Below are positions 1 through 36,746 of a stretch of DNA of 36,746 bases, in pieces. Made by a program: the position numbers and the translations under genes. Position 1 is the stretch's first letter; the number at the start of each line of letters is the position of its first letter. Source of the DNA: an uncultured Candidatus Saccharibacteria bacterium (lineage in GTDB: Bacteria > Patescibacteriota > Saccharimonadia > Saccharimonadales > OMJO01); the NCBI GenBank assembly GCA_964494415.1, contig CAZBRC010000001.1:1-36746 (forward strand). Reading direction: 5' to 3'. The notes under the pieces were generated by a model, which was not told the origin of the DNA, made no database searches, and worked only from the letters and a program-made list of their open reading frames with translations.

Positions 1-787
1 CCGGGGGGTTGCTGACGTCGGTCGGCTCGGCCGGGGGGGTCGCCTTGCATGTACCCTTGACGGGGTTGATCTGCGCGATGAGACCGGGCTTGCTCTCGTT
101 GCCGGCGATGGTGTAGTCCACCGTCAGCATGAGCTGCATCCCGGGCGTCGCCCAGTCGGGGGTGTCGATCTCGGCGGTGTGACTGCCGATGCCGAAGTTC
201 CCGAGCGTCCCGTCGTAGGTGTGCCCTTCCGCCGTCCAGTTGTAGGTGACGTCCGCCGAAGCGTCCGGCTCACCGGTGACGTCGAACGCGACCGTCCAGG
301 TCTCGACGTCGCTGCTGGTGTTGCAGGCCGACTGGTTCACGGAACCCGTGGCCGACGTGGGGATGGGAGCCTTGCAGTCGCCGGGGAGCGTGATGCTCGC
401 CGACTCGGCGGTGTTCGTCGTGATGACGTCACCGTTGTCCTTGACCCACGTGAGCTCGGGCGCGTAGTTCACGGTCTCCGTCGACGAACCGTCGAAACGC
501 TGGATGACCGTGATGTCGCCGTTCGCACGCGTGGAAGTGCCGTTGGGGGTCTCACCACCCGGGTCGCTGACGAGTCGCATGGACACGTCGGGCGTCTGCC
601 AGTCCTCGACGGGGCTGGACAGGGGGAAGTGGAGCTTCCAGGTCGCGATCTGCTGGCCGGTCTGCGGGTCGCAGTTGACCGTGCCGGCGACCGTACCGTG
701 ACAGCCGAACATCGCGTTCGCAGTGAGCGCGATGAACAGGAAGATGACGGCGAAACTCGCCGAAATCTTCGCAGCAATGCTCTTCAT
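1..787 (-). CDS. secreted/cell-surface protein of unknown function; C-terminal part cut by the window edge; compositionally foreign (high G+C)
   Basis: Absent from the ORF track because it has no in-window stop. ATG at 787..785, and the frame stays open to base 2; I checked every tta/cta/tca on the + strand and none falls in this frame. The N-terminus MKSIAAKISASFAVIFLFIALTANA/MFGCHG looks like a classic Sec signal peptide. GAGAGG lies 7 nt upstream of the ATG. Third codon positions are G/C-rich. Track ORFs 179..1036(+), 469..777(-) and 552..905(-) are Arg/Gly/Pro-rich shadow frames of this gene. Confidence 0.7.
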   Translation of the reverse strand, partial: MKSIAAKISASFAVIFLFIALTANAMFGCHGTVAGTVNCDPQTGQQIATWKLHFPLSSPVEDWQTPDVSMRLVSDPGGETPNGTSTRANGDITVIQRFDGSSTETVNYAPELTWVKDNGDVITTNTAESASITLPGDCKAPIPTSATGSVNQSACNTSSDVETWTVAFDVTGEPDASADVTYNWTAEGHTYDGTLGNFGIGSHTAEIDTPDWATPGMQLMLTVDYTIAGNESKPGLIAQINPVKGTCKATPPAEPTDVSNPP

Positions 788-853
788 GGTAATGCCTCTC
801 TGGTAGGTTCCCGGTCGTGGTTGGGAACAGGGTCTGAAGGGTTGGCTGGAACA

Positions 854-875
854 GGGGTTGGGGTTGGGTTGGGGG
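854..875 (+). repeat. G-quadruplex-capable tract GGGGTTGGGGTTGGGTTGGGGG
   Basis: Four G-runs of 3-5 nt separated by TT loops fit the G3+N1-7 x4 rule. The tract lies 67-88 nt upstream of the ATG at 787, on the strand opposite the gene's sense strand. An imperfect direct repeat GGTTGG..GAACAGGG (819-832 and 840-857) sits next to it. Confidence 0.6.
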
Positions 876-1295
876 TTTACGAATTGCTGATGTATATCTA
901 CTCACCTAGGAGCATTCCCACTCACCTACTTATAGCAGCTGAGCGCAAATGCTCCTGGGGAGGACGTACATCTTGTCTGATCTATCAAAGTGCGTACAGC
1001 CAAGGGGCAGACACACCTTCGTTTTCACGAGTTTGACAAAGTTGAAGTGGCTTAATAAATAAAAAAGCCTGGCCAAAACCAAGCTGCAAGTTTCCCACCA
1101 TTATATGAATAAATGGATTATGCACGCCGGTTTCGCTATTTGCTCCACACACGCCAAGCGACCACATACAGCGCGTGCTTCTTTGCCTCATGATTACGAA
1201 GGTGCATCCACACTCCCAAGGTGTAGCATGGAGTATTATATCAGGGGTGGTTGAATTTGTCAATACTTTTGTGTATTCCCTACCCCTGTTGAGTA

Positions 1296-1304
1296 TGCTA
1301 AAAT
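1296..1304 (+). promoter_or_regulatory. extended -10 promoter element (TGcTAAAAT) for ychF; predicts a leaderless mRNA
   Basis: TGCTAAAAT at 1296-1304 is followed by 7 nt and then the ychF ATG at 1312. There is no Shine-Dalgarno between them (agccgga). Confidence 0.45.
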
Positions 1305-1311
1305 AGCCGGA

Positions 1312-2406
1312 ATGAGTTCCCTACAAATCGCCATTGTTGGTCTGCCCAATGTGGGCAAATCTACCCTGTTTAACGCCCTAACAGATAACAACATCTTAGC
1401 GGCTAATTACCCGTTTGCTACCATTGAGCCCAACACCGGTATTGTGCCGATTCCAGATGACCGCCTCAGTAAACTAGCCGGACTATACCAGTCTGCCAAG
1501 CTAGTGCCCGCCTCTGTTACGTTCGTGGATGTAGCCGGACTAGTCGCTGGCGCTAGTAAGGGTGAAGGGCTCGGAAACCAGTTTTTGAGCCACATTCGTA
1601 CCTGTCAGGCCATCTGTCATGTGGTGCGAGCATTTGATGACCCAGATGTGACGCACATAGATGGCAGCGCTGATCCCGCCAGGGATATTGAGGTGATTAA
1701 CACCGAACTGGTGCTGGCCGACCTACAAACCCTCCAAAATCGCTTACCCCGCCTCAGTAAAGAGGTTAAAGCCGACCCAAAACTCAAAGGGTTAACAGAG
1801 GTGGCAGAAAGAGCCTTGCAAATACTCGACGCCGGAACCCCTCTTCACACCAAAAATGACGACTTTACAGAGGAAGAATGGGGCTGGATGTTGCACGAAT
1901 TACAACTAATTACATTAAAGCCTGTCATCTATCTATTTAATGTTGATGAACCCTGCCTAACAGATCAAGCAAAACAGGCCGAACTAGCCAAGCTGGTCAC
2001 CCCTGCCCAAGCCGTGTTTGTATCCGCTAAACTCGAAAGTGAGTTGCGCGGTTTGTCAGAAACCGACCGTCGTGAGCTACTAGAGAGTTACGGCGTCAGC
2101 GAATCTGGTTTGACTCAATTGATTCATGCTGCCTATACGACACTGGGCTTGCAAAGCTACCTCACGGCCGGTGATAAAGAAATCCGGGCTTGGACGATTC
2201 CGGTTGGCGCCACTGCCCCGCAAGCCGCCGGCGTGATTCATGGGGACTTCGAACGCGGCTTCATCGCCGCCCAGGTTGTCGACTACCATGACCTCGTAAC
2301 GGCCGGCTCCGAAGCCGCCGCTAAGGCCGCCGGCAAACTGCGGACCGAGGGCAAGGATTACGTCATGCAACCCAACGACGTGGTCGAGTTCCGCTTTAAC
2401 GTCTAG
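1312..2406 (+). CDS. ychF: ribosome-binding ATPase YchF (Obg-like GTPase family)
   Basis: N-terminal G1 motif IVGLPNVGKSTLFNALT, then NYPFATIEPN, DVAGLV, and the C-terminal TGS/YchF tail DFERGFIAAQV...VMQPNDVVEFRFNV. Length of 364 aa is typical. Confidence 0.95.
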   Translation: MSSLQIAIVGLPNVGKSTLFNALTDNNILAANYPFATIEPNTGIVPIPDDRLSKLAGLYQSAKLVPASVTFVDVAGLVAGASKGEGLGNQFLSHIRTCQAICHVVRAFDDPDVTHIDGSADPARDIEVINTELVLADLQTLQNRLPRLSKEVKADPKLKGLTEVAERALQILDAGTPLHTKNDDFTEEEWGWMLHELQLITLKPVIYLFNVDEPCLTDQAKQAELAKLVTPAQAVFVSAKLESELRGLSETDRRELLESYGVSESGLTQLIHAAYTTLGLQSYLTAGDKEIRAWTIPVGATAPQAAGVIHGDFERGFIAAQVVDYHDLVTAGSEAAAKAAGKLRTEGKDYVMQPNDVVEFRFNV

Positions 2407-2431
2407 CACGTTGGGTCGACTACATCAAAAA

Positions 2432-3142
2432 TTACGCAGTTTGCCGGCTGGCAGCATGCTCTTGCGAAATCCGTTGAGCGGTTGGGCTTACCATCCAACT
2501 CAGAGAAATATTGCGCATAATCTTAAATAGGCTGTCGGTTTCCGGAAGTGTGTTGTCGTCGTAATAATGATCGGTCGTAAAGAAGTTTTCGCGCACGTCC
2601 AAACAGACCACATCATCCCCCACTAAGTGCATTCGATCCACCGCCGAGACGCTGGCAATCGGCGTGGCCACCACAATACTCTTGGAGCGAATCACCTTCA
2701 GATAGTCCATGGCTACATCCAGCGAAAATCCGGTCGCAAGGCCGTCGGAGACTAAAATAATAATGTGGCGGTTGAGCAAGTCTGGCTGAATTTCACCCTC
2801 GGCCCCAAGCAGGGCGTGTAGTTTGTGTAGTTTTTCCATCCGCTGCTGCTCAATAAAGTGATAATACTCAGAGGACAATTCCTCAATTTCCCCACTGTAA
2901 AAAGCTTTGTTATAGGTCATAAGATTGTTGGTGTTGAGCGCCGCAAACGAATCATTCAAGCCCGGCAGACTAATGTTCTCTGTCAGCAACATGACGAGGT
3001 TGGTGTGTAGCTGCATGGCAATCTGCGCCCCAACAATCACACCACCACGGTTCAGCGCCACTACTACGCAGTTTTTGGGCTGATACGGTGCAAGTTTCTT
3101 AGCGAGTAGCTTGCCGGCTTGTGCGCGGTCTTTGAAGTACAT
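2432..3142 (-). CDS. phosphoribosyltransferase-family protein (predicted PRTase)
   Basis: MYFKDRAQAGKLLAKKL...VVVALNRGGVIVGAQIA follows the standalone putative-PRTase family pattern. A PRPP-loop-like IIILVSDGLATGFS is present. ATG at 3142. Confidence 0.75.
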   Translation of the reverse strand: MYFKDRAQAGKLLAKKLAPYQPKNCVVVALNRGGVIVGAQIAMQLHTNLVMLLTENISLPGLNDSFAALNTNNLMTYNKAFYSGEIEELSSEYYHFIEQQRMEKLHKLHALLGAEGEIQPDLLNRHIIILVSDGLATGFSLDVAMDYLKVIRSKSIVVATPIASVSAVDRMHLVGDDVVCLDVRENFFTTDHYYDDNTLPETDSLFKIMRNISLSWMVSPTAQRISQEHAASRQTA

Positions 3143-3196
3143 GTATTATCGTCTCATTTTCTCTTATGTGATGCCCACGGGTTTAACCTCAGTATA

Positions 3197-3922
3197 CTAT
3201 GCCTGTCCTCGTTGCAGTAGATAGAAGCGTTCGACGTTTCCTTTAGTGCCGGCTATTTGTGAGTCGGCTTTGTCGATTATGACGTAGTGTTGCCGGACCC
3301 ACTGCTCAAAGTCTTTGAGGATGTCGCGCCGTAAGTGTTCATTTTTGATAACACCCTTGTGTTTGTTGGCAGACCCCGCCTCGAACTGTGGCTTGAGCAT
3401 GGCTACAACCTGGGTGGTCGGCACAATCAAGGTTGCAACGTGTGGCAGAATCTCCCGCAACGAAATAAACGAGACGTCTATCACTACGATGTCTGGCGTC
3501 GTGCTCAAGCGCTTGATAGCTCTGATATCAGTTTGCTCATGCAATTCTATGTTCGGATTAGTGCGTAAACTGGGGTGCAATTGCTCTTTGCCCACATCAA
3601 CAGCAATAACCCGAGCTACCCCATGCTGCAGCGCGTAATCTGTAAATCCTCCAGTGCTGCTGCCAACATCCAACAGTATTTTGTGATTGAACACTAATTG
3701 TAGCCGCTCGGCCACCGAGGCTAGCTTGAGCGCCGCTCTGGAAACATATTGTTCACTGGTCACAAGACTGATCTTGTCGCCCGGGGTAACCTGTTGGGCG
3801 GCTTTGCTGGCAATATTGCCATTGACCTTTACGTGGCCTAGTTTAACGGCGTTTTCGGCTTGGCTGCGACTGGTTGCCAGTTTGCGCTGTACTAACTCTT
3901 GATCCAGACGCTGACGTGACAT
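3197..3922 (-). CDS. tlyA: TlyA-family rRNA 2'-O-methyltransferase (S4 domain + FtsJ-like methyltransferase domain)
   Basis: S4-like N-terminus RLDQELVQRKLATSRSQAENAVKLGHVKVNG and SAM motif LLDVGSSTGGFTDYALQHG. I prefer the ATG at 3922, because the efp stop is then followed by 1 nt and this ATG (TAGcATG). The track's longer ORF starts at a GTG at 3952, which would overlap efp by 29 nt. Confidence 0.85.
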   Translation of the reverse strand: MSRQRLDQELVQRKLATSRSQAENAVKLGHVKVNGNIASKAAQQVTPGDKISLVTSEQYVSRAALKLASVAERLQLVFNHKILLDVGSSTGGFTDYALQHGVARVIAVDVGKEQLHPSLRTNPNIELHEQTDIRAIKRLSTTPDIVVIDVSFISLREILPHVATLIVPTTQVVAMLKPQFEAGSANKHKGVIKNEHLRRDILKDFEQWVRQHYVIIDKADSQIAGTKGNVERFYLLQRGQA

Positions 3923-3923
3923 G

Positions 3924-4490
3924 CTAGTCCTTAACGCGTTCGCGGTAGGCACCCGTTGCGGTATCGACAGAAATCAAATCACCAGTCTTCACAAAAGCTG
4001 GCACCTTGACGGTAATACCGGTTTCGAGCTCGGCATTCTTAGTGATAGCCGAACTGGTGTCACCTTTAACGGCATCTTCGGTATAGGTAACTTTGAGTGG
4101 CACATTTTTAGGCAGTTCAATGGTGATAACCTGCCCGTTAAATAGCTGGGCTATGACGGCATCACCTTCTTTCATGTAGCCAGCCATGTCACCAATAATC
4201 TCTGATGGAATCTCAAACTGCTCGTAGCTGGTTTGATCCATGAAAAAGTAGGTGCTGCCATCGTTATATAGATACTGCACCGTTTGGTTAGTGACATCGG
4301 CAGCCTCAATCGATTCGTTACCTTTAAAGGTTTTGTCCAAGACTTTCCCGTCGATGAGGCTTTTAATCTTAACGTTTACGATTGAGCCACCGCGACCCAT
4401 CACTTTTTGGGCATACTCAACTACCCGGTACGGTGTACCGTTCATCTGAAATATTTGACCTTTTTTGAGGTCGGTTACTCCTAATGCCAT
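3924..4490 (-). CDS. efp: translation elongation factor P
   Basis: 188 aa. LKKGQIF..NGTPYRVVEYAQKVMGRGGSIVNVKIKSL aligns by eye with E. coli EF-P around the KPGKGQA loop. The later domains match too (YLYNDG..YFFMD, VTYTE). Confidence 0.95.
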   Translation of the reverse strand: MALGVTDLKKGQIFQMNGTPYRVVEYAQKVMGRGGSIVNVKIKSLIDGKVLDKTFKGNESIEAADVTNQTVQYLYNDGSTYFFMDQTSYEQFEIPSEIIGDMAGYMKEGDAVIAQLFNGQVITIELPKNVPLKVTYTEDAVKGDTSSAITKNAELETGITVKVPAFVKTGDLISVDTATGAYRERVKD

Positions 4491-4498
4491 GGCCGTTC

Positions 4499-4702
4499 CT
4501 AGTTGTTAGCGACGAATGGTAATAGAGCGATGTGGCGGGCACGCTTGATTGCAACCGCTAATCGACGCTGCTGACTCTCGGTCAGGCCGGTTTTTTTGCG
4601 GGTTTCGATTTGCCCGTAGGTGTTTACGTAGCGCTGCAAGGTTTTGAAGTCCTTGTAGTCAAAAAATGGAACATCTGTTCGGTATTTAAAAATCTTTGCC
4701 AT
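4499..4702 (-). CDS. rpsR: 30S ribosomal protein S18
   Basis: [49 protein letters not shown] is the S18 signature. AGGAGGAG RBS upstream. Confidence 0.95.
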
Positions 4703-4706
4703 AGGT

Positions 4707-5036
4707 TTATTCTCCTCCTAATCTTTCGGCGAGATGTGAGATTTGCTCACAGTGCTCTTGCACAACCATAGTTGTGGCTTTAATGACGGTATTTACATGA
4801 TTCAACGGATCTTCTACGCCCGCGACGTCAAGAGCCTCCCGAGCAGCATCGTAGCGCTCAATGGCCTTGTCTCCTTGTCGCAAGATGTTGAACCGAAATG
4901 GGTTACGCAGTCGCTCGGTCCGAGCGATATAACCAACGGCTTTAAACAACTCTGGTTTAGCCCCACTAAGTGGGCAATTTGGACATCCGCCATCACACTC
5001 AATCATGAGGGGATATTCCAGCTCTGATGAAGTCAT
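4707..5036 (-). CDS. hypothetical small cysteine-motif protein (CX3CX2C) embedded in the rpsF-ssb-rpsR operon
   Basis: ATG at 5036 is preceded by AAGGAG with 4-nt spacing. It lies 15 nt after the ssb stop, and its own stop is 4 nt before the rpsR ATG. Contains CDGGCPNC (C14, C18, C21) plus C96. I recognise no family. Confidence 0.7.
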
Positions 5037-5051
5037 GTAACTCCTTAACTA

Positions 5052-5522
5052 CTAAAATGGGATGTCGTCGAGATTGATGGGCTCTTCGCCGATGTCCTCG
5101 ATGACGACATCATCTTCTTTGGCTTTTTTGGCTGGTTTTGGTTTGCTTGGCGCAGCACTGCTATCGCTGTAGTCGCTACTGGGACCATCGGTTCGGCCAC
5201 CCAAGAAGGTAACATCGCCTGCGATGACTTCTACCTTACTGCGTTTTTGACCGTCTTGTTCCCAGCTACGGCTTTGCAAACGACCACTTACCAATACTGG
5301 GCGACCTTTAGTAACATATTGCGCTACGCGCTCTCCTAAAGGCCCCCACGCTACGATATCAACGTAATCGGTGGTTTCTTGCCACTCGCCGTCAGCACCC
5401 TTGTAGGCGCGGTTAAGCGCTAAGCTAAAGCTACACACGCTTTGGCCCTTGGGTGTTTGTCGTAACTCTGGGTCACGGGTAAGGTTACCCATTAATGTTA
5501 CTTGGTTAAATGATCGTGCCAT
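5052..5522 (-). CDS. ssb: single-stranded DNA-binding protein
   Basis: OB-fold N-terminus FNQVTLMGNLTRDPELRQTPKG, a disordered linker, and the canonical acidic tail ending DDIPF. Confidence 0.95.
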   Translation of the reverse strand: MARSFNQVTLMGNLTRDPELRQTPKGQSVCSFSLALNRAYKGADGEWQETTDYVDIVAWGPLGERVAQYVTKGRPVLVSGRLQSRSWEQDGQKRSKVEVIAGDVTFLGGRTDGPSSDYSDSSAAPSKPKPAKKAKEDDVVIEDIGEEPINLDDIPF

Positions 5523-5637
5523 CTGGCTACCCTCCTTGTAGGAATTATATCCCGGGTATTAATTTGTTGTACTCGTACAATACTGCTCCCCAAATGGGTA
5601 TGCAAGTTATTTAAACGATTGTTAATGTTCTGTCTGA

Positions 5638-6012
5638 CTACTCTTCGGTTTCGTCGTCAGACTTGTCGCCTCGCTCGGCAGCTTTTTTGGCTTTTTCGGC
5701 CTTGAGCTGTTCGGCTTTGGCGATGGCTTTAAGATCCGGCTTGGTTAACAAGTAGCGGATAACTTCGTCGGTGATATTGAGGGTGGCCTCAATCTTAACC
5801 GGCGCTTCGGGAGGTAACTCTACGGTATAAAACACGTAGACAGCATGCTCCTGCTTCTTGATTTGGTAAGCCAGCTTGCGCTTACCCCAGTTGTCAGTTG
5901 CCACCACTTTACCACCATTATCGGTGATAAGCTTGGTAACTTTTTGCTCGGCTTTACTCAAATCTACCTCTAAATCGGGGTGATAGAGAACGGCCAATTC
6001 ATATTGGTTCAT
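5638..6012 (-). CDS. rpsF: 30S ribosomal protein S6
   Basis: MNQYELAVLYHPDLE...WGKRKLAYQIKK..HAVYVFY is the S6 pattern, with an acidic C-terminal tail. AAGGAAGGAG RBS 5 nt upstream. Confidence 0.9.
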   Translation of the reverse strand: MNQYELAVLYHPDLEVDLSKAEQKVTKLITDNGGKVVATDNWGKRKLAYQIKKQEHAVYVFYTVELPPEAPVKIEATLNITDEVIRYLLTKPDLKAIAKAEQLKAEKAKKAAERGDKSDDETEE

Positions 6013-6085
6013 CCAAACTCCTTCCTTTGGGTTAAGGCTACTCGCTCATAGAATGCAGTAACCTGAAGTTGCCAATAGCTCAGCT

Positions 6086-6114
6086 AGTATACCCTATTCT
6101 TCTCTGTTATTCAA
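6086..6114 (-). promoter_or_regulatory. sigma70-type promoter TTGAAT-17-TATACT for the rpsF-ssb-ORF-rpsR(-efp-tlyA-PRTase) operon
   Basis: Minus-strand -35 TTGAAT (6114..6109), 17-nt spacer, -10 TATACT (6091..6086). About 70 nt upstream of the rpsF ATG. Confidence 0.5.
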
Positions 6115-6130
6115 GGGTTGGTCGGCTATT

Positions 6131-7666
6131 CTAGTAGCCACGAGATTTGTGCAAATAGTCGTCGTATTGACCCTGCAGTTGGCGGCGGCGGCGGAAGCGT
6201 AAGAAAGCGATCACTGCAGCCACAATCAGCCCAATTACCAGGAGTATCTGGAAGAGTACTACCCAGACGGATTTCTTCTTGTGCTGTTTCATGATGGTGA
6301 AGATTTGGTGGTCTGTCAGGTCGACTGAATCGGTTTTAGCCTTCTTATCGTGGCTGGTGATGGTCAGACGATCCCAATTGGTGTCTTTTTGCCCAAAGTA
6401 CACCAGGGTGCCAGCTTTTTTGAGCTGGTTGGTCCCCAGATGAATCGTAGCCGTCAGTGATTGTCCGTAACTGGTGAGAGCCGTTCCATCTTTCTTACGA
6501 CAGGTGATTTCGTATGGACCACTGGCTAACTGATAGCCTTCGACATCTGGCGATAAGACATTATTCACTATCTGCACACTACAGAAGACGTCCTCAGTGA
6601 CTGCTCCTGAGGGGATGTTAACCGTAACCACTCCATCCTCAGAATCAACGCTGCTGTCTTGATCGGCATGTGCATTTGCCGAGAAATCACTGGTAGTAAC
6701 TTGAGCAGTAGAATAGTCAGACGTGTTCCCAGCTGCATCAAAAGCTCTGACTCGGTAATACAGGGTGGCACCAAACGACACAGTGTTGTCCTCAAAGTTA
6801 GTATCGGTCACCTGTCCGGCCACACTATCCCACGTTTGCTGATCGCTCGAGCGATCTATGCTGTAGCCAGCCACCGAAACATTATCGGTCGAGGCATCCC
6901 ACGTCAGTTTGACCGTCTTATTCGTCTCGTCTGCTACTGCCGAAACATTCCCTGGTGTTGAAGGAGCGGTTGTGTCGGGGGCGGCGGCACTTTGTCCGCT
7001 ACCACTACCACCGCCAGTACCACGGGCGCCAGTCGAGGTGCTACCGCCACCCGAGCTGGTGCTGCCGCCTCCGGACGACGTGCCGCCGCCCCCCGTGCTG
7101 CCGCCACCGCCTGTGCTGCCGCCTCCGCCAGAGCCACCGCCACCTCCACCGCCTGCTGGTGGCGCAGGAGGTGAATAAGTCACCTTAAAGTTAAAGGCAT
7201 TCTCTGGTGACAGATCCATATATGTCACCTGTATATCAGTTTTCACCGAGATTCCATTGGGACCACAATAGGTCGTGTTGTGATAGCAGTTAGCCCCAGC
7301 AATCTGCCACTCATATGAATCATTGTTAGATTGCTCAGGGCGTCGATTGGTCGCGACCGGGCGACTGACATATTGCGGTAATGACTTTACACGTATGCAG
7401 TATTGCTGCCACTGGTTATAAGCGTATTGATAGTATCCTGAGGCGTTGGTGGTGCGAAGATTGTCGTGACAATCCTGAAAGACGACGCCCTGCACCGGCT
7501 TATTGTTCTGGTCGGTAACAACACCAGAGGAAACATAGTTACTGGCGGCAAAAGACGATCGTAAAAAGAATGCTCCAGCAACGCTAAAAATCAAAACCAC
7601 CGCGACCAGTGAAAACACTCGTTTCCCCGCTATGGCATGTGACAGACCGGTTTTTTTATTTTTCAC
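6131..7666 (-). CDS. cell-surface protein: signal peptide, N-terminal Cys-containing domain, Gly/Ser/Thr linker, fibronectin type III domain, C-terminal transmembrane anchor
   Basis: GTG start. Signal peptide KRVFSLVAVVLIFSVAGAFFLRSSFA/AS. FN3 pattern PGNVSAVADETNKTVKLTWDASTDNVSVAGYSIDRS...YYRVRAFDAAGNTSDYS. C-terminal hydrophobic VWVVLFQILLVIGLIVAAVIAFL is followed by RFRRRRQ as a stop-transfer signal. Confidence 0.8.
   Translation of the reverse strand: MKNKKTGLSHAIAGKRVFSLVAVVLIFSVAGAFFLRSSFAASNYVSSGVVTDQNNKPVQGVVFQDCHDNLRTTNASGYYQYAYNQWQQYCIRVKSLPQYVSRPVATNRRPEQSNNDSYEWQIAGANCYHNTTYCGPNGISVKTDIQVTYMDLSPENAFNFKVTYSPPAPPAGGGGGGGSGGGGSTGGGGSTGGGGTSSGGGSTSSGGGSTSTGARGTGGGSGSGQSAAAPDTTAPSTPGNVSAVADETNKTVKLTWDASTDNVSVAGYSIDRSSDQQTWDSVAGQVTDTNFEDNTVSFGATLYYRVRAFDAAGNTSDYSTAQVTTSDFSANAHADQDSSVDSEDGVVTVNIPSGAVTEDVFCSVQIVNNVLSPDVEGYQLASGPYEITCRKKDGTALTSYGQSLTATIHLGTNQLKKAGTLVYFGQKDTNWDRLTITSHDKKAKTDSVDLTDHQIFTIMKQHKKKSVWVVLFQILLVIGLIVAAVIAFLRFRRRRQLQGQYDDYLHKSRGY
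6995..7156 (-). repeat. low-complexity coding repeat (G4S/STG4 units) inside the surface-protein gene
   Basis: Encodes GGGGGGGSGGGGSTGGGGSTGGGGTSSGGGSTSSGGGSTSTGARGTGGGSGSG. The DNA shows reiterated gtgctgccgcc(a/t)ccgcc units. Confidence 0.8.
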
Positions 7667-7697
7667 GATAAAGTTAAGGCCCTATTTACTAGGGGTA

Positions 7698-7706
7698 ACT
7701 ATACCA
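7698..7706 (-). promoter_or_regulatory. extended -10 element TGgTATAGT upstream of the surface-protein gene
   Basis: The reverse complement of 7698-7706 reads TGGTATAGT. It lies about 32 nt upstream of the GTG at 7666. Confidence 0.35.
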
Positions 7707-7746
7707 ACTTTAAGCATGAGCAGCAAGGCTTGCCCTGCCCGAGTGA

Positions 7747-9945
7747 TTATTCTTCAGTTGTATCGTTGTAGTCGGTGGCTTCTTCTACTGGTCCTGCATC
7801 TGCTTGACCAAAGACTTCGCCAACAGAACTAATCAGCACTTCACGGGGCCGAGAGCCATCAGCCGGCCCCACTATGCCCTGTTCTTCCATCGTTTCAATT
7901 AAACGTGCGGCTTTGCCGTAACCAATGCGCAAGCGACGCTGCAGTAGGCTGGTGCTGGCTTTGCCGGCCTCCACCACTACTCGAACGGCATCCTGGAAGA
8001 TAGGCTCATCACCGGCGTCAATGTCTGCCGCCGAACCACTGCGGCCGCCGCCAATTTGAACTGGCTGGCTAATAATCTCTTCGTCATATTGTGGTGGTCG
8101 CTGCATGCGGATAAAATCGGTTACCTTTAAGGTCTCGTCATCAGAAATCAACGCACCCTGAACACGCTTTGGCTTGGGCATATCAGCCGTCAGTAGCAAC
8201 ATGTCACCTTGACCCAGCAGTTTTTCGGCACCAATTTGGTCGATAATTGTTCGTGAGTCAACCTGACTGGCGGTTGTAAAGGCGATGCGGGCCGGGACGT
8301 TAGCCTTTATCAATCCGGTAATAACATCGACACTAGGCCGCTGGGTAGCCAAGACGAGGTGAATCCCGACAGCTCGGGCTTTCTGAGCAATACGCACAAT
8401 CAGCGCCTCGACATCGCGGGCTGCCATCATCATCAGGTCGGCCAACTCATCAATCACAATTACGATGTATGGCATGCCTTCTTCTTTTTTGAGGTTGTTG
8501 TACTCAACAATATTGCGGCGATGCACGTCACTTAACGCTTTGTAGCGACGTTCCATCTCGGCCACGGTCCACTTAAGGGCGCTGATACATTTTTCGGGCT
8601 CGGTAATAACCGGTGTTAACAGATGAGGAATATCGTCGTACGGCTTCAACTCTACTTGCTTAGGGTCTACCAAGATAAGTTTAAGATCGGCCGGAGAATT
8701 GCGGTACAACAGACTGGTTAAGATCGTGTTGATCATGACTGACTTACCTGATCCGGTTTGACCAGCCACCAATAGGTGCGGCATGCGCGCTAAATCACCG
8801 ACAATCGGTGTGCCAGAAATGTCCTTACCAATCGCAAAGCTTAAAGGACTATTGAGCGCCTGCCATTCGCTTGACCCCATCACAGAACTAATCCGCACAT
8901 TGGCCGGTTTAACGTTGGGCACTTCTACACCCACTAAACGTTTACCCGGTATTGGTGCTTCGATACGAATTGAGTGAGCAGCCAAATCCAGCGCCAAGTT
9001 GTTGTCTAAGGCAGTAATCTTCGTCAGCTTTACCCCTGTTGGTGGCTTGAGCGTATACTGGGTCACGCGTGGACCAATGTTAGCCCCTTCCATATCAACC
9101 GGGATATTAAAGTTGTCCATGGTGTCTTTGATAATCTTGGCGTTGCCTTCAACGTCACCTGCGTCGGCTTTATCCTGTTTTTGAATCAGCAAGTCCATAC
9201 CCGGGAATTTCCAATCGGGGTCACTGGCAGTTGTCAGAGCCTGATGAACCTCAGTGGGTGCCAGTTTTTGGGCGCTGTTACGGAAACTACTCAAGCGAGC
9301 ACCCTTGGCGCCATGGTGTTCCACTGGTACACCCTCGTTTAACTTAAAGCCATTCTCGGCAGTTTGGGCCTTGAGTTCGGCTAAGTCGGTGTCATCATTT
9401 TTGGCCGGCTTGAGCAGCTCAAAGGGCTTAAGAATCGCTTTCGGCGATACGTCAAAAGCCATAAAGGCTGATAAAACAGCTAGTATAAAGAACAGTATGC
9501 TGGCTGGCACCTTATCAAGGGCATTCAGCATCACTCCGCCCACTAGATTACCAACCGAACCACCCTGTGCGCCGCTGATACTACCAGCCGACACCTCAGT
9601 GCCAAACGCTACCGCCACCCACGCCGCCGTGAACACTAAAAATGCCACCATGCTGGTGAGCTTGGCGAGCGGGATCTGGTGATCTTCACTTTTAAACTTA
9701 TAGACACCCCAAAAAACCAGCGCGACTGGTGTTAAGTAGGCTGTCCAACCGAGCGCCCAGTAGACGCCATTAAACATATTTTTAGGCAGTGCTCCCCCCG
9801 TACCAAAGCCGCCTAACAGCAAAAAGCCAGCCAGAATAATCATTAAAATGCCACCAGTCATCGGCCAAAAAACCGACGGTTCTGCAACTTCTTGGACTGC
9901 CTTCTTAGGGGCCTTTTTGCGAGTTTGTTTTTTCTTTTTTGCCAT
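7747..9945 (-). CDS. ftsK: DNA translocase FtsK
   Basis: N-terminal membrane segments, Walker A LVAGQTGSGKSV, Walker B IVIVIDELADL, and C-terminal gamma winged helix ASTSLLQRRLRIGYGKAARLIETMEEQGIVGP. Confidence 0.95.
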   Translation of the reverse strand: MAKKKKQTRKKAPKKAVQEVAEPSVFWPMTGGILMIILAGFLLLGGFGTGGALPKNMFNGVYWALGWTAYLTPVALVFWGVYKFKSEDHQIPLAKLTSMVAFLVFTAAWVAVAFGTEVSAGSISGAQGGSVGNLVGGVMLNALDKVPASILFFILAVLSAFMAFDVSPKAILKPFELLKPAKNDDTDLAELKAQTAENGFKLNEGVPVEHHGAKGARLSSFRNSAQKLAPTEVHQALTTASDPDWKFPGMDLLIQKQDKADAGDVEGNAKIIKDTMDNFNIPVDMEGANIGPRVTQYTLKPPTGVKLTKITALDNNLALDLAAHSIRIEAPIPGKRLVGVEVPNVKPANVRISSVMGSSEWQALNSPLSFAIGKDISGTPIVGDLARMPHLLVAGQTGSGKSVMINTILTSLLYRNSPADLKLILVDPKQVELKPYDDIPHLLTPVITEPEKCISALKWTVAEMERRYKALSDVHRRNIVEYNNLKKEEGMPYIVIVIDELADLMMMAARDVEALIVRIAQKARAVGIHLVLATQRPSVDVITGLIKANVPARIAFTTASQVDSRTIIDQIGAEKLLGQGDMLLLTADMPKPKRVQGALISDDETLKVTDFIRMQRPPQYDEEIISQPVQIGGGRSGSAADIDAGDEPIFQDAVRVVVEAGKASTSLLQRRLRIGYGKAARLIETMEEQGIVGPADGSRPREVLISSVGEVFGQADAGPVEEATDYNDTTEE

Positions 9946-10002
9946 TGACGCTGTAATTATACCTTACTTAATGGGCGTTTGTGGAGTTTCTACCATACGC
10001 TA

Positions 10003-10031
10003 ACTATAGCAAAAACTACAACATTTGTCAA
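10003..10031 (-). promoter_or_regulatory. consensus sigma70-type promoter TTGACA-17-TATAGT upstream of ftsK
   Basis: Minus-strand -35 TTGACA (10031..10026), exact 17-nt spacer, -10 TATAGT (10008..10003). Confidence 0.5.
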
Positions 10032-10061
10032 TGCTGTAGCTTTTGCAGTTCGCTCGTCCAA

Positions 10062-10319
10062 TTAGACGGCTGGAGCTGGTGGAGTACCGTCTGCAGGTGC
10101 AGTTGGATCAGCCGGAGCTGGTTCAGCTGGCATACCTGGAGCTGGGTCTGCTACAGGAGCCGGGGCTTCTGGAGCAGGAACGTCACCACCCTGGTCCCCG
10201 CCTTGGTCGCCTGATGGTGTAAAGACGCCATCGGCTGCGGGTGCTGTAGGATCAGCTGCTGGTGCATCCGGTGCGGGTGCGTTTGGGTCAGCGGCTGGAG
10301 CTGGATCGGTAGGATTCAT
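10062..10319 (-). CDS. hypothetical Pro/Ala/Asp-rich low-complexity protein (85 aa)
   Basis: ATG at 10319 is preceded by tAGGAAAacac. An extended -10 TGgTATAAA (reverse complement of 10358-10366) lies in the 63-nt gap after rnj. The product is PAPA/DP repeats with no signal peptide or TM segment. Coding status is uncertain because a low-complexity G+C-rich stretch keeps several frames open. Confidence 0.5.
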   Translation of the reverse strand: MNPTDPAPAADPNAPAPDAPAADPTAPAADGVFTPSGDQGGDQGGDVPAPEAPAPVADPAPGMPAEPAPADPTAPADGTPPAPAV

Positions 10320-10382
10320 GTGTTTTCCTATCTTTTATTTTTGTAATGGTACTTATGTTTATACCACGCAGTTGCAAGCTCG

Positions 10383-12488
10383 TCAATCAGAACGTGCTTT
10401 ATCTTGGCCGAGCAGACGGGCTCGCATTTCTTGAAAGCGTTGTTGTTGGGTTGCGGCGACTTCTTCTGGAGTCGGGTCTGCTGATGGTGGCGTACTGTCA
10501 CTGTCGCTGGCTTGGTCGTTGTTGCTGGCGCTCCGACCCTTTTCGCCAGACTTGCCATTCACGACATTGACGACGGGAATCACAATCGGGCTGCGTTGGG
10601 TGTGCTCAAACAAGAAGTGAGTAACGTGGTCTTTCAGCTCAGCCTTAAAGCGATCAAGATCGATCCGTTTAAAGCGTTGGCCAACTGCTCGGCGGAGTTC
10701 AGTTCGGAAGGCGTTCATGAGTTCTTCACTATCGCGCATGTAGATGAATCCACGACTAATGATGTCTGGGCTGGTTAGTAGTTGACCGGTCTTTTTGTCG
10801 ACTGTCAGGATAACAGCTACCAAGCCTTCTTCGGCCAGGACCAGTCGGTCTTTTACGACCACACCGCTGACGATGGCACCCGTTTGGTCAACTAAGACAT
10901 TACCGTGTGGCACTTCACCAGATTTTTCATAGCCGTCGGCGGTAAACGAGTAGGTTTCGCCGTTTTCGGCCATAATGACATCTTTACGAGCCCAACCTTC
11001 TTCAATGGCCATTTCTTGGTAGTAACGTCGACTTAAGTAACCGCCATAGATTGGCAGGAAGTATTTGGGACGAACAATGTGCAGGATTTCGCGCTTCTCG
11101 TCGCGGTGAGCGTGGCCAGAAACATGCAGTGGGCCCACGCCGTCGATCTCGTGGGTTGGGTGGCGATACAAATGGACGCCCTTCTGAGCCAATTCGTTAC
11201 CGATTTCATCATAACGAACTTCGTTACCAGGAATTGGTGTGGAGCTGACTACCACCGTGTCACCTGGGTGCAGTTTGATGTACTTGTGCTGACCCTCAGC
11301 CATACGTTGCAAGGCAGCATTTGGTTCGCCTTGCCCACCAGTACAGATCACGAGGATCTTGTCATCTGGCATGTTGGCAATGTCTCGCATAGTAACAATG
11401 GTGCCTTTAGGAATCTTGAGTAAACCTTGGCGGACGGCGATTTCGGCATAGCTCATCATACTCCGACCGTCTAGAGCCACCCGGCGGCCAGATTTGACTG
11501 CTCCGTTGATGATCATCTGTACACGGTTCATGTTACTGGAGAAAATAGCCGTAAAGATGCGACCCTCGGCTTTATCGATGATGTCGTAGAAGCTATCTTG
11601 CAGCGTGGACTCAGTTGGTGTGCGACCTGGTTTCTCGGTACTACAGCTGTCACTCATAAGTAACAATACGCCTTGATCACCGAGTTGGCGCAGACGCTCA
11701 ACGTCAGTTGGTTTTTCGTCCAGTGGTTCTGGGTCGAGACGCCAGTCACCAGTGTTGATGATACGTCCTACTGGAGTATGAACACTAATAACGCTGGATT
11801 CTGGAACGGAGTGTGTCACACGCACTAATTCGACCGTAAACGTGCCAAGCTTGAGACGTTCATGGTTATCCATGTTCATGACCATGAGTTTCGGCTCAAA
11901 ATGGAGGCCGGTATCGGCGGCAATATCCTCAAAAGTTTTCTGGACAACGCCCAGCGTAAACTGCGACCCGTAAATAGGAGCTGGGAATTTTGGCACAATG
12001 TGCTTGAGGCCGCCAAGGTGATCAAGGTGTCCATGCGAAATTACATAACCCTTAAGCTTGTGCTTGATGGTTTCGAGGTAGGTTGTGTCAGCCACCGTGT
12101 AATTTACACCTGGTAATTCAACACCAAGATAGTTGCCGCAGTCCAAGATAATGGCATCGTTCTGCCACTCCAAGACTTGCATATTTTTTTCACCGATTGC
12201 CTCTTGACCGCCCAAGAATGTTATCTTGAGCTTATCAAAGTCGTCAGTAACCTGGTTAGCCCGCCGTGGCTTAGTAGCTTCTGTTGGGTTAGCCAAAGCG
12301 TACTGATTCAAAGCCCGGTGTGCATCGTCCTGGGTGCGTTTTTGAGCGCGTAGAGCTGCCCCGCGGCTCGACTTAGAAGCCGTGCCCATCTGATTCTGGT
12401 TGTTGTTTCGTGCAGCTGGTTTGTTAGCTGGTCGCGACGCCGGTTTACGTCCGGTTGGTCGTTTGGGTTGTTGATTGTTGTTATTCAT
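10383..12488 (-). CDS. rnj: ribonuclease J (metallo-beta-lactamase/beta-CASP) with disordered N- and C-terminal extensions
   Basis: Motif VISHGHLDHLGG, beta-CASP region, GDTVVVSSTPIPGNE, and HVSGHAHRDE. A basic N-terminal extension of ~90 aa and an acidic/Ser-rich C-terminal extension of ~60 aa flank the ~555-aa core. Confidence 0.9.
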   Translation of the reverse strand: MNNNNQQPKRPTGRKPASRPANKPAARNNNQNQMGTASKSSRGAALRAQKRTQDDAHRALNQYALANPTEATKPRRANQVTDDFDKLKITFLGGQEAIGEKNMQVLEWQNDAIILDCGNYLGVELPGVNYTVADTTYLETIKHKLKGYVISHGHLDHLGGLKHIVPKFPAPIYGSQFTLGVVQKTFEDIAADTGLHFEPKLMVMNMDNHERLKLGTFTVELVRVTHSVPESSVISVHTPVGRIINTGDWRLDPEPLDEKPTDVERLRQLGDQGVLLLMSDSCSTEKPGRTPTESTLQDSFYDIIDKAEGRIFTAIFSSNMNRVQMIINGAVKSGRRVALDGRSMMSYAEIAVRQGLLKIPKGTIVTMRDIANMPDDKILVICTGGQGEPNAALQRMAEGQHKYIKLHPGDTVVVSSTPIPGNEVRYDEIGNELAQKGVHLYRHPTHEIDGVGPLHVSGHAHRDEKREILHIVRPKYFLPIYGGYLSRRYYQEMAIEEGWARKDVIMAENGETYSFTADGYEKSGEVPHGNVLVDQTGAIVSGVVVKDRLVLAEEGLVAVILTVDKKTGQLLTSPDIISRGFIYMRDSEELMNAFRTELRRAVGQRFKRIDLDRFKAELKDHVTHFLFEHTQRSPIVIPVVNVVNGKSGEKGRSASNNDQASDSDSTPPSADPTPEEVAATQQQRFQEMRARLLGQDKARSD

Positions 12489-12512
12489 AGTTTCCTTTCT
12501 GGAAATTAGAGA

Positions 12513-13100
12513 TTAATGTTTTGAATCCGAAATAAGTTTTAAAATGGTCGGAATTTGGGCAAAATCGTCGATTAAGGTTTGACGCATGCCTCCGTTATAC
12601 AAAGCGGCGGCCGGGTGAAACAGTGGGAGGTAAACCCTTCCCTGAAACCGTTTTGGTTGGCCATGCACTTTGCTTATCTGCAGATCTGGCAAGAAGCAAT
12701 TTAAGCTGTGACGACCAAGTGTTATGGTCAGTTTGGGCTGAATTACCTCTAGCTGTTCCTCCAGATATGGTAAGAACGCTTCTTTTTCTTCCGGCAGCGG
12801 ATCCCTGTTATTGGGCGGCCGGTATTTTACGATATTGGTAATGTACACGTCTGCGCGGCTAAGGCCAATCATTTCTAACATTTCATTAAGAAATTTACCG
12901 GCCGCCCCTACAAACGGTTTACCTTGTAGGTCTTCATTTTTGCCGGGTGCTTCGCCGATAAACACCAGTTCTGCACTGGGGTTACCATCGCCAAACACCA
13001 ATTGGGTGGCCGACGCGGCCAAATCAGGACAGACGTGATTCGCTATGATGTCTGCCCGTATCTGGTCAAGTCGTGCCAGTTTGCTGTCGGTTTTGGTCAT
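12513..13100 (-). CDS. uracil-DNA glycosylase, family-4-type
   Basis: Motif A FIGEAPGKNEDLQGKPFVGAAGKFL and motif B LFHPAAALYNG. Only two Cys residues occur in the whole protein. Confidence 0.85.
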   Translation of the reverse strand: MTKTDSKLARLDQIRADIIANHVCPDLAASATQLVFGDGNPSAELVFIGEAPGKNEDLQGKPFVGAAGKFLNEMLEMIGLSRADVYITNIVKYRPPNNRDPLPEEKEAFLPYLEEQLEVIQPKLTITLGRHSLNCFLPDLQISKVHGQPKRFQGRVYLPLFHPAAALYNGGMRQTLIDDFAQIPTILKLISDSKH

Positions 13101-13118
13101 GTATCTACTATTGTTAAT

Positions 13119-13340
13119 TTACTTGATTGCTCGTGGCCAGGTAATGGCTGCCCAGACGTAGTAACAACCCCATCCAAACAGCAGGATCGATAGCCCATAC
13201 AGCAACAAACTACCGTTGTTAATAGCTGCCGAAACAGCAATGTAGGCGATCACAAACAAGACGACAGACAGTATGCCCACATCTCGTCGGCCTAAACCCC
13301 AATGGTTTTTATTGGAAGCCTTAGCTTTGTTGTTTGCCAT
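13119..13340 (-). CDS. small membrane protein (two predicted TM helices)
   Basis: ATG at 13340 overlaps the pnp 3' end by 20 nt, with a G-rich AGGGGGGG ~9 nt upstream. Hydrophobic stretches ILSVVLFVIAYIAVSAAI and LLLYGLSILLFGWGCYYVWAAI. Confidence 0.55.
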   Translation of the reverse strand: MANNKAKASNKNHWGLGRRDVGILSVVLFVIAYIAVSAAINNGSLLLYGLSILLFGWGCYYVWAAITWPRAIK

Positions 13341-15492
13341 TCTTTTTACCCCCCTGACCTTTGTCTTGCTGCTCGCGGGCCGCCGCTTTCATGCTCAGCT
13401 GCAGGCGTCCACGGTCGTCAATAGCCACCAATTTTACGGTTACTTTGTCGCCTTCAGAAACAACATCACTGGGCTTGTTTACCCGTTCTTCACTCATTTC
13501 ACTAACGTGCACCAAGCCATCTTTACCAGGCAGGACTTGCACAAAGGCGCCAAAGTCCATCACGCTCACCACCGGAGCATCCTCGTAAATCTTGCCAACT
13601 TCTGGCTCGGCGACAATCATTTCGATCCACTGTTTAGCCGCGGCGATGCTCGCACCATCTGGGCTGGCTATCATCACTGTTCCATCATCTTTAATGTCGA
13701 TTTCGGCACCGGTTTCACCAGTAATCTTTTGGATGGTCTCGCCGCCCTTACCGATAATCTCACGAATCTTGTCAGGGTTAATCGAGATTGACTCGACGCG
13801 TGGTGCATATGGACTCATGTCGGTACGAGGACCAGACAGTGTGGTCAGCATATGACGCAGAATCTCGGCTCGGCCCTCTTTACCCTGCTGCAGCGCTTTC
13901 TTTAGGATGTCGACGCCCGAACCGTGGACCTTCATGTCCATCTGTAAAGCAGTAATACCCTTTTCTGTTCCGGCAACCTTAAAGTCCATGTCACCGGCAA
14001 AATCTTCGGCGTCGGCGATGTCACTCAAAATGTAGGCTTTTTTGCCGTCGAGCATCAAGCCCATGGCAATACCACTGACTGGCGCCTTTAGAGGCACACC
14101 GGCATCCATTAATGCCAAACAGCTCGAACACGTGGCGGCCATACTAGTAGAACCGTTCTGGCTCATAATTTCGGTCACGCTGCGGATAGCATATGGGAAG
14201 ACTGCTTCAGCTGGGATGACTGGCAGCAAGGCGCGTTCGGCTAAAGCACTGTGGCCAATTTCTCGGCGGCCGGGGCTGCCCAAGCGCTTAACTTCACCTA
14301 CGGTGTAACCAGGAGCGTTGTAGTGGTGCATGTAACGCTTTTCGACGTTCTTTTCCATGGTGTCGATAAGCTGGGCATACGATAGGGGTGCCAGTGTTAC
14401 GACGTTCAAAGCCTGTGTCATACCACGCGCAAAGATGCTTGATCCATGGGCGCGCGGCAGCAAACCAACTTCGCTAGATAACGGTCGGATTTCGTTTAAC
14501 TTACGGCCATCTGGTCGAGTTTCGGACTCCACAATACCCCTACGAACATCTTTGTGGATGGCCATAGTTAGGGCTTCTTCGTAAGCGGTTTTAACCTCGC
14601 CGTACATGTCGACACCTAGTTCGCCTTCGAAATGAGCGTGCATGTCGTCGCGCAAGGATTTGATTAACTCATTACGCTCTGGGTACGGTATACGGAGTTT
14701 GGCACCAAGTCGGTCTTTTACCCACTCGTCCATTGCCTTTTGGATGGCTTCATCGGGCAGAACCAGTTCGTATTCTTGGGCGGTAACACCAACCTTTTTA
14801 GCCAACTCTTGTTGTAGTTTGATAGCTGGTTGGTAGCTTTTGTGAGCAAACTCCAGAGCTTCGGCAACTAAATCTTCGCTGACTTCGTTGGCACCGGCCT
14901 CCACCATCATAATGGCGTCTTCTGTACCAGCTACAACCAGGTCGAGCGGGCCTTGGTCTAATTGTTCGACGGTTGGAAAGGCAGTTAACTTGCCGTCAAC
15001 TTGTCCGACACGTAAACCAGCGACTGGGCCGTCAAACGGTGCACCAGTAAGCGTAAAAGCAGCACTCATGGCAATCATGGCGATCATGTCAGGGCGGAAG
15101 TCAGGGTCCATGCTTAATACCGTCGCTACACCCTGTACTTCGTAGCGATAGCCCTTCGGCCACAAGGGTCGAATCGGGCGGTCGATCAGACGGCCAATTA
15201 AAACGGCGTCGTCAGATGGGCGACCTTCGCGCTTAACAAAACGGCTACCGCTGATTTTACCGGCTGCATAAAACTTTTCTTCGTAATCGATGCTTAGTGG
15301 GAAATAATCCATTCCCTGAACTTGTCGTGGACTCACCATGGCAGTGGCCAAAACTACCGTGTCGCCATAACGAGCAATCACCGAACTGGTTGATCGGAAG
15401 CCGACTCGGCCGGTCTCCAAGCTGAGTTCGCGACCACACAACTGGGTGCTCACCTTAATAATTTTTTTGCCAACGGCATTGACTGTACTCAT
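13321..15492 (-). CDS. pnp: polyribonucleotide nucleotidyltransferase (PNPase)
   Basis: 723 aa. Two RNase PH domains, a KH domain (IREIIGKGGETIQKI) and an S1 domain (GKIYEDAPVVSVMDFGAFVQVLPGKDGLVHVSE). Confidence 0.95.
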   Translation of the reverse strand: MSTVNAVGKKIIKVSTQLCGRELSLETGRVGFRSTSSVIARYGDTVVLATAMVSPRQVQGMDYFPLSIDYEEKFYAAGKISGSRFVKREGRPSDDAVLIGRLIDRPIRPLWPKGYRYEVQGVATVLSMDPDFRPDMIAMIAMSAAFTLTGAPFDGPVAGLRVGQVDGKLTAFPTVEQLDQGPLDLVVAGTEDAIMMVEAGANEVSEDLVAEALEFAHKSYQPAIKLQQELAKKVGVTAQEYELVLPDEAIQKAMDEWVKDRLGAKLRIPYPERNELIKSLRDDMHAHFEGELGVDMYGEVKTAYEEALTMAIHKDVRRGIVESETRPDGRKLNEIRPLSSEVGLLPRAHGSSIFARGMTQALNVVTLAPLSYAQLIDTMEKNVEKRYMHHYNAPGYTVGEVKRLGSPGRREIGHSALAERALLPVIPAEAVFPYAIRSVTEIMSQNGSTSMAATCSSCLALMDAGVPLKAPVSGIAMGLMLDGKKAYILSDIADAEDFAGDMDFKVAGTEKGITALQMDMKVHGSGVDILKKALQQGKEGRAEILRHMLTTLSGPRTDMSPYAPRVESISINPDKIREIIGKGGETIQKITGETGAEIDIKDDGTVMIASPDGASIAAAKQWIEMIVAEPEVGKIYEDAPVVSVMDFGAFVQVLPGKDGLVHVSEMSEERVNKPSDVVSEGDKVTVKLVAIDDRGRLQLSMKAAAREQQDKGQGGKKNGKQQS

Positions 15493-15522
15493 ATAAAAGT
15501 ACCTTTCTGGACAGTTGTCCTA

Positions 15523-15642
15523 TATTCGACACAGGGTGCAAATATATGGATGGCTTGTGCATCTCGCCATATATCTGGTCTCCGCGTCGAATAGATCTTA
15601 CCTATTAATGTGCACAAGCTTTGCATTCGGCTTTACCGAATG
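15523..15642 (-). promoter_or_regulatory. structured rpsO-pnp intergenic leader with several mutually exclusive or interleaved helices
   Basis: Complementary pairs read directly from the sequence: 15523-15530/15586-15593 (8 bp), 15542-15549/15567-15574 (8 bp), 15553-15561/15611-15619 (9 bp), and 15624-15630/15636-15642 (7 bp with a 5-nt loop). Confidence 0.45.
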
Positions 15643-15657
15643 ATGAGTCTGGGCACT

Positions 15658-15924
15658 TTATTTGCGCAGGCCGAGTTTTTTCACCAACGCCAAGTACGCT
15701 TTGCTGTCGCGAGCAGCTAAATACTTAAGAAGACGCTTGCGCTGACCAACCATCTGTAACAGACCACGACGGGCCATAAAGTCGTGCTTATTCTGCTTTA
15801 GATGTGCGGTTACTTCGTTGATGCGTTCCGTCAAAATAGCAACTTGGACCTCTGGTGAGCCAGTGTCCTTTTTTGAGGTTGCGACATCAGTAATAATCGC
15901 CTGTTTTTTCTCACTTGTTATCAT
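15658..15924 (-). CDS. rpsO: 30S ribosomal protein S15
   Basis: TGSPEVQVAILTERINEVTAHLKQNKHDFMARRGLLQMVGQRKRLLKYL is the S15 signature. AGGGG RBS. A possible extended -10 TGcTAAAGT lies 11 nt upstream of the ATG. Confidence 0.95.
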   Translation of the reverse strand: MITSEKKQAIITDVATSKKDTGSPEVQVAILTERINEVTAHLKQNKHDFMARRGLLQMVGQRKRLLKYLAARDSKAYLALVKKLGLRK

Positions 15925-15956
15925 ACGCTGCCCCTACTTTAGCACAGTCTCATCTG

Positions 15957-16640
15957 TTAATCAAGAGGTACATCGCCCAACTCGCTGCGGAGGGCAATAT
16001 CAACTTCTGTTGGATAAAGCACCGAGGAGTGGTCTTCTGTCGCCAAACTCAGAACAGCGTCCCACATAGCGCTGCGGGCAGCCTCTACTCTTTCTGGTAT
16101 AGGGTCTGTAGGATTTAACAAATTTGCATCATTAAAGGTGAAGTCATCAACAACACTACCGGATAAACGCACCGCTTGCAGCGCCGCCTCAACCAACTCA
16201 AAGCGTTTAAATGGATTCACATATTTCGCGTCATTGCGTGGTAACTCTGCCCCAAAGATCGCCCTGACAGCAGACGACAAGCCCCGTAGCACGGTGTTGT
16301 TATCAAAACCGTTTACTCCCCTTCCTGGACAACTTTCTGATGTCCCATCTCTCGCACGGGCGAAATACTCCCGTAAAACTTCGGCTTCTTCGGTTGTTGC
16401 AATTTTTGATCGAACCCCACCCCGAATAGCTTTTTCGTACCCCCCTCTTCGTAGATGTGGTTTTTTTTGATCACATGAAATCGCTGGCAAAGCGCAATCC
16501 CGGCCATCTGCTACCGTCAGCATATAGAACTCCCCCTCTCGAGGATTAGCAACTACGCAACAATCCTCTGCCCGGGCAATATACGGCTCTCCGCAGAACC
16601 GTTTAACTCTGACTGTCGCCGTGGGGACAAGCTCACTCAT
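15957..16640 (-). CDS. hypothetical protein (227 aa, Cys-rich N-terminal third), ORFan between truB and rpsO
   Basis: ATG at 16640 lies 11 nt after the truB stop, and the gene's stop lies 32 nt before the rpsO ATG. I recognise no motif; RibF signatures are absent. Confidence 0.65.
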   Translation of the reverse strand: MSELVPTATVRVKRFCGEPYIARAEDCCVVANPREGEFYMLTVADGRDCALPAISCDQKKPHLRRGGYEKAIRGGVRSKIATTEEAEVLREYFARARDGTSESCPGRGVNGFDNNTVLRGLSSAVRAIFGAELPRNDAKYVNPFKRFELVEAALQAVRLSGSVVDDFTFNDANLLNPTDPIPERVEAARSAMWDAVLSLATEDHSSVLYPTEVDIALRSELGDVPLD

Positions 16641-16651
16641 ATGGTCAATAT

Positions 16652-17329
16652 TTATACAATCAGGTGTGATTGTAAAGCTGTAGCGGTATCAGAGGTGCTG
16701 AAACCGACGTCTGCTAGCTCGAAATCACCAATTCGTGTGCGACGTAAGTCGGTCATATAGGCGCCGGTGCCTAATTTGGTGCCGATATCTTCAACCAAAG
16801 AACGAATATAGGTGCCTGAGGATACATCAGCCGTGAACTTTACAATTGGGTATTCGTATTTCACATCTGTAATCGAATCAATTTGTATGGTGCGAGGCTC
16901 CAGTTTTATGGTTTTACCTTGGCGAGCCAGCTTGTAGGCTCTCTGGCCGTCCACCTTGATGGCCGAGAACTGGGGCGGTGTTTGTTGGCTTTCACCCACA
17001 AAACTGCGTATAGCGGCTTCTACAGCGCTCTGGGAGGGTTTTTTAGGTGACACATCTGTCTTGTCGCCTTCTTCGTCGCCAGTTGTGCTGGTTTGGCCAA
17101 GTTTCATGGTTACTTCGTAGGTTTTGTCGAGTTTTGTAAATTCCTGGGCACGCTTGGTGTAACTACCCACTACTATCACCAGTAAGCCGGTCGCCAACGG
17201 ATCAAGCGTACCGCAGTGTCCCACCTTAGGCTTAGTCACTCCAGCTTGTCGCAGCAGCCCGCGAACTTTGGCAACCACATCAAACGATGTCCAGCCAGCT
17301 GGTTTATCAATAAGTAGAATGCCGTCCAT
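16652..17329 (-). CDS. truB: tRNA pseudouridine-55 synthase TruB (short form without a C-terminal PUA domain)
   Basis: MDGILLIDKPAGWTSFDVV...GHCGTLDPLATGLLVIVVG carries the catalytic Asp motif. At 225 aa it is much shorter than the ~300-aa E. coli and B. subtilis enzymes. Confidence 0.9.
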   Translation of the reverse strand: MDGILLIDKPAGWTSFDVVAKVRGLLRQAGVTKPKVGHCGTLDPLATGLLVIVVGSYTKRAQEFTKLDKTYEVTMKLGQTSTTGDEEGDKTDVSPKKPSQSAVEAAIRSFVGESQQTPPQFSAIKVDGQRAYKLARQGKTIKLEPRTIQIDSITDVKYEYPIVKFTADVSSGTYIRSLVEDIGTKLGTGAYMTDLRRTRIGDFELADVGFSTSDTATALQSHLIV

Positions 17330-17390
17330 GGCTTACATCCTACCCTAAAACGAACCAACTGTGCGTAACTACCTTGCCATTTACGGCTAT

Positions 17391-19217
17391 TTACGGCTGC
17401 GGGAACAACGGGTTGCCGGTTGGTGGGGTTGGAGCTGGCGGTGGTGGTAAATTGTCGTCCTGTGGTGGGGTTGCCGGCTGACTGGGCGAAACCACCGGAC
17501 CATTTGGCGGCATCGTCAACCCAGCGGCTGATGCGGGTGTTGGTGGCATCATGGGCGGTGGCACCAGGGGTGGTGCGCTGGCCTGGTTGGGGCTGGCTGT
17601 CTGATCTACCGGACTGGCGGGTGGCACAATGCTGACAGGCAGGCCGTCTGCAACACTATTTTGACTGTCGGCAAAATCTTGCTGTAAACCAGCCGTGTAG
17701 ACGTCGGGGCCAGCCGGAGCTGGCGGAGTTGGTGATACTGGCGGAGCGGGGCTGTCCAAATCGATATGCTGAGCGTTTAGGGATGCGAACGGCTGTAATG
17801 GTCCTGGGGTGGTACTAACGGCATTGGAGACTGCTTCGCGGGCTCGATCAACGTGTGAAGAGTCGGCTTGCAGATGTGGGCTGTGTACCGACTGTTCTAG
17901 GTCAGTAAGCGAAGCACCTGGCCCGGGAGCCAGGGGTTCATCGTGCACATCTTCATCCTCGTCGGTGGTGCTACTGGGTGGTAGTTTGTGATTCAGGAGT
18001 GGTTGGCCAGCAGGATTAACATCGGTAGTAAGCGGGTCAACTGGCGTATTGTTGGCATTACCAATGCTTGGTGGTTGATCAAGCGGGGCTGGCGCTGGCG
18101 CACCACCAGTTGTCACCTGGCTGGCGGTATCTTTAGCAGCCGTTTGTTCGTGTTCTCGAGCAAGTTCAGAGGCGTATTTTAGGGTACCTTCATCATCAAT
18201 GTGGACTTGCTCCACATCGTCTTCCTCTTCTTCGGCATTGAGAATTTGGTTAATTGAGTCGGTAGCTTTGTCGTCATGGCTAATAGACAGTGCACCATCA
18301 TCTTTGACAGGCTTTGGTAGTTCGGCTGGTTTGGCAGAGCTCAGCGGTTTTGGTGCAATCATCCCATTATTGGGTGCGGGGATGCTCTTCTCTTTTGGAT
18401 GCTGCGCGGCGTTAGCTTCTACCGAACCTTTTGGTACCCGGAACGAATCATCTTGCGGTGGTTTTGGCGGTGGTGGCGGTGGCGCCAACTTGGTGGCGAC
18501 GAGCTGCTGGTTAGCACCGGATGTCATTAATTTCGAACTTATGGCCATAGCCGTAGATGACGTCTTGGCGTTACTGAAGCGTTCGGTTTCGGCCACAATA
18601 CCGGTTAAGAAGGCGGTTGCCATCTGTCCGTCGATAGCATCGGCCTGGAGTGATTCGGCAATGCCATAGGCCAGCTCACACAAGCTACTGACATTTGGAT
18701 CTTGCCAGTTGATAGCACCGATATCGGTGTTAGCTTGGGTGTTGACGGTGATAACCGTAGCATCATGCAAAATGCGGCCGTGCGCGGTAATGGCTTGGTC
18801 AAGTTCTTCCCTTTTTTGGACACCTAAGGCCAGTACAGCATCAACATTGAAGTCGCCGTGACTAAATTCTAAGTCGGCTTCACCAATCGAGGTGTGATAC
18901 GGAGTAATAAAGATTTTGACGAGTTTATCCTCGACTTTATAGCGCAGTTTGTCAGCTTTGGATTTGTCGAGGGCAATGATGAAATCACGCAGGCTGTCGG
19001 TGTTTTTCTCGATGGTTTTCTCTGGCTGTAGAAACTCGATGGTTGAAGGAATTTGGCCACTAAATACAGTAGTGGCGTGCTTGTTGAGCTTGTTGAGAAA
19101 CAGCGTCAGGGCAATCGCCGCCGCCAATTGATCAACTGACGGGTTATTACTAACCGTCACCAAGACGTTGTTTGCGCTGCGCAGGCGCTCGATAGCCTGT
19201 TGTTTTGGGTTTTCCAT
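17391..19217 (-). CDS. DHH/DHHA1-family (NrnA-like) domain with degenerate catalytic motifs, fused to a ~350-aa proline-rich disordered C-terminal region
   Basis: The N-terminal ~270 aa follow the NrnA layout (VLVTVSNNPSVDQLAAAIALTLFL ... IIALDKSKADKL ... VITVNTQ ... FLTGIVAETERF). The track ORF starts at a GTG at 19268. I prefer the ATG at 19217 (MENPKQQAIERL), which leaves a 113-nt divergent promoter region. The C-terminal half is Pro/Ala/Ser-rich (PPPPPPKPP, PAPPVSPTPPAP). Confidence 0.75.
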   Translation of the reverse strand: MENPKQQAIERLRSANNVLVTVSNNPSVDQLAAAIALTLFLNKLNKHATTVFSGQIPSTIEFLQPEKTIEKNTDSLRDFIIALDKSKADKLRYKVEDKLVKIFITPYHTSIGEADLEFSHGDFNVDAVLALGVQKREELDQAITAHGRILHDATVITVNTQANTDIGAINWQDPNVSSLCELAYGIAESLQADAIDGQMATAFLTGIVAETERFSNAKTSSTAMAISSKLMTSGANQQLVATKLAPPPPPPKPPQDDSFRVPKGSVEANAAQHPKEKSIPAPNNGMIAPKPLSSAKPAELPKPVKDDGALSISHDDKATDSINQILNAEEEEDDVEQVHIDDEGTLKYASELAREHEQTAAKDTASQVTTGGAPAPAPLDQPPSIGNANNTPVDPLTTDVNPAGQPLLNHKLPPSSTTDEDEDVHDEPLAPGPGASLTDLEQSVHSPHLQADSSHVDRAREAVSNAVSTTPGPLQPFASLNAQHIDLDSPAPPVSPTPPAPAGPDVYTAGLQQDFADSQNSVADGLPVSIVPPASPVDQTASPNQASAPPLVPPPMMPPTPASAAGLTMPPNGPVVSPSQPATPPQDDNLPPPPAPTPPTGNPLFPQP

Positions 19218-19294
19218 GGTTTTGGGTTTTAGTTTTTCTTCCCTGTTGGCCAGCGTATCATAAACCACAAGCGTTGTCTACCCCGTCCCAACCC

Positions 19295-19323
19295 TTTACA
19301 GAGACAACATCTTAGTGTATAGT
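19295..19323 (+). promoter_or_regulatory. sigma70-type promoter TTTACA-17-TATAGT for rpsT; predicts a leaderless mRNA
   Basis: -35 at 19295-19300, 17-nt spacer, -10 at 19318-19323, then 7 nt (cgggcga) and the ATG at 19331. No SD. Confidence 0.55.
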
Positions 19324-19330
19324 CGGGCGA

Positions 19331-19714
19331 ATGCCAATTATAAAATCTGCCAAGAAACGCGTCCGCCTAGCTAAACAGGCTACGGTTCGCAATGTTCGCA
19401 CCAAGCGAACCATGAAAAGTGCCGTTAAAACCTTCCAGGCTAGCCTGGACAAGGGTGGTGCTAAAGCTGCCGATGCCTACCGCGAAGCTCAGAGTGCTGT
19501 TGCGCAAGCCGGTAAGAAAAATGTCTTGCACAAGAATAAAGTTGCCCGTAAACAGCGACAACTTGCTGCTCAAGCCAAGGCTAACGGTGTTAAAGTTGCC
19601 GGGACAGCCAAGGCTAAACCAGCTGCAAAGACTGCTGCAAAACCGGCTGCTAAAAAGTCTGTTGCTAAAAAGCCAGTCACTAAAAAACCAGCTGCCAAGA
19701 AAACTACTAAGTAG
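19331..19714 (+). CDS. rpsT: 30S ribosomal protein S20 with a Lys/Ala-rich C-terminal extension
   Basis: MPIIKSAKKRVRLAKQATVRNVRTKRTMKSAVK is the S20 N-terminus. At 127 aa it exceeds the usual length of about 87 aa. The tail reads AKAKPAAKTAAKPAAKKSVAKKPVTKKPAAKKTTK. Confidence 0.9.
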   Translation: MPIIKSAKKRVRLAKQATVRNVRTKRTMKSAVKTFQASLDKGGAKAADAYREAQSAVAQAGKKNVLHKNKVARKQRQLAAQAKANGVKVAGTAKAKPAAKTAAKPAAKKSVAKKPVTKKPAAKKTTK

Positions 19715-20651
19715 TCGCTGCCCTGCTTAATTCCAGAATAAACTGACTGACGACATCGTCGGCGTTGAGGGTTTTGGATTTGAGATCCACATCAAGCTTT
19801 AATAAACGCTGCACTAACTTTTTGAGTTGAGTCTGGCTAAGACGCTGGGCGACTGCGCGACTTTTGCGTACTACGTATGGGTTTATACCGGCGTCTTTCG
19901 CAATGGTTGAATCGTCGCGGCCCTTGCCGGCTTGGACGACAGCCACAATGTGGATTTGCCAGGCCAGCATGCCCACGATGGCCAACGGTTCTACCTTTTG
20001 CTGGCGCTGAGCCTGGTATAGCGCCATAGCTTTTTGTGGCCGGCCGGCAAAGGCCGCGTCTAATAATTCGAACATGGTGCCCTGCGCCGACAGGTCAGTC
20101 AGCAATCTAATACTATCTTTTGTAATGTGTGGATTGTAGGCGACTAACTTCGTTATTTCGCTATACAGCTGCTGTTGGTCCAGACCAACTCTATCGACGA
20201 GTAACTGACTGTCAGATGAACTGATGGTGCCGTCTTTTTCCTTAACTAGCTCTGTTATCCACCTCGCCAACTGGCGGCCATCGAGCGTATCACATTGAAT
20301 AAATTTTGTATTCGATTTGAGGTATTTGTAATAGCTGGTCCGTTTATCAAGTTTGGGCTCAAGCAAAACCAAGTCGGTTGTGTCTGCAATATCTTCGAGT
20401 AGTTTTTGTGGTGATTCTGCAAAGGCTTTGAGCGCACTACCACTCCGAACGATAACGAGTTTGTCTTGAGAAAATAGTGACAAGCCGCTGACACTATCGC
20501 GTAGCTGCTCATAGTTTGTAGCTTCTCCGTCGAGGCGCTCGACCGCCATATGGTCATGGTTGTGCGCCGCCAAAAAAGCCTCCACGATTGCTTCTAGCTG
20601 CTGCAGCCGCAGGAAATCATTCTCACCCGTTATTGTCGTTATGGTACTCAT
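19707..20651 (-). CDS. holA: DNA polymerase III delta subunit
   Basis: HolA-like layout of ~314 aa (LSLFSQDKLVIVRS, LVLLEPKLDKRTSYYK, FELLDAAFAG, and a C-terminal helical domain). I place the start at the ATG at 20651, which overlaps the mutM stop as ATGA. The track's 344-aa version extends into mutM. The 3' end overlaps the rpsT 3' end by 8 nt in convergent orientation. Confidence 0.8.
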   Translation of the reverse strand: MSTITTITGENDFLRLQQLEAIVEAFLAAHNHDHMAVERLDGEATNYEQLRDSVSGLSLFSQDKLVIVRSGSALKAFAESPQKLLEDIADTTDLVLLEPKLDKRTSYYKYLKSNTKFIQCDTLDGRQLARWITELVKEKDGTISSSDSQLLVDRVGLDQQQLYSEITKLVAYNPHITKDSIRLLTDLSAQGTMFELLDAAFAGRPQKAMALYQAQRQQKVEPLAIVGMLAWQIHIVAVVQAGKGRDDSTIAKDAGINPYVVRKSRAVAQRLSQTQLKKLVQRLLKLDVDLKSKTLNADDVVSQFILELSRAATT

Positions 20652-21526
20652 TTCTTTGGCGCCTTCTGGCAGTGTGGACAGGTGTGAGTGCCTCGCCCTG
20701 CAACGCGTGACTTGATTATTACTTCTCCACAGCGTGGGCACGTCTGACCATCTCGTCGAAACACCCGGGCAAAGTCAATATAACTACCCCGTTTCCCCTC
20801 GGCATTCACGTAATTTCTATCGGTAGAGCCGCCTTTTTCGATACTTAAGCGCAGCACAAATTGCAGCTCTGTAAACAGCGTGTTGAGCTTGGTCACAGAA
20901 ACATCTTTAACAAGGGTTGCGGGATGAATTTTGGCTCCCCATAGACTCTCGTCGGCGTAAATATTGCCGACTCCGGCGATAACGGTTTGATCTAGCAGGG
21001 CTGCCTTGATAGTCGTGTTCTGGCGTCGGGCTAAACGCTGGCGGAAAGCTGCAGCCGTAAAGTCATCAGCCAGTGGTTCTGGCCCAACCCTTTGAAAGAA
21101 GTCGATATTGGGCACTTCTGGTGTAGGAATCAGTTTAACCCAACCAAACTTGCGTTGATCGTTAAAGAATAATTGGCTGCCATCTGTAAATGTAAAGGTA
21201 ACGCGGGTGGATCTATCTGGTAGGTCAGCAATTAAACTATCATTAGGGTGCCCTGCTCCCCAGCGTTGCTCTGCATCTTTATATACAAGCTGCCCCGTCA
21301 TCTTAAGGTGAATCACTAGGGTGTAATTACTGCTCAGCTCTATAAGCAAGACTTTGGCACGACGCCTGACAGCAGTAATTGAGGCCTGTTTGAGGAATCG
21401 TTCTACATCAGCTGGCGCATTGGGAAACGACTTTTCGGTATCACTCTGCACCATAGCCAGCGTCTTGCCCACAACTAAACGTTGTAAGCCCATGCGCACC
21501 GTTTCAACTTCTGGCAATTCTGGCAT
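20648..21526 (-). CDS. mutM: formamidopyrimidine-DNA glycosylase (Fpg/MutM)
   Basis: N-terminal MPELPEVETV with catalytic Pro2/Glu3, an H2TH region, and an intact C-terminal C4 zinc finger CPRCGEVI...CPHCQ. Confidence 0.9.
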   Translation of the reverse strand: MPELPEVETVRMGLQRLVVGKTLAMVQSDTEKSFPNAPADVERFLKQASITAVRRRAKVLLIELSSNYTLVIHLKMTGQLVYKDAEQRWGAGHPNDSLIADLPDRSTRVTFTFTDGSQLFFNDQRKFGWVKLIPTPEVPNIDFFQRVGPEPLADDFTAAAFRQRLARRQNTTIKAALLDQTVIAGVGNIYADESLWGAKIHPATLVKDVSVTKLNTLFTELQFVLRLSIEKGGSTDRNYVNAEGKRGSYIDFARVFRRDGQTCPRCGEVIIKSRVAGRGTHTCPHCQKAPKK

Positions 21527-21549
21527 CGCCGACTACACCTCCGTTATTG

Positions 21550-21578
21550 TTTATTCGCTCTGTACAGACCAGTATACT
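21550..21578 (+). promoter_or_regulatory. putative promoter (weak -35 TTTATT, 17-nt spacer, -10 TATACT); predicts a leaderless mRNA for the 77-aa ORF
   Basis: TATACT at 21573-21578 is followed by 6 nt (gagttc) and the ATG at 21585. No SD. Confidence 0.4.
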
Positions 21579-21584
21579 GAGTTC

Positions 21585-21818
21585 ATGGATTCCATTAAAG
21601 ATATGCTTACTCCGGACCGCTTTGCTAAACCAGACGAGATTGCCGCAATTAAGCAATACGTTCAGGACCGCTACAAAGCAGAGGTAGAAGTACTGATTCG
21701 CAGCAAGGATATCGTGATCATTACTGGCAGCGCGGGCCTAGCCAACAGCTTGAGGCTAGAACTCCCGCAACTTCAAAAAGCCGCTGGAACTGACAAGAAA
21801 CTACTCTTTCGGATCTAA
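21585..21818 (+). CDS. small protein (77 aa), possibly DUF721/DciA-like
   Basis: The track ORF 21354..21818 overlaps mutM. Its in-frame ATG at 21585 lies just downstream of the -10 box. AEVEVLIRSKDIVIITGSAGLANSLRLELPQLQKAAGTDKKLLFRI resembles the DUF721 pattern as I remember it: a beta-hairpin of alternating hydrophobics, then a helix A..eLr.....l, then a final hydrophobic strand. This is a by-eye match only. Confidence 0.5.
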   Translation: MDSIKDMLTPDRFAKPDEIAAIKQYVQDRYKAEVEVLIRSKDIVIITGSAGLANSLRLELPQLQKAAGTDKKLLFRI

Positions 21819-21832
21819 GACTACTTTTAATA

Positions 21833-22066
21833 TTACGAAGCTAAACGGGTTTGGGCAGGAGCCGCCTGGCTACTTACCCACTGGTCGGAATAGCCCTGCC
21901 CACGATCAATGCCCACAAGATCATCTGGTCGAGCTGGCTCTTCACTGGGAGGATAAGCAGTAATATCAATTTCGGCACCTAAGGCACCGACCACACCAAT
22001 CATAAACAAATCGCGGTCAACACTATAAAGTTTTTGGATTTCTGGATCACCTAATTGCTCGGCCAT
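21833..22066 (-). CDS. hypothetical protein (77 aa)
   Basis: ATG at 22066 is preceded by AAGGAAacaaag. It has its own consensus promoter (next feature). No motif recognised. Confidence 0.55.
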   Translation of the reverse strand: MAEQLGDPEIQKLYSVDRDLFMIGVVGALGAEIDITAYPPSEEPARPDDLVGIDRGQGYSDQWVSSQAAPAQTRLAS

Positions 22067-22104
22067 CTTTGTTTCCTTGTTGGTGTTAATTACTTACAAA
22101 ATCC

Positions 22105-22133
22105 AGTGTAGCTCCGTGATACACATCTGTCAA
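22105..22133 (-). promoter_or_regulatory. sigma70-type promoter TTGACA-17-TACACT
   Basis: Minus-strand -35 TTGACA (22133..22128), 17-nt spacer, -10 TACACT (22110..22105). About 39 nt upstream of the ATG at 22066. Confidence 0.5.
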
Positions 22134-22186
22134 GTCCCTTATGCTTAGTCAGTTTTTTACTGATTTTTTATATCACGTGCGGTATA

Positions 22187-22759
22187 TTATTGACTCATTT
22201 TGGCCAATAGCTCGCTTTTAAGTTGTGTCAGATCATGGTACAAAATCGCCTGCCAACCAGCTGCTAGCGCGCCGTCAATGTTAGGCTGGGAGTCGTCAAT
22301 CATTACGCACTGATTCGCCGGCACACTGAGGCGCTCGGCTGTGATTTCATACATCTCTGGGTCAGGCTTGGCGTAACCGACTTCGTACGAAAACACCATA
22401 GTGTCAAAGAGTTGTTGCTCATCGGCCGTTAAAAACTCATCCCGGATCCACCCCGTACCGACATTACTCAAGATAGCGATTTTATACTGTTGTTTCAGCG
22501 TTTGGATGAACACAAATAATGGTTCATTCTTAGGTCGTATGGTTTTTTGCAAGAAGACATCATCTAGTTCTCGGTCACTGGCACCAGAGAGTTCGGCCAC
22601 CTGTTTTTGGAAATCTGAATAGCTAATCAGGTGCTTATCGAAAGCAGTATGTATATCACGTATGGCTTGAACCTTGTCGGCGGGCTGGGCGGCAATAAAC
22701 TCTTTCCACTTGTCGCTTGTAAGAACCCCAAAGCAGTCAAAAACGATTGCTCGAATCAT
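22187..22759 (-). CDS. HAD-superfamily hydrolase
   Basis: Motif I IVFDCFGVLTS, motif II ILSNVG, and motif IV CVMIDDSQPNIDGA. Confidence 0.8.
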   Translation of the reverse strand: MIRAIVFDCFGVLTSDKWKEFIAAQPADKVQAIRDIHTAFDKHLISYSDFQKQVAELSGASDRELDDVFLQKTIRPKNEPLFVFIQTLKQQYKIAILSNVGTGWIRDEFLTADEQQLFDTMVFSYEVGYAKPDPEMYEITAERLSVPANQCVMIDDSQPNIDGALAAGWQAILYHDLTQLKSELLAKMSQ

Positions 22760-22802
22760 TCCCCTACTATACCAGGTGTGTCCGCCCTCAGTTTTAGGTC
22801 CG

Positions 22803-23384
22803 TTAGATGCCGATGCCAGATGTCAGTTTAGAGTAGTCAGGGATCTGCGCCTTAAATAAGGACAACATGAGAGCGGTTCGGCCGCCAAAGTTTCCCATAT
22901 TGCCACAACTAGCTGACCAACGCTGGCTGATGCGTTCCTGATTATCAAACACCTCAAAGATGTAGCGGCTGCCCTGCGGACACATGCCGTAGTAGTTGGC
23001 TGAGCGACGGTCGAGCGTTTTATCGAAGCCACCGTTCTGCAAGGCGTATAGGAAGTCGTTGTAGGCGTCTTTATTGCTGCCAAAGCCATAGGTGCCAAGA
23101 CTGGTGTACTGATACCCCTGAAAAATGTCGAGATTGTTCTGATCTTGGGCGACAGTAATCCGAATCATGCGGTGATTCTGGTCGGCGTTAACTGGACCAT
23201 CGATAGTTAAGCGCACATAAGAGCTGTCGTTATTGTACTGAGAGATACTTTTGGGCAGATTGGCGGTTGTTTTGTTAGTTTTAACATTCTTGGGGCTACC
23301 GCTGCCACGAAAAATCAGCAGTCCTAACAAAAATAGCAGGACCACCACCAGAAATATAACTAGATATCGTGTTCTCTCGTACAT
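22803..23384 (-). CDS. hypothetical membrane-anchored protein (N-terminal TM helix, extracytoplasmic domain)
   Basis: MYERTRYLVIFLVVVLLFLLGLLIF is followed by a polar domain containing two Cys. No motif recognised. Confidence 0.65.
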   Translation of the reverse strand: MYERTRYLVIFLVVVLLFLLGLLIFRGSGSPKNVKTNKTTANLPKSISQYNNDSSYVRLTIDGPVNADQNHRMIRITVAQDQNNLDIFQGYQYTSLGTYGFGSNKDAYNDFLYALQNGGFDKTLDRRSANYYGMCPQGSRYIFEVFDNQERISQRWSASCGNMGNFGGRTALMLSLFKAQIPDYSKLTSGIGI

Positions 23385-23398
23385 AACTTAACAGAGGT

Positions 23399-23427
23399 AT
23401 AATACCATATAGGTATGTCTTTTTCAA
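23399..23427 (-). promoter_or_regulatory. sigma70-type promoter TTGAAA-17-TATTAT with a very short leader
   Basis: Minus-strand -35 (23427..23422), 17-nt spacer, -10 (23404..23399). The ATG at 23384 lies 14 nt downstream of the -10, with no SD. Confidence 0.45.
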
Positions 23428-23428
23428 G

Positions 23429-23827
23429 CTAGCTTATGCGGAGTTCTTTGAATCCAGTTTCGTGGTCTAAGTGACGGTCAAATGTCAGCTTTTCTTCGAT
23501 TCCCAAGACTAGTTCTGCGGTTGGGTCAACGATGGCTTCTTTAAGATGGCCGCCCACTACCTTACCCTGTTCGTCGGCGAACGAAATGTGAAGATGGCAA
23601 CCGTTGCTTGATACTGTTCCAACCAAAGAAACTATTTCAAAGTGCCCCTTGTACTGGCGAATGTCTTGCTTACTAGGAGTGGCTCCAGCCATACGACAAA
23701 TCACTTCTGTCATTCCACCGACACAGGTAATGATGTAGCCGGCCGTGATATTGTGTGCCCTGGCAAGTTTTGTGAGCTGAGACTTAAGTTCTGTACCGGG
23801 CGTGAAACGGGTAACAATAGTCTTCAC
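23429..23827 (-). CDS. PPC (DUF296) domain protein
   Basis: ITAGYIITCVGGMTEV...FEIVSLVGTVSSNGCHLHISFADEQGKVVGGHL matches the PPC/DUF296 beta-sandwich pattern. The track start is a TTG at 23839. A GTG at 23827 overlaps the polA stop as GTGA, and I prefer that start. Confidence 0.75.
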   Translation of the reverse strand: MKTIVTRFTPGTELKSQLTKLARAHNITAGYIITCVGGMTEVICRMAGATPSKQDIRQYKGHFEIVSLVGTVSSNGCHLHISFADEQGKVVGGHLKEAIVDPTAELVLGIEEKLTFDRHLDHETGFKELRIS

Positions 23828-26460
23828 AGTTTGCCCCAATTATTGCCAGTTACAGTATCGACGGTTAATTTAATGGGGAGTTTAACAACACCTTCCATGG
23901 TTTCCTTGATGAGCTTGGCGACTTTTTCGGCCTCGGCTTCTGGGCACTCAACCAATATAGAGTCGTGAATCTGAAGCAGCATGCGGCACGACGGGTCGAG
24001 TTTTTTGTCGACCGCCACCATAGCCATTTTCATGATGTCGGCTGCGCTACCCTGAAACGGCATATTTACAGCCTGACGCATGGCGGCTTCGCGAACCATA
24101 AAATTCGATGATTTTACATCTGGGGTGGGTCGCCGGCGACCATACATGGTTTCGACATAGCCTTTGTCGTTGGCCATCTTTTTAACAGATTCTATGTACG
24201 CCAATAACTTGGGGCGGACTTCAAAATATTTTTCTATAAAATGTTTGGCGGCATCATAGGTCATTCCGGTAGCAGCCACCAGCCCATGAGTGCTCAGGCC
24301 GTACATGATGCCAAAGTTTACTACCTTGGCTTCGCGGCGCATATTTTTGGTGACATCTTCTGGGTCACGGCCATAGACCTCGGCAGCGGTGGTAGTATGT
24401 ACGTCGATATCTTGATTGAATTGCTCCATCAGCTCGGTATCACCGCATAAGTAAGCTGCGAGGCGCAGTTCAAACTGGCTATAATCGGCACTTACAAAGG
24501 TTTTACCGGGTCCAGCAACAAAGGCGGTACGAATTTCCTTCCCTAAATCGGTGCGTACGGGGATGTTTTGTAGATTGGGGTCGTTGGAGCTCAAGCGACC
24601 GGTTTGCGCCACCGTCATAGCAAACGTGGTGTGTAAGCGAGACTGTTCATCAACCATTGTCGGCAAGGTGTCTATGTAGGTGTTCTTTAGCTTGGTGACT
24701 TCGCGATACTGGGTAATTAAGTCGATGATTGGATGATCTGCCCGCAACTTATCAAGCTCGCTGGCGGCAGTTGAATAACCAGTTTTTCCTTTTTTGATAC
24801 CTTGGGTCGGCAACTTGAGCTTATTGAATAAAATATCGGCTAACTGGGTTGGGCTGGAGATATTAAACTCCTGGTCGGCATGTCCATAAATCTGTTGTTC
24901 GAGGTCGCTGATGCTATCTGACACCCGCTCGGCCATGGATTTTAAATACGTTGTATTGAGCTCGATGCCTTCGTATTCCATCTTTGCAAGCACCGGAATA
25001 ACCGGAAAATCTACCCCCTGAGCTACTTTTATCAGGCCAGTCAGTTCACTCATTTGCTCAGCTTGCAGATTCTCCAGAGCCTTTAGGGCAGCCATGATCT
25101 CGGGTGCTCGATGCATAATCTCTTCGCTATCCAAGTCCTCAAAAGACGATCCGTCATAGCCAATATCGGCTTGGGCAAGTCCGGTGAAGGTTTGATCACG
25201 CCGCAGCGGATTTATAAGAAATGCACCTATCAGAATATCGTGCGTTACTGCCGGTAGTGTTTTACAACCCAGCGCCAATAACACTTTGAGAGTACTCTTG
25301 AGGTCATAGCCAACCAGGCCGATATCGCCTTTGAATAGTTCAGCAACGGCCTGGTGGTTGAGTTTGGTAAGATCCAGGCTATAGGTTGTCTTGCCATCAA
25401 GACTCAATACTAGAACTTGCGGATCGCGGCCATGCTTGCCTGCCGAACGGCTGTGAATATAGAGTTGTTCGGTCTTAGGTAGGGTCAGTTCTTTGAGCTT
25501 GGCGGCCGTGTCGATGAGTACATTTTTACCGACCTTCAGGCTGACCACATCACTGGCCGCTGGTTTGTAGTCATCGCCAACTTGCATGATGTCTGGCAAT
25601 TGCCGAGCCAGGGTTCGAAACTCCAGTTTTTGTAGCATGTCATGGACTTTGTGGGCATCCATTTTGCTACCGTCCACCTCTTTAAGATTGAGCTTTATGG
25701 GTGCATCGGTCCATATGGCAGCCAGTTTTTTGCTCAGTTCGGCAAGGTCTTTGCCAGCTACTAACTTTTTGCGAGTAGATTCTTTGATCAACTCGATATT
25801 CTCGTAGATGCCGTCTAACGTTTTGTATTGGTTTAGTAATTCAACAGCGCCCTTTTCGCCAATACCGGGCACGCCGGGAATATTGTCAGATGAGTCGCCC
25901 TTAATGGCTTTGAGGTCAAGAAATTGCTCAACGTCAATGTGGTACTTTTCTTTGAAGCTATCAGGGTGAAATAGCTCGATATTACTCAAGCCTTTCTTAA
26001 GAGCATATACGTGGACGTTGCCATTAATAACCTGCAGGAGGTCAAGATCGCTGGTGATAAGAGCAGTGTCGATACCCTTTTCGCGCGCCTGCACAGCCAG
26101 TGTTCCCATAATATCGTCGGCTTCGTAGTCGTCCAGTTCGTATAGCGGCCAACCAAAGGCGTCGAGCAGTTCATGCAAAATTGGCACTTGCTCGTAGAAG
26201 TCTTTTGGGGCTGGTTTACGGCCAGCTTTGTAGTCGGGATACATTTGCAGTCGCTTACGAATGTTGGTTTTAGGCTTATCCCAGGCCACACACACGTAGT
26301 CGGGCTTGAGGCGCTTGATGACCTCTAGAGCCATAACCGCAAAACCGTACACCCCGCCGGTGGGCTTACCATCTTTGGTACTCAGGTTGGGCATGGCGTA
26401 ATAGCCACGGTAGAACACCGATTTACCATCTATGATTGCCAGTCGCTTACGCTCGGCCAT
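23824..26460 (-). CDS. polA: DNA polymerase I (5' nuclease, degenerate 3'-5' exonuclease domain, family A polymerase)
   Basis: 5' nuclease region (LAIIDGKSVFYRGYYA, GIGEKGAVELL). Motif A DYSQFELRLAAYL, motif B RREAKVVNFGIMYG, motif C LLQIHDSILVE. The exonuclease motif I position reads LVLSLDGKTT, which lacks the DxE. Confidence 0.95.
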   Translation of the reverse strand: MAERKRLAIIDGKSVFYRGYYAMPNLSTKDGKPTGGVYGFAVMALEVIKRLKPDYVCVAWDKPKTNIRKRLQMYPDYKAGRKPAPKDFYEQVPILHELLDAFGWPLYELDDYEADDIMGTLAVQAREKGIDTALITSDLDLLQVINGNVHVYALKKGLSNIELFHPDSFKEKYHIDVEQFLDLKAIKGDSSDNIPGVPGIGEKGAVELLNQYKTLDGIYENIELIKESTRKKLVAGKDLAELSKKLAAIWTDAPIKLNLKEVDGSKMDAHKVHDMLQKLEFRTLARQLPDIMQVGDDYKPAASDVVSLKVGKNVLIDTAAKLKELTLPKTEQLYIHSRSAGKHGRDPQVLVLSLDGKTTYSLDLTKLNHQAVAELFKGDIGLVGYDLKSTLKVLLALGCKTLPAVTHDILIGAFLINPLRRDQTFTGLAQADIGYDGSSFEDLDSEEIMHRAPEIMAALKALENLQAEQMSELTGLIKVAQGVDFPVIPVLAKMEYEGIELNTTYLKSMAERVSDSISDLEQQIYGHADQEFNISSPTQLADILFNKLKLPTQGIKKGKTGYSTAASELDKLRADHPIIDLITQYREVTKLKNTYIDTLPTMVDEQSRLHTTFAMTVAQTGRLSSNDPNLQNIPVRTDLGKEIRTAFVAGPGKTFVSADYSQFELRLAAYLCGDTELMEQFNQDIDVHTTTAAEVYGRDPEDVTKNMRREAKVVNFGIMYGLSTHGLVAATGMTYDAAKHFIEKYFEVRPKLLAYIESVKKMANDKGYVETMYGRRRPTPDVKSSNFMVREAAMRQAVNMPFQGSAADIMKMAMVAVDKKLDPSCRMLLQIHDSILVECPEAEAEKVAKLIKETMEGVVKLPIKLTVDTVTGNNWGKL

Positions 26461-26497
26461 ACTTCGCCTCGTTTACCGTTTAATTATACCTGTCTAG

Positions 26498-26527
26498 CAG
26501 ACAATAAGCACAAGAAGCAGTTATACT
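26498..26527 (+). promoter_or_regulatory. putative promoter caGACA-18-TATACT directly before the ATPase start codon
   Basis: TATACT at 26522-26527. ATG codons follow at 26532 (4 nt downstream) and 26538 (10 nt downstream), so the mRNA would be leaderless or nearly so. No SD. Confidence 0.4.
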
Positions 26528-26531
26528 GCTT

Positions 26532-29306
26532 ATGTATATGACCACCGATACTGGCCCCAAGCCGGCCTATTTGCTGGAAACCGATGCTGTACTGGCACAG
26601 TTGCAAACTTCCCAAAAGGGTTTGGGCGCTGCCGAGGCGCAGCAGCGGCTGGAGCAGTATGGACCAAACCGGCTGGAAACAGTCCATAAAGAGTCCCTGC
26701 TCCACCGCTACCTCCGCCAGTACAAAGACCTCATGATCCTGCTGCTCCTCGGCAGCGCTGTTATAACTTTTATCTTAGAAGACCAGCGCACCACGGTTGT
26801 TTTACTAGCCCTGGTGTTATTCAACACGATCATCGGTTTTACGCAGGAGTTTAAGGCCGAAAAGTTGATGGAAAGCCTCGAAAAACTAGTCGTTGCCTCG
26901 GCCCGTGTTATTCGTGATGGTAAAACTAGCGAGGTTGCCTCCACTGAACTCGTCCCAGGGGATATCGTTTACATTGAGGCGGGGGTATCGGTACCGGCAG
27001 ATTTACGCATTATTCAAGAGACCGAACTACAAACCAACGACTTTGCCCTAACGGGCGAGAGTAATCCCAGCCGTAAGTTTCCGCACGCCATTACACAAGA
27101 GGTACCCCTGGGCGATCGTCATAATTTAGTATTCATGGGCACGACAGTTGCCAACGGCGAGGCCTATGGCGTGGTCATTGGTACCGGTATGCAAACCGAA
27201 CTCGGCCGGATTGCCAGCTTAAGCGCCGGCACTACCAGTGACCTCAGCCCCTTGCAGCGCGAGCTGAACAATATTGCGACCCGGGTTACACAGGGCACGG
27301 TGGTATTGTGTACTGTTTTGCTACCCGTCGCCATTCGGGCTGACCTCGGTATTAAAGATGCCTTGTTGTTTGCCATCGGTATTGCCAGCTCGATTATCCC
27401 GCAGGGTCTGCCGGCCGAAATTAACACTGCCCTAGCCCAGGCAGCGAACAAGCTGGCCAAAGCTCAGGCGCTAGTCAAAAAGCTATCAGCCGTCGAAACC
27501 CTAGGGGCGACCAATGTCATCCTAACCGACAAAACTGGCACACTTACTAAAAACCAGATGACGGTTGAACAATTCTTGATAGGTAAAGATGTCTACCAGG
27601 TGAGCGGATCAGGCTATGAAAGTAACGGGGTTATTAGTAAGGACAATACACCGCTCACCCCGGAGCAACTCAGTGAGTTGGAATTGTTTTTTGCTGCAGG
27701 CACCTTTGCCAGCAATGCTCGTATCAGCCCAGCCGATGACGAACATGCCACCTGGTATTGTATTGGTGACCCTACCGAAGGTTCGTTGATAGTTTTAGCC
27801 AGCAAAGCTGGGCTTAACCCAGAAGCTCTGGATAGCCAACACCCAGAGCTCAAAGAGTTTGCCTTTGATTCCGCTCGCAAGCGTATGAGTTCGCTGCGTC
27901 AGTACGGCACTGGCCAACAAAAATATGTGTTCGTTAAGGGCGCGCCAGAGAGTGTAGTCAAAAAATGTAGCGATATCTGGGATCACGGTCACACCCGCCG
28001 ACTGCAGACAGCCGACACCGCCCGAATTTTGCAGCAAAACGACGACTGGGCCAAATCAGCCATGCGTAACCTAGCCTATGCTTACAAGGTCCTGCCCGCC
28101 GGCGCTGATATCGACAAACTTACTCTAGAAACCGTCGAGCAGGACCTAACCTTTATGGGTATGGTCAGTATGGTTGATCCTTTGCGCGAAGAAGTACCGG
28201 CCGCCATGGCAGCAGCCCATGCCGCCCATATTAGTGTGGCAATTATCACTGGTGACTATGCACCCACCGCCGAAGCCATCGCCCGTCGAGCCGGATTAGC
28301 CGCCGATCACCAAGCTCTCACTGTTGTGACTGGTGATGAATTGCGCAATTTGGATGATGCCAAGGTACTCCAAATGGCCGTGACGGGCGGGGCAATCTTT
28401 AGTCGGGTCAGCCCAGAGGACAAGCTCCGTATTGTCGAGCTGGTCAAACGCAGCGGTAAAGTCGCCGCCGTCACTGGTGACGGCATAAATGATGCCCCTG
28501 CCCTAAAGCGTGCCGATATTGGCGTGGCTATGGGTAAGACTGGCACAGACGTCGCCAAGCAGTCAGCCGAAATTATTTTGCTCGATGACAGCTTTCACAC
28601 CCTGGTAGGTGCCGTCCAGCAGGGTCGGACCATTTTTCAGAACATTAAAAAAGGTACGCTGAGCTGTTTTACCAGTAACTCAGCCGAGCTCGTCGTCAAC
28701 CTGACGAGTCTAGCGGCGCTGAGCCTGTTGCACGTACCACTGGCACTAACGGTTATGGAAATCTTGGCTATCGCCCTGATCGCCGAGCTGTTTCCCATCG
28801 CCGCCCTCGGTTGGGACAAGGCCGATGGAGAGCTGATGGCCGAAAAACCTCGTAACCTGCGTGATCACATTCTAAACCCGGCTTCGATTACTGATCTGTT
28901 GTGGTGTGGTCTTTTGATTGGCGGATTGGCCTTCTTTAACTTTGTGTTCTTCTTTGCACGACACGGGGTGACGGCTCAAAACGCTGCTACCGATACCCAG
29001 CTCTACGCACAGGCAACGGCTATGACCTACCTTACAATCGTTCTCTGCCAATTATTCAACATCCTGCAACGACGCAGCCGTCACGGCTTATTTACGCGTT
29101 ACCAGCTTCACAACAAGCTACTGTGGCTATCTATGGTGCTATCGCTGGGCTGTGTAAGTCTTATCCTCTATAACCCGACTATCTCGTATTACTTTGGAGC
29201 GGGCCCGCTGAGCGCCATCGACTGGGCCTACGCACTGGCGGCAGCCGCAATCTTTATTATGATTCGTGAGGTTGAACGACTTATTGTGTCTCGGACGTCT
29301 GCTTAG
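26532..29306 (+). CDS. cation-transporting P-type ATPase (P2/P3-like)
   Basis: LTGESNP (actuator TGES), phosphorylation site ILTDKTGTLTKNQ, TGDYAPTA, hinge VTGDGINDAPALKRADIGVAMG, and ~10 TM segments. The TM4 motif reads IPQGLPA rather than IPEGLPA. Confidence 0.9.
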   Translation: MYMTTDTGPKPAYLLETDAVLAQLQTSQKGLGAAEAQQRLEQYGPNRLETVHKESLLHRYLRQYKDLMILLLLGSAVITFILEDQRTTVVLLALVLFNTIIGFTQEFKAEKLMESLEKLVVASARVIRDGKTSEVASTELVPGDIVYIEAGVSVPADLRIIQETELQTNDFALTGESNPSRKFPHAITQEVPLGDRHNLVFMGTTVANGEAYGVVIGTGMQTELGRIASLSAGTTSDLSPLQRELNNIATRVTQGTVVLCTVLLPVAIRADLGIKDALLFAIGIASSIIPQGLPAEINTALAQAANKLAKAQALVKKLSAVETLGATNVILTDKTGTLTKNQMTVEQFLIGKDVYQVSGSGYESNGVISKDNTPLTPEQLSELELFFAAGTFASNARISPADDEHATWYCIGDPTEGSLIVLASKAGLNPEALDSQHPELKEFAFDSARKRMSSLRQYGTGQQKYVFVKGAPESVVKKCSDIWDHGHTRRLQTADTARILQQNDDWAKSAMRNLAYAYKVLPAGADIDKLTLETVEQDLTFMGMVSMVDPLREEVPAAMAAAHAAHISVAIITGDYAPTAEAIARRAGLAADHQALTVVTGDELRNLDDAKVLQMAVTGGAIFSRVSPEDKLRIVELVKRSGKVAAVTGDGINDAPALKRADIGVAMGKTGTDVAKQSAEIILLDDSFHTLVGAVQQGRTIFQNIKKGTLSCFTSNSAELVVNLTSLAALSLLHVPLALTVMEILAIALIAELFPIAALGWDKADGELMAEKPRNLRDHILNPASITDLLWCGLLIGGLAFFNFVFFFARHGVTAQNAATDTQLYAQATAMTYLTIVLCQLFNILQRRSRHGLFTRYQLHNKLLWLSMVLSLGCVSLILYNPTISYYFGAGPLSAIDWAYALAAAAIFIMIREVERLIVSRTSA

Positions 29307-30303
29307 GGTAAGTGACGTATAGGTCACGGGCGTGCGGTATCAGCTCGTGCACGGCTGCTGAGTGGCTGGCGTGTCCTAACTCCAAATCACGGGGGTCAAT
29401 ACTGCCCTCAACTTCTAGTTGTTCTGGTTTCAGCCCCGCGCGTAGCACCTGCCATATCACCATTTCTTTGTAGTCAGCTGTCCAATCGTCGCTTTGCAGC
29501 ACCGGATCACCGGGCTGCCAGTCTGGATTGCTTAAATTATGGAGAAAGCCCTGTTCCAGCCAGCCCGCAAAACGCTCTTCCATGTGTTCGGCGCTCTTGA
29601 AAGTTTGGTGAAAATTCTTGCTGGTTGTAGCCGCAACCACACGCGCTTTAACAGTGTCCAAGTCAGCGCCGTAGTGCTTTAAGGCTTGATCAATGAAGTA
29701 CTCGAACGCCCCGGCTGGCTTGCCGTCCACCTCAAACTGGAGCGCAGACTCCCCCTGCATATGTGGCCGAGTCAGGTGCATAAAGCCAATCACTTGCTCA
29801 CCATCTTTGTCCTGGAAATCTAGCGTCACATAGCCACAATCAGCTAGTCTTGAGCCAAGCGCCACTTTATCAGAAGACCGAGCAAAGAAGGCGTTATAAC
29901 CGGCTATCTCTTCTATCCCTTGGGAGTTACGACTCACCAGTCCGGCATCGCGATAGCCTGGTAATTCATCTGCAAAGCCTATCTCGTTACCCGTCACGCT
30001 TACCATGAGGGTTTCTAGCCCGCTCGGCACAAGCGCATCTACAGCCTGGCGCAGATTATGGTCAGAACAGAGCTTTTCAAAATTATCATAACCGGCCGGC
30101 GCCTGACACGCTGCCTTGCAGGCCTCATTGCCTACCACTGGACAGGTACGGCGCAAGACATCACCCGTGAGCAATTCTTGGCTGTATGGCTCGCCTTCTG
30201 GAACCGGTTGGCGAGACCTTGATATCGCGGCAACTGCCTCGCCAACCTCAAAAACATCTGCGATTTCAGGACCTTCATGTTCGGGGTAAGGAGTGATATT
30301 CAT
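29281..30303 (-). CDS. hypothetical protein (340 aa); C-terminal ~200 aa possibly a distant PgeF/YfiH (DUF152)-like fold
   Basis: ATG at 30303 with GAGGA 9 nt upstream. RLADCGYVTL(x13)FMHLTRPH and ADYKEMVIWQVLRAGLKPEQLEV...GHASHS resemble the YfiH ADC(L)PV...HAGWRG and ADiyqLarqrLanvGv...fSYRR blocks in order and spacing. The Cys-rich N-terminal part (CPVVGNEACKAACQ...C) matches nothing I recognise. The 3' end overlaps the ATPase 3' end by 26 nt. Confidence 0.65.
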   Translation of the reverse strand: MNITPYPEHEGPEIADVFEVGEAVAAISRSRQPVPEGEPYSQELLTGDVLRRTCPVVGNEACKAACQAPAGYDNFEKLCSDHNLRQAVDALVPSGLETLMVSVTGNEIGFADELPGYRDAGLVSRNSQGIEEIAGYNAFFARSSDKVALGSRLADCGYVTLDFQDKDGEQVIGFMHLTRPHMQGESALQFEVDGKPAGAFEYFIDQALKHYGADLDTVKARVVAATTSKNFHQTFKSAEHMEERFAGWLEQGFLHNLSNPDWQPGDPVLQSDDWTADYKEMVIWQVLRAGLKPEQLEVEGSIDPRDLELGHASHSAAVHELIPHARDLYVTYPKQTSETQ

Positions 30304-30308
30304 AACTA

Positions 30309-30644
30309 TTATCCTCGGGCTATTCGAATCTGTTCTCTTAGCGCTCCTATGCGCCTACTATCGGCTTCCCAGGCTTCTCGGGCTCGGTCGGCTTCTTCGA
30401 ACTCAGCCATCAGATTCCAGTCTTTAATAGCCTCCCAGCGATCACTGTTGCTTGCTTCAAGTTCTGCCAGTTCGGCTTCCATCTGAGCAATACGAGCTGC
30501 TTGGCGATCGCGGTCAAGCTCGGCCTGTGAGGTTTCAGCTTCTTTTTGGTCGTAACCGGAGTTAAACATTTCGTCAACATAAGCTTGGCGTTCCGCAAAC
30601 GGGTCTATGTGTACTTCTTGGATTGGTTCATTTGATTCGGGCAT
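30309..30644 (-). CDS. hypothetical acidic coiled-coil protein (111 aa)
   Basis: ATG at 30644 with AGAGGA 8 nt upstream. The stop lies 5 nt before the ATG of the 340-aa ORF. Heptad-like AELDRDRQAARIAQMEAELAELEA. Confidence 0.6.
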   Translation of the reverse strand: MPESNEPIQEVHIDPFAERQAYVDEMFNSGYDQKEAETSQAELDRDRQAARIAQMEAELAELEASNSDRWEAIKDWNLMAEFEEADRAREAWEADSRRIGALREQIRIARG

Positions 30645-30676
30645 TGTGATAATCCTCTATTAACATAATCTCTGGT

Positions 30677-30705
30677 AGTATAGAATTATTTGCTCTTTTT
30701 GTCAA
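30677..30705 (-). promoter_or_regulatory. consensus sigma70-type promoter TTGACA-17-TATACT for the 111-aa/340-aa operon
   Basis: Minus-strand -35 TTGACA (30705..30700), exact 17-nt spacer, -10 TATACT (30682..30677). An SD-containing leader of ~26 nt follows. Confidence 0.6.
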
Positions 30706-30756
30706 TTGTTGTATGCTTTTGGATAGTTTTACACTTTATATTTTGTCATTAGCTAA

Positions 30757-30785
30757 TTGACAAATATCACATTTCTTGCTAAGAT
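30757..30785 (+). promoter_or_regulatory. consensus sigma70-type promoter TTGACA-17-TAAGAT for the TrmB-like gene; predicts a leaderless mRNA
   Basis: -35 at 30757-30762, exact 17-nt spacer, -10 at 30780-30785, then 6 nt (gggctc) and the ATG at 30792. No SD. Confidence 0.6.
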
Positions 30786-30791
30786 GGGCTC

Positions 30792-31631
30792 ATGGATAGC
30801 GCAATTCTGCAACAATTTGGCCTCACCGAGACTCAAGTAAAAGCCTATCGAGCATTGGTTCAAAAAGGTCCACTCACCCCACCCGAAGTTGCCGAGGCAA
30901 CCGACGAGAAGCGCTCCACCATTTACATGGCGCTCGACAAGATGGACAAGCTTGGTTTGGTGCACAGCTTTAATAAAGAACGTAAGCTCCACTACCGTGC
31001 CCAGAGCCCTGTAGCCCTAAAGAAGATTGTCGAAGCCCAGCGAAAGACCGTAGCCAAACGAGAGCAATTACTGGACAATGCCCTCCCCGAACTCATGAAA
31101 AGTTTTTATGAGTACTCCGAACAACCAGGAGTACGTTTTTTTGTCGGTAAAGACGAAATAACTAAAATTTATCTGGACCAGGTCAAAAACAGAGAACCCA
31201 TCTACATCATTCGCCCCCACGCCAACATGGATATATTGGACTTCGAATTTATGAGTGAAATTCGACACATGGCTCGCAAGGCCGGCATTAAACGGTACGC
31301 AATTACCCCAGACCGCGTTGAAGCCCCCAAAAATTTTAAAGATAGTGACCCTCACATGCTGCTTGACCGCACGTGGATGAAGCAGGACGACTACACTGTG
31401 CCGGTAGAATGGAACGCTTACGGTAATAAAGTAGCGATTATGTCATTTGGCGATGAGGCTATTGGCATGATTATTGATAGCCCTCAGATTGCTGAAGCCT
31501 TACGTCAACTATATCGCTTGCTCGAAGCTGGCTTACGAGCACGACCAGATTACAATCAGTTACCAAAACTGGCTCAGTATATGGGATCAACTCCAACAGA
31601 CCCACACTACTACAAGACAAAAAGCCAATAG
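30792..31631 (+). CDS. TrmB-family transcriptional regulator (winged HTH plus C-terminal domain)
   Basis: LQQFGLTETQVKAYRALVQKGPLTPPEVAEATDEKRSTIYMALDKMDKLGLVH is the TrmB-type N-terminal wHTH pattern. Length of 279 aa is consistent with a full-length TrmB architecture. Confidence 0.75.
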   Translation: MDSAILQQFGLTETQVKAYRALVQKGPLTPPEVAEATDEKRSTIYMALDKMDKLGLVHSFNKERKLHYRAQSPVALKKIVEAQRKTVAKREQLLDNALPELMKSFYEYSEQPGVRFFVGKDEITKIYLDQVKNREPIYIIRPHANMDILDFEFMSEIRHMARKAGIKRYAITPDRVEAPKNFKDSDPHMLLDRTWMKQDDYTVPVEWNAYGNKVAIMSFGDEAIGMIIDSPQIAEALRQLYRLLEAGLRARPDYNQLPKLAQYMGSTPTDPHYYKTKSQ

Positions 31632-31645
31632 GAACTTTATGCGAG

Positions 31646-32233
31646 GTGAGAAAACACCTAAAATCAGGTAGAATACGGCCTATGGAGAAAAGAGTTATCA
31701 CTTTTGTGGGTATGCCCGGGGCTGGTAAAAGCTTTTGTGTTGAGTATCTTGAGAAGAAGAACATCCCCTCGGTGTACTTTGGCGGTATCACCATCGACGA
31801 AGTCAAACGTCGTGGCATGGTAGTAAACGAAGACAACGAAAAACTGGTAAGAGAAGACATCCGGGCCAAAGAAGGCAAAGATGCCTACGCAAAACGGATA
31901 GTTGAACAAATAAAGTCCCTGTTTAGCCAAGGACATGACATGGTGGTCGCGGACGGGCTGTACAGCTGGTCTGAGTACAAAGTCTTCAAGCAGACGTTTG
32001 GCGACAATGCAGTTATCATCGCTGTGGCTGCCCCCAGAATGCTGCGCCACAAACGATTAGCAAATCGTCCCGTCCGGCCTTTTACGGAAGCACAAGTTTC
32101 GTCACGCGAGTACGCAGAAATCGAAAACCTCGAAAAAGGCGGCCCTATAGCCAATGCCGATTTCACGATTACCAATGATGAAACCCCAGAGCATATGCTG
32201 GACAAACTAGAACAGATAGTTGCAAACCTCTAA
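31646..32233 (+). CDS. P-loop nucleotide kinase, UPF0200/dephospho-CoA-kinase-like (archaeal-type)
   Basis: VITFVGMPGAGKSFCVEYLEKKNIPSVYFGGITIDEVKRRGM..NEDNEKLVREDIRAKEGKDAYAKR matches the pattern I associate with archaeal UPF0200 kinases (GMPGSGKS...mGD.vR.e...rG...). The start is ambiguous: ATG at 31646 (AGGAA 4 nt upstream) or ATG at 31682 (MEKRVITF). Confidence 0.7.
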   Translation: MRKHLKSGRIRPMEKRVITFVGMPGAGKSFCVEYLEKKNIPSVYFGGITIDEVKRRGMVVNEDNEKLVREDIRAKEGKDAYAKRIVEQIKSLFSQGHDMVVADGLYSWSEYKVFKQTFGDNAVIIAVAAPRMLRHKRLANRPVRPFTEAQVSSREYAEIENLEKGGPIANADFTITNDETPEHMLDKLEQIVANL

Positions 32234-32239
32234 CGACTT

Positions 32240-33118
32240 TTAAACTTCGGTGGAGACTGGCAAGTAGCTGGTGTGGTCGCTTCCCTCTTGTAAAAACCTA
32301 TTCAAGCTAATCAAAGCTTGACGGCCAACCTCTGGTGAGCCGGTCATGGTGTACTGCTCGATATCGGCGGCGGTACTAACTACACCAGTGGTAGCACTGC
32401 CTACTGATTTACGGGCGGCTGTCCAGTGTTGTTCGTATCGATCACCTCTGGTATTGAGGTCACCGTCGAGATCAGTCACTCTGTCGAATTGCAGCTGGGC
32501 AGGTGTTAGCGAGATGTCAGTTTGCTTAAAGGCTACGCCTGGCTGTTTTGGCCAGACAACCCGGTGGTAGGTCGCGGCAGTCTGATTAGTATTAGTAACG
32601 TCGAGGCGCAGCGACTGGTCAGCCTGTCCTAAATCTGTCGATTCTTGATGGGTGATGGTTATGGCGTAATTACCCGAGGTACTTAAGGACATGCTAATCG
32701 GATAGTCATCTGTGCCGGTGTAATATGTGCGGAAGTCATCAAGGTAGCGGCGATAATCGGCGATTTCACCCAATACTCCCTGATAGGTGGTGGCGAAGAC
32801 GGTTTCGTCGGTAGATTGGTGTGCATCGACGCAACCAACTGGTCCAATTTCTTGTTCAAAACTACCCTCAACACAAGCTGAGCCCTTGGGCTCGAACGGA
32901 TCACGCAGAGCTGACGCCTGCGTGTCGGTTCGACGACTGTCGCCATTAAGGCTGGTGTGCACCACCAAAGCTCCACCGGCCGCGGCCAGGCTTAATATAA
33001 TCGCGGCCGGCTTTTGCCAGCGACCTTCAAAATAAGAAACCGGTGTAGCAAGTTGCGTTTCCTCCGGTACGCGGGCGTACTCTAGTGGCAACTCGTACTC
33101 TTCTTCTGGGTAATGCAT
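32240..33118 (-). CDS. hypothetical membrane-anchored protein (acidic N-terminal tail, one TM helix, extracytoplasmic domain)
   Basis: ATG at 33118. TM segment AAIILSLAAAGGALVV, followed by a polar ~230-aa domain with two Cys. No motif recognised. Confidence 0.65.
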   Translation of the reverse strand: MHYPEEEYELPLEYARVPEETQLATPVSYFEGRWQKPAAIILSLAAAGGALVVHTSLNGDSRRTDTQASALRDPFEPKGSACVEGSFEQEIGPVGCVDAHQSTDETVFATTYQGVLGEIADYRRYLDDFRTYYTGTDDYPISMSLSTSGNYAITITHQESTDLGQADQSLRLDVTNTNQTAATYHRVVWPKQPGVAFKQTDISLTPAQLQFDRVTDLDGDLNTRGDRYEQHWTAARKSVGSATTGVVSTAADIEQYTMTGSPEVGRQALISLNRFLQEGSDHTSYLPVSTEV

Positions 33119-33165
33119 TGTGGTACTCGGTCGGCTGGCTTGCGCTTAAACTCTTTGGTTAATCC

Positions 33166-34284
33166 TTACTTGATGTAATCGTGGAGTTTTTTGGCATCCT
33201 TGTGCTTGCGCAACTTGGCAAGGGCTTTGGCTTCGATCTGTCGGATACGTTCACGGGTCACGCTAAATTCCTGGCCGACCTCTTCGAGGGTGTGGTTCTT
33301 GCCATCTTCAAGCCCAAAACGCAGTTTGAGTATTTTTTGTTCTCGTTCTGTCAGCGCGCCGAGCATGTCTTTGACGTGTTCTTTTAGTAGCTGGTTGGTG
33401 GCAGATTCTTCGGGAGAAATTGTATCTTCGTCCTCGATAAAATCAGCTAGCACCGAGTCTTCTTCGTCATCACGCACACTGGCGTCCAAGCTCGAGATAT
33501 CCTGTTTGATCTTCATGATGTGCTCGACTTTTTCGACATCGATTTCCATGGCTTCGGCAATTTCTTCGTTGGTTGGCTCGCGGTTAAGTTCCTGGGTAAG
33601 TCGTCGTTGCGTCCGCAAGAGCTTGTTAATGGTCTCCACCATATGCACTGGGATACGAATGGTACGGGCCTGGTCGGCAATCGCGCGGGTAATTGCCTGG
33701 CGAATCCACCAGGTAGCATAGGTACTAAACTTAAACCCTTTGTCCGGGTCGAATTTTTCAACTGCTCGCAGTAGACCGGTGTTGCCTTCTTGGATAAGGT
33801 CTAGTAGATCAAGACCACGACCAACGTAACGCTTGGCAATGCTTACTACCAGACGCATGTTAGCTTCGGCCATTTTGTCTTTGGCGTCTTTGTCGCCAGC
33901 TACAACTCGTTTGGCGAGGGCAAGTTCTTCCTCGGCCGTCAACAGCGGAATCTTACCAATTTCACGCAAATACAGTCGAACTGAGTCATCGGCTACATCA
34001 TCAAGGTAAACCTGTTCGTTCAGGACAACTTCTTCGGCTTCTTCTTCTACCCACTCGTCGGTCGCGTTGGCGCCGGGTTCGGTTACCTGAATACCAGAGT
34101 CAGCTAGCTCAGTATAAAGTTGATCAAGTACGTCAACGTTATCAGGGGTGTCTGGAATCTTGCTAAAGATCTTTCGTTGGTCGATTTTGCCTTCTTTTTT
34201 AGCTTCGGCCAGAAGTTCCTGCTTGGCAGCCTCGTGGGCGGCGTTTACATTCTGCTCGTCAGCAGGGGTTGCGTCATCTGTCAT
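33166..34284 (-). CDS. rpoD: RNA polymerase primary sigma factor (sigma70/RpoD)
   Basis: Region 1.2 [11 protein letters not shown], region 2 [51 protein letters not shown], region 3 IRIPVHM, region 4 [24 protein letters not shown] place the start at the ATG at 34284, with AAGGAG 10 nt upstream inside the dnaG 3' end. The track's longer version begins within dnaG. Confidence 0.95.
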
Positions 34285-34288
34285 ATAG

Positions 34289-36031
34289 TCACGTCTCCTT
34301 CGTGGTTTTGAGTAATGCGTCGAGTTCTTTGACTTTTTGGAGGAGTACCTGGGTCTGGGCGTCATCTGCGCCTTCCAGTCCTCGGGTTAGAGTAGTTTTT
34401 TTGGCTTTTACGTATTGTTCAATCAGGCGGCCCGTGAGTCGTGCGGCTTCATAGCCCAGTTCGACATCATCTAGATCTTTATACAACGCCTCGTAGATTA
34501 CTGTCAGTATCTTATCATATTCCCCTGTTTTTGGCAACGTAGCGTCAGGCGTGGCGGCTTGGTGATTCTTGAGTTGTTGTAGGACATGCTGAGCAGTCGT
34601 ATCCAGCATCATTCCAGGTGTAATGGCATCGAGATAATGAGCAAACATCGGGTGGTGCACAATCAGGGCCAGTAAGCGATCTTGGGTCTTTTTATATTCG
34701 GCGGCGGCTTTGTTGTCAACCGGTCTGGGAGTGGTGGTTTTTAAAGCTCGGGCTGGCGTGGGGGTACCTTTTTGTTGGAGTTTACGCTGTAAGGAATCTT
34801 TGCTGACGGCCAAAAGCTGTGCCAAGGTTGCCAAGTAGTGATCTTGCTCAACACTGTCTTGTAACTGCGCTACCACCGGCAGCAAGATATCCGAGAACTG
34901 CCGTTTACCCTTGGCCGAACTAAGGTCAAGTTGATGTTGATACCGATCAATCAGCCAGTCTAAGGCGTACTGATGCTGGTTGATGGCCGCTTGCCATAAC
35001 TTGGGGTCTTGGCGAATAAGTTCGTCAGGGTCTTTGCCGGCTGGGATGGTAATAATGCTGAGATTGATACCAACCTTACTAGCAATTGGAATGGTTCGTT
35101 CGGTGGCAGCTTGGCCAGCACGGTCTTCGTCAAACGCCAGGCGGATGTCTGGCGTAAAGTGAGCTAAAGCTTTTAGTTGATACTCGGTTAAGGCGGTTCC
35201 GGCAGTCGCCACTACCTGCTTTACTCCGGCTTGGTGGCTGGCTACAACATCAAGATTACCCTCGGCAATCACGGCTACCTCTGTTATACGAATGGTTTCT
35301 TTGGCCAGATTGAGCCCAAACACGTGGCGGCTCTTGTCATACAGTAACGTCTGAGGTGTGTTGATGTATTTGGGAGCGCGCGGATCATCATCCATTTGCC
35401 GAGCCGTAAAACCAATCACCCTGCCCTGCGGATCCATCAACGGCACCATTAAGCGGCCACGGAACATGTCGACGGCACCGCGCTGGCGCTTGGCGGACAA
35501 GCCGGCTTTCTGGATTTCTTCGGCGGTAAAGCCGCGCTTGGATAAGTAATCTATCAGCGCGGTGCCGGTATTTGGCGAATAACCCAGCCGAAAGGCCAGA
35601 ATGGTTTCTTTTTCGAAACGCCGCTGCCGGCGCACGTACTCTAAGGTGGCACGGTGACTACTCAATTGCACTTGATAAAACTTGGCGGCGGTTTCGAGCA
35701 CGGCGTAAAGCCGCTCCTTCAACTGACTATTGCCTGGCCCGCTTCGGCCATACTGACTTAGATCGATATTGGCCCGGCGGGCCAGAAGCTCTAGCGCCCC
35801 CTTAAAGTCGAGCCCCTCCATCTCCATAACAAAACTAAACATGTCACCGCCGCGGCCGCTGCTAAAGTCGTGCCAGATCTGTTTTTCGGGGCTAACCACA
35901 AAGCTGGGTGTTTTTTCGCTGGTCCAGGGACTAAGGCCTTTATAATTGGCGCCGGTACGTTTGAGCTGAACGTATTCACTGACTACGTCCTCAATTGATA
36001 ATTTACCCTTGATATCCTCAACCGCATCCAT
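34289..36031 (-). CDS. dnaG: DNA primase DnaG (zinc-ribbon-like N-terminal domain lacking Zn ligands, TOPRIM core, C-terminal helicase-interaction region)
   Basis: [19 protein letters not shown] matches the DnaG zinc-binding-domain consensus apart from the ligand residues. RNA polymerase core [29 protein letters not shown] and [13 protein letters not shown]. Forms the classic dnaG-rpoD pair. Confidence 0.9.
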
Positions 36032-36037
36032 ACCTTA

Positions 36038-36043
36038 AGTGTA
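36038..36043 (-). promoter_or_regulatory. -10-like TACACT 6 nt upstream of the dnaG ATG (possible leaderless start)
   Basis: The reverse complement of 36038-36043 is TACACT, followed by taaggt and the ATG at 36031. The only -35 candidate is a weak TTTTTA at 17-nt spacing. Confidence 0.3.
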
Positions 36044-36124
36044 AAGTGAAACCACTAAACTAAAAAGCGCTACTGCTTGGCTTACCCCTTTACCGCGTTC
36101 TCCTCAGCCTATATCATTAAGCTT

Positions 36125-36746
36125 ATGCATCCCAACAACCCGCCCCAGACTCAGATGCCGGCTGGTCCCAGTACCAACCCTTATGACTTTATCCTCAACG
36201 AGAGCCCAAAGCCCAAACGTAGTTGGCTACCCGGCGGTAACTCTAAGGGCCAACGCATTGCGATCATCGCCATAATTGTAGTGGTCGTTCTATTGCTTGG
36301 CATCGTTTTATATGGGGTATTCACTGCCTCGAGCAGTGCTGGAACAGCAGACATGGTTTCGGCCGTCCAGCAACAACAAGAAATTGCTCGCATTGCCGAC
36401 ATCGGTGTCGAAAAATCACGGCAAACAGAAACCAAATACATTGCCGTGATGACGGCAGAGACCATGCGATCTGATCAAGCAACATTAACAGCCTACCTCA
36501 AAAAGAATCGCAAAAAGATCTCTAGTAAGGAGTTGAATGCCACCAAAAACTCGGCAACCGATACGAGCCTCAACAAAGCCGAACAGGCCAATAGTTTTGA
36601 TAGTACGTTCACGGCTACCCTGGCCAAAGAGCTGAGCGCTTACCAAAAAACTGCCAAAGACGCCCACGACCACACTAGTTCGGCCGCTGCTAAAAAAATA
36701 CTCGAGCAAATGTATGCACACACTGCTCTGTTAAGTGAAAAACTGC
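36125..36746 (+). CDS. hypothetical membrane-anchored protein; 3' end beyond the window
   Basis: Absent from the track because it has no stop in the window. I translated from the ATG at 36125 to the window end without meeting a stop. MHPNNPPQTQMPAGPSTNPYDFILNE.., TM helix IAIIAIIVVVVLLLGIVLYGVF, then a polar helical region. Track ORFs 36181..36465(-) and 36485..36721(-) are antisense shadows. Confidence 0.65.
   Translation, partial: MHPNNPPQTQMPAGPSTNPYDFILNESPKPKRSWLPGGNSKGQRIAIIAIIVVVVLLLGIVLYGVFTASSSAGTADMVSAVQQQQEIARIADIGVEKSRQTETKYIAVMTAETMRSDQATLTAYLKKNRKKISSKELNATKNSATDTSLNKAEQANSFDSTFTATLAKELSAYQKTAKDAHDHTSSAAAKKILEQMYAHTALLSEKL

Follow-up and report, generated by a model that had tools for sequence, protein, structure and literature searches.

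In C. difficile, CD2831 and related sortase substrates are controlled by c-di-GMP-II riboswitches; CD2831 is switched ON by c-di-GMP and is a collagen-binding adhesin, encoded by a gene of native composition (PMC6447587, PMC6200980). A class I riboswitch with a terminator, Bc2, is located in a long 5' UTR of Bacillus thuringiensis and controls the collagen adhesion protein Cap (PMC4933901). In the phase-variable switches of C. difficile, a stretch of DNA is flanked by perfect inverted repeats of short length (PMC9286219). Among the open-access papers searched, none described a c-di-GMP riboswitch of class II for Patescibacteria. Here we describe a locus that combines elements of these systems. 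It occupies the left end of the window, i.e., the whole stretch of 36,746 nucleotides that was analysed, where a high-G+C gene meets a contig of ~50% G+C. Related loci are referred to by L numbers and homologous proteins by P numbers. We consider it probable that the lineage has a conserved expression cassette of its own, in which the high-G+C segment forms the coding cargo.

Composition and recurrence of the high-G+C segment

The earlier note had drawn attention to the segment by hand counts, which were reproduced (71.7, 63.3, and 70.0% G+C for bases 1-60, 61-120, and 121-180, and 48.3% for 1321-1380). Bases 1-787 have a G+C content of 65.8%, compared to 50.0% in the remaining window, across which 787-bp windows have a mean G+C of 0.50 (sd 0.025) and a maximum of 0.588. 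The minus-strand ORF starting at ATG 787 has GC1/2/3 values of 0.54/0.53/0.91. We compared its codon usage with that of thirty other ORFs of the window, none of which has a similarly high GC3 (0.513 +/- 0.047, maximum 0.595; z = 8.5 for the edge gene). The compositional anomaly and its G/C-rich third positions are real, and they represent a single instance within the window. The shift had been placed within ~100 nt, around 790-900. It is indeed abrupt, but in a 100-nt profile its width is ~150 nt: G+C falls from ~750, within the signal-peptide codons, and reaches the background level by ~900.

The succession of a low-GC leader, a high-GC gene, and again low GC recurs in the independent assemblies L005, L001, L007, L008, L003, and L006, and in independent assemblies from other samples both flanks of the high-GC gene have 45-50% G+C. 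On the 49-kb contig L005, which derives from a different sample, the G+C island extends from 8400 to 9550, with 45-50% on both sides. Beyond the islands of L005 and L001, the sequence continues at low G+C with the next native gene. The GC3 of the cargo is 0.65-0.91 versus 0.42-0.60 for native genes (window, L005, L006, and L007).

Regulatory frame and encoded protein

The features of the locus are listed in Table 1. On the minus strand, the cassette would consist of a sigma-70 promoter, a c-di-GMP-II riboswitch, an antiterminator/terminator pair, the 270-nt leader, and the G+C-rich ORF. The order within the leader would be hairpin, IR-L, C-rich tract, and RBS; a structured 3' UTR and IR-R, as seen in relatives, would follow the ORF.

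Table 1. Features of the locus in the window, in minus-strand order
Feature	Position	Strand	Basis or remark
Sigma-70 promoter (TTGACA, 17 nt, TATAAT)	1235..1263	-	12/12 matches, extended TG
c-di-GMP-II riboswitch aptamer (RF01786)	1116..1199	-	covariance model and covariation
Antiterminator helix	1074..1135	-	aptamer 3' strand 1135-1121 pairs with terminator 5' arm/loop 1088-1074
Intrinsic terminator	1056..1085	-	stem 1085-1066, then U run 1065-1056
Conserved leader hairpin just 5' of IR-L	990..1016	-	partial structural match; conserved blocks in L003 and L006
IR-L GATAGATCAGACA, 5' member of inverted-repeat pair	974..986	-	partner beyond contig end
C/A-rich, G-poor leader repeat CCCCCAACCCAACCCCAACCCC	854..875	-	repeat number varies between strains
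Ribosome-binding site AGAGAGG	795..801	-	7 nt before ATG 787
Partial CDS, secreted modular surface protein (predicted)	2..787	-	262 codons, cut by contig end
Sec signal peptide, residues 1-25 MKSIAAKISASFAVIFLFIALTANA	713..787	-	read from translation
Variable N-terminal beta-rich domain (type A)	377..712	-	sequence comparison
Conserved C-terminal beta-sandwich domain and start of Pro-rich linker	2..376	-	motifs YNWTAEGH, TPDWATPGMQL

The aptamer matched RF01786 (clan CL00127) over its full length (1-84/84) with 55.9 bits and an E-value of 1e-11; the gathering score of 53.5 is exceeded by only 2.4 bits, and the P1 stem is weak. The same model scored 57.0 bits in L005, 56.8 and 56.3 bits in L007, and 47.8 bits in L002, where the riboswitch copy is cut by the contig end. 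The orthologous aptamer of L006 obtained its best score as the GAG variant, RF03169 (46.3 bits; 72.7 bits for L004), the ligand of which is to our knowledge not established. Compensatory double changes were found in 5 of the 12 helix pairs in an alignment of six aptamers. Inspection of the aptamer alignment by eye suggests a possible pseudoknot of the hairpin loop with the 3' tail, in which UCGC of the loop would pair with GCGA (window) and UCAC with GUGA (L004). c-di-GMP is the predicted ligand of the window aptamer.

The antiterminator shares sequence with the 3' strand of the aptamer as well as with the terminator, and the helices are mutually exclusive. It is clear in the window, L005, and L007 unit 2, but not when L006 and L007 unit 1 are folded for minimum free energy. 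Such a pair of alternative structures predicts an OFF switch. If the ligand is absent, the aptamer 3' strand would pair with the 5' arm of the terminator, leading to readthrough. Binding of c-di-GMP would hold this strand in the aptamer, so that the terminator forms and the gene is turned off. Among the scanned ORFs of the window, neither a sortase nor a diguanylate cyclase gene is visible; should the cell make no c-di-GMP, the riboswitch could read a host-derived signal.

Promoter, riboswitch, leader, and 3' UTR are conserved and of native composition; the conserved leader comprises 270 nt, and C-rich leaders like that of the window are also found in L002, L003, and L006. A second promoter within the leader was considered and dropped, because no -10 box follows the TTGAYA in IR-L. 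Likewise, a small ORF in the leader was dropped, as no ORF is conserved there.

As noted before, the gene in the segment is well formed; its Sec signal peptide and its RBS can be read directly from the sequence. The window comprises the complete contig, and the edge gene, of which 262 codons are visible before the left end, is therefore truncated. Based on its translation, the product is predicted to be exported by Sec and cleaved after the motif A-N-A (residues 23-25; cut after A25, placed by eye). Homologs of the edge protein are P0001-P0004 and P0128. An exhaustive HMMER search against 1.84 billion representatives gave four matches, and a profile search of a 5.8-billion-protein set no further relatives. 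In Pfam and NCBIfam scans of the edge protein and its relatives, no domain was detected besides the LPXTG anchor in P0002, and a PDB sequence search with the family profile gave no hit. AlphaFold2 modelled the whole protein with a pLDDT of 52 and the C-domain with 66.5; Foldseek searches with these models found no match at E <= 0.001, which left the fold unassigned. The weak top Foldseek matches of the C-domain were carbohydrate-binding beta-sandwich modules (TM 0.4-0.5), which we regard as a lead only. JGI metagenome scans by peptide patterns and by the conserved 22-nt leader block did not reveal any relatives, and viral contigs, plasmids, and phages contained no homolog of the edge gene. Gene callers trained on the host genome chose an antisense ORF in L005 and the wrong frame in L007. 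Because the islands are mis-called, the family is under-represented in protein databases.

The full-length alleles end in LAxTG/LPxTG sortase signals, which bear out the earlier designation of the product as a surface protein. The sorting signal is LATTG in the L005 allele, LPVTG in P0002 (passing TIGR01167 with 18.7 vs 15.9 and PF00746 with 20.1 vs 20), MPFTG in P0003, LAITG in the L006 protein, and LPFTG in L007 unit 1; P0001 has LAFTD in place of a G-ending motif. Since the 3' end of the edge gene is missing from the window, its anchor has to be taken from these other alleles. By analogy, a sortase would attach the product to the cell wall via its LAxTG/LPxTG signal, where two beta-sandwich domains would be displayed. 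A role of this surface protein in host contact seems plausible.

Module exchange and origin of the G+C richness

The edge gene is a mosaic. In DNA sequence, its N-domain shows no relationship to that of the L005/L001 allele (41% identity, which is the random level), although it is a distant homolog of the corresponding domains in P0002 and P0004. Over bases 1-366, by contrast, the identity to L005 is 97%. At four-fold synonymous sites, the C-domains of the window and L005 are 96.8% identical versus 52-66% for ychF, efp, and ftsK. This identity lies far above that of the housekeeping genes and therefore this module has been exchanged recently. Mosaic alleles of this kind would arise because the domains and the anchor are swapped as modules between strains and related species, and recent exchange between lineages may keep at least some modules young. 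Module exchange is probably also the reason why the contig stops where the alleles start to differ. Between lineages, the C-domains have reached saturation at their synonymous sites, but GC3 is ~0.9 in both. We propose that it is the cargo of each unit that is G+C-rich, irrespective of the encoded protein. More tentatively, the locus could be an undescribed exchangeable surface-protein cassette, in which a native frame of riboswitch and covarying repeats takes G+C-rich modules in a reduced-genome, probably epibiotic lineage, their extreme composition being sustained by steady import out of high-G+C partner organisms or by an in-place bias.

Alternatively, the bias might be kept in place, either through selection for an mRNA of high stability and extensive structure or because the locus is a recombination hot spot with GC-biased gene conversion. 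It sits on the cargo in every unit, even in L007, where the proteins encoded by units 1 and 2 are unrelated, and the old, synonymously saturated alleles are all G+C-rich. The locus recombines heavily; hairpins on the 5' and the 3' side of its mRNA are conserved, and a helix between the two sides could close the molecule. We nevertheless find this explanation rather unlikely, since the cargo of L006 has a GC3 of only 0.65, which looks like partial amelioration, and the ribosomal-protein and EF-P genes show no preference for G+C-ending codons. Moreover, we know of no bacterial precedent for a shift in GC3 from 0.5 to 0.9 by biased conversion. The persistence of a GC3 of ~0.9 across species in genomes with a GC3 of ~0.5 bears on the speed at which foreign genes ameliorate, and also on the question of whether composition can be maintained by selection or by biased conversion.

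The earlier note had proposed acquisition from a high-G+C host by this genome. A recent one-off transfer of the surface-protein gene from such an actinobacterial host would agree with its GC3 of 0.91 and elevated GC2, and with a C-domain that is far younger than the split between the window and L005 genomes. In Actinobacteria, the substrates of class E sortases typically carry LAxTG motifs. The only relative found in a high-G+C genome is an N-domain homolog (27-34% identical), the gene of which likewise follows a riboswitch from this clan; the genome has 65% G+C, and its tig, clpP, and clpX genes have a GC3 of 0.85-0.93. But the evidence from the relatives does not support such an acquisition, which we judge improbable. 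The locus is old and syntenic: it adjoins ychF at the same site in genomes that share 92% and 79% YchF identity with the window. The gene is G+C-rich in these genomes, in the L002/L007 and L003 lineages, and thus in all relatives, within a conserved regulatory frame of native composition. The synonymous saturation between C-domains of separate lineages, both with a GC3 of ~0.9, likewise speaks against a recent one-off transfer. The composition of the edge gene is deviant, but the window shows no tRNA, recombinase domain, or other mobility gene, nor direct repeats. The protein searches for a high-G+C donor returned this distant N-domain homolog only; no close homolog from a high-G+C genome was found among the 1.84 billion representatives and the 5.8-billion-protein set, or in plasmids, phages, viral contigs, and JGI contigs. 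The distant N-domain homolog and the LAxTG anchors fit, as weaker indications, a high-GC gene pool, and a high-G+C bacterial gene pool is the most likely ultimate source of the G+C richness.

Inverted repeats and comparison with known systems

Every complete unit found in relatives is bracketed by perfect inverted repeats of 13-15 nt, with a spacing of 1.3-1.4 kb in most cases and 0.83 kb for unit 1 of L007, and the repeat pairs covary between units. A dispersed-repeat (MITE) reading was rejected, since the motif is present only as bracketing pairs. One conceivable function of the repeats is that of delimiting an invertible, phase-variable segment, in which the whole gene flips relative to the riboswitch-controlled promoter; perfect, covarying repeats around each complete unit that are not dispersed elsewhere would suit such a switch. 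All assemblies have a single orientation, however, no contig is bounded at the outer repeat edges, as a mixed-orientation population would give, and the flanks examined contain no recombinase domain, which makes inversion doubtful. Inversion would place ...GCACTTTGATAGATCAGACA directly next to the 3' UTR in reverse-complement orientation. If the locus is an exchangeable cassette as outlined above, the repeat pair would serve as a long-range mRNA clasp or as a recombination site. Finally, a chimeric junction between a high-G+C and a mid-G+C organism, suggested by the abrupt shift at the contig edge, has a negligible probability and is ruled out for practical purposes, since the junction of leader and gene is reproduced in two other samples (L005 and L001, 88-98% identical) and the series of functional elements from promoter and riboswitch through terminator and RBS to the ATG runs across it. 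An abrupt change of G+C near the end of a contig need thus not be a mis-join, and here it is biological.

The window probably belongs to the Patescibacteria; YchF relatives with 72-74% identity are variously labelled Saccharimonadales, Patescibacteria group, Limnocylindria, and Verrucomicrobiae. If the lineage assignment holds, the cassette would connect the sensing of a second messenger with a variable surface protein that is anchored to the wall, in cell-contact-dependent organisms. Like compositional genomic islands, the locus has a sharp discontinuity in G+C and codon usage, confined to one gene. Unlike them, it lacks the hallmarks integrase, tRNA, and direct repeats, its position is conserved across species, and the native regulatory frame is kept, so that only the ORF is deviant in the window. 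With invertons and shufflons it shares short inverted repeats around a segment next to c-di-GMP-related regulation, but the repeats enclose a whole gene instead of a promoter, in a single orientation and without a recombinase. The hok mRNA is known for long-range 5'-3' fold-back pairing in a toxin-antitoxin context; in a similar way, the complementary, covarying segments of the 5' and 3' UTRs could close the mRNA described here. As in the case of Bc2 and Cap, a c-di-GMP riboswitch with a terminator would control a wall-associated adhesin, but Bc2 is a class I aptamer, Cap belongs to another protein family, and neither a compositional island nor a cassette architecture is present in that system. 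Like CD2831, our locus has a class II c-di-GMP riboswitch in the 5' UTR and a termination-based platform, and its product is predicted to be secreted and anchored by a sortase. CD2831 is switched ON by c-di-GMP, whereas OFF is predicted for the platform in the window. In further contrast to CD2831, no known domain was detected in the window protein, its gene deviates strongly in G+C content and is built of mosaic modules, and inverted repeats flank the complete units.

Composition and continuity of the contig edge

Our recount reproduced the G+C values counted by hand in the earlier note: 71.7%, 63.3% and 70.0% for bases 1-60, 61-120 and 121-180, compared to 48.3% for 1321-1380. Overall, bases 1-787 contain 65.8% G+C vs 50.0% in the remainder of the window, where 787-bp windows reach at most 58.8%. 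The minus-strand ORF starting at ATG 787 comprises 262 codons and is open off the left end; since the window covers the deposited contig in full, this ORF is cut by the contig end. Its codon style is indeed unlike that of the other genes, with a GC3 of 0.908 compared to 0.513 ± 0.047 (maximum 0.595) for 30 other ORFs (z = 8.5). Because other secreted proteins of the window have native composition, surface-protein status alone does not explain the bias. The 3' end of ychF (2151-2400) is locally 62-68% G+C, and no other native value in the window exceeds the GC3 of its last 100 codons (0.69). A stretch of 59% G+C at 17501-18000, which ranks second, corresponds to the long Pro/Ala-rich tail of a 625-aa ORF without Pfam match (17391-19268, minus strand).

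As read in the earlier note, the gene has its own RBS and encodes a Sec signal peptide (residues 1-25, A-N-A before the cleavage site), which is followed by N- and C-terminal domains predicted to be all-beta. No relative of the protein was found in Pfam, NCBIfam or PDB. In full-length relatives, a Pro/Thr-rich linker follows, then a sorting signal (LATTG in L005, LAITG in L006, LPVTG in the homolog P0002, MPFTG in the homolog P0003, LPFTG in L007 unit 1), a hydrophobic segment and a basic tail, and P0002 passes curated LPXTG-anchor models. The window gene's own anchor would lie past the contig end; the sorting signals are known from these relatives.

A chimeric assembly junction, the alternative raised previously, was rejected, because the change from low-G+C leader to high-G+C gene and back to low G+C recurs in two contigs from other samples. 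The sole close protein relative among 5.8 billion sequences searched, P0001, is encoded on one of them, the 1.8-kb contig L001, where the same terminator and leader precede a 68% G+C gene and then 41-47% G+C sequence. The other, the 49-kb contig L005 from a third sample (YchF 92% identical to that of the window), contains the syntenic locus in full, from the promoter and a riboswitch of 57 bits through the terminator, leader and a 341-aa ORF to the next native gene. Here, a G+C island of 64-69% (8400-9550) lies between flanks of 45-50%, and type IV pilus genes adjoin the locus. These pilus genes and the housekeeping gene content are compatible with Patescibacteria, as are the 0.77-0.90-Mb contigs that carry YchF relatives and the labels 'Saccharimonadales' and 'Patescibacteria group' among named YchF hits; hits of equal identity bear other labels, which makes this lineage probable. 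The pattern appears again in more distant genomes, namely L002, L007 and L008 (GC3 of the G+C-rich cargo ORF 0.88 vs native 0.54), L003 (0.89) and L006 (0.65 vs native 0.46); in L006, whose YchF is 79% identical to the window's, the locus occupies the same site adjoining ychF. Furthermore, L007 (1400-4200) contains a tandem of two complete units, each having a promoter, c-di-GMP-II riboswitch, left inverted repeat (IR-L), G+C-rich LPXTG protein and right inverted repeat (IR-R) of its own. The two units encode unrelated cargo proteins, both of them G+C-rich. Contig L002 ends inside a riboswitch because the riboswitch copies of tandem units are near-identical.

Upstream frame and inverted repeats

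Features of the window locus and its relatives
Feature	Locus	Position	Strand	Details
Sigma-70 promoter	window	1263-1235	minus	sequence match, 12/12 with extended TG
c-di-GMP-II riboswitch aptamer	window	1199-1116	minus	full-length match, 55.9 bits vs gathering score 53.5
Intrinsic terminator	window	stem 1085-1066	minus	followed by U run
Leader	window		minus	270 nt; ends in RBS AGAGAGG (801-795) and ATG 787
N-domain	window	787-367	minus	41% identity to L005 (unrelated)
C-domain	window	366-1	minus	97% identity to L005
IR-L	window	974-986	minus
IR-L/IR-R	L005	8323-8335/9662-9674		GATAGATCAGACA / TGTCTGATCTATC
IR-L/IR-R	L001	119-131/1440-1452		GATAGATCAGACA / TGTCTGATCTATC
IR-L/IR-R	L006	817-830/2204-2217		GACAGATCAGACAG / CTGTCTGATCTGTC; compensatory change
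IR-L/IR-R	L007	1626-1639/2474-2487 and 2771-2785/4160-4174		unit 1 GTCAGATAGATTGG / CCAATCTATCTGAC; unit 2 AAGTCAGATAGATAG / CTATCTATCTGACTT
IR-L/IR-R	L002, L008			AAGTCAGATAGATAG / CTATCTATCTGACTT
Structured 3' UTR	L005	8320-8462	minus
Structured 3' UTR	L003	1398-1523
Structured 3' UTR	L006	815-960	minus
Structured 3' UTR	L007	2403-2490

In the minimum-free-energy fold, the 3' strand of the aptamer (1135-1121) pairs with the terminator's 5' arm and loop (1088-1074). The aptamer, the antiterminator and the terminator thus exclude one another, as expected for an OFF switch: ligand binding to the aptamer would free the terminator and turn the gene off. Hence, we infer an OFF polarity of the riboswitch platform from the predicted folds. 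This arrangement holds in the folds of the window, L005 and L007 unit 2, and was not evident in those of L006 and L007 unit 1. Comparison of six aptamers revealed compensatory changes in 5 of 12 helix pairs, and the loop/tail pseudoknot apparently covaries, as judged by eye (UCGC/GCGA vs UCAC/GUGA). Although clearly orthologous, the aptamers of the window (1116-1199) and L006 (2355-2437) fall into two Rfam families within a single clan, RF01786 and RF03169 (c-di-GMP-II-GAG), respectively, which leaves the class boundary, and with it the ligand, uncertain for these aptamers. A C/A-rich leader repeat (CCCCAA-like units; window 854-875, minus strand) differs in copy number among the window, L005 and L001, and comparable G-poor tracts lie 5' of the RBS in L002, L003 and L006.

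Perfect inverted repeats of 13-15 nt bracket the gene in every locus with both flanks and covary unit by unit, each repeat fitting the partner in its unit. Elsewhere in the loci examined the motif is absent; the window contains, besides IR-L, one near-match with one mismatch (17598-17610), which is probably due to chance. In L005, L003, L006 and L007, the stop codon is followed by a conserved long multi-tier hairpin, GGTTCCCGG...CCGGGAAACC, for which covariation gives modest support (3 of 20 pairs); a second, short hairpin lies between it and IR-R. The repeats may act as a clasp between the mRNA 5' and 3' ends, as an inversion site or as the ends of a cassette. Since the gene has the same orientation in all assemblies and no recombinase was seen at the loci, we keep both readings, a 5'-3' interaction at the RNA level or a site at the DNA level, as candidates.

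Mosaicism and origin of the bias

Compared to L005, the window shows 87% identity overall, 84% in ychF, 98.6% in riboswitch plus terminator and 88.5% in the leader. At four-fold synonymous sites, the C-domains are 96.8% identical (63 sites) vs 52-66% for ychF, efp and ftsK, which indicates that this module came to be shared well after the divergence of the two genomes. L005 and L001 differ only in the anchor module. For leader and riboswitch, the best match to the window is L006, while the window's C-domain is nearer to L007 (unit 2, 61% protein identity) than to L006 (23%). These sequence comparisons indicate that the cargo moved independently of the frame. The window stops exactly where L005 and L001 start to diverge, at ...CAACCCCCCGG, as would be expected if co-existing alleles had broken the assembly; alternatively, coverage may have dropped because of G+C content.

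The single relative in a truly high-G+C genome (65% G+C; GC3 of tig, clpP and clpX 0.85-0.93) is P0004 on contig L004, an N-domain homolog sharing 27% identity with the window protein and 34% with P0002. An RF03169 aptamer (72.7 bits) lies 31 nt upstream of it (L004 4870-5388 for the locus), so the pairing of a same-clan riboswitch with such a protein exists where the composition is native. L004 also ends inside this gene. This pairing fits a high-G+C gene pool as the ultimate source of the cargo. Synonymous sites have reached saturation between the C-domains of L007 unit 2 and the window (0.32 observed vs 0.40 expected if independent), and despite this both have a GC3 of ~0.9. Repeated import and upkeep in place are both possible explanations of the bias. 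A single recent transfer into the window genome from a high-G+C host, as suggested earlier, is not supported: the proposed BLASTP/HMM searches recovered the close relative P0001 and, from a high-G+C genome, only the distant P0004, and no close donor was found in the 5.8-billion-protein search, among 1.84 billion representatives, or in a profile search, JGI metagenomes, viral contigs, plasmids or phages. Long ORFs in other frames of the segment, such as 179-1036 (plus strand), commonly arise as a side effect of high G+C, and automatic calls in these islands take the antisense strand (L005 8427-9503, plus) or the wrong frame (L007 1819-2502, plus), as well as this window ORF. Because gene finders mis-call the cargo family, it is under-sampled in protein databases, from which the real proteins are largely missing.

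Comparison with known systems

In the open-access literature searched, we found no paper linking class II c-di-GMP riboswitches to Patescibacteria. The nearest known systems, which the locus resembles in outline, are sortase-anchored adhesins under c-di-GMP riboswitch control in C. difficile (PMC6447587, PMC6200980) and, in B. thuringiensis, the Bc2-cap system (PMC4933901). The locus differs in its predicted polarity, in the exchange of its domains as modules, in the extreme, persistent compositional deviation and in the covarying inverted-repeat brackets.
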